A stretch of 64,000 nucleotides of DNA from Sedimentisphaerales bacterium (lineage in GTDB: Bacteria; Planctomycetota; Phycisphaerae; Sedimentisphaerales; Anaerobacaceae). Position 1 is the stretch's first letter; the number at the start of each line of letters is the position of its first letter. Where the stretch lies: contig OY970194.1 in the NCBI GenBank assembly GCA_963708075.1, forward strand, positions 5,152,001 to 5,216,000, given 5' to 3'. Shown in pieces: positions 1 through 64,000 of the stretch. The notes under the pieces were generated by a model. That model had not been told where the DNA came from. It worked only from the letters and a program-made list of their open reading frames with translations, and did not search any database. The position numbers and the translations under genes were made by a program.

Positions 1-216
1 CTCAGACACGTTGCCGCGAGCCTCGCCGAGCGGCGCGGTCCCCAGCCCCAGGATCGTAACCTTGGCCCCGGTGCGCCCCAGCACGCGCGTAGGCAGGCCG
101 TCGTTAGCGGCCTCCGTGGCTTGGGCTTGCACGACAGGGCACGCGACGGCCAGTCCGGCGCTCGTCAGGATTCCTTTCCGAAGAAACTCGCGACGGCTCA
201 AGTCGGATAGAGACAT
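1..216 (-). CDS. Aldo/keto reductase with Tat signal, N-terminal part (runs off the window start)
   Basis: Manual translation MSLSDLSRREFLRKG...LPTRVLGRTGAKVTILGLGTAPLG: SRREFL Tat motif followed by a typical AKR N-terminus; RBS GGAGG upstream. Not in the ORF track. Confidence 0.8.
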   Translation of the reverse strand, partial: MSLSDLSRREFLRKGILTSAGLAVACPVVQAQATEAANDGLPTRVLGRTGAKVTILGLGTAPLGEARGNVSE

Positions 217-232
217 GGCTTGTCCTCCTGTA

Positions 233-2222
233 TCAGCGTGATGTTGATCCTTTCTCGACAGATGCGGTGCGAAGGTACTCTTCGGCCTTGAGGATTTCGG
301 TATTCAGTCCCCGCTGCAGGTCTTCCGGGACCGCTTCGACCTCCACATGCGGCTGGACTCCACGGAATTCAATCAGTTGCCCATCCAAACCCCAGCGGCT
401 GCGCACCGAGCACACCACCGTGGCGACTCCACTGGGGAAGGTCCAATCTCGCTTGGCGCTGGACGCTCCGGCCGTCGTGGACCCAAACAGGCGGGCCCCG
501 CTGCGCCCAACGAGGTCCCGGGCCATCGTCTCGCCGGCGGAGATACATCCGGCATCGATGATGGCGGCGACCGGCCGGGGGAGGCTCCCGAGTACGTCAA
601 GCAGATCTTGACCATAACCGCCTCCGCCGTTGCCCCGCAGATCGACAATCCAGCCCTTGGCGTCGGCATGCGTTGCGAGGGCCTCCTTGAGACCAGACAC
701 CGTGGTGGCATCGATCTCTCGAAGATAGATATAGCCTGCTCCGCCGGCAAGCCCGGCATAAGCATATGAACCTGCCTGCTTGAGAACCCTCGGGCCGATT
801 GTACGAGTGAGGGAATCCGGAGCGGGCGTCGTAGTCACACGCGAGTTCCACGCGACGTTCGCCCTCATCAGTGAGAATCGACAGGGCGTGCTTCCGGCCT
901 CTCAGTTCTGTCTGCAGCGGCAGACGATAGGCAAGCAACCTGGCCCTTTGCCGACCGGACATGCCCCCTTCGGCCCAGATCTTCTTCGCCTCTTCCTCAA
1001 GACAAGTGCGGGCGTCCTGATCGTCGATCCTCGTGACGATGACGCCCGTCTTCAGAGCAGGATCGAGGCCGTCCCGGCACCACATGACGACGACCCGCCC
1101 CTCCGTCGCCGGCAGAAGGCTGATCCCCGGGTAGTATCTGGCCGGCCACGGCGGCGGCGACACACGCGTCTTGGTGAATCCCATGTGCGAGTCGTGCAGG
1201 CACAGGATCGCGTCCTGCACGATCCCAAGGAACTGCTCGTCCGACCGGCAGTCCTTGACCTTGGCCTGCAGCCGGTCTTTCATGCCGACCCAATCCGTCT
1301 GAATCCCTTTGAGCTCAAAGAAGGGATACGTTCGGTCCATCTCATCGAAGAACGCCGTCAGGTCGCGCTCATAGATGTTCGATGCGAGAGGTTCGGCCGC
1401 CTCATGGGCCTGCAGGATCACCTCGTAAGGCTCGAGATGCCGGTAGACGCGAAGGAGAATACCGTCATCGTCCACCCAGTACTCGGTCTTGTTGCCGGGA
1501 CCTTTCTTGAACCATGTATTGCTCTCGGTCCGCTGAATCTGCAGGAAATGCTTTGCTTTGCACTTGCCGTTGGGCAGCAACACGCCGTCCTCATCCACCA
1601 GATCGAGCGTGATCTCGTAGTGGTTGATTCCCTTGCCCTTGGGGTCCGCGTCATAGGCAGTGAACGTTTGCTCCCCGCGTTTGTCGAGGTTGTAGGCTTG
1701 GAGCAGGACATACTGAATCAGGTAGGGATCAGGCCGGGAGTTGAAGTCCGGCAGGGCCCCGCCTTTCACCTCCCAGTCGAACTGCTCTTTGGAACCCCAG
1801 GTGACATGAACGGCGTTCTCTCCGGCGAATTGGAGACTGTCCGTGTACCCCTTCGCAATGGACCGGTACTTGTAGCTCACAGGCCGGCCCTGACCATCCA
1901 CGCAAAGCAGGTAGTCCCTGTCCGACAGGCCGGTGAGCTCAAAGTAGGCCGTCTTGTCGGGACCAACGTATTTCGCCATCTTCACCCGCGGGGAATCGCG
2001 CTCTCCTATGCGATGGACATACTCGCCTTCGAAGACCTTTTTGGCGTCCGCCGGGATGAACCACTCCTCCGGCTTCGCCTGCGACGACTCCGAGGAAGCC
2101 ACCTCCGCAAGAGCCACCGCCAGCCCAATCCCCGTCAAGACGGTCTTATGCAGCAACCCCCGCCGGCTGAATCGTGAGCCACATGCGCGTTCTCTACTGG
2201 TACAGGCTCCATTCGCCCCCAT
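233..2222 (-). CDS. S41-family (tail-specific/C-terminal processing) peptidase with Tat-like signal; one frameshift near 790
   Basis: ORFs 597..2288 and 233..868 join after removing one base (SYNRPEG-LKQAGSY). Motifs LHDSH, DLRGNGGG, ISAGE and GVQPHV are typical of S41. SRRGLL signal; RBS GGAGG before ATG at 2222. Confidence 0.8.
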
Positions 2223-2235
2223 GGCTGCAACCTCC

Positions 2236-2868
2236 CTATCCCTTCGCACGCAGTCCATGCCCAAATACTCTTCCAACGCGTTCTGCAAATGGTCTGAATC
2301 CGGAAGGACATCGCGAGGACAAGATGTCGAGATTGAGTCGAAGGGCTATTTCTGCGTACATCTCGCGTTGAGCCATCTGGTTCACACCGTTGTCGAGTAG
2401 GTTCTGGCAGACCTTTTTGGGCTTGCGAATGGTCTCGGGATTGCGTTGTCTCGCAATGGTGCATCCAAGAACGTCCGTCAATGCCTTTTCGTCCGCGAGC
2501 ATCCACGCATCAAACATCTTGATCGCGACCCCCATAGCGCGAGGCAGATTAGACGCAGGTTCATCCGGATCCCAGTACTCCTGTGCCTTCCGAATCTGCT
2601 CGCTTCTCTTTTCTTCAGGACGATCTTGATCGATGAGCAGAATCAGTGCGTCGTAGTTCTCCTGCAGTGCCCACTCCAGCCATCCCAAGGCCCGCTTGGT
2701 GTGTCCATCCCCCGTGCCATGGAAGGCATGGACACGATCGTCAGACACGCGAGCAGGAGTGAATTTCGCTTCGCCTCCTCCCAGCCTCTTGACCAAATTC
2801 TCCAATGCTCCAGATCGTTCGTGCTCCCCCTCCGCCACCAGCAACACATGCATGGGCCTCTCAGTCAT
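2236..2868 (-). CDS. DUF4276-like / TOPRIM-fold protein, partner of the ABC-type ATPase
   Basis: N-terminal VAEGEHE and central LIDQD motifs resemble the TOPRIM E and DxD motifs, plus FDAWMLAD; overlaps the stop of the upstream ATPase. Confidence 0.65.
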   Translation of the reverse strand: MTERPMHVLLVAEGEHERSGALENLVKRLGGGEAKFTPARVSDDRVHAFHGTGDGHTKRALGWLEWALQENYDALILLIDQDRPEEKRSEQIRKAQEYWDPDEPASNLPRAMGVAIKMFDAWMLADEKALTDVLGCTIARQRNPETIRKPKKVCQNLLDNGVNQMAQREMYAEIALRLNLDILSSRCPSGFRPFAERVGRVFGHGLRAKG

Positions 2869-4064
2869 TGACCACTCCCCTCCGTCGCCTTCTGAGACAC
2901 GGCAATCTTCTCATCACCCTGGGACGTCCAGATTTCTCCAAGCGTGAACACATCGACTTGCTTCCTCACGGCCGGGCTCTCCGATAGTCGAGTGGTCTTC
3001 ACCTCGCCATCGGCCTGCATGGTGCAGAGAGTGGCCTCCTCCGGACTGAACAGGTCCAGGACATAAGGGGAGTGTGTTGTGAGGATCACTTGCGTATGCG
3101 ACTGTTCATGGATGAGTTCCCGCAGGACCCCGAGCACATCACGAAGACGTTTTGGGTGCACGCCATTCTCCGGCTCTTCAACAAGCAACACACGTGGCCG
3201 TTTCTCCTGTGGCAGGTAGAGGATTGTGAGATAGGCAAGGACCAGGAGTACTCCATCAGAAACTTGGGACGCCGGCACCCATTGGTCTGCGTCCCTCAGC
3301 TTGAAGTACAGTCCCTTGCCATCGGCTTCTTGGAGCATCGTGACCCGGTCCGGATCATCTACCGCTGCGCGATAGGCGCTTTCCGGACTCAGCCTCATAG
3401 ACGTGATGTGCGGGAATATCTCAGTGAAACGTTTCTGCAACTGAATGAACCGGTCTGGATTGTCGCCCAGTATATTGTCCAAGCATAGGGCCAAGCCGAA
3501 GCCGTTTGACTCCATCCTGAAACCACGCTTGGTGTCGGGTGCAACCGGCAAGGCCAGAAATCTGGGATCCCACCGGTAGTAATGCACGCCCTCTAACAGA
3601 CTCTTTATGGTGTGCCATTTGTCGCTATGAATATCCGGATAGCCTGGACCCTCTGACTGGTACCTCACCCTCGTGCTACCGACAAAGATGTCTGATGCTG
3701 GTGGGTCATGGAAGACAGGGCCTGCACGTCCTTTTTTGAAACCCTCCTCTGTAATCTTGGCTTGTCTGCCACGGCGTGCGAAAAGAACGTCAATCCTATA
3801 TGCGGTAATCACATCACTGTCGAAATCCACCGCGATGCTCACAGACAGATCAGGCTGTCCGTTCCGGACCAGTTCGGTGCCCTTCCAAGCTCCTAGAAAA
3901 GCATCGGCCAGATCATGGTCTACGCTTCGACAGAGAGCGGCGAGGGCATCGAGGATGCTTGTTTTACCGGAATCATTCGGTCCGATGAGAACGTGGACTG
4001 GGGTAAGCTTGATGTCAACGTCTCGCAGAGCTTTGAAGTTCCTGACTCTCAGTCTCTTGATCAT
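2865..4064 (-). CDS. AAA_21/AAA_15 ABC-type ATPase (defence-associated)
   Basis: MIKRLRVRNFK start, Walker A GPNDSGKT, SDG signature, Walker B LLVEEPENGVHP, H-loop TTHSP. Confidence 0.88.
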   Translation of the reverse strand: MIKRLRVRNFKALRDVDIKLTPVHVLIGPNDSGKTSILDALAALCRSVDHDLADAFLGAWKGTELVRNGQPDLSVSIAVDFDSDVITAYRIDVLFARRGRQAKITEEGFKKGRAGPVFHDPPASDIFVGSTRVRYQSEGPGYPDIHSDKWHTIKSLLEGVHYYRWDPRFLALPVAPDTKRGFRMESNGFGLALCLDNILGDNPDRFIQLQKRFTEIFPHITSMRLSPESAYRAAVDDPDRVTMLQEADGKGLYFKLRDADQWVPASQVSDGVLLVLAYLTILYLPQEKRPRVLLVEEPENGVHPKRLRDVLGVLRELIHEQSHTQVILTTHSPYVLDLFSPEEATLCTMQADGEVKTTRLSESPAVRKQVDVFTLGEIWTSQGDEKIAVSQKATEGSGQ

Positions 4065-4214
4065 TTCGCTTACCCTCGGAAATCCAAATCGCATCTGCTG
4101 AGTCCATCAGCGGGTGCTTCTCAACTGTTTCGCAAGAGCAAGTATGATGGATATGCCAACAGATGTCAAACCCCATGTGGGCCTATGCAAGCCAGCGCGT
4201 TGAGTCTATATACT

Positions 4215-4949
4215 TTAGACTTCAACCTGTTTCGGGTTTTCCATTGAAAGGCTGCTCGAAATCTCCTGTAGTTTCCTGAGGCTGGTTTCGCAGTCGTCGG
4301 GGGTGTAGAACTTGGGACCCATGCCGCAGGGCAGGGTCAACAGGTCGCCGTCCTGGAAGTCTCTCACATCCTGCCGGTTCTGGACGCCCCAGGCGATTTG
4401 CCTGCCATTGCGGTAGGCGGGGTACTTCGTGATGTCGTACTCGGACGCATCGTGACTGATGATCTCGATCTCGGAGCGGAACAGGTCGTCCCAGTTCATG
4501 CTGCCACATACGTGGACGCCTCGCGTGACATCGAAGCTCTCGAACAGGGGCGACCACAGGCGCTGATAGTCGAACCCCACCTGGCCGAGGGCCGGCTCGT
4601 CGAGAAAGAGAATGACCTTGCCGACGCGCAGGCCGTCGAGGATGGCGGCGATGTGCTGGCAGGCTATGGTGATGGCGTCATCCTCGGAGTAGCCGCTGAG
4701 GATCAGGGTCGCCGGACCGATGCACTGGACCTTGACCACGTCGCGGCCGGCGGTCCGCTCCTGAAACGCCCGCAGGCAGCTCAACTGCCCGGGGCGCTTG
4801 ACGTACTCCAGCATCGCGTCCCCCAGCTTCGGCAACTCCGGCAGGAAGGGGATATCATGGCGAAGGCTGTACTCGACCGCCGCATCGACATCGTCATACG
4901 GCAACGACCCGATCTGGGTCACAATCCTTTGCTTACGCGTTGAACTCAT
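4215..4949 (-). CDS. Cobalamin-independent methionine synthase (MetE catalytic-domain)-like protein
   Basis: IGSLP...PFLPELP, KVQCIGPAT, FLDEP, GVHVCG and TLPCGMG motifs of the short MetE-like family. Confidence 0.65.
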   Translation of the reverse strand: MSSTRKQRIVTQIGSLPYDDVDAAVEYSLRHDIPFLPELPKLGDAMLEYVKRPGQLSCLRAFQERTAGRDVVKVQCIGPATLILSGYSEDDAITIACQHIAAILDGLRVGKVILFLDEPALGQVGFDYQRLWSPLFESFDVTRGVHVCGSMNWDDLFRSEIEIISHDASEYDITKYPAYRNGRQIAWGVQNRQDVRDFQDGDLLTLPCGMGPKFYTPDDCETSLRKLQEISSSLSMENPKQVEV

Positions 4950-5013
4950 TCCTTTGATGTACCTCTGTGTTCCTTGTGACTGATGAGCCTCAGCTAAGCG
5001 CTCCATAAGCTCC

Positions 5014-5102
5014 GGGTGGCAGCGTCAAGCGCAGCTTGGCGATGGCCTTCCTGGAATTCGGTGCAGTCATCGCCAAGGCTTGCGGCCTTGACGCTGCCAC
5101 CC
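5014..5102. repeat. Palindromic REP-like element, family GGGTGGCAGCG...CGCTGCCACCC
   Basis: Terminal inverted repeat with internal hairpins; related copies at 24632-24719, 30339-30418 and a half copy at 18365-18401. Confidence 0.85.
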
Positions 5103-5122
5103 ATCTGTTTGTCGTTGTTGTC

Positions 5123-6541
<1,419 letters not shown>

Positions 6542-6909
6542 ATACGCCCTCTCATCTCAAAAACCAACAACTGAACCATAGGCCCCAAAAAGGCCGTCCC
6601 CATGTTACCATATTCCCCGCCCCCCGCGAAAGGAAAGACATCCTGCGGGACGGCCATGTGTGACTACGTTTTGTGGGGGAATAACTCCCATTTGTCATGC
6701 TGAACGAAGTCAAGCATCTGGGCAACGAATGCAATCAATGCTTGTTCCCATGCTCAGGCCAGATCCTTCGCTACGCTCGGGATGACAGAGTCGGTGCAAG
6801 GGATTAGCGTCGATCATGGTACGATGCCGACCCACAAAAATCAGTCGCACACGGTGCCCGGTATGCCACGGCGTTTTGCGCCGGAACTGACCCCACCTGG
6901 CTCATCGGA

Positions 6910-9900
6910 TCATCGCGCGAGGGTCCGAAGCACGGGGACGAAGATGAAGGTGGACAGAGTGGCCGAGAGGAGGCCGCCGATGACGGTGATGGCGAACGGC
7001 TGGAAAATCCGCGAGCCGACGGCGGGATTGACCGCGACTGGGATCAGTGCGATCATCGTGGTCGCGGCGGTCATCAGGATCGGTCGCAGACGCACGGAGA
7101 CGGCGGATTGCAGGGCGTCGCGGATGGGCAGCCCGGAAGCGACGCGACGATTCGCGTATTCCACAAGGACGATCGCGTTATTGACGGCGATGCCGACGAG
7201 GGTCAGCACCCCCATGCCGACGGAGATGTCCAGCCCGACCTGCGTGATCACGAGCAGCAGGATCGCTCCGACCAGGCCCATGGGGATCGTCAGCAGGATG
7301 ATCAGCGGTTGCAGCCACGAGCGGAACTGCACGGCCATGATCAAATAGATCAGCAGTACGGCGGCCACGGCGACGAGCACGAAGTCCCGGATCGTCCGCG
7401 CCATCACCTGGTACTGGCCGGTGAAAGCGATGCTGTAGCCGCTGGGCAGGTTGATGGCGGAGAACTTCCCGCGCAGACGGTCCACGGCGGCGGAGATGCT
7501 GCCGCGGACCTCCGCCAGGATCGTGACCTGTCGCTGCCCGTTGAGGCGAGTGACGGCGGAGGGGACCTGGGCGATGCGGACATCGGCGACCCGGCTCAGG
7601 GGCACCGGCTGGCCCGCCGGCGTGGCGATCGCAAGGTGCACAAGCCAGTCGAGCGTCGCCTCGGCGGGCGGCTCGGTCTTGACGAGCACACGTACCTGCT
7701 GCTTCTGTCGAACGATCGTCGTGGCCACGACCCCGAATCGGCCGGCCTGAATCGTCTGAAAGACATCCTCGGGCGACAGGCCGCAGTGCGCCAGCTCGAC
7801 CGGGTCCGGCCGGACAATAATCTGCGGGCTCTTGATCTTCGTGTTGTTGATGATGTTCCTCAATGCGGGGTCCGCGGCCATGATGGCTTCAACCCGGGCG
7901 GCTGATGACACCAACTCGTCGAGGTCGGGCCCGAAGATCGTCACGCCAAACATCGCCGGCAGTCCGGACAGGCTCTCATCCATCTTCTCCTGCGTCGGCT
8001 GATGGTATAGGAAGACCACGCCGGGAATCCGGTCGTATTCCTGACGCAGGCTGTCCATCACCTGGCTGAGCGTGCGGCGGCGCTGCGAGCGGGACGTCAG
8101 TTTCATGGTCAGCTCGCCGCGATCGACGCCCTCAACTCCCAACCCCTGCTGCGCCGAGCCGGTGCGACGGTACACGGTCTCGATTTCCGGCTGTGCCATC
8201 GCCCAACGGTCCAGAAGAGCGCCGATGCGATTGCTCTCCTGCAGCGACGTGCCCGGCGGCATGATGTACTCGATCAGGATCGCACCTTCATCGATGGGAG
8301 GCAGAACGCTGACGGGCCCAAGCAGCCCGGCCAGAGCGCCCAGGCACAGCACCAGCACGCCCAGGACAATCGTCGCCGGGCGGTGGGCAAGAGTCATGTC
8401 CAGGACTTGGTGCAATCCCCGCTCCAGTCGCGAGAGCAGTGCCGCCCCGATCGGCGCAGCCGGTGAAAAGCCGTGCTCATGCCGCCGAACATCGCGGGCA
8501 CAAACGTCAGGGAGACGACCAGAGATGCCAGCAGCGCGACGCTGACGACCAACCCGAACGGCCGGACAAAGAGCCCGGCGATCCCTCCGATGAACAGCAA
8601 CGGCACGAACGCTGCAACGGTCGTGAACGTGCCGGAGGCATCGGGCCCGGCGATCTCGGCCGCCCCCGCCAGGCTGGCCGCCTGTCGCGGCTCGCCCAAC
8701 TGCAGACGCCGGATAATGCTCTCGCTGACCACGATGGCGTCGTCGACTACCATGCCGATGGCCAGCGTCAGACCGGAAAGCGTGATCACGTTCAGCGTCT
8801 GGCCGAAGACTTGCATCATCGCCAGCGTCGCCAGCAGCGTGATCGGGATCGTCACGGCGACAATCAGTGTGGCTCGAAGCGCGCCCACAAAAAGGAACAG
8901 CACCGCCACGACCAGGGCCGCCCCGACGATCAGATCGTGAAACAGCGAGTTGCGGGCTTCGGAGACGATGTCGGCCTGGTCGTAGAACTTGCGGATGGAT
9001 GCGCCGAGCGGCAGGAGCGTCCTGACGCGCGCAAGCTCCTCGTCAACGCCCCGGACTACGCCGATGGTGCTGGCGGCGGGCTGTTTGCTGATGGCGAAAG
9101 CGACGGCGGGCACACCATTGGCCTGCACCTCATAGTGCCGTGGGGCCCGGCCCGACCGCACCGTAGCGATGTCCCGCAACAGCACGACCCGCGTGCCGTC
9201 ATTGACCACGGGCACGGCTTCCACCTGCTCGACCGTCTGCAGCCGGCTGTCGCCCCGGATGGAGTACTCGCGCGACCCCCGCTCGATGAAGTCCGCCGCT
9301 ACGGCCAGGTTGTTGCGGGCCAACGCTGCCGTGACAGTCCCGACCGTCAAACGCGCTCGTAGCAAGGCCTCGGATCGAAGCTGCACAATGAACGCGGGCT
9401 CGTCCCCGCCGAGCACGTCGATCCGGGCCACTCCCTCCACGCCCATCAGCCGATTGGCCAGGTCCGTCTGCACTGCGGTGCGCAGCTCGATCGGGTCGGC
9501 GCCGCCATAGACCACGTAGCCGGCCACTTCCTGCAGCGTCGTGCCGATGTTCTCGATGCGGGGGACGAGCCCGGCGGGCAAAACACCCTCCAGGGCCGAG
9601 ACCTGCGCCTGGACGAGCTGGCGGGCGTCGGTCAGGCGCGTGCCCCACTCGAATTCGGCGGTGACCAGGGAGATGCCCTCGATGGAGGTGGAAGACACGC
9701 GTCGGACGGCCGGGATCGTGCGAAGGCGGTCCTCAATCGGCCGTGTGATGAGCAACTCCATATCCTCCGAGGCCGCACCGGGATAGTGCGTGATCACGTT
9801 CACCACGGGCACATCCAGGCCGGGAAACAGCCCCACCGGCAGATGAAGCAGCGCGAAAGCTCCGGCCCAGACAGTCATCGCCACCAGCAGCACGACGGCG

Positions 9901-9938
9901 ATGGGATTGGCGATGATCAACTGAAGAAGCCTCTGCAT
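6910..9938 (-). CDS. RND efflux permease (CusA/CzcA/AcrB family); frameshift near 8450
   Basis: ORFs 8394..9938 and 6910..8415 are the N- and C-halves: GMVVDDAIVVSE, GIAVNNAIVLVE, RLRPILMT. Confidence 0.9.
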
Positions 9939-9942
9939 GAGC

Positions 9943-11043
9943 TCAGTCCTCTACTTTGAACTGCTCGTTGAACCGCCGGTAGAACAACTCGTACGCGCCT
10001 TGCGTGACGACGGGCTGCCCTGGTTCGAGCCCGGAGAGAACCTCGACCCAGCCGTCCTGCGTCAGTCCCAGACGTACGGGGCGGGACTCGTACGTGGTGT
10101 CTTTCTCGACGAAGACCAGCGGCTGCTCGTTCGCGTCGTACACGATTGCAGATTGCGGTATGGTCAACGCCGCCTGCCGGACTGCGATTATCACTTCGCC
10201 GCTCACGGTTTGCCCGGGACGCAATCGCTCGCTGATCTGCGGACCTTCGATCCACACGACGGTCGCCCCGGTGCTGCCGGCCTGGGACAGCACGCGGCGG
10301 ATCGTGCCCGCCAGGGACTGGGTCGCATCGATTCGGACCGTCGCCTCGCGGCCCTCCATCGCCACGGCCCCGCGAACAAACACCGAGGCAACAACACGAA
10401 GATTATTTGAGTCTATTACTTCTCCAACCAGGTCGCCGACACTGACCGTCTGGCCCAGGCTGACCCGGCGGTTTGTGAAAACGCCCGCCACCGGCGCGGC
10501 AATCCGAACCTGCTGCTCGAACGATTGCAGGGCCAGTTGGGCATTGCGCAGCTCGCCTGCACGCTTGATCTGTGCCTCCTGGGCCGTCGCCAACTGCTCC
10601 GCCGTGGCCAACTGAGCGCCCAGGCTCTGCTTCAGCCGCTCCACCGTCTGCCCGGCGAGAGCCAGTTGCGATTGCAGCGACTCCGCATCCGCCTGCAGCC
10701 GGGCCCGCTGCATCTCGATCTGCGGCCCGCCCAATTGGACGACTGCCCCCCGCTGCTTGACAGGCGCTTCGTCCCGGGCTTCGATGGTCTCCACGCGGCC
10801 CGCCTCCAGGGCCTTCAATTGCACCAGCGCCTGGCTCTCCACGACGCCGACCCACGGGACCACTTGCGAGAGTGTGCGTGTCACCGGCTGGGAGGTGGCG
10901 ATGAAAGCCATCGCAATGGAAGATTGTCCCGCGGGTGGAGACTCGCCGGTCGAGGGCCTGTTCTGCACGTGCCGGTACCAAAGTCCGATGCCCGCCATAA
11001 TGACCACAACGAGAACAACGACAATCCACCGCCTGATTCTCAC
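9943..11043 (-). CDS. RND periplasmic adaptor (membrane fusion protein)
   Basis: N-terminal TM segment, IAAPVAGV lipoyl-like motif, C-terminal VEVLSGLEPGQPVVTQG; lies between TolC and the RND permease. Confidence 0.9.
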   Translation of the reverse strand: MRIRRWIVVVLVVVIMAGIGLWYRHVQNRPSTGESPPAGQSSIAMAFIATSQPVTRTLSQVVPWVGVVESQALVQLKALEAGRVETIEARDEAPVKQRGAVVQLGGPQIEMQRARLQADAESLQSQLALAGQTVERLKQSLGAQLATAEQLATAQEAQIKRAGELRNAQLALQSFEQQVRIAAPVAGVFTNRRVSLGQTVSVGDLVGEVIDSNNLRVVASVFVRGAVAMEGREATVRIDATQSLAGTIRRVLSQAGSTGATVVWIEGPQISERLRPGQTVSGEVIIAVRQAALTIPQSAIVYDANEQPLVFVEKDTTYESRPVRLGLTQDGWVEVLSGLEPGQPVVTQGAYELFYRRFNEQFKVED

Positions 11044-12463
11044 GGCTGTGTCTCCTTATGCTCGGTCCGCTCGGGGATCTGGTACAGGCCCGTTGCCAGC
11101 TCCATCGCCACGACGGCCTCGGCCAGTTGTTCTCTCAGCGTCAGTACCTTCATGCGGCTGGCGGCCATGTCGTTCCAGGCGGCGTAATAGGTCAGGATAT
11201 CCACCCGCCCGGCGGTCAGGGCGGCGCGGTAGCTCTCCTCCGTCTTCGTCAGCGCCCCTGGGCCTGCTGGGCGGCGGCAATCTCCTCGTTCAGGAACTGA
11301 ATCCGGGACAGAAGCATCGCGACATCGGAGCGGGTCTCAAACAGCCGGTTCACGTACTCGTCGTAAAGCTTCTGTCGCGTCGCCTGCTCGACGGCGATAT
11401 TGGCCTGGTTGCGGTTGAAGAGGGGCAGGGTCACAGCGATCCCGAAGCCGACGGTGTTGACGTTCTCGATGTCCCGACCGACGGTCGGCCCGAGGTTGAG
11501 CCGGGGGAACTGGTTGAGGACCGCCGCACGGACCGCCGCCTCCTGGCTGTCGTACCCGCGACGCAACGCGAGCAGGTCCAGCCGCCTCTGCTCCAGATCG
11601 GCGAGCAGCTCCTCTGCGGCCGGCGGCTTGAACGAGGAGGGCAGCTCAATTTCGTCACTGAGACGAACCGCCGATCTCGGCGGCAGGCCCAACAGCCGAT
11701 TCAGTTGAAGGCGCTGTTGCTCAGCCTGTTTCTTCAGATCGAGTAACGTGGCATATGCCTGCCTGCTTGCCGATTCAGCGGCGGAGCGCTCCCTGGCCGT
11801 CAGGGTTCCGCCGGCGACCGCTTGGTGGACAAGCTCGGCGTTGCGAGCCAGATGCTGTCGAGCCTCCTCCTGCACGGCAATCCGCTCTTGCCAACCGACC
11901 AGTGCAAGCACGGCCGTCTTGGCGGCCTGGGCCGTCTGCCATTCCTGCCAGGCGATATCCGCCTCAACGGCTGCCTCGTGGGCTTCGGCTCCCTGCATGG
12001 TCGCCGAGCGGGCGACCAGCGAAGTCACATCCCAGCTCAGACCCAGGCCAAACCCGTTCACCGTTCCTTCCGTGTCGCCGCCCGTCGGGCCCTCGAAATC
12101 GTACGATAATTCAGGATTGGGAAGCAGCCCCGCCCGCAGTAACTGGGCGCCGGCCAGAGCTCTCTCGTCCCGGATCGCACGCAGAGATGGATTGAGCAAG
12201 ACCGCCAGCACGCCGGCGGCCTCCGGCGAGAGACCTTCATTGGGATCGAGCCGGATGGGGCGGAGAATCGGATGCCTGATCTCGGCGGCAAGCACCTGTA
12301 TCCGCGTCATATCCGGGCCCGCCAGAGCCTCCAGCTCCGAAGCCTTTGGAAGCGGCTTGGAACGATAGGCCGCGCAGCCGCCAATGAACCACGCCGCCAG
12401 GATGGAAAGGCAGACTGCCCGACCAGTACCGGCTCGTGCTGTCGCCGCGCAGCGCCTTTCCAT
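11040..12463 (-). CDS. TolC-family outer membrane efflux lipoprotein; frameshift near 11255
   Basis: Lipobox IGGC, LLPNPEL, LPLFNRNQANI. The reading frame resumes (LTKTEESYRAALTAG...) and ends in a GTGA overlap with the adaptor start. Confidence 0.85.
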
Positions 12464-12646
12464 GACGTTCACGCCTTGCCGTCGCATTCCGTGTCGAGGC
12501 CTTTCTTCCTTTCGGCTGATTCAGGTCGTACAAGCGGCTATTGTAGCACGTTACTTGGGATTTACGATTCACGATTAATGATGTACAATGGGGCACCTCG
12601 CCGCGGGCGAGACCAGGCAACAGTGTATGGGGAATCGTGGAATTCC

Positions 12647-13642
12647 ATGCATCCGATCCTCATCAGGATACCGTGGATTCATCTGACCATCTGGAGCTTC
12701 GGCGCGATGGCGGTGCTCGGGTTCATCGTGGCGATCCTGGTGACGCGGCGGATGTGCCGCAGCGTGGGGCTCGACGCCGAAGTGATCGCCAACGCGGCCA
12801 TGTACTCACTGATCATCGGCATGGTCGGCGCGAGGGCGTTCTTCGTGGTCCACTACTACGACCAGTTCCGGGGGGACTTCGCCGGCGTGTTCGCCGTGTG
12901 GCGGGGCGGCTTGGAGTTCCTCGGCGGCGTGGTCCCGGCCATCGTGTTCATGCTACTCTACCTGCGTCATCGCAAACTGCCCGTCCGCCGGTACTTCGAC
13001 ATCCTGGCTGTCGGCCTCATGATCGGCCTGTCGTTCGGGCGGATCGGATGCTTTATGAACGGCTGCTGCTTCGGCAGGCCGACGGACCTGCCCTGGGCCG
13101 TGCGCTTCCCGTACCGGTCCTATGCCTACCTGAGTCAGATCAACGCCGACCCCAAGAGGCACAGGGCGCATCCCTACCTGGATCTGCCCCGCGCCGAGTA
13201 CCAGAGCTTCACCGACGCGGAAGGCCGATGGTACCCGAAGCCGTTGGCGGAGCTGACGCCGCAACAGCAGCATGAAGTCACCCACGGAAAGCTTCGTTGC
13301 CTGCCCATCCATCCAACGCAGCTTTACTCCTGGGCCGCGGCCCTGCTGATGTCCGCCATTCTGTACGGCTTCTGGCGCAAAAGCCGCAGCGAGCCCGACC
13401 CCGGCACGCCCTATTGGCGCTTCTGGCGTCCCGGCCTTACGGTTTCCATGGCGTTCATCATCTACGGCATCACGCGACCCATCCTGGAATCCATCCGCGA
13501 CGACAATCCCTTCGAGTTCGCATCCCTGACCATCTCCCAACTCGCCGGCATATTCCTATTCGTCATCGGCGTACTCCTGCTTGCAGCGCACGTGTTCGCG
13601 AAGCCGTATGGACCAGCCAAGCTCAATACAGTCTTGCCGTGA
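12647..13642 (+). CDS. lgt: Prolipoprotein diacylglyceryl transferase
   Basis: MHPIL start, GARAFFV, GGLEFLGG, GRIGCFMNGCCFG, HPTQLY, ISQ motifs. Confidence 0.93.
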   Translation: MHPILIRIPWIHLTIWSFGAMAVLGFIVAILVTRRMCRSVGLDAEVIANAAMYSLIIGMVGARAFFVVHYYDQFRGDFAGVFAVWRGGLEFLGGVVPAIVFMLLYLRHRKLPVRRYFDILAVGLMIGLSFGRIGCFMNGCCFGRPTDLPWAVRFPYRSYAYLSQINADPKRHRAHPYLDLPRAEYQSFTDAEGRWYPKPLAELTPQQQHEVTHGKLRCLPIHPTQLYSWAAALLMSAILYGFWRKSRSEPDPGTPYWRFWRPGLTVSMAFIIYGITRPILESIRDDNPFEFASLTISQLAGIFLFVIGVLLLAAHVFAKPYGPAKLNTVLP

Positions 13643-13652
13643 GGACGAAGGT

Positions 13653-13907
13653 ATGCGGTATGTAACAGCCATTCTGGCCAGTGCTTTCATGTTTGTGGCT
13701 GTCGGGTTCCTCTGTGCCCTGGCTCTTTTGTTTATACTTCCCTCAGGCTGGGCGCAGGCAGAGATGAGAATCGGTATTGTGGGCGGAAATTCGGCAAGTG
13801 TGGCCGGAGCCATTGTCGGCGCGCTTGCTGCCGCGTATACATTTAAGGCCTCGCTAAACGCCAAAACCGGCCGGCTTTACAGGAAGAACAAGGCGGCTGA
13901 TGGATAA
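13653..13907 (+). CDS. Small hypothetical membrane protein
   Basis: Two hydrophobic segments and a basic tail; RBS-like GAAGG just downstream of the lgt stop. Confidence 0.6.
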   Translation: MRYVTAILASAFMFVAVGFLCALALLFILPSGWAQAEMRIGIVGGNSASVAGAIVGALAAAYTFKASLNAKTGRLYRKNKAADG

Positions 13908-13985
13908 AGACATGCCTCGTGTCGAAATCTGCGACTGTCGCCGGATCCGTGTCCATCCGTGTAAATTCGTGTCTGCATCATCCAT

Positions 13986-15047
13986 TCATTGCATTGGAGC
14001 GCTGGGTGCTTGATCAGCGGGGGACTCGTCGAGGCAGGGGGCTTGCTGGAGTTGGGTGAGTTGGAGGCCGAGACGGTCGAGTCGCTTTTGGGCGTCGTCG
14101 TATTTGGTCCAGGCGTTGCGCAGGTGGGTGCCGAGGGTGTCCCAGGCGCAGAGGAACTCGGCGAAGCTGCTGTTGAGCTGCGTCAAGTTGCGGCGGATCT
14201 CGGCGGCTTGGCGCTCGATCTGCAGGCCGTGCAGGCCCATCGCGACCGTCATCAGGTACGCGTAGAGCAGGTTCGGCGAAACGGGGATCACCTTGCGGTC
14301 GAGGCAGTAGTGCAGCATGTCCTCGCCGTCGGCGCACTGGATGACCGTCTCGTAATAAACGTTCTCGGCGGGGATATACATCAGGGCGAAGTCGAGCGTC
14401 CCTTCCACCGGCCGGATATAGGCGGAGGCGATCTTGTCCACGTGGGCGGACACGTCGCGCAGGAACTGGCGGCGCAATCGTGGCCGCTCGTCCTCGCTCG
14501 GGCTGTTCATCGCCCGCTCGAAGCTCGGCAGCGGGAATTTCGCGTCGATCCCCACCGAGAAGTCCGTCATCTGCACGAGGGCATCGACGATGCGGCCGTC
14601 CTTGAACGCGTGCTGGAGCGTGTAGCTGCCCTTGGGCAGGGCCTGGCTGAGCAGGTTTTCGAGCGACCATTCGCCGATCTGGCCGCGAAGCTTCGGGCTG
14701 CTGAGGATGTCCTGCAACCGCCGGACGTCGGTGCCGAGCTGGAGCATCTGTTTGTTCGCGCCCTGGAGTTCGCCGATCTGTCGGTTGAGCTGCGAGAGGA
14801 CCTGCTGGCTCGATTGCAGGTTCTGCGTGAGCGCGTTCTGGCCCGCCTGCAGAGAGCCGGCCAACGTCTGCGTCGTCCTGTCCTGAGCTGTCTTGAGGGC
14901 CTCAAGCTGCTGCTGGAGCAGCCCAACCCCCGCGGCCTGGCCCGCCATATCCCGCCGTGTCGCCAGAGCGGACGCAATCAGCCAGGCCAGTAGAACGAGC
15001 ATGGCCAGAACCAGGATCACCCCCGCCGCCGCCAACACGTGTACCAT
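13986..15047 (-). CDS. rmuC: DNA recombination protein RmuC
   Basis: N-terminal TM and coiled coil, RGQIGEWSLE, IDAKFPL, DFALMYIPAE motifs. Confidence 0.92.
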   Translation of the reverse strand: MVHVLAAAGVILVLAMLVLLAWLIASALATRRDMAGQAAGVGLLQQQLEALKTAQDRTTQTLAGSLQAGQNALTQNLQSSQQVLSQLNRQIGELQGANKQMLQLGTDVRRLQDILSSPKLRGQIGEWSLENLLSQALPKGSYTLQHAFKDGRIVDALVQMTDFSVGIDAKFPLPSFERAMNSPSEDERPRLRRQFLRDVSAHVDKIASAYIRPVEGTLDFALMYIPAENVYYETVIQCADGEDMLHYCLDRKVIPVSPNLLYAYLMTVAMGLHGLQIERQAAEIRRNLTQLNSSFAEFLCAWDTLGTHLRNAWTKYDDAQKRLDRLGLQLTQLQQAPCLDESPADQAPSAPMQ

Positions 15048-15160
15048 AAAGCACTCCTGATAACCGCAGGGGATTATAGAAAGTCCGCTCCGCCTCGTCA
15101 AACCGCGGCCGGCGTGAGCCAGAGATTAAATGGATCGCGGCACAGGAAGGAATGGAGAGG

Positions 15161-15287
15161 CCACAAAGCGCCAAACTCCCGCCGCAAAGCGACGGAATAG
15201 GCGTATCCGAGAGGAGACATCCCCATGCACCCAGTGCCCCAGTCTCAAGAGGATGGGACGAAGCCAACGACTCTGGCGGTGCCACCC
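15161..15287. repeat. Partial copy of the repeat element at 20020-20675 (right-end portion)
   Basis: Colinear similarity with 20550-20675, both ending ...GGCGGTGCCACCC. Confidence 0.7.
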
Positions 15288-15343
15288 GGCACAGCACCCA
15301 AGAACCTGCACAGACACGGGGGATCATATGGGATTTTTCGCTG

Positions 15344-15372
15344 TTGACAAGGGCGGGATTGAGTCCTATAAT
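15344..15372 (+). promoter_or_regulatory. Consensus sigma70 promoter
   Basis: TTGACA (15344-15349), 17-bp spacer, TATAAT (15367-15372), upstream of the CDS at 15480. Confidence 0.8.
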
Positions 15373-15479
15373 AGTTGGTCGACAAAGGGAGCGTACGTGG
15401 TCACGGATCGGCCTATCACTAATGCGGCTGTCGGTATGCCTTTCCGAGGGCCGGGGGCACTTTTCGAGGAGGTGGGATC

Positions 15480-17387
15480 ATGCGAATTGGGACATTTTGT
15501 GTAGCAGCACTGGCGCTGATGGTTCCGGTGGGGACCGTCTGCGGGGGCTTGATCGTCAACGGGGACTTCGAGCTCGGCAACACCGGGTTCACGACCCAGT
15601 ACACGTACACGACGGACCTGTCGGAGTCGCGTACGATTGTGGTGGGCGTCGATCCCCAGCGGTACAACCCGCGGGCCGTGTCTTACGGCGACCACACGCT
15701 GGGTTTCGGCAAGATGCTCATCGTCAACGGGGCCGAGGAAGACGATGTCGTCATCTGGCAGCAGACCGTGTCGGTCACGCCGAACACGCAGTACGTGTTC
15801 GGCTACTGGCTGTCGAACTGGACCGACAACGACATCCGGCTGGCCCAGATCAAGTGCATCATCAATGGCGTCGAGCTCGGCCTCGGCTGGGCCCCGGCGG
15901 CAACGGGCCAATGGATCTTCGTATTCCACAGGTGGAACTCCGGCTCCAATACCCAGGCGACAATCAAGCTCATCAATAAGATCCGCGCACAGGTCAGCAA
16001 CGACTTTGCCATCGACGACATCGACCTGTTCGACATTGGGGACAACTACCTTCTGGTGGCGTACTCGACGCCGGGGGGCTCCGTAGCGACCCCGGGCCAC
16101 GGGGTGTTCATTTATCCGCCGGACGAGAGCGTCGAGCTGGAAGCCAATTGCGACAGCGGCTATGAGTTCGCGGGCTGGGGCGGCAACTTCTCCGATCCCG
16201 GCCACCTCCTGTGGATCGACATGAGTACGGACCGCACGGCGATTGCCCAGTTCAAGAAGCTCGACTACAGCGTGACGGTCCAGGCGTCGGGCTCGGCGCC
16301 GGACGAGTTCGCCACGTGTGCGGAGTCGGCCGACCGGCTGGCCGTCTTCCAGGGTGCCCTCGACTCGCTCTATCCAGGCGGATTGATCGTCGGCCAGCGA
16401 AAAGGGGTGTGCGATGCGACGTACCTGTTCCCGATTCTGATCCCCAAGGCCGGAATCAGAGACATCACGAAGATCGCCGTCAACATCTACGGCACCGCGC
16501 TCTCGGGCGCTCCGCTGGTGAAGGTGGCAGACAGCGGGTTCTACAAACCGCACATGGGCGACCTGCATCTGGCCTTCACGGGCAAGGGCATTGTGGATCT
16601 CCTGGGTAGTCCTGAAGGACCCGTGTGCTGGCTGCCCGTGGAGGTCAATGCCGTCACGACGGCCTGGGACGTGGCGGACGTCTATGTCTCCTACGACTGC
16701 TCGAGCATCTCCAGGAATCTGCTGCGCAGGTTCCACGATCACCTCAGCATCTCCCAGGCGCTGGAGGGCTATGCCCGCGCCGGGGACATCCGCGACCTGT
16801 TCAGCCTCAGGGCCAACCGAGAGTCTGCCTGGGAGGCCGTCGTGCAGACATCCGCACTGGCCGAGGACCTCGGCGGCTACAGTGACGCGCTTCCGAGCGC
16901 CATCGGCGCCTGCATCGAGGGGCTGGATGGTTTCCTCGCGCGTTGGCAATCGCTCGCGGATTCCGCCGACCTGAGCCTTCTCGCGCGGTGCAATTCCGAG
17001 ACGATCATGACCTGTCTCGATGCCGCCGTCTTGAGCGGCGGGTCTTACATCGCCACGTATGCGGATGCCATCGCCGATGGGCGCGTCGTTGCGGACGAGG
17101 CTTCACAGTTGAATCGAAGCGTCGCCCAATGGAAGGCCGACATGACCGCCCTGAACGCGACGATGAGCGAGGTGTTCCGCACGCTGGGCGAGATCTATCT
17201 CAATGCCTCTGCCCCGAAGGAAAAGGTGCTCCGTGACACCGCGGAGAAGATGATCCGCGCGATGGCGCCCTGGCGCACGGGAGAGGTCGACGACTACGGC
17301 TACTGGACGCCGTCGAGCTCGATTTACCTGGAGGAGGTCATTGGGACCCTGCAGGACTTCCCGGCGGAAGACATAGCCGTTCCGTAA
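15480..17387 (+). CDS. Secreted protein with N-terminal jelly-roll/CBM-like domain and a B-repeat-like domain
   Basis: Signal peptide, LIVNGDFELG...NDFAIDDI jelly-roll pattern, GGSV...VELEA...GYEFAGW repeat pattern; RBS GGAGG. Confidence 0.7.
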   Translation: MRIGTFCVAALALMVPVGTVCGGLIVNGDFELGNTGFTTQYTYTTDLSESRTIVVGVDPQRYNPRAVSYGDHTLGFGKMLIVNGAEEDDVVIWQQTVSVTPNTQYVFGYWLSNWTDNDIRLAQIKCIINGVELGLGWAPAATGQWIFVFHRWNSGSNTQATIKLINKIRAQVSNDFAIDDIDLFDIGDNYLLVAYSTPGGSVATPGHGVFIYPPDESVELEANCDSGYEFAGWGGNFSDPGHLLWIDMSTDRTAIAQFKKLDYSVTVQASGSAPDEFATCAESADRLAVFQGALDSLYPGGLIVGQRKGVCDATYLFPILIPKAGIRDITKIAVNIYGTALSGAPLVKVADSGFYKPHMGDLHLAFTGKGIVDLLGSPEGPVCWLPVEVNAVTTAWDVADVYVSYDCSSISRNLLRRFHDHLSISQALEGYARAGDIRDLFSLRANRESAWEAVVQTSALAEDLGGYSDALPSAIGACIEGLDGFLARWQSLADSADLSLLARCNSETIMTCLDAAVLSGGSYIATYADAIADGRVVADEASQLNRSVAQWKADMTALNATMSEVFRTLGEIYLNASAPKEKVLRDTAEKMIRAMAPWRTGEVDDYGYWTPSSSIYLEEVIGTLQDFPAEDIAVP

Positions 17388-17415
17388 GCTCGGCGTGAGG
17401 AATAAGCTTCACTAT

Positions 17416-17487
17416 GTCACCCCCGCGCAGGCGGGGGTCCAGGATCGTTCGAAAGGTGGCTGGATTCCCGCCTTCGCGGGAATGACA
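17416..17487. repeat. Palindromic repeat of the GTCA(T/C)CCCGCG...CTGGATTCCCG...GGGAATGAC type
   Basis: Paired arms; half copies at about 39859-39887, 58830-58857 and 61165-61185. Confidence 0.7.
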
Positions 17488-17498
17488 TGTGGGGCGCC

Positions 17499-17577
17499 GG
17501 GTGCCATGTCTACGCTTGCGTAGACATGTCTGACTCGATGGACAGGACATGCTTACGCGAGCGTAAGCATGGCGCCC
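17499..17577. repeat. Palindromic REP-like element GGGTGCCATG...CATGGCRCCC
   Basis: Two internal hairpins; a second copy at 24753-24831. Confidence 0.85.
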
Positions 17578-17743
17578 GGCGCACAAATCAATCACGATCC
17601 ATACGAGGACGGCGAACCGATCCTTTCCTGAGTTCTTCACCGACATGAGCATATTCCTGAGCCGGAAAATGGTTGAAGCGAGTGCGCTGTCGCTGTATCG
17701 TCCTGATTCGTAGTTTACGGGCGGTTGTGAATAAGGAGCAGCG

Positions 17744-18352
17744 GTGCAGGACATACGGGCGGTTCTGTTCGACTGGGGCGGCGTGCTGATCGACAATCCG
17801 GCGTCGCCGCTGATGGACTATTGTGCGCGGGCGCTGGGGGTCTCCGTGGAGGATTATACGCGGGTGCATCATACACACGGTGAGGCGTTCCAGAGAGGGC
17901 GGATTCCCGAGGCGACATTCTGGCAGCGGGTGTGCGGCGCACTCGGCCGGCCATTACCGCAGACATCCTCGCTCTGGGGCGACGCGTTCCGGGCGGTCTA
18001 TTCTCCTCGCAACGACGTGTTCGCATTGGCGGACCGGCTGCACGCGAGCGGGTACAGGATCGCTCTGCTGTCGAACACGGAAGGTCCGGCGATGGAGTTC
18101 TTCCTGGAACTGCGCTACAAGGTTTTCGACGCCCCGATCTTCTCCTGCGCCGAGGGCGCGTGCAAGCCGGAGAGGGAAATCTACGAGATCGCCGCACGCA
18201 AGCTCGCGACGCCGGCAGGGCGGTGCGTCCTGATCGACGACAAGCCGGCGTTCGTAGAGGGCGCGCGGAACGCGGGCATGGAAGGCATCGTGTACGAGAG
18301 TCTCGAACAGATAAAAAGAGAACTGACAGAACTTGATGTGCGAGTGAAATAG
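17744..18352 (+). CDS. HAD-superfamily phosphatase
   Basis: Motif I FDWGGVL, LSNT, KPEREIY, IDDK; RBS AGGAG before the GTG start. Confidence 0.9.
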   Translation: MQDIRAVLFDWGGVLIDNPASPLMDYCARALGVSVEDYTRVHHTHGEAFQRGRIPEATFWQRVCGALGRPLPQTSSLWGDAFRAVYSPRNDVFALADRLHASGYRIALLSNTEGPAMEFFLELRYKVFDAPIFSCAEGACKPEREIYEIAARKLATPAGRCVLIDDKPAFVEGARNAGMEGIVYESLEQIKRELTELDVRVK

Positions 18353-18456
18353 GCCGCTGATTCCGGGTGGCAGCGTCAAGGCCGAAGGCCTTGGCGATGG
18401 CTCTAACGTCGTGAACTATCATTTGGTCATTTCGGCCTGCTCGATAGGGCAGGCAT

Positions 18457-19857
18457 ATGAATAGGAGACAACCGATGCGAGTGACCCCCAAGAGAGAGCT
18501 GTCTTTGTTCGACTCCACATCCATCATCGTCGGCATCATCATCGGAGCGGGCATCTACCTGATGGCGCCGGATATCGCCAGGGGGGCTCAAACGTGGTGG
18601 GGCGTCTTTGCCATCTGGATTGTCGGCGGACTGCTCTCGCTGGCGGGGGCCCTGAGCTACGCGGAGTTGGCGACGGCCTATCCGCGGGAGGGCGGCGATT
18701 ACGTGTACCTGAGCAAGGCCTACGGACGATGGGCCGGATTCCTGTTCGGCTGGGCCCAGCTCACCGTCGTTCGGCCGGGTGACATCGCGATCATGGCCTT
18801 TGCCTTCGCCACCTTCGGCCGGGAGATCTACGATCCCCTGGCGGCTTATCCCGGCGTCAGCCAGCGGGTCTTCGCGGGCGCCGCCGTGCTCGTGCTGACC
18901 CTCATCAACATCCTCGGCGTCAAGCAGGGCAAGTGGACCCAGAACCTCCTGACGACGGCCAAGGCACTGGGCTTGCTGGCCATTGTGGGCGTGGCCGTGG
19001 CAGCGCCTCGCGGGGCCGGGACGCCCGTCTCCTACGACGGCCTGATGCCGATGACCTGGTGGCTGGCCTTGATCTTTGTTCTCTTTACCTATGGCGGTTG
19101 GAACGAGATGGCCTACGTAGCCGCCGAGGTCAAGGACCCCCGGCGCAACATCGTTCGAGCCCTCGTGACGGGCACCGCCGCGGTCATCACCTTGTACCTG
19201 CTGGTCAACGTCGCGTTCCTTTACACACTGGGCTACAATGGGCTGGCGACCTCGAAGGCGGTGGCCGGCGATGCCATCGGGACGGTCTTTCCCGTCGTGG
19301 GCTCACGGCTGATCAGCGCCCTGGTGTGCATCTCCGCCCTGGGCGCAGTCAACGGCCTGATCTTCACCGGCGCCCGGATCTCCTACGCGATGGGTGAGGA
19401 CCACCGCCTGTTCCGCGCCCTGGGCCATTGGGACCCGCGCACAGGCACGCCGGTCTGGGCGCTGGCGGTACAGGGGCTGATCGCCCTTGCCCTGATCCTG
19501 GCCTTCGGCGGCTACATCGACGCGGTCCTCTACACAGCCGCCGCCGTTTACACCTTCTACCTGGGCACGTCCCTGTCCGTGCTCGTGCTGCGCTTCAAGG
19601 AGCCGGACGTCGAGCGGCCGTACAAGGTGACCGGGTACCCGGTCACGCCCCTGATTTTTAGCGGCGTCTGCCTGCTCCTGATCTACAACTCCATCATCTA
19701 CGCCAAGAACTTCAAACCGGTCAGCCTGATCGTTCTGGCCGCCGCATTGGGGCTGGGGGTCGTAATCTATGTAATCACGGCGGCCATTGGCTGGAATCGA
19801 AGCAGCAATCAACCTGCGGCAGAGCCGCCGGGAGTTTTTTCCTCGGACGTGCAATAA
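18457..19857 (+). CDS. APC-family amino acid permease
   Basis: GIIIGAGI, YAELATAYPREGGDY, YGGWNE and about 12 TM segments (start may be 18475). Confidence 0.92.
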   Translation: MNRRQPMRVTPKRELSLFDSTSIIVGIIIGAGIYLMAPDIARGAQTWWGVFAIWIVGGLLSLAGALSYAELATAYPREGGDYVYLSKAYGRWAGFLFGWAQLTVVRPGDIAIMAFAFATFGREIYDPLAAYPGVSQRVFAGAAVLVLTLINILGVKQGKWTQNLLTTAKALGLLAIVGVAVAAPRGAGTPVSYDGLMPMTWWLALIFVLFTYGGWNEMAYVAAEVKDPRRNIVRALVTGTAAVITLYLLVNVAFLYTLGYNGLATSKAVAGDAIGTVFPVVGSRLISALVCISALGAVNGLIFTGARISYAMGEDHRLFRALGHWDPRTGTPVWALAVQGLIALALILAFGGYIDAVLYTAAAVYTFYLGTSLSVLVLRFKEPDVERPYKVTGYPVTPLIFSGVCLLLIYNSIIYAKNFKPVSLIVLAAALGLGVVIYVITAAIGWNRSSNQPAAEPPGVFSSDVQ

Positions 19858-20019
19858 CGCTCACAAGAACGGCGTCTATTCAGGTGGATACTGGATACGA
19901 AACCTTACGCCCGGTAACACTCTGCAACCAGACGCCCATGCGTCGTTCTTAGATGAGCGGTCGTTCGCGGCCGCTCATCGCATTTTGACACATTCCCGGA
20001 ATGAAGAACCATAATCATA

Positions 20020-20675
20020 GGTGGCACGGGTGCGGTTGGAATCCGGTGGCGATTGGTGCCGCTCTTCGTAGGGTGAGCGTCCCCGCTCGCCCGTTTTGTC
20101 GCATGGCCTCGCACCACATCCTGTCGGTTGCAGATCCCTGCAATGGACGAGCGGGGACGCTCGTCCTACGCGGAGACCCGAATCCGCCACCAAAGGCCGA
20201 CCACACCCGGTGGCACGGGCAAACTCGTTTGCATCGTCCCAAGTTGTTGAGATTGGGCTGTCGGCAATGAACGCCACGAACGCAGGTTCTGACAGTTCCC
20301 CTGAGGGGCGCTGCCCCCAGACCCCCGGCATTTTCCGCTTTGAGCCGGCAACATGGAACGCAGAGCGAGCTTCTCCCGCCGCCGGGGCTGAACGATCCGG
20401 CTGTACGAAGACCCTGGAGTTCTTGGTGCCATCGCCTCGGCGGACTGCCGGCAGGGAGTTTACCGCTTTGGGGCCACCAGCATGATATATCGTATGCGCT
20501 GGCTGCAACAGTGCCCTGGAAAGAGCGATAGCCTGAACCATGCTGGAGGCCACAACGCGGCAAACTCACGCCGCGAAGCGGCGGAATCGGTTCGTCCGAC
20601 AGAGACATTGCTGTGCATGCAGTGGCCCAACCTCAAGAAGATGGGGCGCTGCCAACAAATTTGGCGGTGCCACCC
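20020..20675. repeat. Non-coding element with ~50-bp imperfect terminal inverted repeats, interrupted by a MITE
   Basis: 20209-20258 is an imperfect reverse complement of about 20625-20675; internal palindromes; no credible ORF. Confidence 0.65.
20028..20208. mobile_element. MITE (181 bp) with perfect 8-bp target duplication
   Basis: Ends GGGTGCGGTTGG... and ...CCGACCACACCC match the 329-bp family; flanked by GGTGGCAC at 20020-20027 and 20209-20216; contains a GTAG...CTAC REP pair. Confidence 0.8.
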
Positions 20676-20819
20676 CCACACAGAGGGACTCTCGGGGCGG
20701 ATGAACATGATTCCAGTCGTGGTCAGTTCAGTCGATGGAGATATGGACGGTCTGTGGCGGTTGTATGGACGGACCGATGGGGGGAGGGAATCGTTGCGAG
20801 AGCGGAGAGGTCTGGGCGG

Positions 20820-21368
20820 CTATTCGCAGTCCAGGGGCAGGTAGACGTTCTCGGTGGGGATGTGGAACTTGCGGCACAGGGCTTCCAGGAGCATCTCCAG
20901 ACGCTTCAACTGGTAGTTCGTGGGTGTCACGGCAACGCCATCACCGACCAGACATATGCGGATGGTCCGCTCCGAGCCCTGCCACGTGGCGCTGGGCCGG
21001 CTCGACCACTGTCTCTGCCACTTTTCCGTCGCCTGGATCTCGCCGTCGTCGGCGCCGTTGCCATTGCAGATGACGAAATGGCAATTCAGCTCCGCCGCAC
21101 CGGCCGAACCGTGCACGGCCGCCAATTGGGTGAGGCTGCCGCTCTTGGTGCCGCTGAAGAAGATCTGAATGCTGTTCCATCGATCCGGGGCCTGGCACTC
21201 ACGCGAGCGCATCACGTGGTCCACGGAGTTCAGTCGGTAGTAAGCGGACAGACAGAAGGGACCGGCGGACGGGGGATTACTGCCCAATACCATCAGGACA
21301 ATTGCCCCGGCGGTCATGGAGACTAACAGTGCGGCTAAGACTTTCGCTACCCTCGGCTGGTTCGACAT
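20820..21368 (-). CDS. Membrane-anchored N-acetylmuramoyl-L-alanine amidase (Amidase_2/PGRP)-like protein, probably degenerate
   Basis: HFVICNG...DGEIQ...W..Q, IRICLVGD, PT..QL..L..L pattern; first Zn-ligand region reads IQIFFSG rather than IVIHH. Confidence 0.65.
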   Translation of the reverse strand: MSNQPRVAKVLAALLVSMTAGAIVLMVLGSNPPSAGPFCLSAYYRLNSVDHVMRSRECQAPDRWNSIQIFFSGTKSGSLTQLAAVHGSAGAAELNCHFVICNGNGADDGEIQATEKWQRQWSSRPSATWQGSERTIRICLVGDGVAVTPTNYQLKRLEMLLEALCRKFHIPTENVYLPLDCE

Positions 21369-21584
21369 ATGCCTTCGACCACTTCACCCTTGCTCACGAA
21401 CCCCGCGCCCGCACCGCCACGAACTGATTTCTTCACCAGGGCGCAACAGTTATATATTCGTACATCGGCACTGACCAGCGTCTTGCTACAGAATTTATGC
21501 AAAATCCCGTCCTGCAATGCAAATTTCTGTGCATTTTCGAGATCGCTAGACCAGAGCCGGAACATCTTATAGGTCCACAGTTCC

Positions 21585-21614
21585 TTGACAAGCCGCGAGT
21601 CCGTACTCTATACT
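21585..21614 (+). promoter_or_regulatory. Probable sigma70 promoter of the DUF4954-nagB unit
   Basis: TTGACA, 18-bp spacer, TATACT. Confidence 0.55.
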
Positions 21615-21736
21615 GCGCTTCCTTAATAGTTGTGGTTGGTGTGTCGGCTGGGCACACGGGGGTCGCCAACAGGATGTTGTGCGAGGAAGCCGTGTCGCAC
21701 GGGGCAGATGACCCGCCGATAGAAAGGAGACTCACG

Positions 21737-23746
21737 GTGTCACAGGGGCGAGCATTATCACCGCAGGAGATTTCACGCCTGACGGAGCAGGGATGCACCT
21801 GCGCGGACTGGTCGCAAGTCCAGGTGGCTGAGGGCTTCCGCCCGGAGCGCGTGAGAACGACGCACTTTTGCGGACCGGTCAAGCTCGGCGTGTTCGAGAA
21901 AGAGGTGTCCTTTTACGGCGGGGTAACCAAGCCCGCCGGCATCAGCCACGCCACGATCCACAACTGCACCATCGGCAACAACGTCTATATCAGCCAGGTC
22001 CGAAATTATATCGCCAATTACGTCATCGAGGACGACGCGGTCATCGACAACATCGACCTGCTGGCGGTTGATGGGCGAAAGCTCGTTCGGCAACGGCACG
22101 AAGGTCACGGCGGTCAACGAGGCCGGCGGCAGGGAGATCCCGATTTACGACCATCTCTCGGCACATACCGCGTACGTGATTGCGTTCTACCGGCATCGGC
22201 CGAAAGTGATCCAGAAGCTTCGCGACGATGATCGATGGGTACACCGCCTCCGTGCGATCGCCCATGGGATTCGTGGGCAAAGGCGCGCGGATCATCAACT
22301 CCCGGCTGCTCAAGAACGTCCGGATCGGGCCGGCCGCCATCATCGAAGGCGTCAATCGGCTCGAGAACGGATCGGTCAACAGTTGCCCCGAGGACCCGAT
22401 CTACATCGGCCCGGGCGTCTACGCCGAGCGATTTCATCGTCGCCAGCGGCTCGAAGATCACCGATGGCACGATCATCTGCCATTGCTTCATCGGCCAGGG
22501 CTGCGTGCTGGCCAAGCAGTACTCCGCGGAGAACTCCGTCTTTTTCGCCAATTGCGGCGGGTTCCACGGGGAGGCCTGCTCCATCTTCGCCGGACCCTAT
22601 ACCGTCACCCATCACAAATCCACGCTGCTGATCGCGGGGCTCTTCTCGTTCCTCAACGCCGGCAGCGGTACCAACCAGAGCAACCACATGTACAAGCTCG
22701 GCCCGGTCCACCAGGGCGTCGTCGAGCGGGGCTCCAAGACCGGCAGCGATTCCTACATGCTCTGGCCGGCCAAGGTCGGGGCCTTCACCGTCGTCATGGG
22801 CCGGCACTATCGCAACTCCGACACCTCGGACCTGCCTTTCTCGTACCTGATCGAGCACGACGACGAGAGCGTGCTGGCGCCGGGCGTGAACCTGCGGAGC
22901 GTGGGCACGGTCCGCGACGCCCGCAAATGGCCACAGCGCGACCGCCGCAAGGACCCAAAGAAGCTCGACCACATCAATTTCAAACTGCTCAGCCCGTACA
23001 CGATCCAGAAGATGATCAACGGCCGGGACCTGCTGTGCAAGCTCAAGGCCGCCGCCGGACCAACGTCCGATTATTTCGTCTATAACAGCGTCAAGATCCC
23101 CAACGGACCGCTCGAACGCGGCATCGAGCTCTATCAGCTCGGCATCGACAAGTTCATCGGCAACTGCCTGATCAAGCGACTGGAGGGCAAGCAGTTCGGC
23201 AATATTAAGGAGTTGCGGGCGGCGCTGCGGCCCGACACCGGCGCAGGGCCGGGAAAATGGATCGACCTGGCCGGCATGCTCGCCCCGGAAGAACTCGTCC
23301 GGCAACTACTGAACGATATCGAAGGCGGGGCGGTCAACACACTGGAAGATCTCGATGCCCGATTTGCCGCGATGCACGAGAACTACCCCGCGTACGAATG
23401 GGCGTGGGCTGTGGAAGTCCTGCAGACGCAATTGGGCAAGAGAATCGATGAGATCACGTTCGAGGACATTGTCGAGCTGACGCTGCGATGGAAGGAGGCG
23501 GTGCTGGAGCTGGACCAGCGGCTCTACGATGATACGAAGAAGGAATTTGCCGCTACGGCCCAGATCGGGTTCGGGCTCGACGGCGACAACGAGACCAGGC
23601 AGAACGATTTCGCGGCCGTCCGAGGCACGTTCGAGGCCGACGGGTTCGTTGCCCAGATTGAAAAACATATCGCCGCCAAGAGCAAGCTCGCGGACGAGCT
23701 GCTGTGCCGGATCGAGCCCTTGTGCAAGGCACGCGGCGGAAAGTGA
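21737..23746 (+). CDS. DUF4954-family protein (hexapeptide/beta-helix-like); about three frameshifts
   Basis: ORFs 21497..22231, 22068..22631, 22228..23085 and 22235..23746 join into one protein (SFGNG..V..VNEAGGREI, HGEACSIFAGPYTVTHHKSTLLIAG, QSNHMYKLGPVHQG); RBS AAGGAG before GTG. Confidence 0.8.
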
Positions 23747-23787
23747 TATAGCTGTCACCCATTTTTCCCTATGAAAGGAGGGGATTC

Positions 23788-24600
23788 ATGAGAGTGATCA
23801 TTCAGCCGGATTATGAGCAGGCGTCCCAGTGGGTCGCCAATTACATGGCCGCGAGAATCCTCGCGTTTCGCCCGACGGCGAAAAAGCCGTTCGTCCTCGG
23901 CCTGCCCACCGGCTCCTCGCCCGTCGGGGCGTACGAGGCTTTGGTGAAGCTCTACGAGCAGGGCCGACTGTCCTTCAAGGACGTCGTGACGTTCAACATG
24001 GACGAGTACGTCGGCCTGCCCCAGGACCATCCCGAGAGCTACCACTCGTTCATGTGGCGCAACTTGTTCAGCCACATCGACATCGCCAAGGCCAATGTCA
24101 ACATCCTCAACGGCAACGCGCCCGACCTCGACGCCGAGTGCGCCTCGTATGAAGATAGGATCAAGAAGGCCGGCGGCATCCGCCTGTTCCTCGGCGGCGT
24201 CGGTGTGGACGGCCACCTGGCGTTCAACGAGCCCGGATCCTCGCTGACCTCGCGTACGCGCGTCGTCCGGCTGACCACCGATACCCGCATCGTCAACTCC
24301 CGCTTCTTCGGCAACGATCCGAACAAGGTGCCCGAGACCGCCCTGAGCGTCGGCGTCGGGACCGTCATGGACGCCCAGGAAGTGCTCATCATCGTCAACG
24401 GCCACAACAAGGCCCGCGCCCTGCGGCAGCTCGTCGAAGAGGGCGTCAACCACATGTGGACCGGCAGCGCCCTGCAGTTACACCCGAACGGCATCATCGT
24501 CTGCGACGAGGCCGCCACGCTGGAGCTGCGGGTCGGCACGGTGAAATACTTCAAGGACGTCGAGGCCGCCAGCCTCGACCCCGCCACCCTGCTGAAGTAA
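23788..24600 (+). CDS. nagB: Glucosamine-6-phosphate deaminase
   Basis: [28 protein letters not shown] motifs. Confidence 0.96.
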
Positions 24601-24631
24601 GCTCGCTCTCCAATCGACAACGCCACGTCCC

Positions 24632-24895
24632 GGGTGGCAGCGTCAAGGCCGAAAGCCTTGGCGATGGCGCTTGCCTTGATGAGTCGGCCATCGCCAAGCT
24701 GCGCTTGACGCTGCCACCCGGCTGCTTTTCCTCGCGGGGTCAGCCAAGAGCTGGGTGCCATGCTTACGCTTGCGTAAGCATGTCTTGCCTATCGAATGGA
24801 ACATGTCTACGCAAGCGTAGACATGGCACCCGGCGAAGCCTGTTTGTAGTGTGCCCGTAAGAGCATTGAAAGAAACGCCTCACGGCGTCACTACG
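24632..24895. repeat. Cluster of three REP-like palindromes between convergent genes
   Basis: 24632-24719 (GGGTGGCAGC family), 24753-24831 (GGGTGCCATG family), about 24846-24893 (GTAG...CTAC pair). Confidence 0.8.
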
Positions 24896-25036
24896 AGCAA
24901 AGCCTTCGGCCTGGATGATGCCCAGCCGGGATCGTACCTTTCCAGCCCGGGCACTTGCAGAAAAACAAAGCAGGGGAGCGCCGTGTTGGCGATCCCCTGC
25001 TTGGATATCGGGAACAAGTAAACTCGTGGTCGGGGC

Positions 25037-26284
25037 TTACTGTTTGGCTGCGTTTGGCTCCGGCGCGGGTGTTGTTGCGGGTTGGGTCGCCGGTGCGGTG
25101 GTTGCTGCAGGACTTGGCGCCGGCTGACTTGGAGCGACTGGTTTCGGCGCCGGTGCGATGGCCGCCGGGCCTTCGCCTTCGGCGTAGACGATCTTCGCCT
25201 TCTCCCTGAGCGACTGAACGAACTGGCGAACGGCGGTCTGTCTCTTCTCTTTGGACAGTCCGTCGATGAGCGCGGTCTTGGCCTCCTCGAACGGGGTCGT
25301 CCCGGCGTCCTTGCGGTCGGTCACCTTGATGATGTGGTAGCCGAACTGGGTCTCGACGATGTCGCTGACGTCGCCGACCTTCAAGGCAAACGCCGCATCT
25401 TCAAACGGCTTGACCCACCCGCCGCGAGGATTCAACCCGAGGTCGCCGCCGTTGGCTGCGGACGGACAGTCCGAGTTCTCCTTGGCGATGGCCGCGAAGT
25501 CCCCGCCGTCCTTGACCTGCTTGTACAGCTTCTCGATCTTCTCTTTGGCCGCGGCTTTCACCTGGTTCGGATCGGCGTTCGGGTCCTTGGGCTGGGTCAG
25601 GATCAGGATATGGCTGGCCCGGACCTGCTCCGGAATCGCAAAGTCGTTCGGATGCGTATCGTAGTACTGCTTGGCTTCCTCGTCGCCGACTTTCACCGTA
25701 TCGCCCCACTTGGTCTCCATGAGCTTCATATAGCCCATGCCTCTGCCAAAGTCCTTTTTGACCTCCTCGAAGTTGCCGCCCTGGGCTTCGATGGTGGTTT
25801 TGAACTGCTCCAGGGTGACTGGCGGCTGCTGCTGGGCCCCGGTCTTGGTCATCTCGGCCAGGATGTCCGCATCGGTGATCTTGATTCCGGCGGCGACGAC
25901 CTGCTCATCGAGCAATCGCTCCACGACGAGATTCTCGAGCACCTGCTGCCTCGCCTGCTTTTTCACCTGCTCGGCATACTGGGGCGGCAGACTCGCCAGC
26001 CTGCTGCTGGCCTGTTTCATAGCCAAGGCGACCCGCTTGCTCAGTTCCAGCTCGGTAATAGCTTGGCCGTTCACCGTAACGACGGTCTTGTCCATCTGGG
26101 GCTCGACCGCGACCGGCTCGGGGGCGGTCGGCTCGGGCTTCACGCTGTTGGTATCCGCCGTCGGCGCCTTCTTCTGGCAGGCCAAACCGCTGATTACGAT
26201 CAGGATCAACACACACGATCCCAGGAACGACATCAGGCGGCCTGGTCCACCGGTAACTCGCATCATGGAGTGCTCCCTATTCAT
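25037..26284 (-). CDS. PpiC/parvulin-type peptidyl-prolyl isomerase (PrsA/SurA-like lipoprotein)
   Basis: Lipobox LAC, VRASHIL, GGDLG, VETQFGYHIIKV, Pro/Ala-rich tail. Confidence 0.92.
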   Translation of the reverse strand: MNREHSMMRVTGGPGRLMSFLGSCVLILIVISGLACQKKAPTADTNSVKPEPTAPEPVAVEPQMDKTVVTVNGQAITELELSKRVALAMKQASSRLASLPPQYAEQVKKQARQQVLENLVVERLLDEQVVAAGIKITDADILAEMTKTGAQQQPPVTLEQFKTTIEAQGGNFEEVKKDFGRGMGYMKLMETKWGDTVKVGDEEAKQYYDTHPNDFAIPEQVRASHILILTQPKDPNADPNQVKAAAKEKIEKLYKQVKDGGDFAAIAKENSDCPSAANGGDLGLNPRGGWVKPFEDAAFALKVGDVSDIVETQFGYHIIKVTDRKDAGTTPFEEAKTALIDGLSKEKRQTAVRQFVQSLREKAKIVYAEGEGPAAIAPAPKPVAPSQPAPSPAATTAPATQPATTPAPEPNAAKQ

Positions 26285-26830
26285 GCAACAACAACTTCCA
26301 CTATCTTCGGCTCACCAGGGTAAACGCTTACCCCGCGCGGGCACGAAAGAGCCCATTCTGGCAAAACCAAGCCCCGCCGTCAAGGAATTCGCAGTTTTGT
26401 GAAAAAGGCGGGCGCCACCGGCATACGGCGACGCCCCCCTCGCCAACCAACCCCCGTCAGGCCACATAGGCTTTGTTCTCGCCGACGCAGGTGTACACGA
26501 GGTCCACACGTATTCGATGACAGGCGGCTAGGATACTAGCGGGTCGAACAATTCTCGTTGCCCGGAATCATCTGCCGCTTCCCTCAACCTCACTGAGGTC
26601 GGAATAAGGATGAAATGGCCATCCGGGTGAACGGACACTTCGACCTCAATCCTCTCAAGATCTTGCCCTGCCCGGATTCCATACCGGTATCGGATGGCTT
26701 CTCCAATGGACTGGCTGCCGCCCATGCCGCGTTCCGATACGAGCCTGTGAAAGGACCATGCCTGTGAATTGTGAACGAGGCCGGGTCGGTTGGAAGGACC
26801 AGTTTGGGGTGAGGGCGCCCGTAGGTCGTC

Positions 26831-27159
26831 GGGTGTGGTCGGAATACGGTGGCGGCGTGTAGCCGCCGTGTGCGGACTGCGCCTCTTTCGTCCCTTATGG
26901 GACTGGCTTTTGTCCCCGGCCCCGGTTCCCCAGCGATCAATCGCTGGGCTATTCTCTATCGCCCTGCGGGCTTGGACTTCGCTTCAGTCCTCTTGCGTCG
27001 GCCCGTCCGCCCCACGGGGGCGATCGACACTAGCCCACCGTTTCAACGGTGGGTACGATAGTCAATCCTATCTCAAAGCCCCGCAGGGGCGAAAGAAGAC
27101 TGGGCTACGCTCTTGTGTCGGCTGGAATCCGAAGCCGCCACCGAAGGCCGACCGCACCC
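26831..27159 (+). mobile_element. 329-bp MITE, copy A
   Basis: 25-bp imperfect TIRs; flanking direct repeat AGGTCGTC (26823-26830, 27161-27168); near-identical to 32739-33067 and 63042-63436. Confidence 0.85.
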
Positions 27160-27369
27160 GAGGTCGTCGGGGGTCACGACTTTGGGTTGACCTGGGTGGG
27201 GGAGTTTGGTAGACTGAAGGGTCGGCCGGGTGTCTTTGGGCATGTGTGCGAAAACCCGGCGTCTTCCGGGAGGATACATGTGGAGGCATGGACTATGGAG
27301 GACGGACATTCTGCAGTAGCAATTCACGCCGCAAGAGGGACTTGCCACTTCTTCGAAAGGAGGACTGTC

Positions 27370-30219
27370 ATGTGCAGAGTATGGGTGTATGTGCTTTGTG
27401 GCGTCCTGGCGCTCGGGTGGTCCGGGGCGATCGTCCGGGGTGCGGAGAACCAGATCAAAAACGGCGAGTTTGACAACGACCTTGATTCCTGGAATCGCTA
27501 TGGGACCAGCGGCTACACGCGGATCGTGGTGCAGGACGCCGGTCTTTCCGGGGACAACGCGCTGTTGATCGACGTCACCGACGCGGCCGGAACCACGGCC
27601 ATCGGGACGGCCCAGTCGGGCTTGCGAATCGAGCCGGGGGTCACCTATCCCATCGGTCTTACGGCCATGGCCGACCAGGACCGGGAAATGGTCGTGCTGC
27701 TGCAGGCCAGCATCGCCGGCACTTACCCAACCTACCTGACCAGGACGATTCAACTGACGACCCAGCCGCAGACCTTCACCATCGAGTATACCCACAGCGG
27801 CTCGGTGATTGGCGACGAGCCCGGCGAGACGCTGACGCTCTACCTGATGCTGAAGGGGGCCTGGTGGACCATGAAGGGCAGCGACCTGAACAAGCGGGTC
27901 TGGATCGATCGGGTCTACTTCGGCGCCGTGCCGCCTCCGCCGCCTCGTGACCTTGCGACGAAGCCGAGCCCGGCCACTGGAGCCACTGACGTGCCGCGGG
28001 ACGTGGTCCTGAGCTGGACGGCGGGTGCGTTCGCGGACACACATGACGTCTACTTCGGCACGTCCTCCGCCGATGTCAACACGGCCGGCCGGACCGATCC
28101 CCGGGGCGTGCTGGCCAGTCAGGGCCAGGCCGATAGCTCCTACGATCCACCCGGGCGGCTCCAGTTCGGCCAGACCTATTACTGGCGCGTCGACGAGGTC
28201 AATGCGCCGCCGGATTCCACGATTACCAAGGGCAAAGTCTGGAGTCTCACCGTCGAGCCGTTCGTCTACCCTGTTCAGAACATCATCGCCACGGCCTCCA
28301 GCTCCGACACAAACATAAGTCCTCAGAGTACCGTCGATGGCTCCGGGCTGACCGGCGACCTGCACTCGACCCTGACTACGGCCATGTGGGTCACACGCAT
28401 GGGCGCAGCGCCGCCCATCTGGATCCGATACGAGTTCGACAGGGCCTACAAGCTGCACGAGATGTGGGTCTGGAACTACAATTCGGACTACGAGGTGTTC
28501 TTTGGCTGCGGGTTCAAGGATGTCACCGTCGAGTACTCCTCCAACGGCACGGACTGGACCGCGCTGGGTCGGTTCGAGTTTGCCCGGGCGCCGGGAGTGA
28601 AGGATTATGAGCACGGCACGACCGTGGATTTCCAGGGTGTGATGGCCAAATACGTCCGCCTCACCGCCGGCAGCAAATGGGGTGAGATGTTGCCGCAGTA
28701 CGGGTTGAGCGAAGTGCGGTTCCTCTATCTGCCCGTCCATCCGAGGGAATCCAGCCCGCCTCCCGGGCAGACCGGGGTGCCGGTTGATGTCGTGCTGAGC
28801 TGGCGGCCGGGACGGGAAGCGGCCTCGCACGAGGTCTACTTCAGCGCCGACAAGCAGGCCGTGACCGATGGAACGGCACTCGTCGATACGGTGGCCGAAA
28901 GCCTCTATGATCCCGGCGCGCTCGGCCTTCTCTATGGTCAGACCTACTACTGGAAGGTCAACGAGGTCAACGCCGCCGCGAGCCCCCCTTCCTGGCCGGG
29001 CGACGTATGGGATTTCACGCTGATCGATCATCTCGTCATTGATGACTTCGAAAGCTACACCGACGACTCGCCCAACCGGATTTTCCAGACCTGGTTGGAC
29101 GGCTATGGCTATACGGACCCCGAGCCCGTCAAGGGCAACGGCACCGGCTCGATCATCGGCAACACCGATGCGCCGTTCGCCGAGCGCGCCGTGGTCCACG
29201 GCGGCCGCCAGGCGATGCCGATGGACTACAACAACATGATCCAGCCCTACTACTCCGAGGCCCAGCGCACGTGGGACACGCCCCAGGACTGGACCGGCAA
29301 CGGCGCGGATATGCTGCAACTGTACTTCCACGGCTGGCCGGCCAAGTTCCACGAGCCGCAGCCGGGCACCTATCTCGTCGGCTCGACGAGCGGTGACATC
29401 TCGGGCACCGCCGACCATATGCGCTTCGTGTACAAGCGGCTCACCGGTGACGCCACCATCGTGGCGAAGGTCCACAGCGTGACGAACACGTGGCCCTGGG
29501 CCAAGGCCGGCGTGACGATCCGCGAGGGGCTGACCCCGGACGCGACGCATGCGATCATGTTCATGACGCCGCCGGGCCGGCCCGCCTTTGAGAACCGCAG
29601 GACCACCGGCGGGGTCTCGTACTCGGCCTACGGCAATACCGGGGAAGCGACCTTCCCGCAGTGGATCAAGCTCGAGCGCAAGGGCAATCAGTTCACCGGG
29701 TACCGGTCCAACGATGGAGTGACCTGGACCCCACAGATGAATAACGGCGGCGGCGATTCCCCGAACCCGCAGGCCATCGTCATGATGGAGAGCAGCGTTT
29801 ATGTCGGGATGTTCGTCACCAGCAACAACCTGACCCAACCTTGCATCGGCGAGTTCTCGGATGTGACGATCACGGGCAATGTCTCCGGCGACTGGCAGAT
29901 TGGCGACGTCGGCCCCAGCATCCCCGGCAACACGGCCGACACGCTCTATCTCGTCGTCAAGGACAGTGCCGGGCACGTCGCGACCATCAAGCATCCTGCT
30001 TCCGACGCGCTTCTGGGCGTCGATTGGCAGCAGTGGAACGTGCCGCTGAGCGATCTCACGTCCGCCGGGGTGAATCCGGCCCGCGTGGTCAAGCTGTCCA
30101 TCGGCGCCGGCAATCCGGCCGACCCGGCCTCCGGCGGCGCCGGCAAGCTCTACATCGACGATATCCGGGTCACCCGGCAGGCCCTGCACGAAGACCCCAA
30201 CGCTGCCGCCGCAAAGTGA
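27370..30219 (+). CDS. Large secreted multidomain protein (CBM4/9-like, Fn3-like repeats, discoidin F5/8-type C, beta-sandwich)
   Basis: Signal peptide, IKNGEFD, two DVVLSW..G..A..H.VYF / GQTYYW.V.EVN repeats, LSEVRF, DDFESY; RBS AGGAGG. Confidence 0.85.
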   Translation: MCRVWVYVLCGVLALGWSGAIVRGAENQIKNGEFDNDLDSWNRYGTSGYTRIVVQDAGLSGDNALLIDVTDAAGTTAIGTAQSGLRIEPGVTYPIGLTAMADQDREMVVLLQASIAGTYPTYLTRTIQLTTQPQTFTIEYTHSGSVIGDEPGETLTLYLMLKGAWWTMKGSDLNKRVWIDRVYFGAVPPPPPRDLATKPSPATGATDVPRDVVLSWTAGAFADTHDVYFGTSSADVNTAGRTDPRGVLASQGQADSSYDPPGRLQFGQTYYWRVDEVNAPPDSTITKGKVWSLTVEPFVYPVQNIIATASSSDTNISPQSTVDGSGLTGDLHSTLTTAMWVTRMGAAPPIWIRYEFDRAYKLHEMWVWNYNSDYEVFFGCGFKDVTVEYSSNGTDWTALGRFEFARAPGVKDYEHGTTVDFQGVMAKYVRLTAGSKWGEMLPQYGLSEVRFLYLPVHPRESSPPPGQTGVPVDVVLSWRPGREAASHEVYFSADKQAVTDGTALVDTVAESLYDPGALGLLYGQTYYWKVNEVNAAASPPSWPGDVWDFTLIDHLVIDDFESYTDDSPNRIFQTWLDGYGYTDPEPVKGNGTGSIIGNTDAPFAERAVVHGGRQAMPMDYNNMIQPYYSEAQRTWDTPQDWTGNGADMLQLYFHGWPAKFHEPQPGTYLVGSTSGDISGTADHMRFVYKRLTGDATIVAKVHSVTNTWPWAKAGVTIREGLTPDATHAIMFMTPPGRPAFENRRTTGGVSYSAYGNTGEATFPQWIKLERKGNQFTGYRSNDGVTWTPQMNNGGGDSPNPQAIVMMESSVYVGMFVTSNNLTQPCIGEFSDVTITGNVSGDWQIGDVGPSIPGNTADTLYLVVKDSAGHVATIKHPASDALLGVDWQQWNVPLSDLTSAGVNPARVVKLSIGAGNPADPASGGAGKLYIDDIRVTRQALHEDPNAAAAK

Positions 30220-30338
30220 CCTCAGCAGAGACCGAAGGATGACCACAGAAGGGGCTGCCTCCTCGCAGCCCCTTCTCTTGCTCAGAGCGAAACACAAGCC
30301 GGCAGCCCTACGCACAAACGCAAAGCCGTTCCAGAAAT

Positions 30339-30418
30339 GGGTGGCAGCGGCAAGCGGAGCTTGCCGATGGTTTGCCCATTCGCCATCGGCAAAGCCTTCG
30401 GCCTTGCCGCTGCCACCC
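30339..30418. repeat. GGGTGGCAGC-family palindrome, variant
   Basis: Same layout as 5014-5102 with substitutions mirrored in both arms. Confidence 0.8.
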
Positions 30419-30541
30419 GTCTGGGTAGCTTGCATCGGACCCATCACAAGGAAATGGGACGAACCCAACTCGTTTGGCGGTGCTCATTCGATGGCGTTTG
30501 CCCATGGGATTTCGAATGGTCAGGCTCACTCGAATGAGCCT

Positions 30542-30616
30542 GTAGGGTGGGTCCTTGACCCACGCGGTCGTTCGAGTGAAGCATTCCCCAACGCGTGGGT
30601 TGAGAACCCATCCTAC
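30542..30616. repeat. GTAG-type REP doublet
   Basis: GTAGGGTGGG...CCCACGCG / CGCGTGGG...CCCATCCTAC inverted pair. Confidence 0.8.
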
Positions 30617-30788
30617 CTGTTGCCGCCATGCCTCGTCGGAGGAACGGAACAATCTGATGGTCACATGATTTGTGAAACGCGACGGGTGGCCGCAGCAGGC
30701 GCAGTATCCCCCCTGAATCTGTCAAAGACGAGCAGACTTGCAGGCCAGTCACGAACAGAGCCTGACGCCAAGCTCCGCCGTGCGCTGA

Positions 30789-31433
30789 TCAGCGGAGTCG
30801 GCGCGAGGCGGTGCAGACCAGGCCGATGCCGAGCAGCAGCAGAGCGCCAGGCGCCGGAATGCAAGCGGGACCGCTGTTATCGATATAGGTGCGAAAGCCA
30901 AGGTCCGAACCGGTCTGGGGGCTGTACGCGCTGGAGATGACGATCGGGCTGCCCGTGTAGACTGTCGTATAGAACTCGCCGTCGGCGTAGTGGTTGCCAT
31001 GGCTCGAGCCTGTCCACCAGGCCGCGGAAGAGTCCGATCCCTGTCCCGCGTCAACGATCGCCAGCACGTCGCCGGGGCTCACGAGGATGCCGAACGAGCC
31101 GATGTTCGCTCCATAGAACGTGGGGTCCTCGTCGCCGCCATAGGTGACCACGGCAGAGGCCAGCGCCGTAGAGCCGAAGACAGGCACGCCCGCCACCGTG
31201 GGATGGATCTCAAAGAGCCGCGAATCGCGGTCGCTCGCGCTGACCAGAACCTCGAACCGGGAGAGCAGGCCCTCCATGCCCACGGTGAAGGTCTGGGCAC
31301 GGGTCAGGGGACCGAGCACAGCGTACCCGTCGGGATCAGCCGGCGCGAAGTCCTGGTCGAGAATGGGCGCCGCCTCCGCGGAAAGACCGAAAAGACTCAA
31401 CAGCAGGATACTCAGGAAAAGTGGCTTTCTCAT
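30789..31433 (-). CDS. PEP-CTERM-like (IPAPG) exported protein
   Basis: Signal peptide; C-terminal IPAPGA, TM helix and RRLR. Confidence 0.8.
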   Translation of the reverse strand: MRKPLFLSILLLSLFGLSAEAAPILDQDFAPADPDGYAVLGPLTRAQTFTVGMEGLLSRFEVLVSASDRDSRLFEIHPTVAGVPVFGSTALASAVVTYGGDEDPTFYGANIGSFGILVSPGDVLAIVDAGQGSDSSAAWWTGSSHGNHYADGEFYTTVYTGSPIVISSAYSPQTGSDLGFRTYIDNSGPACIPAPGALLLLGIGLVCTASRRLR

Positions 31434-31755
31434 AGGCCCTCCTTGGCACGTCCACCAACCATCATCCATATCCATTACGGCTGCCGCTGCGGCCACGCCG
31501 TGCGGCTCAGACATTCCGGTGCAACGTCACCATCCTCCATCCTGATGCACATGAATCCTACTCCGGTCCGGTCGCACGCCGCAAATGAAAAACCTCCCAA
31601 AACCGGAAAAAGTGTCTGGGCAGATTTTAGAGCCCGGTGCTTTGAATACCGGAGAGTCAACAGACCGGCAATGATGACGCGGCCGGGTGGGACGCAAAGG
31701 GGCTGCGCAAAGACAGGACGCAGCCCCGAAGAAGTCTGCGGGTATCGAGGTTCAG

Positions 31756-32523
31756 TTACAGCGTCCTGCGTCTTCGCAGCCAGGCGACCAGACCGGTGCC
31801 GAGACTGCTGAGAAGGATGGCTCCGGGGGCCGGGACCACAGGCTCAACAATGATGGTAGTCGCGTCGATGTCACCGATGAGGTTGATGGAATCGTTGCCG
31901 CACCAGACGGTGAAGTGGGTGCCCACAAGCTCACCGATGTCACCGCCATCCCCGGGGAAGATGTTCCGTGGCACGGCGGCTTCGAGAATATACGTGCCGG
32001 ACTCCAGCGCCGGGTAAGACCCGACAGCCACGGAGGCGGAACCTACCACCGTCCCTCCGCTGGCTTGATAGGGAGACCCTTGCCAGCCATCCGGCCACTC
32101 CACGAGCGTGGTCTGCGACCAGGTGGGATTGTAGACGACCTGACCCAGCTCGGCGCCCTGCAATTGCACGGCGTACTCCAATCCCGTCACCACCCCATGC
32201 ACCGAGATGGTCATATCCTCATTGAGGTCGAGGCCGAGGTCTGCATTGCCAATGGGGTACGACGTGACGACGGCAAAGTAGAAATTCTGCACATCATCAT
32301 CGAAGTACATGGCTTCGATGTCATAGCCCTCGTCGTAAGCCGCGGCGCCATAGAAATTTACATTGTCGGTCTCGGTGTAGTTGGCGGGCGGGTTCGGCGC
32401 CCAGTCCGAGAACGGAGTCACGCCCCAGTCGGAGAGACTCCCATCGATGGTGTAAGCCGCCCGGCCCGTACCTGTCAGTGCCCACCCCAGGAATGCCAAA
32501 ATGACCACTTCTCTCTTCATCAC
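31756..32523 (-). CDS. PEP-CTERM-like (VPAPG) exported protein
   Basis: Signal peptide, acidic body, C-terminal VPAPGA, TM helix and RRRR. Confidence 0.85.
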   Translation of the reverse strand: MMKREVVILAFLGWALTGTGRAAYTIDGSLSDWGVTPFSDWAPNPPANYTETDNVNFYGAAAYDEGYDIEAMYFDDDVQNFYFAVVTSYPIGNADLGLDLNEDMTISVHGVVTGLEYAVQLQGAELGQVVYNPTWSQTTLVEWPDGWQGSPYQASGGTVVGSASVAVGSYPALESGTYILEAAVPRNIFPGDGGDIGELVGTHFTVWCGNDSINLIGDIDATTIIVEPVVPAPGAILLSSLGTGLVAWLRRRRTL

Positions 32524-32738
32524 TTTCTCCTTCCGGTTCCCGTACAGGAATACTCTCCGCCGTCATCCCTGACTTGTGCCCTTTGGAGAAATGTCAAAAG
32601 TGGCCGTGTCGCCCAGCCTGAGGCCTTGTGTCACAGGCGGAGCAGACAACAACGTCCTTGGCCGATATTTCCTATACGTGTCAGGGTACCAGCCGGCCCA
32701 TGCTTTTGTCAAGAAAAATACCGTTGTCAAAGGAGACT

Positions 32739-33067
32739 GGGTGCGGTCGGCGTTCGGTGGCGGATTCGGATTCCAGCCGACACAAGAGCGCAGCCCAGTC
32801 TTCTTTCGCCCCTACGGGGCTTCGAGATAGGATTGACTATCGTACCCACCGTTGAAACGGTGGGCTAGTGTCGATCGCCCCCGTGGGGCGGACGGGCCGA
32901 CGCAAGAGGACTGGAGCGAAGTCCAAGCCCGGAGGGCGATAGAGAATAGCCCAGCGATTGATCGCTGGGCAACCGGGGCCGAGGACAAAAGCCAGTCCCG
33001 TAAGGGACGAAAGAGGCGCAGTCCGCACACGGCGGCTACACGCCGCCACCGAATTCCGACCACACCC
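32739..33067 (-). mobile_element. 329-bp MITE, copy B (inverted)
   Basis: Reverse complement of copy A with few substitutions; flanks AGGAGACT / AGGAAACT. Confidence 0.85.
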
Positions 33068-33278
33068 AGGAAACTGTGGTGGTCCCGGGGTGATTAATTC
33101 GCGTTTGCGAACAGGGGGCTGGGCGGTCAGAATGACCCTTTCAGGGTGGGGCCGGCCCGGAGCTCTTCGTCGTCTTCGTTGATCATGGGGACGGCCACCA
33201 ATGATAGACGAGAGAAACAGGCGCCTGCCCTGGTACCAGGGACAATAGGCGTTCCGACCGATAGGAATTCAGCCCGCT

Positions 33279-33614
33279 TTACCCGACTAATTGAGGACCC
33301 GCCAGGGCGATGAACCTGTCTTCTGCAAACTCGAACAGATCATCAAGCCGAGCGATTGTAAAGACGCCCCGGGTCGCCGGAGCGACACTGCAGAGAGTCA
33401 GCTTGTGTCCGCATTCATTTACCAGCCTCTGGATCTCCAGGAGTTTGGCAAGGCACACGCCGCCCACCACATCAACGCGGGAGAAATCAATCACGACGTC
33501 ACAGTTGTCCCCATCGCGCAGCATTCCTATGACCCGCTGCAGCTCGTTATGTTTCTCCAACTCCCCAGGCAGATCCACAAGGATCACGTCTTTCGACCAA
33601 CAGTAAACGCTCAT
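33279..33614 (-). CDS. STAS-domain anti-sigma factor antagonist
   Basis: VVIDFSRVDVV...L..LL...GHKLTLCSV...VFTIARLD pattern. Confidence 0.85.
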   Translation of the reverse strand: MSVYCWSKDVILVDLPGELEKHNELQRVIGMLRDGDNCDVVIDFSRVDVVGGVCLAKLLEIQRLVNECGHKLTLCSVAPATRGVFTIARLDDLFEFAEDRFIALAGPQLVG

Positions 33615-34066
33615 TCCATGCCTCTCTTTTCGGCACCGCCCGTGGCTTTCCTGCGATTCCGAGGATCGCCCGCCACATGGGCTTCTGTCCTTCGATACAC
33701 CTGTACAGTACTACGGTTTTCCTGTCGAGAAGACCTGCCTGTACCCTTGTGAAAATACTACGTGACGTAAATTCGTCAGTGCGAGAATCGTGGAGAATCT
33801 GTCACCCGAGATGTCATCGGCGATGAGGCCACAGGATGCAAGACAGGCACAAGAAGGCGCAGATACCCTGCGGATGAATTGGGGGCAGTGGTTAATCGCA
33901 GATTGCGGATTTCGGCGCCAAACTCCCAGCAACAAATCCAAATCCCATCCGCAATCTGCGATTCCACCACGGGACCCCAAAGGCGATCCTTGCCACTTGG
34001 GGTCCTCCTCAAGCGCCCGCGCGGGCGTCGATTCCGCCACCTGGAGTCCATTCCGGGGGCCGGCCG

Positions 34067-34657
34067 TCAGTTGACGGTCTCGTACATCATGACCGCATTC
34101 CAATCTTCCGCAAATCGGCTTACCGCCGCGTGAAGCCGGCTCTTGACCGTGCCGACCGGAATCCCGAGAATCCCGCCAATCTCCGCATAGGAGAACTTGT
34201 GGAAATAGGCCAGGATCAGGATTTCGCGGAGCTTTGCCGGCATCCGTGCGATGACCCGCTTCACCCCCGCGGCCGTCTCATCCCTGATCAGGTCGTCATA
34301 GGGCATGTGCTCGTCATGATCCAGCGTGTTCAGCACGTCATCGATGGAATTCTCCTCGCTGTCGAACAGGCTCCCCAGGTTGGTGGAGTCCGTTCGCTGG
34401 ATGCGGCGCAGGGCATCCTTCGCCTTGTTGGCCGCGATCGTGAACAGCCAGGGACGCAACGGCTTGGACAGGTCGAATGTGTCGCGGCTGATGTACAGTT
34501 GCATGAAGGTTTCCTGGAACACGTCGTCCACGAGGTCCCGGTCGTGCAGATACCTGCGGAGAAATGCATATAGGCCGTCCTTGTACCGGCTGACCAGCTC
34601 CTGGAACGCTTCTTCTTCACCGGCCGCATAACGCTTTAACAGTTGCACGTCGTTCAT
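34067..34657 (-). CDS. ECF RNA polymerase sigma factor
   Basis: DDVFQETF, RPWLFTIAAN (region 2); SYAEIG.ILGIPVGTVKSRLH (region 4). Confidence 0.93.
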   Translation of the reverse strand: MNDVQLLKRYAAGEEEAFQELVSRYKDGLYAFLRRYLHDRDLVDDVFQETFMQLYISRDTFDLSKPLRPWLFTIAANKAKDALRRIQRTDSTNLGSLFDSEENSIDDVLNTLDHDEHMPYDDLIRDETAAGVKRVIARMPAKLREILILAYFHKFSYAEIGGILGIPVGTVKSRLHAAVSRFAEDWNAVMMYETVN

Positions 34658-34815
34658 GGCAATCTCCTTTAATCCAACCGTCAACTACTGGGCACAAGGA
34701 TAACCGCGACGCGATTTTCGTAAAGTCGGGCGGTGGCTGGTTCTTCCATCCGGCGGGATGCCCGTTTCCCTATCGGGGAATCCCCGTATGCGTGACTCAA
34801 GACAGGCCCCGACAC

Positions 34816-34896
34816 GGATGAGCGCCGACGAACGCAGATAAGGAGCCGGGACACGGCAACGGCGACAGCCGGTAGAGTGTGCTCTGCCCGCCGATT
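34816..34896 (-). repeat. ~85-bp dispersed repeat, inverted copy
   Basis: Reverse complement matches 58905-58989 and 60000-60087; partial copy at 61916-61960. Confidence 0.75.
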
Positions 34897-35056
34897 CTCC
34901 TGCTAATCCACCGCAAAGGATGCAAAGGGCCGCAGAGAATCCATGGAGGGTGGGTTTTCAACCCACGCGTTGAAGGGTCCTCTTTTCCAACCGCGAAATC
35001 TCGCCCTCGACCCTCGATCGAGTCGAGGCCAGGCTCTGATCGACAGTCCAGGTCTT

Positions 35057-35260
35057 GAACCGACAACCGACTACTGGCTACCGACTACCGCTCATCATCC
35101 GCAGATTTCGCAGATGTCCGCAGATTCAATCATCAATCGAAAGGGCTTCCCGCCGGCGACCTTCCCAATCATCAAGCAAACATCATCAATCATCAATCCC
35201 GGCGTCCCGCCGCTGCCCTCTTCCCACTTCATACATCAAACATCAAGAATCAAACCTCAC
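35057..35260. repeat. Degenerate 7-bp- and 9-bp-period tandem repeat tract
   Basis: CGACAAC/CGACTAC/TGGCTAC, CAATCAT, CAAACAT units and TCCGCAGAT/TTCGCAGAT units. Confidence 0.75.
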
Positions 35261-35305
35261 TCCGCTCCCTCCTCTGCGGAAAAGGACCGGACAGATTCAG
35301 TTCCT

Positions 35306-37909
35306 CTACTCCCTGCTAACCGCATCACGAATCTGCGCCTCGTAGTCGGATTTGCCTACGAGACGAAACAGGCAACGACCTTTACTCCGAGCCTCATATA
35401 TTTGGCCGATGATCGTCTTTTCCTCCGTGTCCGGGGTCTCCAGCCGATCTGCACCTTTGTACTCGACTACCAGAACACGCCCGTCTTTCAGGAGAACAAC
35501 GAAGTCGGGGTAAAATCGGTCTGTGGATGTGGGTAGCCAGAAGGAGTAATCACTACGCACCAGGTTGCGAACCCAGCAATCCACCTCTGGCAGGCCGTCT
35601 ATGAAGGCAGCGCATTTCGCTTCCTCTAAGTCCATATGGGCGGGACGCAGATAATAGTGCTTCCTGAATTCCATCCGACCGTCATAGTAGCGCGTTGCGG
35701 GATAATTTGCCGAATCATACGTGAAGCAGAACGTTGGGTCGGCCTCAAGGGGACTCTCAAAATCGGCTGATAGCATCCGCTGATAAGCCTGCGTCACAAG
35801 ATGCCGACGATGGTGCGAAATCTTAGCCTCGGCGGCATCGCGCAATCGCCACCGCTGGCTGTTTAGTTCACCGAAGGAAAACGCCCGGCGCTCGATCAAA
35901 AAGCGGACCATTTTGCTCAGGAACAGTCCGGTTTCGTACTGCGTTATGTCTGCGTGTGGAATATTCTGGTCTAACCAGTTCCTCAGGTCGCTCTCATTCT
36001 GGGGCCCATGAATCTCAAGCAAGGCAAGTTGCTTCTGAAGGTCCGACATGAACGAGTAACTGATTCTGCCTTCGCTGTCTACGTCGATGTTAGCAACCTT
36101 CTCCGTGTCTTGGGGCAGAGAGAAGTCTTGCTCGGATAGTGAGGCGTCGCACTCGCTCAGCTTCCATGGCACCTCGCGAAACTGATCCTCAAACAATTCG
36201 AGTTGCCCATCGACGCGCATAGCAAGTTGCGGGACACTCAATCGGTCCCCCATGGTCGATGGCGAAGCATCCTGACCCCATGATTTCTTCGACAGTCGCT
36301 CAATCGCCCTTTTGTCCTCCTTGCTCGTGACTGTTGCCTTGAGGGCCTCTGCATCTTCGGGGGCTATTGGTGGCCCCGTGTAGACGATCTCGACGCCACC
36401 CTCCTTTTTATTGAGAGTCAAACGCTCACGAAGGCGACCGGGGACGCTCGATAAGTTCACCGTCGTGGAAATCGTCTCCGAGACTGTCTCATTGAACAGT
36501 GGAAGATATTCATCGCCCTTCCGCTCACCCGCTTGAACCATTGTCTTGGCTTCAAACCGCTCGAACCCGCTCTCAACGAGGGCCTCTGTCAGCGCGTTGG
36601 CCGATTCAACGAAGTCAGAAGAAGTGGCATACGCATAGGCATGATTCAACTCCTCGTGCTGCCGGCGCGTCACATATGGCATTCGCAGGATTCGACCGAG
36701 GATTTGTTCAACGGCGGTGCTGCTGCTGAGATTGGACACTGTGCAGAGGATGTACGCAAACGGACAGTCCCAGCCCTCACGCAGCTTGTCCACAGTGATG
36801 ATATAGCGTATCTTCTGATCCTCCTTGAGCACATCCACGCCCTCAAGATCATTCTCAGTACCGGTTGATACGGCAATTTCCTCCGGGGGGACGTGGAACT
36901 CCTCGATGAGTGCCTTCTTGAGAACATCGTATGTGACGTTATTCGCACCGGCCACATTGCGCTGCGCCTGAAACAACACGATAGGCCGGATATACTGACC
37001 GGAACTCCTCTGTTCCTCGTTGGCAAACTCCTGCAGTTGGCTTTGCTTGTTCAGAGCTTCCTGCACAGCCTCGACCCACTGTGCTTTCGACTTGAGCAGG
37101 ATAGGCAGCTTGATCATGTGCTCCGCCTTCAGCTCGGCGGCTGAAACGTGGGTGAGCACGTTGCTTGGCTCGTTGCCGCTTTCAAGCGTCTGGCTCGGCG
37201 TCGCGGAAAACTCCAAAATACAGGACGGATTGAATCTCGCCAGAGATTCGAAGGACAGCGTTGTGCGTGCGTTATGAGCCTCATCCACGATGACAACCGG
37301 ACGCCGCAGCCTCAACAGGTTCGCCAAGCTGCGCACGATGCTATTGTCCCCATTGCGGATCAACTGCTCCTGCTCTTGCGTCAGCCCTTCAAAGTTGGAC
37401 ATCAACGCGCCATTATCTTCGTATATCTTGCGTCCCTCCGTGTTCTCCACGCGCATTGCAGCCATGGTCGAGATGATCACAACCGTATCTGAGTTGAGGG
37501 TTCCACGTTGGAGACTCAGGGCCGACTTGAGGTCCATGATGCTGACGCAACCGCCGAATGATTCATCTAGTGCCTTGCGGTATGCGTGGGCCTTATCCTG
37601 CAAGGCTTTGAAGGTCTGTTCGACAATTTGCGTGGTTGGCGCGAGCCAAAGCACTAAGGCCCTCTCGACCCGGAGCAAACTCGTTGCAGCGATGCTAATT
37701 GCATGCGCCGCGAGGACGGTCTTACCGCCGCCTGTCGGCACGCGAATGCATACGTAGGGAAGGCCTCTCAACGTCTCTACGTGATGATACGGCCTGCGAG
37801 TCTGCTCATAGAAAGCTGTGTCGCCATCCTGCAATTCCCACGTCCGGCGCAGATACTTCGCCAGTTCATCCAGACACCGCTGCTGATAGGTCTTCAGAAC
37901 GAATGCCAT
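35306..37909 (-). CDS. Type III restriction enzyme Res subunit
   Basis: PTGGGKT, VDEAH, LREGWDCP, EQILGRILR, C-terminal YPDF...VEYKG PD-(D/E)XK nuclease; TAATG overlap with mod. Confidence 0.92.
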   Translation of the reverse strand: MAFVLKTYQQRCLDELAKYLRRTWELQDGDTAFYEQTRRPYHHVETLRGLPYVCIRVPTGGGKTVLAAHAISIAATSLLRVERALVLWLAPTTQIVEQTFKALQDKAHAYRKALDESFGGCVSIMDLKSALSLQRGTLNSDTVVIISTMAAMRVENTEGRKIYEDNGALMSNFEGLTQEQEQLIRNGDNSIVRSLANLLRLRRPVVIVDEAHNARTTLSFESLARFNPSCILEFSATPSQTLESGNEPSNVLTHVSAAELKAEHMIKLPILLKSKAQWVEAVQEALNKQSQLQEFANEEQRSSGQYIRPIVLFQAQRNVAGANNVTYDVLKKALIEEFHVPPEEIAVSTGTENDLEGVDVLKEDQKIRYIITVDKLREGWDCPFAYILCTVSNLSSSTAVEQILGRILRMPYVTRRQHEELNHAYAYATSSDFVESANALTEALVESGFERFEAKTMVQAGERKGDEYLPLFNETVSETISTTVNLSSVPGRLRERLTLNKKEGGVEIVYTGPPIAPEDAEALKATVTSKEDKRAIERLSKKSWGQDASPSTMGDRLSVPQLAMRVDGQLELFEDQFREVPWKLSECDASLSEQDFSLPQDTEKVANIDVDSEGRISYSFMSDLQKQLALLEIHGPQNESDLRNWLDQNIPHADITQYETGLFLSKMVRFLIERRAFSFGELNSQRWRLRDAAEAKISHHRRHLVTQAYQRMLSADFESPLEADPTFCFTYDSANYPATRYYDGRMEFRKHYYLRPAHMDLEEAKCAAFIDGLPEVDCWVRNLVRSDYSFWLPTSTDRFYPDFVVLLKDGRVLVVEYKGADRLETPDTEEKTIIGQIYEARSKGRCLFRLVGKSDYEAQIRDAVSRE

Positions 37910-39501
37910 TAGCACACCTTGATCTCATAAGGCAATTGCTTGAAGGTAATCCGCTCACGCTTCAGTCTTGCGTCCGAGAGCCGGCATCCTTCGCCGAAAA
38001 CGACTTTCGGCCCATCGTGTGCGGGCAGACTCCCCAACACCTTACTTGTCAACACATTGCCGCCATCCGGCGTCTTGTCACCGAGCACTCCGTTGAACAG
38101 GAGGTAGTAGGCCGTGCCGTTGGCGACACCCAGGAACGCGCTTCTTACACTCGCCTGCTTGGGAATGGGTGATCCCGTTTCAGTGAAGAAGACATGTGCC
38201 GCCAAATCCGTGAACTTGACCTCCGGACCAATCTGACCATGCTCATCGAAGAGGGGCTTGTCCAGCCTGCAATAGCGAAATCCGCCACCCAAGCCGGACA
38301 CGGATTTTCCCTTGGAGTTAGTGTAACCTTGTGCCACACGCTTGATTCGCTCGGCAGTAATTCCGCGCGCAATCTCCGGCTCCATCTCCACAAGGATGAA
38401 TCGACGGGTGCCGCCATTGGTATTCACCCTCAGAACCGCATGTCCCGTCGTTCCCGAGCCAACAAAGGAATCCAAAACTAAGTCCCCAGGCTTGGTGGCT
38501 TGCTCGATCAGCGTCGCGATTAGCTCAGAAGGTTTCGGAAAGGCAAATGCCTTTGGTCCCATGATCTCGCTAAGCTCCTTGGTTGCCTCAACGTTCCCCG
38601 GTGCATCGAGAACGGTTGACAGTCCGGTTGTGGTGGCTTGCATATCTGAGATGTAACGCTTTAGTCTGGGCCGACCACCTATCTTCTTGGGCCAGAGAAT
38701 CCGATTCTCGGCGATCAATGCTTGCATTCGCTCGCGACCGTAGATCCACCCACGGGAGGCGTGAGGCGGATAATGTTGCCCGGTTTCTGGGTGGATTATA
38801 TCGTAATGGAGATTTGGACGTTCGGCCGCATTTGCCAGACCTGTCAGATTGTCACTCATCCATGGGCCGCGTGGATCATTGTCTGGGTTCGAGTATTTCG
38901 TCAAATCCTTTGCTTGTCCTCTAACACGGAAGCCCGCGCTACGCTGATAGGCGAGTATGTACTCGTGATCCCCAGATACACCATTGAGATTCCGGCTATC
39001 GGGCGTGGTCCGACGTTTCCAGATGAAAGTGGCTATATGATTGGTTTCTCCAAAAATCTCATTCATCAGGAGCTTCAGACGCTCGAATTCGTTGTCATCG
39101 ATGCTCACAAAGATTGCCCCATCTGGTCGGAGGAAATCTCGCAAGAGCGACACTCTCGGATACATCATGCAGAGCCACTTATCGTGGCGTGACAGATCCT
39201 CGGCCTCTCCTCCGACGGTCTTTCCAAGCCACTTTCGTATTTCGGGGCTGTTGACATTGTCATTGTATGCCCATTTCTCGTTCCCGGTGTTGTAGGGCGG
39301 GTCGATGTAGATGCATTTGACCTGTCCAGCGTAGTAAGGGAGGAGGGCTTTCAAGGCCAAGAGGTTATCCCCCTCGACCAGCAGATTTCCGGCGTCGGGG
39401 TCGCCGCACGAAAGATCCTTATCGCAGCGCAACAAGTGGTAAGGCACTTGGCGGTGGTGTCCGACGACCGCTTCCTTCCCAATCCAATTCAGTGAGGGCA
39501 C
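37909..39501 (-). CDS. Type III RM Mod subunit (adenine DNA methyltransferase)
   Basis: EGDNL, IYIDPPYNTG, FPKP, LDSFVGSGTTG (beta-class motif order). Confidence 0.94.
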   Translation of the reverse strand: MPSLNWIGKEAVVGHHRQVPYHLLRCDKDLSCGDPDAGNLLVEGDNLLALKALLPYYAGQVKCIYIDPPYNTGNEKWAYNDNVNSPEIRKWLGKTVGGEAEDLSRHDKWLCMMYPRVSLLRDFLRPDGAIFVSIDDNEFERLKLLMNEIFGETNHIATFIWKRRTTPDSRNLNGVSGDHEYILAYQRSAGFRVRGQAKDLTKYSNPDNDPRGPWMSDNLTGLANAAERPNLHYDIIHPETGQHYPPHASRGWIYGRERMQALIAENRILWPKKIGGRPRLKRYISDMQATTTGLSTVLDAPGNVEATKELSEIMGPKAFAFPKPSELIATLIEQATKPGDLVLDSFVGSGTTGHAVLRVNTNGGTRRFILVEMEPEIARGITAERIKRVAQGYTNSKGKSVSGLGGGFRYCRLDKPLFDEHGQIGPEVKFTDLAAHVFFTETGSPIPKQASVRSAFLGVANGTAYYLLFNGVLGDKTPDGGNVLTSKVLGSLPAHDGPKVVFGEGCRLSDARLKRERITFKQLPYEIKVC

Positions 39502-39912
39502 GAAACGCTTCTCCTTCTACTTCCCAACACGTATCCACAAGGCCTTTCCCATGATATCCCGCTGGCCGGCCAGTTCAAGGTATTCTCCGTGGAAGGAAGA
39601 AGGGTCTTCGAGAAAGGGGAAGATGTCGCGTACTTTTTCCAGACGAGTCGGCATAAGTGTCACTCTGGCAAAGGGTTAGGGGAGGAGTGTGAAGCATCAA
39701 GTGTGAAGTTTGATGTTTGAAGTTTGAAGTGTGAAGCCGGAGGCTGGGTTTTCTCTGCGGCTTGGCGTCTCTGCGTGAGGTAATGTTGGTTCCGGCTGAC
39801 AGCCGGGCTGGGTTGATCGGCGGTGGCATTTCCTCCGTGGTCTCTGTGGTGAAGAAATCTGGCTTCCCAATCAAGTCGGGAATGACAGGCGCGGGCCGTG
39901 GCTCTCAGGTTC

Positions 39913-39941
39913 TTGCCTTCCGGAGTCGGCGCTGGTATGAT
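39913..39941 (+). promoter_or_regulatory. sigma70 promoter giving a probably leaderless transcript
   Basis: TTGCCT, 17-bp spacer, TATGAT preceded by TGG; ATG 7 nt downstream with no SD sequence. Confidence 0.6.
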
Positions 39942-39948
39942 TTACGGT

Positions 39949-40125
39949 ATGAAGTCACTGATCCAGAGCAATCGGTACTTAGCCGATCCGGCGAATCGCA
40001 AGGCGATGGTCCGGGACAATGCCCGACAGTCCTCCGTCTTTGAGGGCGCCCACGGCCTCTCCGCTCAGCCCTTGCGCACGCGCCGTTCCAGGGCCTCTAC
40101 AAAGAAAGCCGTCAAGGGCTCGTAG
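39949..40125 (+). CDS. Small putative Fic antitoxin
   Basis: 58 aa containing SSVFEG, which matches the (S/T)xxxE(G/N) Fic-inhibitory motif; overlaps convergently with a Fic-like remnant. Confidence 0.55.
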   Translation: MKSLIQSNRYLADPANRKAMVRDNARQSSVFEGAHGLSAQPLRTRRSRASTKKAVKGS

Positions 40126-40210
40126 TCCTGGACGTACCCCTTCCTGACAGCTTCCAGATACGCCGCCTGCCTTTTCTTGGCATTTCGCCCGATGAAGCCG
40201 TAATCGGGTG
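40065..40210 (-). pseudogene. C-terminal remnant of a Fic-like protein
   Basis: PDYGFIG...YLEAVRKGYVQDYEPLTAFFVEAL resembles Fic C-termini; no start codon or catalytic motif; abuts a heptamer tract. Confidence 0.5.
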
Positions 40211-40264
40211 CGGATTGGGGGTGGTTGTCAGTTCTCGGTTGGCGGTTGTCAGTCAGTGGAGGCC

Positions 40265-40618
40265 TCAGGTTCGGACTCGGATCCGATCTCGTTCGACAAT
40301 CCACAACTGGCCGGCACAATCGTTTGTCTTGAGCACTTCCAGCAGCCGTTGCACGAGCCGGGCGACCTCCGGAACACTCTGCCTCGCCAGGCGCAGGACG
40401 AGCAGGCCGGGGTAGTCGGCGGGGCGATAGGTTCGGATGTCTGAGAAGTCAGTGTCGAGCGTGATAAGGGTCCGGCCTTCCTGCTTGCAGACGGATGCGA
40501 TTCGGCGATCCGGCCGCCCACTCAGCGATTGATCGAAAACCGTGAGCGCATCATGGCCGGCGGCACGCAAGAGGTCCACGGCTTCTAAGGGGAAGTTCTC
40601 ATCCGCTTTGAACTTCAT
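40265..40618 (-). CDS. DUF5615 family PIN-like toxin
   Basis: MKFKADENFP...GHDA...LITLDTDF motif; downstream of DUF433. Confidence 0.9.
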   Translation of the reverse strand: MKFKADENFPLEAVDLLRAAGHDALTVFDQSLSGRPDRRIASVCKQEGRTLITLDTDFSDIRTYRPADYPGLLVLRLARQSVPEVARLVQRLLEVLKTNDCAGQLWIVERDRIRVRT

Positions 40619-40628
40619 GGTCGGGTCC

Positions 40629-40967
<339 letters not shown>

Positions 40968-41834
40968 TTAGAAGGACCACTTCAGGGTCAGGCTGGCCCA
41001 GAGCTCTTGGTCGTCCTCGTTGATCGAGTTGTTCAGCGTGAGCTGGTAGAAGACTCCGGGTGTGAAGACGATGCCGGAGCCGAAATCGAAGTCGGTGGCG
41101 AGGCCGAAGACGGCGTGGGACCAGTCGTGGTCGGGATCGCGGTACAGGGCCCGCCAGTCGTTGCCCGGCCGGGTCGGGGTCGGCGAGAACCCGTCGTTGT
41201 AGGTGACCTCGGAGTGCAGCTTGACGAGCTGGTCCTTCGATCGGCCGGGGACCAGGGCGGGGATCGAGAAGCCGTAGTCGAGCATCAGGATGTGCAGCCA
41301 GCCGTTGCCGTCCGCGAGGCGGGAGTTGCTCTCCGCCTGCCACATTTTGACCGAGGCGATCGTGGGGCACAGGCCTTTCACGGGCAGAAGGCTGGGCCAG
41401 GAGAGCATCAGGTGGGCTTCCTGGAGGTCGAGCGATTCGCTCTCATCGAGCTCCGGGTAGGCGTAGTAGACCCAGCCGGCCCGGAATTGGGTGACGTACG
41501 GCTGGTCCTTGAAGAGGCTGTTCTGATAGTACGGGGCGAAGTCCCAGCGTTCCTTGTCCTCGAACCCGCCCGACGCGGCGCGATGGCCGGTGACGGAGAC
41601 GCCGAAGCCTGTATCGAACAGGCTCAGGTCGGTCTGCAGGTGCAGGGCAGCCTTGTCCTCGTAGAAGTCGAAGCCGTACCAGAGGTACTTGCTGTCCCAC
41701 GCCAGGCTGATGGATCCGTGGAGATCGCCCGTGACTGCCGGCCGATCCCCTTTCTGCAGATCCCCTTTCCAGTTCTGCGCCGTGACCGGCGCCGCTACGC
41801 CAAGGATGGCTGCCAGGACCACTACCTGTCTCAT
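40968..41834 (-). CDS. Putative outer-membrane beta-barrel protein
   Basis: Signal peptide, SKYLWYG, alternating aromatic strands, terminal LKWSF. Confidence 0.7.
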
Positions 41835-41915
41835 AACCGACCCCTTCCAGCACACAATCAATGCCGCTGCGAACGGTCTGTGCGCAGCGTCGTGTCCTGG
41901 TGGAATATCGGCAGT

Positions 41916-43311
41916 TTACCAGCGGCCGCTTTTCCTCATTTCGGCCTTGGGCAGTTTTTCCAGGTCCTTGGTGTACTTTTTCAGCTCCTCTTCGGGCAAT
42001 TCGTAGTCGGTGAGCCGGCCGGACATGAAGGCGTCGTAGCCGCTCAGGTCCATCAGGCCGTGCCCGCTGTAGTTGAAGAGAATCACTTTCTCTTTGCCTT
42101 CCTTGCGGGCCTTTTCCGCCTCGTCGATTGCGCAAGCGATGGCGTGGCTGGTCTCCGGGGCACAGATGCTGCCTTCGGTCTTGGCCCAGGTCATCGCCGC
42201 CTCGTAGCAGCGGCTCTGGACATAAGCCCGCGGCTTGAATAGACCTTCGACGATACACTGACAAACCAGCGGAGCCATACCGTGATAGCGTAAGCCCCCT
42301 GCGTGGATTGGCGGCGGGACGAATGCGTGGCCCAGCGTGTGCATCGCCAGCAGCGGGGTCATGCAGGCGGTGTCGCCGTGATCGTAGTGCGAACGGGGCG
42401 CGGGTCATCTTCGGGCAGGCCGCCGGCTCGACGGGAATGATCTCGATGTTGGCGCCGTTGATCTTGTCGGCCGTGAACGGGAAGGCGAGTCCGGCGAAGT
42501 TGCTTCCGCCGCCGGCACAACCGATGACGATGTCCGGCAGTTTCTCCCCGGCCGCCTTCAACTGCTTCTTGGCCTCCAGGCCGATGATCGTCTGATGCAG
42601 CAGCACGTGGTTGAGCACGCTGCCCAGGGAGTAGCGGGTCTTGCCGGACGGGTCGGTGACGGCCGCCTCGATGGCCTCGCTGATCGCGATGCCCAGGCTG
42701 CCCGGCGTATCCGGGCATCTCGGCTCGAGGATCTTGCGGCCCGCGTTGGTCTCCGTGCTCGGACTGGCGACGCAATTGCGCGCCCCAGACCTGCATCATC
42801 AGCTTGCGGAAGGGCTTCTGGTCGAAGCTGATCCGCACCATGAACACCTTGCACTCCAGCCCGAACAGCTTGCAGGCGAACGCCAGGGCGCTGCCCCACT
42901 GGCCGGCCCCGGTCTCCGTGGTCAGCCGCTTGATGCCCGAACTGCTTATTGTAGTACGCCTGGGCCACGGCCGTGTTCGGCTTGTGGCTGCCCGGCGGGC
43001 TGACGCTCTCATCCTTGTAATAGATGCGCGCCGGCGTCTTCAGGTACTTCTCCAGCCGCACGGCCCGCCGCAGCGGCGTCGGACGCCACTGGTACAGGAT
43101 GTCCAGCACCTCCTCCGGGATGTCGAATCCACCGCTGCGTGCTGACCTCCTGCTCGATGATGTTCATCGGGAACACCGGCGCCAGCATGTCCGGCGTGAT
43201 CGGCTTGCCGTCCGGACCCAGCGGCGGCAGCGGCGGCGTCGGCAGATCGGCCGCCATATTGTACCACTCTCTCGGCATGTCCCCCTCACGAAGCAGGATC
43301 TTGTGCTCCAT
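41916..43311 (-). CDS. TrpB2 (tryptophan synthase beta-like PLP enzyme); several frameshifts
   Basis: Segments [73 protein letters not shown] spread over about five ORFs. Confidence 0.9.
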
Positions 43312-43642
43312 TGTCTGTTCTCCAACCAAAGTCTTTCTTCAGCGCGAATTTTGTCCACCAGAGCCACACAGGCGAAAGACAATATGTTACTCCATTCACA
43401 ACCCCCTGTCAAACCAAAATCCCCCAATTCCCCAGGCCAATCCCAAGTCCCCGGCAGGGCCGCCCCGAAAGCCAAAATTGCCCAAGCAGCCCTGCCTTTG
43501 AATTGAAGATCGCCATAGCGCAGGTCAAGTTGGCTTCCCGGGTGGTCGATAGCAGCAGGGGATCGAGCCATAGGAGGGTAACTGATGTAAGGCACGGACT
43601 GCCAGAGCAAGAAAGCGAGCTATTACACAGGGATACGAGACC

Positions 43643-46600
43643 GTGCCGCGCATCTTCGACAACATCAAGAATAGTCTCTTGCCAGCACTCCAAGAGACGC
43701 TGGCCTTATCGGACCGCGCGGACTTCTGCGTGGGCTACTTCAACCTGCGGGGATGGAAGGCATTGGATTCGCATATCGAGCGATGGTCGGGTGCCGAAGG
43801 CCATTGTTGTCGGTTGCTCGTTGGCATGCAGACGACCCCGAATGACGAACTTCGCGAACTGTTTGGTCTCATAAAGGGCGATGACGGCATAGATCAGGCA
43901 ACAGCGTTACGCGAGAAGAAGAACCTTGTCGAGAAGTTCAAAGAACAATTGACAGTCGGGGCACCCACGAACGAGGATGAGGTAGGACTCCGGCGTCTCG
44001 CGAGCCAGATCAGAGCAAAGAAGGTCGTTGTCAAGCTATTCCTGCGTCACCCGCTCCACGCGAAACTCTATCTGCTGTTTCGGCCCGACCCAATCAACCC
44101 CACCATCGGCTACTTGGGAAGCAGTAACCTCACATTGGCCGGGCTCTGCCATCAGGGGGAGTTGAACATCGACGTACTCGATCACGACGCCTGCAACAAG
44201 CTGGCAAGATGGTTCGAGGAACGATGGAACGACCGTTGGTGCATCGACATTTCGACAGACCTTGTAGAGGTCATTGAGCGTAGCTGGGCGAGAGACGAAC
44301 TCATTCCGCCCTATCACATCTACGTGAAGATGGCTTATCACCTGTGCCGTGAAGCGAGGGAGGGCATATCAGATTTCCACCTGCCGCAGGAGTTGAAGAA
44401 CAAACTGTTCGCCTTTCAGGAAGCGGCGGTGAAGATCGCAGCGCATCACATCAATAAGCGAGGCGCGGTATTGATTGGGGATGTCGTTGGCCTTGGCAAG
44501 ACGCTCATGGCTACCGCTTTGGCGCGCATATTCGAGGATGACTACGACCTCGAAACGCTCATCATCTGTCCCAAGAACCTCCTGCCCATGTGGAACGACT
44601 ATCGGGAGCGCTATCATCTGCGGGGGAAGGTAGTCTCCTTGAGCCGTGTCATCCGGGAGTTGCCGGAAATGCGGCGATACCGCCTCTTGATCATCGACGA
44701 GAGTCATAATCTTCGCAACCGGGACGGAAGGCGTTACGGTGCCATCCGTGACTACATCAAGAAGAACGACTGTAAATGCATTCTGCTTTCGGCCACCCCA
44801 TACAACAAGACATATCTCGATTTGGCTAACCAGTTGCGTTTATTCCTGCCAGATGATCACGAGCTATCCATACGCCCGGAACGCCTCCTCAACGACATGG
44901 GTGAGACGGACTTCATTCGATGCCACCAGTGCTCCCCGCGGTCCCTGGGTGCATTTGAGAAGAGCGGATACGCGGATGACTGGCGTGAGCTCATGCGCTT
45001 ATTTCTGGTCCGACGGACGCGGAGTTTCATCATGGAGAACTACGCCAAGACCGATCCGTCCAACGGGCGCAAATATCTACCGCTTGAGGATGGACAGCCC
45101 TACTACTTCCCCGCGCGTGTCCCAAGGACAGCCGCATTCACTATCGATGAAAGGTGCAAGAACGATCAGTATGCAGAGCTTTACTCGCAGGACGTTGTGA
45201 ACAGAATCAACGACCTCTATCTGGCACGCTATGGGTTGGGGAACTACGTCTTGCCCTCCCATGAGATACCACCGACCCAGGATGAGGCCAGGGTTCTACA
45301 GAACCTCTCCCGCGCAGGGAAGCGTCTGATGGGTTTCTGTCGCACAAACCTCTTCAAGCGTTTGGAATCCAGTGGGCAGGCGTTCATCCAGTCGATTGAA
45401 CGCCACATCTTGCGTAACTTTGTCTACCTGCATGCCATACAAGCGCGGAAGCCTTTGCCCATTGGAACACAAGACGCTGACTTGCTCGATGCCCGCCTCT
45501 GGGACGAGGACACCGCCGGTGGGTTGCTTGAAGACGATGAGCAACGTGACCAGGGCACGGAGGATACCTCCGCCTTAAGAACGCAAGATGACTTCAGACG
45601 CCGCGCGGCCGAAATATACGAACAGTATGCGACGCGTGGCAAGAGGCGCTTTGACTGGCTTCGGCCCAACCTCTTTGACAAGGTCCTCGCTGACGATCTC
45701 CGGACTGACGCAGAATCGCTCATGAAGGTGCTTGAGAAGTGCGGCGAATGGGATGCCAGCTTGGACGCCAAACTGAACGCGCTATGCGCCTTGCTGCTTG
45801 AGAACCATCCTACGGACAAGGTCATCGTCTTTTCGCAATTTGCCGACACCGTACGTTGCCTCGAGAAGGAGCTCAGCGCGCGCGGGATAACCAACCTTGG
45901 CACAGCCACAGGCGACTCCACCGATCCGACCGACATCGCCTGGAGGTTCAGTCCGGACAGCAATGAGAAGCGTGACCGAATTGCGCCGGAAGATGAGCTT
46001 CGCGTCCTCATTGCGACTGATGTCCTAAGTGAAGGTCAGAACCTTCAAGACTGCGCTATCGTCGTAAACTACGACCTCCCTTGGGCTATCATCCGCCTGG
46101 TTCAGCGCATCGGGCGGGTTGACCGCATCGGCCAGCGTGCCGAGAAGATACTCTGCTATTCTTTCCTGCCGGCAGATGGTGTCGAACGCATCATTCACCT
46201 TCGTGCTCGCGTGCGCCAGCGGTTGCACGAAAACGCGGAAGTCGTTGGCACAGATGAGGCATTCTTTGAGGACGACCGTAACAACCAGACGTTATTCGAC
46301 CTCTACAACGAGAAATCGTCCGTCTTGGATGGGGACGCAGATAGCGAAGTCGATCTCGCATCATATGCCTACCAGATTTGGAGCAATGCCATCACGGCCG
46401 ATCCTAAGCTGGAGAAGATCATTCTCGAAATCCCGTCAGTCGTCTACTCCACAAAGTCGCACCAGCCTACCGCCACCACGCCGGAAGGTGTGCTTGTCTA
46501 CCTGCGCACGCCAGAGGACAACGACGCTCTGGTCTGGGTGGACAAGAATAGGCACGTGGTCACGGAATCTCAGAAGACCATCCTGGACTCCGCGAAATGC

Positions 46601-47020
46601 TCACCGGCTACGGCCGCTCTCCCACGACTCGAAAATCACCATGACCTTGTGCATCACGCCGTGGAGCAGGTTCTGAAAGAGGAGAAATCCGTCGGTGGTC
46701 AGCTTGGGCGACCTTCGGGTGCGCGCTTCCGTGCCTATGATCGCCTTAAGCAGTTCGCGGACGAAGTCAAGACTACGCTCTTTAACCGACAGGAACTGCA
46801 CCGCGCCATCGAAGAAATCTACCGCTACCCGCTTCAAGAGGCTGCCAAGGACGCCATCAACCGGTTGCTTCGGTCACACGCATCAAGCGAGGACCTAGCC
46901 CAAAAGGTTCTGTCTCTGCGTGACGCCGATGCCCTTTGCATCAAGGACGATGAAGTCCAATCGCACGAGCCGCGCATCATCTGTTCGATGGGATTGTCCA
47001 ACTTGCAGAGGGGGAAATAA
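43643..47020 (+). CDS. SNF2-type helicase with N-terminal phospholipase D (HKD) nuclease domain
   Basis: LHAKLY...GSSNLT (PLD), DVVGLGKT, IDESH, SATP, SEGQNLQ, QRIGRVDRIG. Confidence 0.92.
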   Translation: MPRIFDNIKNSLLPALQETLALSDRADFCVGYFNLRGWKALDSHIERWSGAEGHCCRLLVGMQTTPNDELRELFGLIKGDDGIDQATALREKKNLVEKFKEQLTVGAPTNEDEVGLRRLASQIRAKKVVVKLFLRHPLHAKLYLLFRPDPINPTIGYLGSSNLTLAGLCHQGELNIDVLDHDACNKLARWFEERWNDRWCIDISTDLVEVIERSWARDELIPPYHIYVKMAYHLCREAREGISDFHLPQELKNKLFAFQEAAVKIAAHHINKRGAVLIGDVVGLGKTLMATALARIFEDDYDLETLIICPKNLLPMWNDYRERYHLRGKVVSLSRVIRELPEMRRYRLLIIDESHNLRNRDGRRYGAIRDYIKKNDCKCILLSATPYNKTYLDLANQLRLFLPDDHELSIRPERLLNDMGETDFIRCHQCSPRSLGAFEKSGYADDWRELMRLFLVRRTRSFIMENYAKTDPSNGRKYLPLEDGQPYYFPARVPRTAAFTIDERCKNDQYAELYSQDVVNRINDLYLARYGLGNYVLPSHEIPPTQDEARVLQNLSRAGKRLMGFCRTNLFKRLESSGQAFIQSIERHILRNFVYLHAIQARKPLPIGTQDADLLDARLWDEDTAGGLLEDDEQRDQGTEDTSALRTQDDFRRRAAEIYEQYATRGKRRFDWLRPNLFDKVLADDLRTDAESLMKVLEKCGEWDASLDAKLNALCALLLENHPTDKVIVFSQFADTVRCLEKELSARGITNLGTATGDSTDPTDIAWRFSPDSNEKRDRIAPEDELRVLIATDVLSEGQNLQDCAIVVNYDLPWAIIRLVQRIGRVDRIGQRAEKILCYSFLPADGVERIIHLRARVRQRLHENAEVVGTDEAFFEDDRNNQTLFDLYNEKSSVLDGDADSEVDLASYAYQIWSNAITADPKLEKIILEIPSVVYSTKSHQPTATTPEGVLVYLRTPEDNDALVWVDKNRHVVTESQKTILDSAKCSPATAALPRLENHHDLVHHAVEQVLKEEKSVGGQLGRPSGARFRAYDRLKQFADEVKTTLFNRQELHRAIEEIYRYPLQEAAKDAINRLLRSHASSEDLAQKVLSLRDADALCIKDDEVQSHEPRIICSMGLSNLQRGK

Positions 47021-47023
47021 CCG

Positions 47024-50000
47024 ATGCTACTCGATGTCGCAAAGATCAGAAAACGCCTTTCTGCCTTTGAATTTAAGCAACTCTTTGTCGAAGAGCTTGG
47101 CTGGGACCGGTACACAACTGATCTCACAGTGCCAGTCGACGGCCACACCCTCACACTCTCATCAGTCGCCGAGAAACGAGGGATGCCTGTCTTCGTCTGT
47201 GAGCCGGATAGCAACGGCGGGATTCCAGACGGGTCTACCCGTCGGAAGATCGAACGCCGGGTCACCAAGAGTGTCCACGAGCACCTAATCGTGTTCGTCG
47301 ACGGCAGGCACACCACACAGATTTGGCATTGGGTCCGTCGCGAGCGTGGCAAGCGCCTGGCGGCTCGTGAACATTGTTACCATACCGGGCAGTCAGGTGA
47401 GTCGCTCATCCAAAAGCTGGGAAACCTGGCCGTCAGTCTCAAAGAGGAAGAGCACGTCACATTGCCTGACGTGATGATCAAAGCAAAGGTGTTCGATGTC
47501 GAGCGTGCCACCAAGGCATTCTACGATCGATTCAAGGAGGAGCGTAAGAGATTCCTTGGATTCCTCACCGGTATCCCCGATAAAGAGATGCAGGCATGGT
47601 ACGTATGCATCATGCTCAACCGCCTTATGTTCATCTACTTTCTGCAGAAGAAGAGATTCCTTGATGACGACCCGCACTATCTCAGGAACAAGTTCGCCAA
47701 GTTTAGGGAGGGCCATCAGCGGGATCGCTTTTATCGGGATTTTCTCTGCCCCCTTTTCTTCGAGGGTTTTGCCAGATGGGAGGACGAACGATCACCGAGA
47801 GCACGCGACGTTCTTGGCAGAGTACCCTATCTGAACGGCGGCATCTTCCAGAAGCATCGAATAGAAAGGCTCCACGGACACACCATCAACATCCCAGACA
47901 AGCCATTCGAGAGCCTCTTTGAATTCTTTGATGCATTCCACTGGCATCTGGATGACCGTCATACAGCCAACGATAACGAGATCTGTCCTGATATCCTCGG
48001 GTACGTATTCGAGAAGTACATCAACCAAAAGGAGATGGGCGCCTATTATACGAAAGAGGATATCACAGAGTACATTTGCAGGAACACGATAATTCCATTT
48101 CTTCTTGGCGCTACTGAAAGAAATGCGGGAGGACGCATTTGAAGGTGAAATGTCTGTTTGTGCACTCCTTCAGGATGCCCCCGACCGATATATCGACAGC
48201 TCGATCAAGCATGGAACTAGCAACACATTGCCGCCAGTTATTGCGAATGGGCTTGATCCAGATAAGCCGAATGTCATTGAGCGGCGTAGGAACTGGAACG
48301 AGCGAGCGCCTAGTGAATACGCATTGGACGGCGAAACCTGGCGAGATGTTGTCGCGCGCCGACATCGCTACGCAGAAATGCGAGACAGACTCATTGCAGG
48401 CGAAATCCAATCAATTGATGACCTTGTCGCCTGCAATCTTGATATCTATCGATTTGCGATTGATGTCATTAAGACCTGCAAGAGCCCAGATCTCCTCTCG
48501 GCGCTCTGGGAGGCAATCGAGCAGATTTCCGTATTAGACCCGACATGTGGATCAGGTGCCTTCTTGTTCGCTGCACTCAAGGTCCTCGCGGGTTTGCAGG
48601 AAGCATCCCTCGATCGGATGGCTCGCTATCTTGATGAATGGCGTTTGGGTCGAAAGAAGAACTCGAGCGACTACTCCGATGTGTTTAGCCAGATACTGAA
48701 TCGAATGGGTGACCCGTCTAAACGAGACTTATCGATAGTTAAGTCAATCCTGACCCGTAACCTCTATGGCGTGGACATCTTGGATGAAGGCGTGGAGATC
48801 TGCCGGTTGAGACTATTCCTTGCGCTTGCCTCGCTATTGGAATTAGATCAGTCCAAACCAAATCTGGGCATAAAGCCATTGCCGGACTTGGACTTCAACA
48901 TCCGCACAGGGAACACGCTTGTTGGTTTCGCATCTCTCGATCAAGTAAGGAACAGCTTTGCGGGAAAGCTCCCCTTTCCAGAGGTGAGAAAGCATGTCGC
49001 ATTGATCGAGAAGCAAGCGGATGCCGCCGACCATACGCTCTCCAAGTTTCAGAAAATGCAGATGGACCAGCAAGTATCCAATCACGAAGCAATCATTGAG
49101 GCCAAAGACAGCTTGAAAACCTGTCTCAACGACCTCAGCAACGAATTGGACGAGTTCCTGGCTGGTGACTACGGCGTCAATATTGCCGACAGAAGCTGCT
49201 TTGAGAAGTGGCGAGGCTCCCACAAGCCCTTCCACTGGTTAAGTGAGTTCCACGGCATTATGAGGAAGGGCGGGTTTGATGTCGTCATAGGGAACCCCCC
49301 GTTTGTTGGGTACAGCGACGCGTCGAGCAGCTACAGAGTCCAAGGGTATAGCACACTTGATAGCCGTAATCTCTACGCCTATGTTGTGGAGCGAAGCATG
49401 GCTTTGCTCCAGCGAAACGGTGGAATCGGCATGACGGTGCCGGTTTCCCTCACGTTCAGCCGAGATTTCCCATCCCTTCGAAGACTCCTCCTTGAGCGTA
49501 AGGGTCTGCTCATGCTCTCCTCATATGACAACATCCCTGACCGCCTGTTTACCGGTGCAAAGGAGAGCGAGAACACCAGCAAGGCAAATCAGCAGCGAAT
49601 AACAATCTTCCTATCGATCCCGGCGCAGAGGGCGCACTTACGATGACCACACCGCTCCTGCGCTGGCGTTCAAGTGAGCGAGAGAGGCTCTTTGCAAAGC
49701 TGCCATATGTGGATGCAACTGCACTCTGTGGCACCGAATCGTTCCCCAAGCTCGGCTCGCGCAAATTGCGTGACTTCCTAATATTGTGGAAGGCTCTCCC
49801 CAAGAGACTTGTCCAGTACATGGACAAGCACGGCAAGCACCACTTGGTTGTGCCGCGAACAGCAGGTTATTACATCGCAGCGTACCCCGATGAAATGGCG
49901 CGAACGAAGCAGATGGTACTGCGATTCCCGTGTAGAGAGCATCGTGATCTGGCGTTTGTCTTGCTCAACAGTAACGTCTTCTTCTGGCTCTGGCGTGTCA

Positions 50001-50344
50001 TAGGTGACGGTTTTGACGTGACAACCAACCAGATTGAGCAGTGCCCGACCTTCGGGGCCCTGGATGAGGAATGTACTAAGATTGCGGCTGACTTGGAGGC
50101 TGCGCTTCCGGAATGCACAGTGTACAAAGGCTATCGCGGTGTCCAGGTTCCGAACGTCAATTTCAACAAACGCATGGACCTCCTGTGGCGCGCTGACGAG
50201 TGGATTATCAAGCACGTCGCGCCAAGTCTAAGCGTCACCCCGGAGGATTTCTTGTGGGCAAAGTCGAGTTCATTCCTGAAGCTATCTGTAGCTAAATCTG
50301 CTAATCTCCCACCTGGCTTTGACTTTGTGGCGGGGGAGAATTGA
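47024..50344 (+). CDS. Eco57I-like (type IIG-related) adenine DNA methyltransferase; frameshifts near 48120 and 49620
   Basis: PYLNGGIF, GAYYTK, LDPTCGSGAF, YGVDI, FDVVIGNPPF, then a C-terminal target-recognition region; three consecutive overlapping ORFs. Confidence 0.88.
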
Positions 50345-50701
50345 ACGAGGGAACTGCCAGTATCCGGTCCTCTTTCGGGGTGGATGGCCGGAAATGGGAG
50401 GGGGACGGAAGATCTGATTGCGGATTTGGGAGTGCGGAATGCCGAGGACGGAAGGGAGACGCGATAGGTGATCTGTGATAAGAAAGAGGGCGGCGGGACA
50501 ATGAGAATGCGGAATTGGGAATGCGGAGTGCGGAATGCCGGCCTTTGGCCGGTTGTCAGTTGAGAATCTTCGGCTGTATTTCTCTGTGTCCTCGGTGGCC
50601 TCTGTGGCCCAGTGAATTTACGATTTACGAATTACGATTTGCGATTGGGAAAGGAAGTTTGAAGTGTGAAGTAAGCGAGCGGCAGGGCCGGGTCGCTCCA
50701 A

Positions 50702-50851
50702 CTTCTCCGCGCACTGCTGACAGTGGAACGCCACGATATCGGTCAATCCCTCCTCGGCCAACTCCATGGCGTGCTCGGCCGCCCTGAAGTCGTGTTCCGC
50801 TTTCTCCGTCCAGCGGGCGACCTGCTGCATCAATTCAGGCGGCTCGCTCAT
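50702..50851 (-). pseudogene. Truncated HEPN-domain protein
   Basis: W..KAEHD...AFHCQQCAEK N-terminal half only; homology ends at a repeat shared with 56678-56705. Confidence 0.8.
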
Positions 50852-51170
50852 ACAACACCTTTCCCTCCCTCACTGCCTCGCGGATGATTGTGCCTATGGT
50901 GTCGCGATACTTCTCCACCTCCTCCGGCGTGACTACGATAAGATCAATCGGAATCGGAATGCCTTCCAAGGCCAAGTCGATCTCCACGGCCTGTTGCCGT
51001 TTGGACCCGTCCACCGGCATAACGACCAGCAAATCGGCGTCGCTATCCGGCCCGCCCCGGCCCCGTGCCAGCGAGCCGAACAGGATGATCCGGTCCGGGT
51101 GAAACCGCGACACAATGCGGTCCACCGCCTCTTGAAGAGCCGACTCACTTGTCTCCGGTCGAATGGCCAT
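50835..51170 (-). CDS. Minimal nucleotidyltransferase (MNT) antitoxin
   Basis: ILFGSLARG...DSDADLLVV, IDLIV, EGKVLYE; overlaps the HEPN start. Confidence 0.92.
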   Translation of the reverse strand: MAIRPETSESALQEAVDRIVSRFHPDRIILFGSLARGRGGPDSDADLLVVMPVDGSKRQQAVEIDLALEGIPIPIDLIVVTPEEVEKYRDTIGTIIREAVREGKVLYERAA

Positions 51171-51641
51171 AGTACGCTCCTGACTGCAACAGACGATCCG
51201 ATGCTATTCTACGCCCTCCGCCCCTCCCAGGCAAGCGCCTCCGCGCCTCTCATTCCGCAATCCGCATTCGAAACGTCCCGCCGCCCCCCCTTTTTCAAAT
51301 CAAACATCAAAAATCAAACATCAAACTTCACACTCCCTCCGCTCCCTCCTCTCCGAAAAACGACCGGACAGATTAAGTTGCGCCGGGCCACCGTTCTCCT
51401 GGTGACCTCGGAACTGACTGGCCAATAACGCTGACCCTCAAGCAACGGCAGACGGCGGCTGTTCGAGATCGCCGAGTCCCTTCCGTCGTGAGATTGCGCG
51501 CTGTGTTGCAGACCGCCATGTATTATTTTGAAGATGGCGATGGGTCAAGTGTATAATCACACGCCGAAGACGTCACGAGAGCAGGCTTGTCACTAGCCGT
51601 TAGAAGGCGTAAATCGTTACTCCCAGAGGCGAGGTTACAGA

Positions 51642-53213
51642 ATGGCTACCATGAAGTGTGATCTGCAAGCGATGAATTGGCTGGCTCGCGTATTGGACCC
51701 AACGGCTTCATTTGCAAGGCTGGGAGACCCCAATCAGGAGGTTGACATTTTGCGAGGACTTGTAGAAAGATCCAGCGAGATGTCTCGACTGCGGCCTCTT
51801 GCCACAATCGCAGGAATTGGCGGAACGTCTGAATACATGGCCGGGCCCAAACCCACAGCTTCTACTGCAAACAAGATATCGTCTGCATCGGATTTCATGA
51901 CAGCGGTGCGAGATCGCTTGGCACAAAGATCATGGACTGCCCTCATAGTCCCTTCATACGATGAAGAGGCACTTGACTCCTTTCTCTGTTCGGAGGGTTT
52001 CAAAGCATCGCTTGTACGCCAGAGTGGGAACAAAAACGGGCTCATTCTCCAACCGCACTGTAAATCGGAAAGAGCTTTCGATCTGACTGACGTGTTCCCT
52101 AGTTTTCTAGCGGCACTTGGTGAAGCCACTAAGTGGCCTGGCTTGCTGGTGTGGACTCAGAGCAGTGAATCGGTCTTTCTGGCGCTACCTCAGGCAGGCG
52201 AAGAGATGATTCAAGCTTGCGCAACGTGGATAATAGCGCGGCTTGTGGCCATGTCTCCCGTCAACTTGAAGTCCCTCAAGGAGGATTATCTGAAGCAGTT
52301 TCCGGCGATTAAAAGACGCTACTCGCGCGTGTTACACCTGTTACAGATAAGCGATGTCCATCTTGGCTCAAGGATAGCTCGCCAACGACTACCGCGAGTA
52401 CAAGCTCTGATCGAAAAAGAAGTCGAACAGTTGAGACAGTCGGGTAGCGTGCGACCTATCATCACAGGTGATCTTCTAAACAGCCCAAACGATAGTAATG
52501 TGGATGATGCGGAGAGCTTTCTGTATTTCCTCCATAGTCTGAAACTAGACGACCCTGCGATCGTTCTGGGTAACCATGATGTTAGGAAAAGCGGTATCAT
52601 AGGTGAGGACTTCAAAGCAGCATTGAATCTACCCACCAGTCCAGTCGTCTGGATACCGGATTACATGGTAGGGCTGGTGTGTTTCAATTCAGTCATAAGG
52701 GGTAGGTTGGCTCGTGGATTCATAGGCGAAAAGCAGTTCATGAGACTGGGTACCTGCATTGAGAACCAGAAGGACTCAAGCGAGTATGCTCTCATAGGTC
52801 TTCTTCATCATCATCCAATGCCCGTGCGCAACCCTGGTTGGTTGAAGATCCCCTTTTATGCAAGATGGCTTGGGCGTTTCTTCGAGCGCACCGTCGAATT
52901 GAAGGATGCACGTCAGTTTCGCCAATTTGTGACAGAAAGATCGATGAGAGCTGTCTTGCACGGACACAAGCATGTTCCACGTGAGGGGTTGCTGTCAAAG
53001 GAGAGCGCTATCCCTGTGTTTGGTTGTGGGAGCTCCGTCGGAAAAATCAAGACCAGGGATGGTGGCCCGTACATCTCGATTAATGTGGTCACCATCGATC
53101 CCGCAGCCAACAAGCTGGTCGGTAGGCTTCTAATCGAGAAGTTCGCTGGTGCCGGGTTTGAAGAAGAACGCCACGAACGCATACTGCGCATGGATTTGGT
53201 CCGCCACAATTAA
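51642..53213 (+). CDS. Calcineurin-like metallophosphoesterase with uncharacterised N-terminal domain
   Basis: SDVH, TGDL, GNHD, HHHP and HGHKH motifs in the C-terminal half; visibly lower GC than host genes. Confidence 0.85.
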   Translation: MATMKCDLQAMNWLARVLDPTASFARLGDPNQEVDILRGLVERSSEMSRLRPLATIAGIGGTSEYMAGPKPTASTANKISSASDFMTAVRDRLAQRSWTALIVPSYDEEALDSFLCSEGFKASLVRQSGNKNGLILQPHCKSERAFDLTDVFPSFLAALGEATKWPGLLVWTQSSESVFLALPQAGEEMIQACATWIIARLVAMSPVNLKSLKEDYLKQFPAIKRRYSRVLHLLQISDVHLGSRIARQRLPRVQALIEKEVEQLRQSGSVRPIITGDLLNSPNDSNVDDAESFLYFLHSLKLDDPAIVLGNHDVRKSGIIGEDFKAALNLPTSPVVWIPDYMVGLVCFNSVIRGRLARGFIGEKQFMRLGTCIENQKDSSEYALIGLLHHHPMPVRNPGWLKIPFYARWLGRFFERTVELKDARQFRQFVTERSMRAVLHGHKHVPREGLLSKESAIPVFGCGSSVGKIKTRDGGPYISINVVTIDPAANKLVGRLLIEKFAGAGFEEERHERILRMDLVRHN

Positions 53214-53301
53214 TTTCAACCATTCTCATGCCTCGCCAGAGAAGCCCCCTATTCTGTAACCGATTCGCACAGAAGTCATGGTCAAGAAGGTTTGGACTGG
53301 C

Positions 53302-54999
53302 TCACCACTCTGGACCAAAGGACACGGCATGGGGGGTTCTCTGGATAGAAATGTAACTAGTCAATGGCCAAGAATGAGGGGTCTGCCGCCGTCCCCAAAT
53401 GGCGACCCCAGGCAACCAGAGAAACTTGACGGCTTTGAAGTCTTTTCGTGAGCCCTCGTACTCAAAATCCACAGAGGTGACGACATCGCCGAGCTTTGCG
53501 CGGTTGCCACATACAAGGTCGGGTAGGCTTATCTCAGTGTTCCACACCAAGTGGGGTAAGGATCGCCTTATTCTCTGCAGCGTTTGGTCGTCAACGGTGT
53601 TTTCGTCCCTATCGTGGTGCGAACCCAAGTGAGCCATCAAGTCATTCGCACTTACCAAGAATGTGCGGCAGGCCAGTGTCTTTCGACCTTCGATCAACGC
53701 TCTCATCCACTTGTGTCGAGCAAGAGACGGCACGAAATTGTCGATAAGATCAAGGATGCCCTTGAGGACAGCAAAAGACACGTGTTCCGCATCCATGCCC
53801 CTAGTCCTGACTCCCTTGGGGACAAACGTAATCGCCATGCTTGGGTGAATGTTCGCGTTGACGGCGGGCAAAATAACATGATGAAGATCATCTGTGTTCA
53901 GGGTGCGGTACATCCCAAAGTTATCATCGTTGATCAGGAAGTGACATACCCATGCGGAGGTTGGAATATACTCTTTCGATGCAAGTTCCCGGTAGCTGAT
54001 TCCGGCTTCAGGTCCCCACCTATCAGTGTTGCGAGTATGGCCTAACACCGTCACAACGTGAAGCAACTGCTCGAGTTCTCCAAGTTGTGGACGTTGTATG
54101 CCTAGTATTGTCGGGCAGCAGGATTCAACATATGGATAGATCGATGCCGCAGCATCAACGTCAGGCTGCTTGACGAAATCCTCCTGCAAGACGCGCAGCC
54201 CCAATCGCTTTGCTACCGTGACAATCTGTTCCACCGTCAGACCTCGGGGTCGCTGGCCAGGCGGATCGACCGGAGAGCGACCAAGCCGTCGGGCTTGGGT
54301 CCGATGGTCGATGCCAAGAATCTCGTTAATTCGTTCGCTCGTTAGTTTCTTCCTCTGTCGCCCTGCTTTCCGTTTAGACAAATTGTTGACGGCCATTTGG
54401 GCGGCGGCGTGGGCGCATACACTGGTTAACGAATTCTGCTGTGCGAAATAGCATCCGGCGATGCGGAACTCTTCGTGACGATTCGGAGTGCCTATGATTG
54501 TGACAAACTCATTCCAGCAGTGGTAGTAGTAGTTCATCACCTTGTTTTCGCACAGGCTGCCGTTATCTGCGCATTTGTACTCTCCCGGGAACGTCACGAC
54601 AGCCTCGTAAATATAGGTCATGGGCGCGACGGCCGGGGAATGATGTCGAAGGAATGAGATGGTTATGAGAACAACATAGCCAAGTATACCCTTCTGAGCC
54701 TCTGGCGTATGCCAATCTCCCCTGGGTATATTTGCGAAGAAAGTAAGGCGTTTCGCCTTGCATGATGTGATTCCCCCAGAACGTCGTCCAATAGCGGAAA
54801 ACTCCGTGAGAAGCTCGTCGTTTGGGGCGAGTTCCTCCTCAACGAGCCATTTAGCTTTCATCTTTCGCATGAGCGTACATACTCTATGGAGGGGCATCCG
54901 GTTAGGCCCCTCGCACATGTTTCGGATGTACTCATAGAAAGATATTTGCGTGACATCGGTTGGGGGTGCTGGCAGGCGTACAGCGTAGACGTCGTTCAT
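53302..54999 (-). CDS. Hypothetical protein with papain-like (C39-type) Cys-His-Asp motif set
   Basis: QQNSLTSVCAHAA, HVVTVLGH, FLINDDNFG in papain-fold order; RBS GGAGAGG. Confidence 0.6.
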   Translation of the reverse strand: MNDVYAVRLPAPPTDVTQISFYEYIRNMCEGPNRMPLHRVCTLMRKMKAKWLVEEELAPNDELLTEFSAIGRRSGGITSCKAKRLTFFANIPRGDWHTPEAQKGILGYVVLITISFLRHHSPAVAPMTYIYEAVVTFPGEYKCADNGSLCENKVMNYYYHCWNEFVTIIGTPNRHEEFRIAGCYFAQQNSLTSVCAHAAAQMAVNNLSKRKAGRQRKKLTSERINEILGIDHRTQARRLGRSPVDPPGQRPRGLTVEQIVTVAKRLGLRVLQEDFVKQPDVDAAASIYPYVESCCPTILGIQRPQLGELEQLLHVVTVLGHTRNTDRWGPEAGISYRELASKEYIPTSAWVCHFLINDDNFGMYRTLNTDDLHHVILPAVNANIHPSMAITFVPKGVRTRGMDAEHVSFAVLKGILDLIDNFVPSLARHKWMRALIEGRKTLACRTFLVSANDLMAHLGSHHDRDENTVDDQTLQRIRRSLPHLVWNTEISLPDLVCGNRAKLGDVVTSVDFEYEGSRKDFKAVKFLWLPGVAIWGRRQTPHSWPLTSYISIQRTPHAVSFGPEW

Positions 55000-55068
55000 G
55001 ATTCCTCTCCCCCCCCGGCCAATCTGAAGGTATTTTTTTCAGGATACAGGAAGCCGGTTCGCCGGTGG

Positions 55069-55254
55069 TCACCCCTTTAGGTACTCACCGATAACCCATT
55101 TAGTCCTATCCGACCTTCGGTGCCAATCGACGAGCTTGGAGAGGATCTGAAGCTGGGAAGCTGCGGCGTCGGTCGCTGCAATCTTCGACATTTTCAGATG
55201 AGCACGCGCCGCCTGACTAAGGCGGCTGACAGTTTTTCTCTGCTTCTTAGCCAT
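55069..55254 (-). CDS. Small basic hypothetical protein
   Basis: 61 aa, RBS GGAG, co-oriented about 70 bp upstream of the peptidase-like gene. Confidence 0.55.
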   Translation of the reverse strand: MAKKQRKTVSRLSQAARAHLKMSKIAATDAAASQLQILSKLVDWHRRSDRTKWVIGEYLKG

Positions 55255-56072
55255 CTCTCCACCCTTCGAGCAAAATGGACATTCCCCTACCTTAATTTCT
55301 GTTCAAACTACGACGACCGGACCGCGCTGTTCATAGCGGTTTCTCCGGCTATACCTAGCGTAAAACGCGGGCGTCCCGCAGCCAAAACCTATATGGTAGG
55401 AGCTTTGCACGCCCGTGAACAGAAAAAAATCCTCCTCTGTGCCGGATGCACGCCAGCCAAAGCGATCCGTCAACCAAGGTTGCAGATATCCTCATTCAGC
55501 ACACACCCGCTACATATAGGTGGTCAACCTAGTCGCACTTCTATAACCTGTATGTCGGCCTTCTGCAATAGGTCAAGCAGTTTTTTCCCATTTTTTTGAA
55601 AAGTTTTTTTGTGTCTAAAGGAAACCTCCTCCGACCACCATGGATCTAAGCGGGTCAACATGACAAAGAAAGGCGACTCCCGAGCCAGTTTCTATCCGTC
55701 TCTACCTAAATGATACGCGGACACGGACGCAAAGTCAAGAGCATACCACCAGCATACATCTGGTTCGCGCCAAGCCCTCCCGATGCACACTCGGAGGGCT
55801 CGTCGAGTCCATCCCCAATCTCCAGGGGAGCAGCGTCCAAGTGTAAGTTATCGGTTAACAATTGTGAGTAGGCGCCTACGGGCCGACGAAGGTGTTGTTG
55901 TCGAAGGCGGGGCGTTCGATGCCGCGGACTCTTTGGCCGGTGGACATGGCCGGTTGGAGTGCGGAGTGCGGAATGAAGAGGCAGGGGGTCAGGGCTCGGG
56001 GATCAGGGGGCAGGTTGGCAGATTCCTTCTCCGTGGCGAGAGAATCAGTTGTCGGTTCCCGGCTGCTAGTTG

Positions 56073-56414
56073 TCAGTCGGTGGTCGCTTCGGCGGGCTCT
56101 TGTTTGCGGATGTCGTCAAACTGGTTGATCTCGACGTCGCCCTGTGGAAAGTGCGCGATGATGCGCAGTTCCCCGCCCATGGCGGCGATGAATCGTCGAA
56201 GCGTGCTGACGTACATGTCGGACTGATGCTCCAGCTTGGAGATGGCGGCCTGGTTCATCTTCAGCACTTCAGCCAGCTCCTGTTGCGTCAGGTGCATCGC
56301 CTGGCGCAACTCCTGGAGGGCCATTTCCGAGTACATCTCGGCGGTGCGTTTGCGAATTCGCTCCCGGCTCTGGGGCGACATCTTATCAACAAGATTCTTA
56401 AACGGCTTTGCCAT
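56073..56414 (-). CDS. XRE-family HTH regulator (HigA-like antitoxin), orphan
   Basis: LQELRQAMHLTQQELAEVL..NQAAISKLE..DMYVSTLRRFIAAMGGEL. Confidence 0.9.
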   Translation of the reverse strand: MAKPFKNLVDKMSPQSRERIRKRTAEMYSEMALQELRQAMHLTQQELAEVLKMNQAAISKLEHQSDMYVSTLRRFIAAMGGELRIIAHFPQGDVEINQFDDIRKQEPAEATTD

Positions 56415-56418
56415 CAGC

Positions 56419-56460
56419 ATAACCTATCAGTTATATAACTTATGAGTTATGTCTTGTCAA
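56419..56460 (-). promoter_or_regulatory. Promoter overlapped by two tandem palindromic operators ATAAC-N6-GTTAT
   Basis: TTGACA at 56455-56460 (minus strand); palindromes at 56419-56434 and 56435-56450. Confidence 0.75.
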
Positions 56461-56809
56461 GTGGTTTTTTGCTCATTTTGTCTACAGCCGTTGCTCCAGG
56501 ATCTTGGTAAACACGCCGCACGCACGAATACCCGGTATTATGAGCAGCCCGTGGGGCGGCGACAAGGGCAAAGGGCCAGGATTTCGCGGGCACTATGCGG
56601 CAGAGTGTCTGCCGGTGGACATGGCCGGTTGGAGTGCGGAGTGAGAAAGGCGAGTGTGAAGTTTGATGTTTGAAGTTTGAAGTAAGCGAGCGGCAGGGCC
56701 GGGTCTTCTCTGCGGCCTTCTGAATCTCTGACTTACGAATTACGATCTATGATTCGTTCTGGAAATCTGCGTTGCTAACTCGCAACAACTGAAAAAGATT
56801 TCCAGATCT

Positions 56810-58344
56810 TCATGCGGCGGCTTTGTTAAGTTGTTCTGTGGTGGCCTTTTGCGTTAGCGAGATGGTAGCGATGATTTTGGCTCCGTTCGCGGTCAGGCGA
56901 TACTTGCGAGTCTTGGGCAGACGGCGGATGATCTTGTGCTCTCGCAATAGCCGCAGCAGATACGTCACCTTCGCCGAGACCTCCTTGGCAGGACGGTTTG
57001 GATAGAGACGGCCGGCAATATCCCGATTGCGGAAATCCCCGACCAGTCCACAGGTCGCCACCGCCGCCAGCAGTTGCTGGTCCGCCTCGGACCAGGGTCG
57101 CAGCGCCCGGATCGATTTGCCCCTGCGGATGTGACGCCGGCAGATGGGCGAGAACCACTTCTTCCACTCGCTCACTGGTGTCGAGCTTGGCCAGGGCTTC
57201 GAGGTAGCGGTCATTGACTTGTTGCGAGACTTGACTGCGGGCGTATAAGTCCACGATGCCCTTGCTCATGGGCAGCATCCTCTTGGAACCCTGGGGATCG
57301 CGTTCGGACCGGCGGTAGACACGAAAGGCCCGAGCGTTGTTGATCGTGCACTCCGTACGCAGGATCGAGCCGGCCTTGTCATAGACCTTGACGGAGTTGG
57401 CGTGTGCCTGGTGCTTGACCCGAATTCCTTCGGGACGATCCCGGTAACTGCTGATCACCTCCTCCTGGCAGTTGGGATACAGACGCTTGCCGAGGAACCG
57501 CAGCACATCCTTGCTGCCAAAGGCGATCATGGAGCCACGCACCAGTTGGGGATAGATACGGCCCAACGCCTTGGGATCATCAAAGGCGATATCCGTCGCC
57601 CATTCGGTTCTCATGACTGGTCCAGTAGTAGTGCAAAGGAAAACCGGCAAACATCGTCTCGTGGGCCGGATTGAGGAATCGTGCGATGCGGCCGAACTGC
57701 CGGCACCAATCGGTGCGGTGCAGTTGGTCCATCAATGCCTGAGCCCGTGGAAAATCAGCCATCCAGGGAAAGCAGTTGTCACACCGCCGGTACGCCAGAT
57801 GCTCTTGATCCATCCTCTTGGCCAGCCATTCGCGGCCGTTCATCCACATCTGAATGGCAAAGGGAAACCACGTTTGGATGCGGGCGCCCATGAACCCGAA
57901 GTAGGCATCGTACCAGTAATGGTACAGGTGCATGCACTTGCCTTGAAACAGCTCCAAATCCAGCGTCTTGGCCTGGCGATTCTTATGAAGCTTGTAGGTC
58001 ATGCATGGCTCAATCGTACGCAGAATGCAAATCAGTCCCTCCCGGATGCCATCGCGGGCAGCGATGTCCAAAGCGACTTGTTCCTTATTGGTTCGGCTGG
58101 AGTGCAGGTACACATTGGGTCGGCCGGCCTGTTCGGCCTTGGCCACAGAGGCCTGGATCAGTTGCGCCGTCTTGTCCAGGGCGTACTGCTTGAAGTCCTT
58201 CATGAGAATGCTGCGATACGCCAGGTAGGAACACATCCCCGCCAGGTTGGCCACCAGGCGAAGGGTCCCACGAAAAACGATGCGGTCCCAGCCGCTCAAA
58301 ACCCCTATAATGTGCTTCTTGTGCTTCTCCATGAACGATTGCAT
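56810..58344 (-). CDS. ~510-aa putative transposase/replication-initiator-like protein with C-terminal winged helix; two frameshifts
   Basis: ORFs 57580..58383, 56826..57650 and 56810..57214 join after removing one base near 57610 and one near 57152. Motifs GWDRIVFRGT, EWATD, KVYDK..ILRTE, FRNRDI...YLLRLLR...RKYRLT; RBS AAGGAGG. Confidence 0.7.
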
Positions 58345-58429
58345 GGCATCCTCCTTGAAAAAACAGGTTGTCAGGTACAGCAACCAGCATAGCAGGGATG
58401 GATGCCTTTTTCATTCCAGAGGCTTGTGA

Positions 58430-58643
58430 TCATCCTTTTCCTTTTTGCCCTCGATAGGCTTGGGGCAAAAAGGAAAAGGGTGACCATCGTGGACAACAAG
58501 CGGGGCCAGCAGCGTCCACGGAGTGTGAGCAAGAAAAATGACAGGCGAGTCACGAGGGCGGATTCAACATCGCCGAGGATCGCGACTCTCGCTGGCGGCC
58601 CAGACTCGTGACCGAGACCACGCCTGGCATGTTCTTGCCACAC
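58430..58643 (-). ncRNA. Candidate structured non-coding leader (RNA or ssDNA)
   Basis: Stems 58430-58450/58463-58483 (20 of 21 bp), 58488-58494/58514-58520, and nested 58523-58535/58632-58643, 58542-58547/58621-58626, 58549-58556/58605-58612. Confidence 0.4.
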
Positions 58644-58979
58644 GCAGTAGCTGCGGTCGAACGAGAACGCACATGCGATACGCCTTTGGTTGCGGCCGAA
58701 GGCCGCGCCAAGTCCATCTGCGTTCATCTGCGGATGATGATCGGTAGTCGGTAGCCGGTTGGCGGTTGTCGGTTGAAACCCCTTGGTGTTTTTCTCCGTG
58801 GTCTCGGTGTCCTCCGTGGTTAAGAAAGCCTGGATTCCCGCGTTCGCGGGAATGACATTGTTGAAATCCGTGGTCATCCGCGTCAATCCGTGTCCAGGAA
58901 CAAGCGGTGTGCGAAGCACACCCTACCGGCTGTCGCCATTGCCGTGTCCTGACCCCTTATCGGCGTTCATCAGCGTTTA

Positions 58980-59873
58980 TCAGCGGTTCCGTTTTCTCGG
59001 TGTCCTCTGTGGCAATTTATTCGTCTTGCGTCTTGTCTTTGCCTTCTTACCTTTGGCCTTTTGCAGGGCGGCCGGTGTGCGGGCGAATGATGATTCGCCC
59101 CTACGCGGGTGTTGGACTCTTTTCCTGCCGGTGGATGTGCCTTTCTTATCTTCTTTCCTTCCTGCCTTCTTCCGTTCTTCCTCGCCGCCGGCGTAGACCT
59201 CCTTGCGGCGGTCGGGGGGCCATTCTTCGGGGAAGTTGAGATTGGCGAACTCGCCGAATAATTCCACCGCTTTGCGGTCGTAGGCGCGGGCGGCCTCGAT
59301 CTCATCCTTGTAATAGCCGAGCCAGATGTCCTTGCCCATGATCTTGATCTGGGCGTACCACTTGTGGCGGTCCTTCGAGTAGCCGACGCCTTTGTATTTG
59401 GATAGCGAGCCGCGCTTTTTGCGCTGGTTGCGCTGGTTCTCGTGGCGCAAACAGAGGCGCAGGTTCGGGCGGGTGTCGTCGAGCTTGTTGTGGTTGAAGT
59501 GGTCGACGATCTTGCCGGGCGGGGCCTGCAGGATCTGGCGATGCATGTAGACGATCTTTCCCTTCTCATTGCGTGCGGCGTATCCGTTCACCGAGGACCA
59601 GGTCCACCGGCTGAGCCAGTCGTAGTCGGCGGCGTCCACGTAGGCGTACAGGCCGTCGCCCAGCGGGATTCGCCGGGCGTCGCCTTCGGGCTCGGGCGGC
59701 CTGGGGCGATAGTTGCGGCAGGGGCCGCCGGAGGGTACGGGCCTCATCCGGCCGAGCGACTCCGGGTGGTTCGCACACGCCGGACGGCTCGCAAAACCCG
59801 TGACAAAGCCCTGCATCGTCTGGCATCGGTCCCAATACGCGTACACGCAATTGTGACAGTTCTCAGTCGCCAT
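58980..59873 (-). CDS. HNH endonuclease-AP2 domain protein with Cys-rich N-terminus
   Basis: AYVDAADY, MHRQIL...VDHFNHNKLDDTRPNLR (HNH_3-like), SKYKGV...WYAQI...LGYY..EIEAARAYD (AP2); N-terminal CxxC...C...C. Confidence 0.88.
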   Translation of the reverse strand: MATENCHNCVYAYWDRCQTMQGFVTGFASRPACANHPESLGRMRPVPSGGPCRNYRPRPPEPEGDARRIPLGDGLYAYVDAADYDWLSRWTWSSVNGYAARNEKGKIVYMHRQILQAPPGKIVDHFNHNKLDDTRPNLRLCLRHENQRNQRKKRGSLSKYKGVGYSKDRHKWYAQIKIMGKDIWLGYYKDEIEAARAYDRKAVELFGEFANLNFPEEWPPDRRKEVYAGGEEERKKAGRKEDKKGTSTGRKRVQHPRRGESSFARTPAALQKAKGKKAKTRRKTNKLPQRTPRKRNR

Positions 59874-59936
59874 GATCTCTCCCTTTCCATTGGTCCGCAA
59901 CGTCACTCGTCGGGCGCCCTTCGGCCCAACGTGACT

Positions 59937-59965
59937 ATGGTATAATCACCATAGGCGGTTGTCAA
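59937..59965 (-). promoter_or_regulatory. sigma70 promoter of the HNH-AP2 gene
   Basis: TTGACA, 17-bp spacer, TACCAT on the minus strand. Confidence 0.6.
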
Positions 59966-60194
59966 CCCAAAATCCGGCAGAAAATACTGTCACCGGAAGA
60001 ATCGGTGGGCAGAGCCCACCCTACCGGCTCCCGCCGCTGCCATGTCCCGGCTCCTTATCGGCGTTGATCGGCGTTCATCTGCGGTTTCATTGTTCTCGTG
60101 GTGAAGAGGTCCGCATGGGCTGAAGCCCATCCTACGCGCTCTATGCAGGAATGACATGTACAGGGGAGTTTTCGCGTGGTTCGCGGTTGCCCGG

Positions 60195-61067
60195 TCAGAA
60201 TACGATGGCGGCGTAGCCCACGGCGTCGCGACTTGTGGTGCCCATCCTGCTTTGCATGACTTCGTTGCTGGTCGTGTAGGCCAGAAGCCGGCCCTTGGCG
60301 GCGCCGAGCTTTCGGGCGGCGGCAATCGCGGCGGCGGCGGCGCCGGGCCCGCAGGCGTTGGCCTTCTCGATGGCCTCGGACAGCAGCCGCTCGGCGTCCA
60401 GGGATAGCGCCAGGTCGATGAACTGGCGGTCGTTGACGTTCGCCGCCCATTGCAGGCCGTCCGGGCCCCGGCCCATCGGGGTGAAGCCGTAGCGGGGGCC
60501 GTAATGGGTCAAATCCGTGGAGCCGATGCAGACCGCCATGCGGCCCTGGGCGGCGATCACTTCGGCGACGGCTTCGCCCAGCGCGATCGCCGTATCCACC
60601 GGAGGCGTGACAATCGGCACGAGCTTCGCCCCGGGGAACAGGTGCTGCACGAACGGGACCTGCACCTCCAGGCTGTGCTCATAGGTGTGGGCGTCGGCGT
60701 CTTTGACCACCACGTTTTTAGCGAGCAAGGCGTCGCGAAATTCGCGGTCGATGCCGATCTCGCCAAGCGGCGTGCGCCAGGAGTCGCTGTCATCGACGGC
60801 GGGCAGCGAGCCGAAGTAGCTGTGCGCGGTGCCGAAGATGATGAAGGTATCGACTGTCTCTCGCTGCTTTTTGACGGCCGCGAAGACCATGGCGGCCAGG
60901 TCCCCGCTGAAGGTCCAGCCGGCGTGCGGCACGATCCCGCCGACGATTCGCTCCGGCAGCGGCTCGACCACGGGACGCGACGCCAGGGCTTCCCGGATCT
61001 CCTCCAGGCAGCCTTCGCGACTGCCGGGGTAAAACTGCCCCGCAACCACCGGGTTTCGTGTCCGCAT
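60195..61067 (-). CDS. amrB: AmmeMemoRadiSam system protein B (MEMO1 family)
   Basis: VAGQFYP, VPHAGW.FSG, EHSLEVQVPF, STDLTHYG, ACG, VGYAAIVF. Confidence 0.92.
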   Translation of the reverse strand: MRTRNPVVAGQFYPGSREGCLEEIREALASRPVVEPLPERIVGGIVPHAGWTFSGDLAAMVFAAVKKQRETVDTFIIFGTAHSYFGSLPAVDDSDSWRTPLGEIGIDREFRDALLAKNVVVKDADAHTYEHSLEVQVPFVQHLFPGAKLVPIVTPPVDTAIALGEAVAEVIAAQGRMAVCIGSTDLTHYGPRYGFTPMGRGPDGLQWAANVNDRQFIDLALSLDAERLLSEAIEKANACGPGAAAAAIAAARKLGAAKGRLLAYTTSNEVMQSRMGTTSRDAVGYAAIVF

Positions 61068-61298
61068 ATCGTCACCTGTTCCCTTGCATCCGCGGCCCCG
61101 TGCCGCTATCATCCTGAAAGCCTCTGACGGAATGAGAGCGGCAGCCGCCCGCTGATATGTCGGTCCCGCAAGGGCGGGAATCCAGCACGTGCCGGATTCT
61201 CCCGGCCCCCGGCCGGCGCGGCGCGACATGGTGAAGCTCATTCGGTCGGAGCCGGTCAGCACCCGCATATATTGTACTTCACAGGGCAGGAAAGACAA

Positions 61299-61802
61299 AT
61301 GGCAAGTGAGAAAACGCCGCAAGTGGCCGTCGTGATGGGCTCCGACAGCGACCTGAAAGTGATGGAAAGCTGCATCGAGCAGTTGCGCGAGTTCGGCCTG
61401 ACGCCGGAGGTGCGGATCCTCTCGGCCCATCGCACGCCGCGAATCGCCGCCGAGTTTGCCGAGACCGCCGAGGGCCGCGGCATCCAGGTCATCATCGCCG
61501 CCGCCGGCATGGCCGCCCATCTTGCCGGCGCGATGGCCGCCTGGAGCATCCTGCCCATCATCGGCGTCCCCCTGGCCGCCGAGCCCGGCATAGGCGGACT
61601 CGACGCCCTGCTGAGCACGGTCCAAATGCCCCCCGGCGTCCCCGTCGCCACCGTCGCCATCGGCAAGCCCGGCGCCAAAAACGCCGCGATCTTAGCCGTC
61701 CAGATCCTGGCCCGCCGAGACCCCGCCCTCCGCGAAAAGCTCGTCGAATTCAAAGCCAACCAGGCCAAAGCCGTCCAACAAAAGGACGCCGCCCTGGGCT
61801 GA
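61299..61802 (+). CDS. purE: N5-carboxyaminoimidazole ribonucleotide mutase
   Basis: MGSDSD, SAHRTP, AGMAAHL, LSTVQMPPGVPVATV. Confidence 0.97.
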   Translation: MASEKTPQVAVVMGSDSDLKVMESCIEQLREFGLTPEVRILSAHRTPRIAAEFAETAEGRGIQVIIAAAGMAAHLAGAMAAWSILPIIGVPLAAEPGIGGLDALLSTVQMPPGVPVATVAIGKPGAKNAAILAVQILARRDPALREKLVEFKANQAKAVQQKDAALG

Positions 61803-62057
61803 GGACTCCTATCGACCCGGATTTCGCGGATTCACACAGATTTCAACTGACAACTGTCAACCAGGAACCGACAACTGGCGTCATCAAACCACGAAGGACG
61901 CGAGGAGCATGAGGTCACGGCACAGGCGACAGCCGGTCGGCTGGGCGCTGCCCACTGTTTTCTCGCACCGCCCAGAATGTGAAATGTGCAGGTCTGGTCC
62001 CCTCATCCGCTCCGGCTCATTCCGATCGCGGTCGTCACGCTCCTCACTGCCTCGCGG

Positions 62058-62705
62058 CTATCGAGTCGCTCTGCCCCTGGGTCCCTCATTCGGATACCTG
62101 TACCCATAAGCCGGGCGGTCATAGTTATAGTTGTAGTAGGGATAGGTGTAGCTCGGGTTGTAGTCCTGGGCGTAATAACCGTCGCGGGTGTCCGGGTTGT
62201 AGTGGTAACCCGTGTTGGGGTTGAAGTAGTATCCGGTCCTTGGATTGTACTGGCCGTAGCCGGGATTGTAGTACGGACGGCCCTCGTAATCGTTGTATCT
62301 ATTGTACGGATAGCCAAACGGCCACTTGGGCGAATAGTATTCGCCCCACCGGGATCCTTGATCCGGATAGGAGTATCCATACTCTACACCTACAAGGGAT
62401 AAGGGAAAGTATTCCTGCTCGCCGGATTCCTCGATCCACGATTCCTCCGCCTCATCGCTGCCTCTGTCTCCCTTGGCGATCAACGCGGCACCGAGGGTAC
62501 CCGTGGCGGACGGCTGTGCCTCTTTGAGCACCTGCCGGCACATCGGGCACTGTGCCGGCCACGTCGCCTGGATCTGCGGATGGCTCGGGCAGGCGTAGGA
62601 ACCGATCTTTCCCACCTCTGTCGGTGAATCCCACTGGCCCTGTGCATAGACCAGACATGCTCCTGAAACAAGTGCGAAGCTGGTGATTGTGATCAACATT
62701 CTCAT
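62058..62705 (-). CDS. Secreted protein with heavy-metal-binding domain and Tyr-rich tail
   Basis: Signal peptide, YACPSHPQI...CPMC motif, repeated YNP.TGY units; 3' end uncertain. Confidence 0.65.
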   Translation of the reverse strand: MRMLITITSFALVSGACLVYAQGQWDSPTEVGKIGSYACPSHPQIQATWPAQCPMCRQVLKEAQPSATGTLGAALIAKGDRGSDEAEESWIEESGEQEYFPLSLVGVEYGYSYPDQGSRWGEYYSPKWPFGYPYNRYNDYEGRPYYNPGYGQYNPRTGYYFNPNTGYHYNPDTRDGYYAQDYNPSYTYPYYNYNYDRPAYGYRYPNEGPRGRATR

Positions 62706-63041
62706 ATTGCTGCCCCTTGCCTGGCGTTACGGCGACTCTGTCTCGCCGAAATCCTGCTGTGTCGGCAAAGACTATTCGTCTAAGTACCCTACGATGCGGA
62801 CTATTATCTTCACCGGTAGGTAAAATGCGTGCTCGCCGACGGCAGATTGCCTACCGGCCCGGGCCGCGAGCGTCGAGTGCGGCAGATCGCGTAGATCAAA
62901 ATGGGGGGGTCAAAGGCGCCGAGTACTTTCCTGGTTGAATCGTCCATCCTATGGGAACTGTGGGCCTCTTACCGTCTTTCGTTCTTCCGTCGCATCTTTG
63001 CCCTCTGTATCCTCCGCCTTCGCGGAGGCAGGCACTCCGGG

Positions 63042-63436
63042 GGGTGTGGTCGGAATTCGGTGGCGGCGTGTAGCCACCGTGTGCGGACTGCGCCTCTTTC
63101 GTCCCTTACGGGACTGGCTTTTGTCCTCGGCCCCGGTTCCCCAGCGATCAATCGCTGGGCTATTCTCTGTCGCCCTGCGGGCTTGGACTGCGTCATGGCT
63201 GAGCTTCGTGATACTGCCAAATTGAAGGCTATCCTCTATTGCCCTTCGGGCTTGGACTTCGCTTCAGTCCTCTTGCGTCGGCCCGTCCGCCCCACGGGGG
63301 CGATCGACACTAGCCCACCGTTTCAACGGTGGGTACGATAGTCAATCCTATCTCAAAGCCCCGTAGGGGCGAAAGAAGACTGGGCTGCGCTCTTGTGTCG
63401 GCTGGAATCCGAATCCGCCACCGAATGCCGACCGCA
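63042..63436 (+). mobile_element. MITE, copy C, with an internal insertion/duplication of about 70 bp
   Basis: Matches copy A; extra segment at about 63190-63259 repeats GGCTAT...GCCCT.CGGGCTTGGACT; flanked by direct repeat GCAGGCACTCCGGGGG. Confidence 0.85.
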
Positions 63437-63544
63437 GGCACTCCGGGGGTATTCATTTTCGTCTATTGGCTCTCGTTGTCGGCCGATAGTATATGTAGTT
63501 GGCGTGCACAGAGATACGAAGACGTAGGAAGTTTGAGGGCCGGT

Positions 63545-64000
63545 ATGAACGTAGACCTTCATTATGGAACGGGGGTTGTCTCGCTGCGGGTGCCGGATCG
63601 GAATGTTCAGGAGATCATCCGGCCTTGGCAGGGGGAACAGACCCAGGATGCGGCGGCGGGGCTGCGGGAAACCGTGGGCGGGCAGGCCGGAGCGTTTCGG
63701 GAAGCAGTCGCGGGCAAGCGCGTGTGCGTCCTTGTCGATGATGGGACGCGCGACGAGCCGCTGGCGGATGTGCTGCCGCACCTGTGCGGCGTGCTGCGCG
63801 GGAGCGCCTCGGTGCAATTCCTGATCTGCACGGGGACACACACGGCCGATACGTCGAAGAATCGTCAGATCCGCGGCGAGATCGAGAAGACTAGCCGGGA
63901 CGCGGGTCTGACCCTCACGCGAATCCACGCTCATGACTGCAAGGCCGACAAAGTCATCGACGTCGGGCGCACGTCGCGGGGGACGCAAGTGCTCGTGAAT
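63545..64000 (+). CDS. Lactate racemase (LarA) N-terminal domain protein, partial
   Basis: Manual translation MNVDLHYG...VLVDDGTR...ICTGTH...HAHDC...GRTSRGTQVLVN; runs off the window end. Confidence 0.82.
   Translation, partial: MNVDLHYGTGVVSLRVPDRNVQEIIRPWQGEQTQDAAAGLRETVGGQAGAFREAVAGKRVCVLVDDGTRDEPLADVLPHLCGVLRGSASVQFLICTGTHTADTSKNRQIRGEIEKTSRDAGLTLTRIHAHDCKADKVIDVGRTSRGTQVLVN

Follow-up and report, generated by a model that had tools for sequence, protein, structure and literature searches.

A multicopy insertion sequence in a Sedimentisphaerales bacterium with a predicted Rep_trans-like tyrosine nickase and a candidate DNA guide

The single-strand and rolling-circle transposases covered by a review are all HUH enzymes, and Rep_trans proteins are listed in the part of that review cited here for plasmids, phages, and ICEs only (PMC5714925). 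The catalytic Tyr of Rep_trans lies in a β-strand, unlike that of HUH enzymes (PMC5714925), and the Rep_trans domain has a TBP-like fold, with the active site of RepDE formed by D46, D142, Y191, and E214 (PMC13107129). The Rep-Arvir proteins (RepSNJ2, DUF7845) are described as archaeal virus and plasmid replication initiators in which a TBP-fold nickase is followed by a MarR-like winged helix and an extra C-terminal domain, with the cis site just downstream of the gene; the sections of that source cited here report no transposition (PMC13107129). Two families of HUH-dependent elements offer further points of comparison. IS91, IS801, and IS1294 have neither terminal inverted repeats (TIRs) nor target duplication, and their two ends are unlike, with a target motif beside the downstream (ori) end and a palindrome at the upstream (ter) end (PMC13181058). 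Their bottom strand has been implicated in movement, and a functional bottom-strand circle has been described (PMC13181058). IS608, of the IS200/IS605 family, inserts precisely at a target that is read by pairing with a guide in the element, is kept in the flank, and can be reset by changing the guide (PMC5934647).

The element described here lies in a 64,000-nucleotide stretch of DNA (the window; positions 5,152,001 to 5,216,000 of contig OY970194.1, assembly GCA_963708075.1), and its features are collected in Table 1. Compared to IS91, it shows the same general layout, whereas IS91 transposase is an HUH Y2 enzyme and no element-encoded guide is described for IS91 in the passages cited (PMC13181058). 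With IS608 it shares precise insertion, a target that stays in the flank, and probably the choice of that target through pairing with the element, but IS608 TnpA is a small HUH Y1 protein and the protein of this element has 510 aa and no HUH motif; the guides of IS608 are 4 nt long and lie 5′ of subterminal hairpins at both ends, whereas the candidate guide here has 2 nt and lies 3 nt from one end (PMC5934647). The protein resembles Rep_trans (PF02486) and MOBT relaxases in its TBP-like fold, in the Tyr placed in a β-strand, and in the order of an acidic residue, xExAxD, YxK, and RxE. It differs from them in that it has no Pfam match, Glu replaces the second Asp, the Tyr-to-Glu spacing is 10 aa rather than the 23 of RepDE, a subdomain is inserted, and a MarR winged helix is fused; moreover, it is carried by an insertion sequence and not by a plasmid, phage, or ICE. 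The predicted nickase followed by a winged helix and the site just downstream of the gene recall Rep-Arvir, whereas the present element is bacterial and multicopy. Unlike DDE insertion sequences, it lacks TIRs and target duplication, and unlike IS110/IS1111 with their bridge RNA, it has no DEDD recombinase match in Pfam and its long leader is absent from most relatives.

Table 1. Features of the insertion sequence (copy A) and its flanks, in window coordinates
Feature	Positions	Strand	Remarks
Whole insertion sequence, copy A	56771..58711	-	Limits common to the three copies; register set by empty sites and by the repeat period
Putative transposase gene, 510 aa intact; aa 1-390 form a TBP/Rep_trans-type domain, aa about 391-510 a MarR-type winged helix	56810..58344	-	ATG at 58344, TGA at 56810-56812; split over three frames in the window
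Extra base 1 (frameshift)	57153		Absent from copies B and C
Extra base 2 (frameshift)	57608-57610		Absent from copy B, present in copy C
Downstream end, about 40 bp, ori-like by analogy with IS91	56771..56809	-	Candidate 2-nt guide at 56774-56775
Target half beside the ori-like end, reading GCAGAT along the gene strand	56765..56770	-	56769-56770 can pair with the guide over a 3-nt loop
Upstream (ter-like) hairpin	58686..58711	+	GCGGCC-GAA-GGCCGC core at 58692-58706, outer TTGG/CCAA stem
Upstream target half	58712..58733	-	10-bp-period microrepeat closing with the conserved -1 C (58712)
Long structured leader of the window subfamily	58345..58685	-	
Stem arm of the initial annotation, flank DNA outside the element	56758..56768	+	

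Searching the genome (G000; 7.5 Mb in a single contig) at the DNA level returned three near-identical copies with different flanks: copy A in the window, copy B (L002), and copy C. Sequence common to all three runs from 56771 to about 58713, and the sole differences inside the alignment are two single-base insertions, both present in copy A and only the second in copy C. In copy B the gene is unbroken and encodes 510 aa, as the initial annotation had foreseen on repairing the two insertions. The base at 57153 is missing in the contigs of 3/3 public runs covering that position, and that at 57608-57610 in the contigs of 4/4; one public contig covers 56765-58713 with no mismatch and two gaps. This comparison drew on contigs of four runs, the best of which is possibly derived from the source sample. 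Because copy B is intact and the public contigs lack both bases, both frameshifts are most likely assembly (consensus) errors. Copy A measures 1,941 bp as assembled, and the intact copy 1,939 bp. That this is a real insertion sequence, probably intact, is close to certain.

The element is mobile, its ends are precise and asymmetric, and the target is not duplicated. Its copies have variable flanks (3 copies here and 22 full ones in genome G132, each exactly 1,700 bp, a count that leaves out one split copy), which agrees with the mobile element that had been proposed. The absence of TIRs and of a target duplication, claimed earlier for the window copy, is borne out by the G132 copies and by empty sites. 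The limits first proposed, 56758-58706, had to be replaced by those of Table 1, where a 2-bp AC ambiguity at the end of copy A was settled from family data. They had included a 3′ stem-loop as an element end, which was rejected as a feature of the element since its left arm lies in flank DNA outside the shared sequence, where copies B and C have different bases; the 11-bp inverted match behind it does exist and folds in copy A (z -3.8). In the window subfamily, a subterminal ATCTG-GAAATCT (56795-56807) has its complement in the common target CAGAT(TTC) (56758-56769) and may provide a longer pairing with it; this segment is absent in other clades.

Insertion sites have the form C^NNRR, the caret marking the junction (here C^GCAGA), and often lie within tandem microrepeats of 7-10 bp. 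The 22 targets in G132 carry C at -1 (21/22), A at +1 (22/22), C or T at +2 (20 and 2), a purine at +3 (22/22), and A at +5 (22/22); about two thirds of these sites have a similar motif 9-10 bp upstream. The A at +1 in all 22 insertions argues that the target is chosen at insertion and not through later survival. A four-unit tandem array in G132 holds full elements in two units, a 170-bp mini-element in one, and nothing in the fourth, and this empty unit gives the exact join C^AC. All three copies in genome G458 lie inside another small repeat, the empty members of which show the CTAA core once. In G000, the microrepeat register that fits insertion without duplication was counted 18 times and the alternative registers 0, 0, and 2 times, and this fixes the limits of the window copy; together with the empty sites, these counts led to the rejection of target duplications of 2 bp or of 9-10 bp. 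A blind comparison of reading frames across joined flanks gave little information, as only one locus (L056) clearly favored the exact join. Downstream of copy B (G000:C1 below 4224041), the flank starts with TT, against the target rule, and opens with a small hairpin; a later deletion or an off-target insertion is possibly the cause.

Two repeat contexts of these sites were recorded as side observations. At L293 (G132:C1:983300-990600), the array units are about 205-215 bp long and each ends in a target microrepeat; the first unit is abutted by what resembles the 3′ end of a group II intron. At L185-L211 of G458, all three full elements lie in a 170-bp repeat that has inverted repeats at its termini and contains one to four CTAATAC units, whose varying number may reflect slippage or nickase activity.

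On the gene strand, the layout runs from the target C through a GC-rich hairpin and AACCAA to an end about 40 bp past the stop codon. The GCGGCC-GAA-GGCCGC mini-hairpin noted earlier is real and occurs family-wide, and throughout the family it prefers folding on the antisense strand (+ in the window); no family-wide hairpin was found at the downstream end. About 350 nt precede the start codon in this subfamily, whereas most relatives have about 80-105 nt. Strong structure was predicted for the 373-nt leader (z -6.15); it holds a hairpin with 24-bp arms (58427-58486) and another, at about 58345-58406, which buries the ribosome-binding site and by this reading probably limits expression from read-through transcripts. 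A search of the leader against Rfam gave no match at the gathering score and only sub-threshold miRNA hairpins, and the covariation term of a five-sequence alignment was slightly positive. A role of the leader as a guide RNA was rejected, as most relatives have no such leader and similar leaders occur in elements with different targets.

In G000, hairpin ends number 25 and downstream ends 13. In six cases the two kinds of end lie 59-193 bp apart and form gene-less mini-elements, the smallest of about 65 bp; such non-autonomous versions have 65-200 bp and keep only both ends. A target-type microrepeat lies within 400 bp of 12/25 hairpins in G000 compared to 1.4% of random positions. The mini-element pattern is present in only 1/131 family genomes. 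Direct head-to-tail joints of the two ends were seen at four loci (L157, L222, L225, and L231). Other remains include a lone hairpin end of the same family near 39811 (-) in the window, for which no downstream end was found, and a remnant of a second, short-leader subfamily member near G000:C1 5137583 (-), with a broken 5′ gene fragment. In one clade (L263-L292, genomes G055 and G182), a perfect palindrome spans the downstream junction, and the 52 and 15 pattern matches per genome are mostly mini-elements.

The neighborhood of the window copy has features of its own. An HNH_3 and AP2 gene (58980-59906, -) adjoins the hairpin end and has 38 tblastn matches in G000; copy B also adjoins an HNH-AP2 paralog, and 6/38 paralogs have a hairpin end within 1.5 kb. 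Co-mobilization of this gene was rejected, as copies A and B adjoin different paralogs, 53% identical, out of the 38. On the other side, two 38-nt direct repeats, 95% identical (55936-55973 and 56611-56648), flank a lone HTH_37 antitoxin-like gene (56073-56420), upstream of which no partner toxin gene is evident. A 565-aa ORF (53302-54999, -) has no Pfam match and contains a CAHA segment possibly reminiscent of papain-like peptidases.

The predicted structure of the protein points to a nickase of Rep_trans type. AlphaFold2 models reached a pLDDT of 93 over the full length and 96 for residues 1-390. Residues 391-510 match winged-helix proteins of the MarR type (Z 8-9.9), whereas residues 1-390 best match TBP (Z 8.2-8.3, rmsd 3.7, 176 aa). 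The nearest enzymes are RepDE (4CWC/4CWE; Z 6.9-7.0, rmsd 4.8, 178-179 aa) and RepSTK1 (4CIJ; Z 6.6-6.8), which are middling matches, with rmsd values of 4.5-4.8 for the Rep proteins. In Foldseek the best E-value against the PDB was about 4e-3, with none under 1e-3, and a viral match, A0A345MNV4, had an E-value of 2.3e-4; this protein is described as an inoviral Rep_trans protein (PMC13107129). No DDE, HUH, recombinase, or RT fold is among the matches listed, where Rep_trans initiators stand as the nearest enzymes behind TBP. The earlier reading of the protein as a non-HUH, Rep_trans-like nickase is thus supported at a moderate level (Z 6.6-7.0, rmsd 4.5-4.8, Foldseek E about 4e-3).

Conservation follows the same pattern. 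The motifs HETEWATD, SVKVYDK, and ILRTECT and the C-terminal winged helix, all read from the repaired ORF at the outset, are present. E247, Y321, R329, and E331 are invariant in 104/104 aligned relatives, D20 is kept in 100/100 ungapped rows, D251 in 103/104, and K323 in 97/104; the invariant Tyr, Arg, and acidic residues persist at 30-45% overall identity. Y321 sits in β-strand 316-323 of the model, and the structural alignment begins at model residue 13 and RepDE residue 39, which would place D20 on D46 if it is ungapped. There is no conserved HUH motif in the family: H139, followed by Y141, is found in 70/104 relatives, and only H469, in the winged helix, is near-invariant. For the catalytic domain, Pfam gave no match with pieces of the window or with 25 homologs, no match to PF25227 (DUF7845) being listed, and the Rep_trans HMM had none genome-wide either. 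NCBIfam and PDB-sequence searches of this domain gave no match, PHROGs matched the winged helix only, and the ESM Atlas gave unnamed clusters in one search and no usable match in another. The protein is Rep_trans-like in fold and motifs, yet without a match to the HMM, and it is not filed as a Rep_trans member. Based on fold and conservation, it is likely a Rep_trans-like tyrosine transposase, in which Y321 would nick DNA and hold the 5′ end, D20, E247, and E331 would bind metal, and the winged helix would bind the subterminal end sequence.

The hairpin at the upstream end may carry information on the strand that moves. In 28 distinct hairpin ends, the non-standard pairs comprise 54 G·T pairs on the antisense strand versus 2 on the sense strand, and a GNA loop is formed by the antisense strand in 18/28 hairpin sequences and by the sense strand in 0/28. 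Nicking of the antisense strand is favored because of this asymmetry and the IS91-like layout, and the antisense strand is somewhat likely to be the moving one. It would be nicked at the downstream junction, the tyrosine-linked 5′ end would pass to a target 3′-OH aligned by the 2-bp guide, and transfer would stop at the upstream GNA-loop hairpin. No clear case of read-through of the upstream end was found in the 22 G132 copies, with one tandem array among them. Since read-through of the IS91 type is reported at just 1-14% (PMC13181058), this count does not discriminate. No end-to-end circle joint is listed in the contigs of the four public runs.

The bases next to the downstream junction suggested how part of the target may be chosen. 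For the window subfamily, junctions were placed at a constant distance from an anchor sequence; at element position -4 and target position +1, the 32 distinct sites obtained in this way carry C/G 21 times, T/A 7 times, C/A 3 times, and C/T once (copy B). The two positions are complementary in 28/32 sites (Fisher p 4.6e-5, overstated because the sites are kin), and position -2 predicts +1 with an equal p, so this set alone is confounded. In a wider set of 130 distinct junctions from six anchors, a few false matches included, -4 is complementary to +1 in 115/130 (shuffles: mean 58, maximum 74) and -5 to +2 in 112/130 (shuffles: mean 65, maximum 85), counts whose independence is overstated because the sites are kin; complementarity to +1 was 11/130 from -2 and 97/130 from -1. 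Four pairings occur, namely GC with GC, GT with AC, AT with AT, and AG with CT. The AT register was set by the head-to-tail joints, and that of CT, ambiguous within the 4-bp CTAA core, by homology of the upstream hairpin end. An AGG-ended clade (30 loci) was excluded from the count, as its long palindrome gives another pairing.

The rule is obeyed by 29/39 distinct end 9-mers and by a copy on a Paraburkholderia plasmid, and the differences between sister mini-elements in G000 are compensatory in the same way. On the antisense strand, the three C/A exceptions become G·T wobbles, whereas 11 G/T sites at -5/+2 become mismatches; copy B, with TT at +1 and +2, violates the rule. From this covariation, base-paired targeting through the element end is probable. 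Element bases -5 and -4 would pair with two target bases by the cut in a stem of 2 bp that closes a 3-nt loop; the target would be specified in part by the element DNA, with the remainder (-1 C, RR, and +5 A) recognized by the protein. The reading favored here as a whole, at a probability of roughly 0.55, is an autonomous insertion sequence, mobile in single-stranded form through a tyrosine nickase of the TBP/Rep_trans fold, with targeting guided by the element.

The same enzyme and guide could also act by peel-and-paste, as in IS200/IS605, with a strand excised as a circle at the replication fork and the donor resealed, without rolling-circle synthesis. Such a course would account for the precise ends in 22/22 copies, with no flank shared past the hairpin end except in one tandem repeat array, and for the head-to-tail end joints, and base-paired target choice is described as a hallmark of IS608 (PMC5934647). 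However, the first two bases at the hairpin end often mismatch the guide (CT in G132, TT here), which would leave the circle joint of those elements without guide pairing; a hairpin at the downstream end is not a family-wide feature, and the relatives of the enzyme are replication initiators. We regard peel-and-paste as rather unlikely. The complementarity itself might arise without pairing, if each lineage has a Rep-like protein with its own target, and the element end only looks like the opposite strand of that target, as a small dyad recognized by protein. The confounding by lineage is real, with -2 predicting as well as -4 in the subfamily, 15/130 sites violate the rule, and the stem would be just 2 bp. 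Against this stand the four different complementary pairings, the occurrence of both end types among elements with closely similar C-terminal protein stretches and among the sister mini-elements of G000, and the C/A exceptions, all three of which become wobbles on the antisense strand. Reading by protein only is judged improbable.

Two further explanations, both highly unlikely, concern the role of the protein. It might be a non-catalytic, TBP-fold DNA-binding passenger or regulator of an element that is moved by another enzyme, as its top fold matches are TBP and MarR proteins and a plasmid relative is annotated as a regulator, but it is the only gene of the element, its Tyr, Arg, and acidic residues stay invariant in spite of the overall divergence, and the end sequences track the protein family across distant genomes. 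The element might instead be a tiny integrating replicon in which Rep drives autonomous rolling-circle replication in the manner of Rep-Arvir, with the chromosomal copies as by-products. Such a replicon would fit the shared domain order of a nickase and a MarR winged helix (PMC13107129), whereas the lack of an integrase or any other gene, the dozens of chromosomal copies with gene-less mini-versions, and the record of phages and plasmids argue otherwise: the protein has no match in 50,697 phage records and matches only large plasmids of 0.2-2 Mb, in 10 records. One of these plasmid relatives carries the annotation 'ArsR family transcriptional regulator'. Two pattern matches on viral contigs proved unrelated to the element.

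Relatives of the protein are numerous. Among 8,000 candidates scored, 3,308 are relatives; most of them are unnamed and sit on contigs about 2 kb long, as collapsed repeats would, and clustering at 50% identity gave 5,689 clusters at E-values up to 1e-3. The protein was found in 19/401 genomes of the phylum, 23/251 of the order, and 16/47 of family f39. Close relatives occur in planctomycete MAG records, and unnamed ESM Atlas clusters with relatives include Acidobacteriota, Actinomycetota, and Pseudomonadota. No description of the element family was found in the open-access papers and preprints that the search covered.

Tentatively, and at slightly less than even odds, the family may represent a widespread, undescribed class of bacterial insertion sequences with a TBP-fold nickase as transposase and a site partly picked by two terminal bases, in which a one-base change in a 65-bp mini-element would reprogram landing and the mini-elements would make up a share of the REP-like intergenic repeats of planctomycete genomes. 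Thousands of family proteins are labeled hypothetical or as ArsR/MarR regulators, so current annotation misses the family. Being scar-free and having 65-bp ends, the element lends itself to direct tests. If the assignment is true, a transposase of the Rep_trans fold would mean that a replication initiator gave rise to transposition on a separate occasion, and a DNA guide independent of that of IS608 would be a case of convergent evolution of programmable targeting.

Follow-up and report, generated by a model that had tools for sequence, protein, structure and literature searches.

The window analysed here is a stretch of 64,000 nucleotides from a Sedimentisphaerales bacterium (contig OY970194.1), and the folded region under study forms the left end of a 1.94-kb insertion element of unclassified type, of which the genome has three copies. 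Comparison of these copies and their flanks showed no target duplication. The features of the locus, in window positions and in the reading direction of the element's gene, are as follows.

58712..58723, minus strand: left half of the target, a host repeat of 10-nt period ending in GGAC/GAAC
56771..58711, minus strand: whole insertion element, 1941 bp here, including two extra bases
58685..58711, minus strand: family-wide left end, consisting of 4 nt, a hairpin (58692-58706) and AACCAAA
58507..58656, no strand assigned: module part 1, a long nested stem with interruptions, whose bulges are conserved, its core at 58523-58643 and its variable inside at about 58548-58620
58488..58520, no strand assigned: 7-bp stem, which excludes the nested stem's outer helix and is missing in some homologues
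58427..58486, no strand assigned: module part 2, a hairpin of 21 bp; a U-rich tract comes after it in 8 of the 12 copies that stand free of the element and in no element copy
58386..58414, minus strand: predicted transposase promoter, with -35 ATGAAA (58414-58409), 17 nt and -10 TATGCT (58391-58386)
58345..58406, minus strand: family-wide promoter/anti-RBS hairpin, in which the RBS and ATG-adjacent bases pair with the sequence between -35 and -10
56810..58344, minus strand: transposase-like gene, ATG at 58344, the only ORF of the element
56771..56809, minus strand: right end, terminating in GTTAG-Y-ARY, whose Y and the first base of the target co-vary
56759..56770, minus strand: right half of the target, beginning with GCAGA

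Compared with the intact copy at another locus of this genome, which encodes 510 aa, the window copy of the gene carries two 1-nt insertions (at about 57609 and 57154). The 510-aa protein appears to be made of a TBP-like domain (residues 2-390) and a MarR-like winged helix (394-510), and a Pfam search with it returned no match, Rep_trans (PF02486) included. Among 90 homologues the conserved residues are D20 (87/90), E247 (90/90), A249 (79/90), D251 (89/90), Y321, R329 and E331 (90/90 each), and the Asp/Glu/Tyr/Arg set was paired with residues of RepD by spacing only (PMC4797284), the comparison being with the catalytic Tyr, the three metal-binding acids and the RxE motif expected of Rep_trans. 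The protein looks as if it carried a Rep_trans-like Asp/Glu/Tyr set in a TBP-like fold, and it resembles a rolling-circle initiator. A TBP-like fold and a similar spacing occur in the Rep_trans initiators RepD and RepSTK1 (PMC4797284) and in the archaeal Rep-Arvir, in which a MarR-like winged helix is likewise fused and whose origin is a hairpin (PMC13107129). All of these, however, serve to initiate conjugation or the replication of plasmids or viruses, whereas the present protein is the sole ORF of a multi-copy insertion element; moreover, the catalytic context YxxK of the Rep_trans tyrosine is replaced here by KxYDK, and the Rep_trans initiators differ from the element protein also in the latter's lack of a Pfam match.

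The element departs from the IS91/ISCR group in its enzyme, which has no Pfam hit and apparently a TBP-like fold in place of an HUH transposase. The element does insert without target duplication and into a specific target, as IS91/ISCR elements do, and the IS91 literature (PMC13181058) adds two further likenesses, namely unlike ends with subterminal palindromes and a single-stranded intermediate, which is plausible for this element too. By the same source, IS91 differs in its HUH enzyme and in possessing orf121, which the element lacks, and the element is set apart by a target, AC|RCAGA, lying in host repeats and by a 3'-end base that co-varies with the target base.

The family to which the element belongs is large (5689 cluster representatives at E<=0.001), and a literature search found no description of it or of the module motif discussed below. 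Insertion occurs at AC|RCAGA within host repeats, the R being assigned to the target from the period of the host repeat and not from empty orthologous sites, and the target C precedes the left end at 74 of 78 junctions across the family. Two gene-less derivatives of about 195 nt, which consist of the ends only, are inserted into the same target in this genome. The derivatives built of the family's two ends, of ∼195 nt and ∼65 nt, were seen at G000:C1:5900284-5900481, 6218207-6218403, 2714092 and 6808275, and about 20 left-end-like hairpins are scattered across the genome. The same genome holds a distant, truncated family member with a short leader of ∼78 nt (L024, G000:C1:5137309-5137584). The intact copy, L002, has a right flank (G000:C1:4224056) that differs from the usual target half and starts with a unique small hairpin, perhaps after a deletion or a second insertion. 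Two of the three copies of the element have a gene with HNH_3 and AP2 domains upstream (window 58980-59876; L002:3497-4492), in mosaic repeat arrays of the host. The analysis tells the essential ends apart from the optional parts of a large unclassified family, and these ends, of ∼30 nt and ∼40 nt, rather than the long leader, offer themselves as the substrate for experiments.

At the 3' end, the Y of GTTAG-Y-ARY was compared with the first target base at 54 right junctions, which gave T/A at 41, C/G at 10 and other combinations at 3, so that the two co-vary at 51 of 54. Further junctions mostly agree with this pairing, while L213 disagrees. When placed on the tree, each trait changes 8 times, and the independent pairs comprise five in the same direction, none in the opposite direction and one unchanged (p 0.0625, not significant). 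The covariation is a hint of DNA-guided targeting, and it would be consistent with a mini-hairpin whose loop contains the junction, by analogy with the Rep_trans origins described in PMC4797284.

Leaders, i.e., the sequences from the left end up to the gene, were collected from related loci, and 84 were kept after ten duplicates and the loci without upstream DNA or a recognisable end had been dropped. They range from 69 to 367 nt, with 14 of at least 250 nt, and since their ends were called by pattern a few of the long ones may be mis-called. All 84 begin with a short hairpin and AACC, and nearly all finish in a hairpin that pairs the RBS. The module, in contrast to these two parts, is confined to elements at least 80% identical; among 98 loci, model R1 matches members of this clade only, and L032 (77% identity, in the same clade of 98 support) is without it. 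In other clades unrelated palindromic inserts occupy the same slot of the leader. One of these is a second structured insert, of ∼300 nt, in L227 and L231 of a 40-43% clade, whose sisters L214 and L215 have short leaders. In L061, L063, L067, L072, L076, L086, L091 and L109 the slot is filled by a long palindrome with TTATCCACA/TGTGGATAA-like words, which we take to be DnaA-box-like, at its borders. L151 retains the left end and a partial module, interrupted by another element that is presumably of IS200 type.

The stems themselves, listed in the initial annotation for 58345-58706, were all recovered: the 21-bp stem as an inverted repeat (58427-58450/58463-58486) with 24-nt arms that are 92% complementary, the 7-bp stem at 58488-58494/58514-58520 in the MFE fold, and the nested stem at 58523-58643, also in the MFE fold. 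Comparative structure extends the last of these outward, to 58507-58656, and the 7-bp stem competes with this outer helix and appears in the folds of only some homologues. Two family-wide parts, the terminal hairpin (58692-58706) and the promoter/RBS hairpin (58345-58406), had not been listed. The region folds beyond chance as RNA on both strands (z -7.88 on plus and -7.62 on minus, 0/100 shuffles each), and as DNA the values are -6.57/-5.32 for 58415-58690. The nested stem and the 21-bp hairpin together form a module of about 220 nt, for which Rfam holds no family at gathering score, with only sub-threshold miRNA-hairpin and lncRNA matches.

The suggested comparison of homologous elements for covariation brought out structural selection. 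In 15 pairs from 6 elements of the clade, identity is 0.91/0.86 in the two arms of the nested stem and 0.79 in the hairpin, as against 0.63 at fourfold-degenerate sites of the gene and 0.50 in the variable middle, and two-sided changes occur at 5 of 46 pairs within the clade (10 sequences). The module is, as far as comparison of these sequences can tell, kept under selection for its fold. The same figures bear on the reading of the module as a neutral passenger, a recently inserted palindromic repeat without function in the element. The slot does take many unrelated inserts, and members without the module persist, but the arms are far more conserved than the fourfold sites and linkers of the same elements, and the compensatory swaps at 5/46 pairs point the same way, so that we hold this reading to be very improbable.

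A second reading, that of an element-encoded guide RNA choosing the target, had been proposed on the model of omega-RNA and bridge RNA. The IS110 bridge RNA and the IS200-605 omega-RNA are family-wide structured non-coding sequences beside the enzyme gene, with target-matching loops. The module is likewise structured, lies within the element next to the enzyme gene and is conserved in the clade, but unlike these RNAs it is optional and has no target-matching loops. Of the 84 homologous leaders 47 measure at most 120 nt, and their elements use similar targets without the module; the ends-only derivatives of ∼195 nt sit in the same target. Nor do the loops follow the insertion target, a point that had been suggested for checking: identity in the variable middle falls to 50% between elements that share a target, the internal loops are small, and the longest match is 7 nt to the target (reached by 30% of shuffles) and 6 nt to the junction (reached by 88%). 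Target choice co-varies instead with the element's own 3' end. Since the arms are conserved in the clade and no excess match to the target exists, the module appears to be selected, yet not as a guide; we regard the guide-RNA reading as largely refuted and have rejected it, as the least probable of those considered. A regulator RNA, the other role proposed for an element-encoded RNA, may still apply.

Copies of the module outside the element widen the picture. A covariance model of the block was run on 140 family genomes. Diverged copies turned up in 4 of the 140, one of them being a decayed element, and follow-up in three related genomes yielded 12 copies that lack this transposase (7, 4 and 1), of which 4 were outside the model building. 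In the samples searched, with only 19 candidates scored per genome, the module was seen in one family; tblastn found no protein of the element family within 1.5 kb of any of the 12. These free copies retain the nested stem and the long hairpin, with a loop of 5-20 nt in place of the 70-nt middle. With the free copies included (15 sequences), two-sided changes are seen at 30 of 39 pairs, with 91% paired and 0/500 shuffles reaching this, relatedness not being corrected for in these counts. Five of the 12 lie at most 140 nt downstream of a same-strand stop codon, the eight with a U-rich tract at their end belong to just two genomes, three have ∼80 nt of upstream sequence in common, and there is one inverted pair. 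One copy precedes a short ORF on which Pfam is silent and which, we presume, resembles the start of an ISL3 transposase. Two are placed after the stop codon of an IS110 gene and ahead of its conserved 3' region, and they belong to different IS110 subgroups. The guide-RNA reading might draw on these two homologues in IS110 non-coding ends, but they stand beside and not in the conserved 3' region, and the module is absent from 36 of the 38 IS110 loci (the model matches 2/38; 36 loci had at least 300 nt downstream). The conserved structured 3' regions of the two subgroups (L287-L306) are likely bridge RNAs, and varied palindromic inserts occur between them and the stop codon. A short motif like the start of the region in L287-L303 was also seen at window 56530-56560, with no IS110 gene nearby.

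Dispersed intergenic palindromes are known as REP, BIME or MITE-type repeats. The module resembles them in having dispersed copies without a gene of their own (12 in 3 genomes), often just downstream of genes and with one inverted pair, and it differs in its greater length, conserved internal bulges, deep covariation and low copy number, as well as in the lack of any mobilising gene or target duplication found for it. It is a member of an undescribed repeat family. The most serious rival takes the module for a small non-coding RNA in its own right, or for a structured unit that is mobile, in either case of a new class. It would hitchhike in slots of non-coding sequence that unrelated insertion sequences offer, and selection on its fold would serve its own function or mobility and not the host element. 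Its homologues in the element clade, in two IS110 subgroups, before the ISL3-like ORF, between genes and as an inverted pair speak for it, as do the deep covariation with conserved bulges, the U-tract in 8/12 and the upstream sequence common to three copies. Against it, no shared boundary, common neighbour, promoter, target duplication or mobilising gene was found across the copies, and the range is narrow. L270 and L271, moreover, are preceded by a hairpin that, by eye, is like the left end of the element family, so that some free copies may represent left ends in decay and not units of their own. We consider this rival rather unlikely, though ahead of the other alternatives.

The predicted position of the promoter bears on what the block is. 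The region had been described as a leader upstream of the putative transposase; a folded region does lie inside the element, before a gene on the minus strand, but the predicted promoter is downstream of the structured block, and therefore the block would be upstream of the promoter and not a 5' UTR or mRNA leader. The promoter has 8/12 consensus matches, below the scanner's threshold, and is supported by its position across the family: in 59 of 84 leaders a -10-like box, TAnnnT, stands 35-58 nt ahead of the start codon, against 21.3±3.9 in shuffled ones (maximum 36, 1000 shuffles). The consensus scan of 58250-58800 passed no promoter and no intrinsic terminator. Because the anti-RBS arm sits between -35 and -10, the hairpin at 58345-58406 could be fully formed only in read-through RNA, although the computed opening of the RBS differs modestly (0.41 unpaired in the element's own transcript, 0.31 and 0.25 in read-through RNA). 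An inverted repeat over the RBS with the promoter in its upstream arm, the arrangement of RBS-sequestering ends of the IS200/IS10 type, is thus present. According to PMC4513863, the left end of IS200 has two inverted repeats, one guarding against impinging transcription and the other sequestering the Shine-Dalgarno sequence, and the likeness lies in the RBS-hiding arm contained only in read-through RNA. The comparison also yields differences: IS200 has an HUH Y1 enzyme in place of an apparently TBP-like one, and its repeats are short and intrinsic, whereas the large structure here has been inserted in some elements only and the scan gave no terminator.

We favour, with about an even chance of its being right, a composite left end made of the terminal hairpin, a captured module serving as an insulator or folded single-strand element, and the promoter hairpin. 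The terminal hairpin with AACCAAA, conserved in sequence and position, would be the cis signal for a Rep_trans-like tyrosine transposase acting on single-stranded DNA, and the promoter hairpin, from the placement of its motifs, would hide the RBS in read-through transcripts as an IS200/IS10-type safeguard. The module, a portable palindrome of ∼220 nt acquired by one clade, homologous to the free intergenic copies and IS110 inserts, and dispensable for mobility and target choice across the family, would most likely act in cis as an insulating structure before the transposase promoter. It could do so by pausing, termination or processing of incoming RNA, or as a folded block on a single-stranded intermediate; it may be an RNA or an ssDNA element, and either falls within the insulator reading. 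Classical termination is unlikely at the element, because no terminator passed the scan and the element copies have no U-tract. What tells against an insulator is that the conservation of arm and bulge sequence exceeds the need of a plain one.

In a further alternative the module would be a folded origin, or a signal for priming, on the single strand, and would help to turn the excised single-stranded circle into double-stranded DNA. It draws on the resemblance of the protein to a rolling-circle initiator, on the folding of the module as DNA (z -6.6) and on the clade consensus, which comes out better for the strand opposite to that of the gene (-58.5 vs -44.8; G-T 20 vs 8), the one that IS91 transfers according to PMC13181058. 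Family-wide, z is lower on that strand in 53 of 84 leaders. The wobble bias nearly vanishes, however, once the free copies are added (32 vs 25), most family members and the short derivatives are without the module, and it also stands in IS110 elements and between ordinary genes; we deem such an origin improbable.

Beyond the composite left end, a bolder synthesis can be offered tentatively, though we think it rather unlikely: the module would be a new class of structured RNA or ssDNA that colonises non-coding slots of unrelated insertion sequences as a modulator, and its carrier a new Rep_trans-like transposon class, which would choose its target through base pairs between TTAG-Y at the transposon's 3' end and R-CAGA of the target, formed within a hairpin that surrounds the nick. 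If the 3'-end/target pairing is true, targeting could be reprogrammed by editing the end of the element, and the covariation offers a one-base test of DNA-guided targeting by a non-HUH tyrosine transposase. The module is of interest in its own right, as a covarying motif of ∼160-220 nt which Rfam does not contain and which travels among unrelated elements. Elsewhere in the window, a 565-aa ORF (53302-54999) without Pfam match adjoins a metallophosphoesterase gene.
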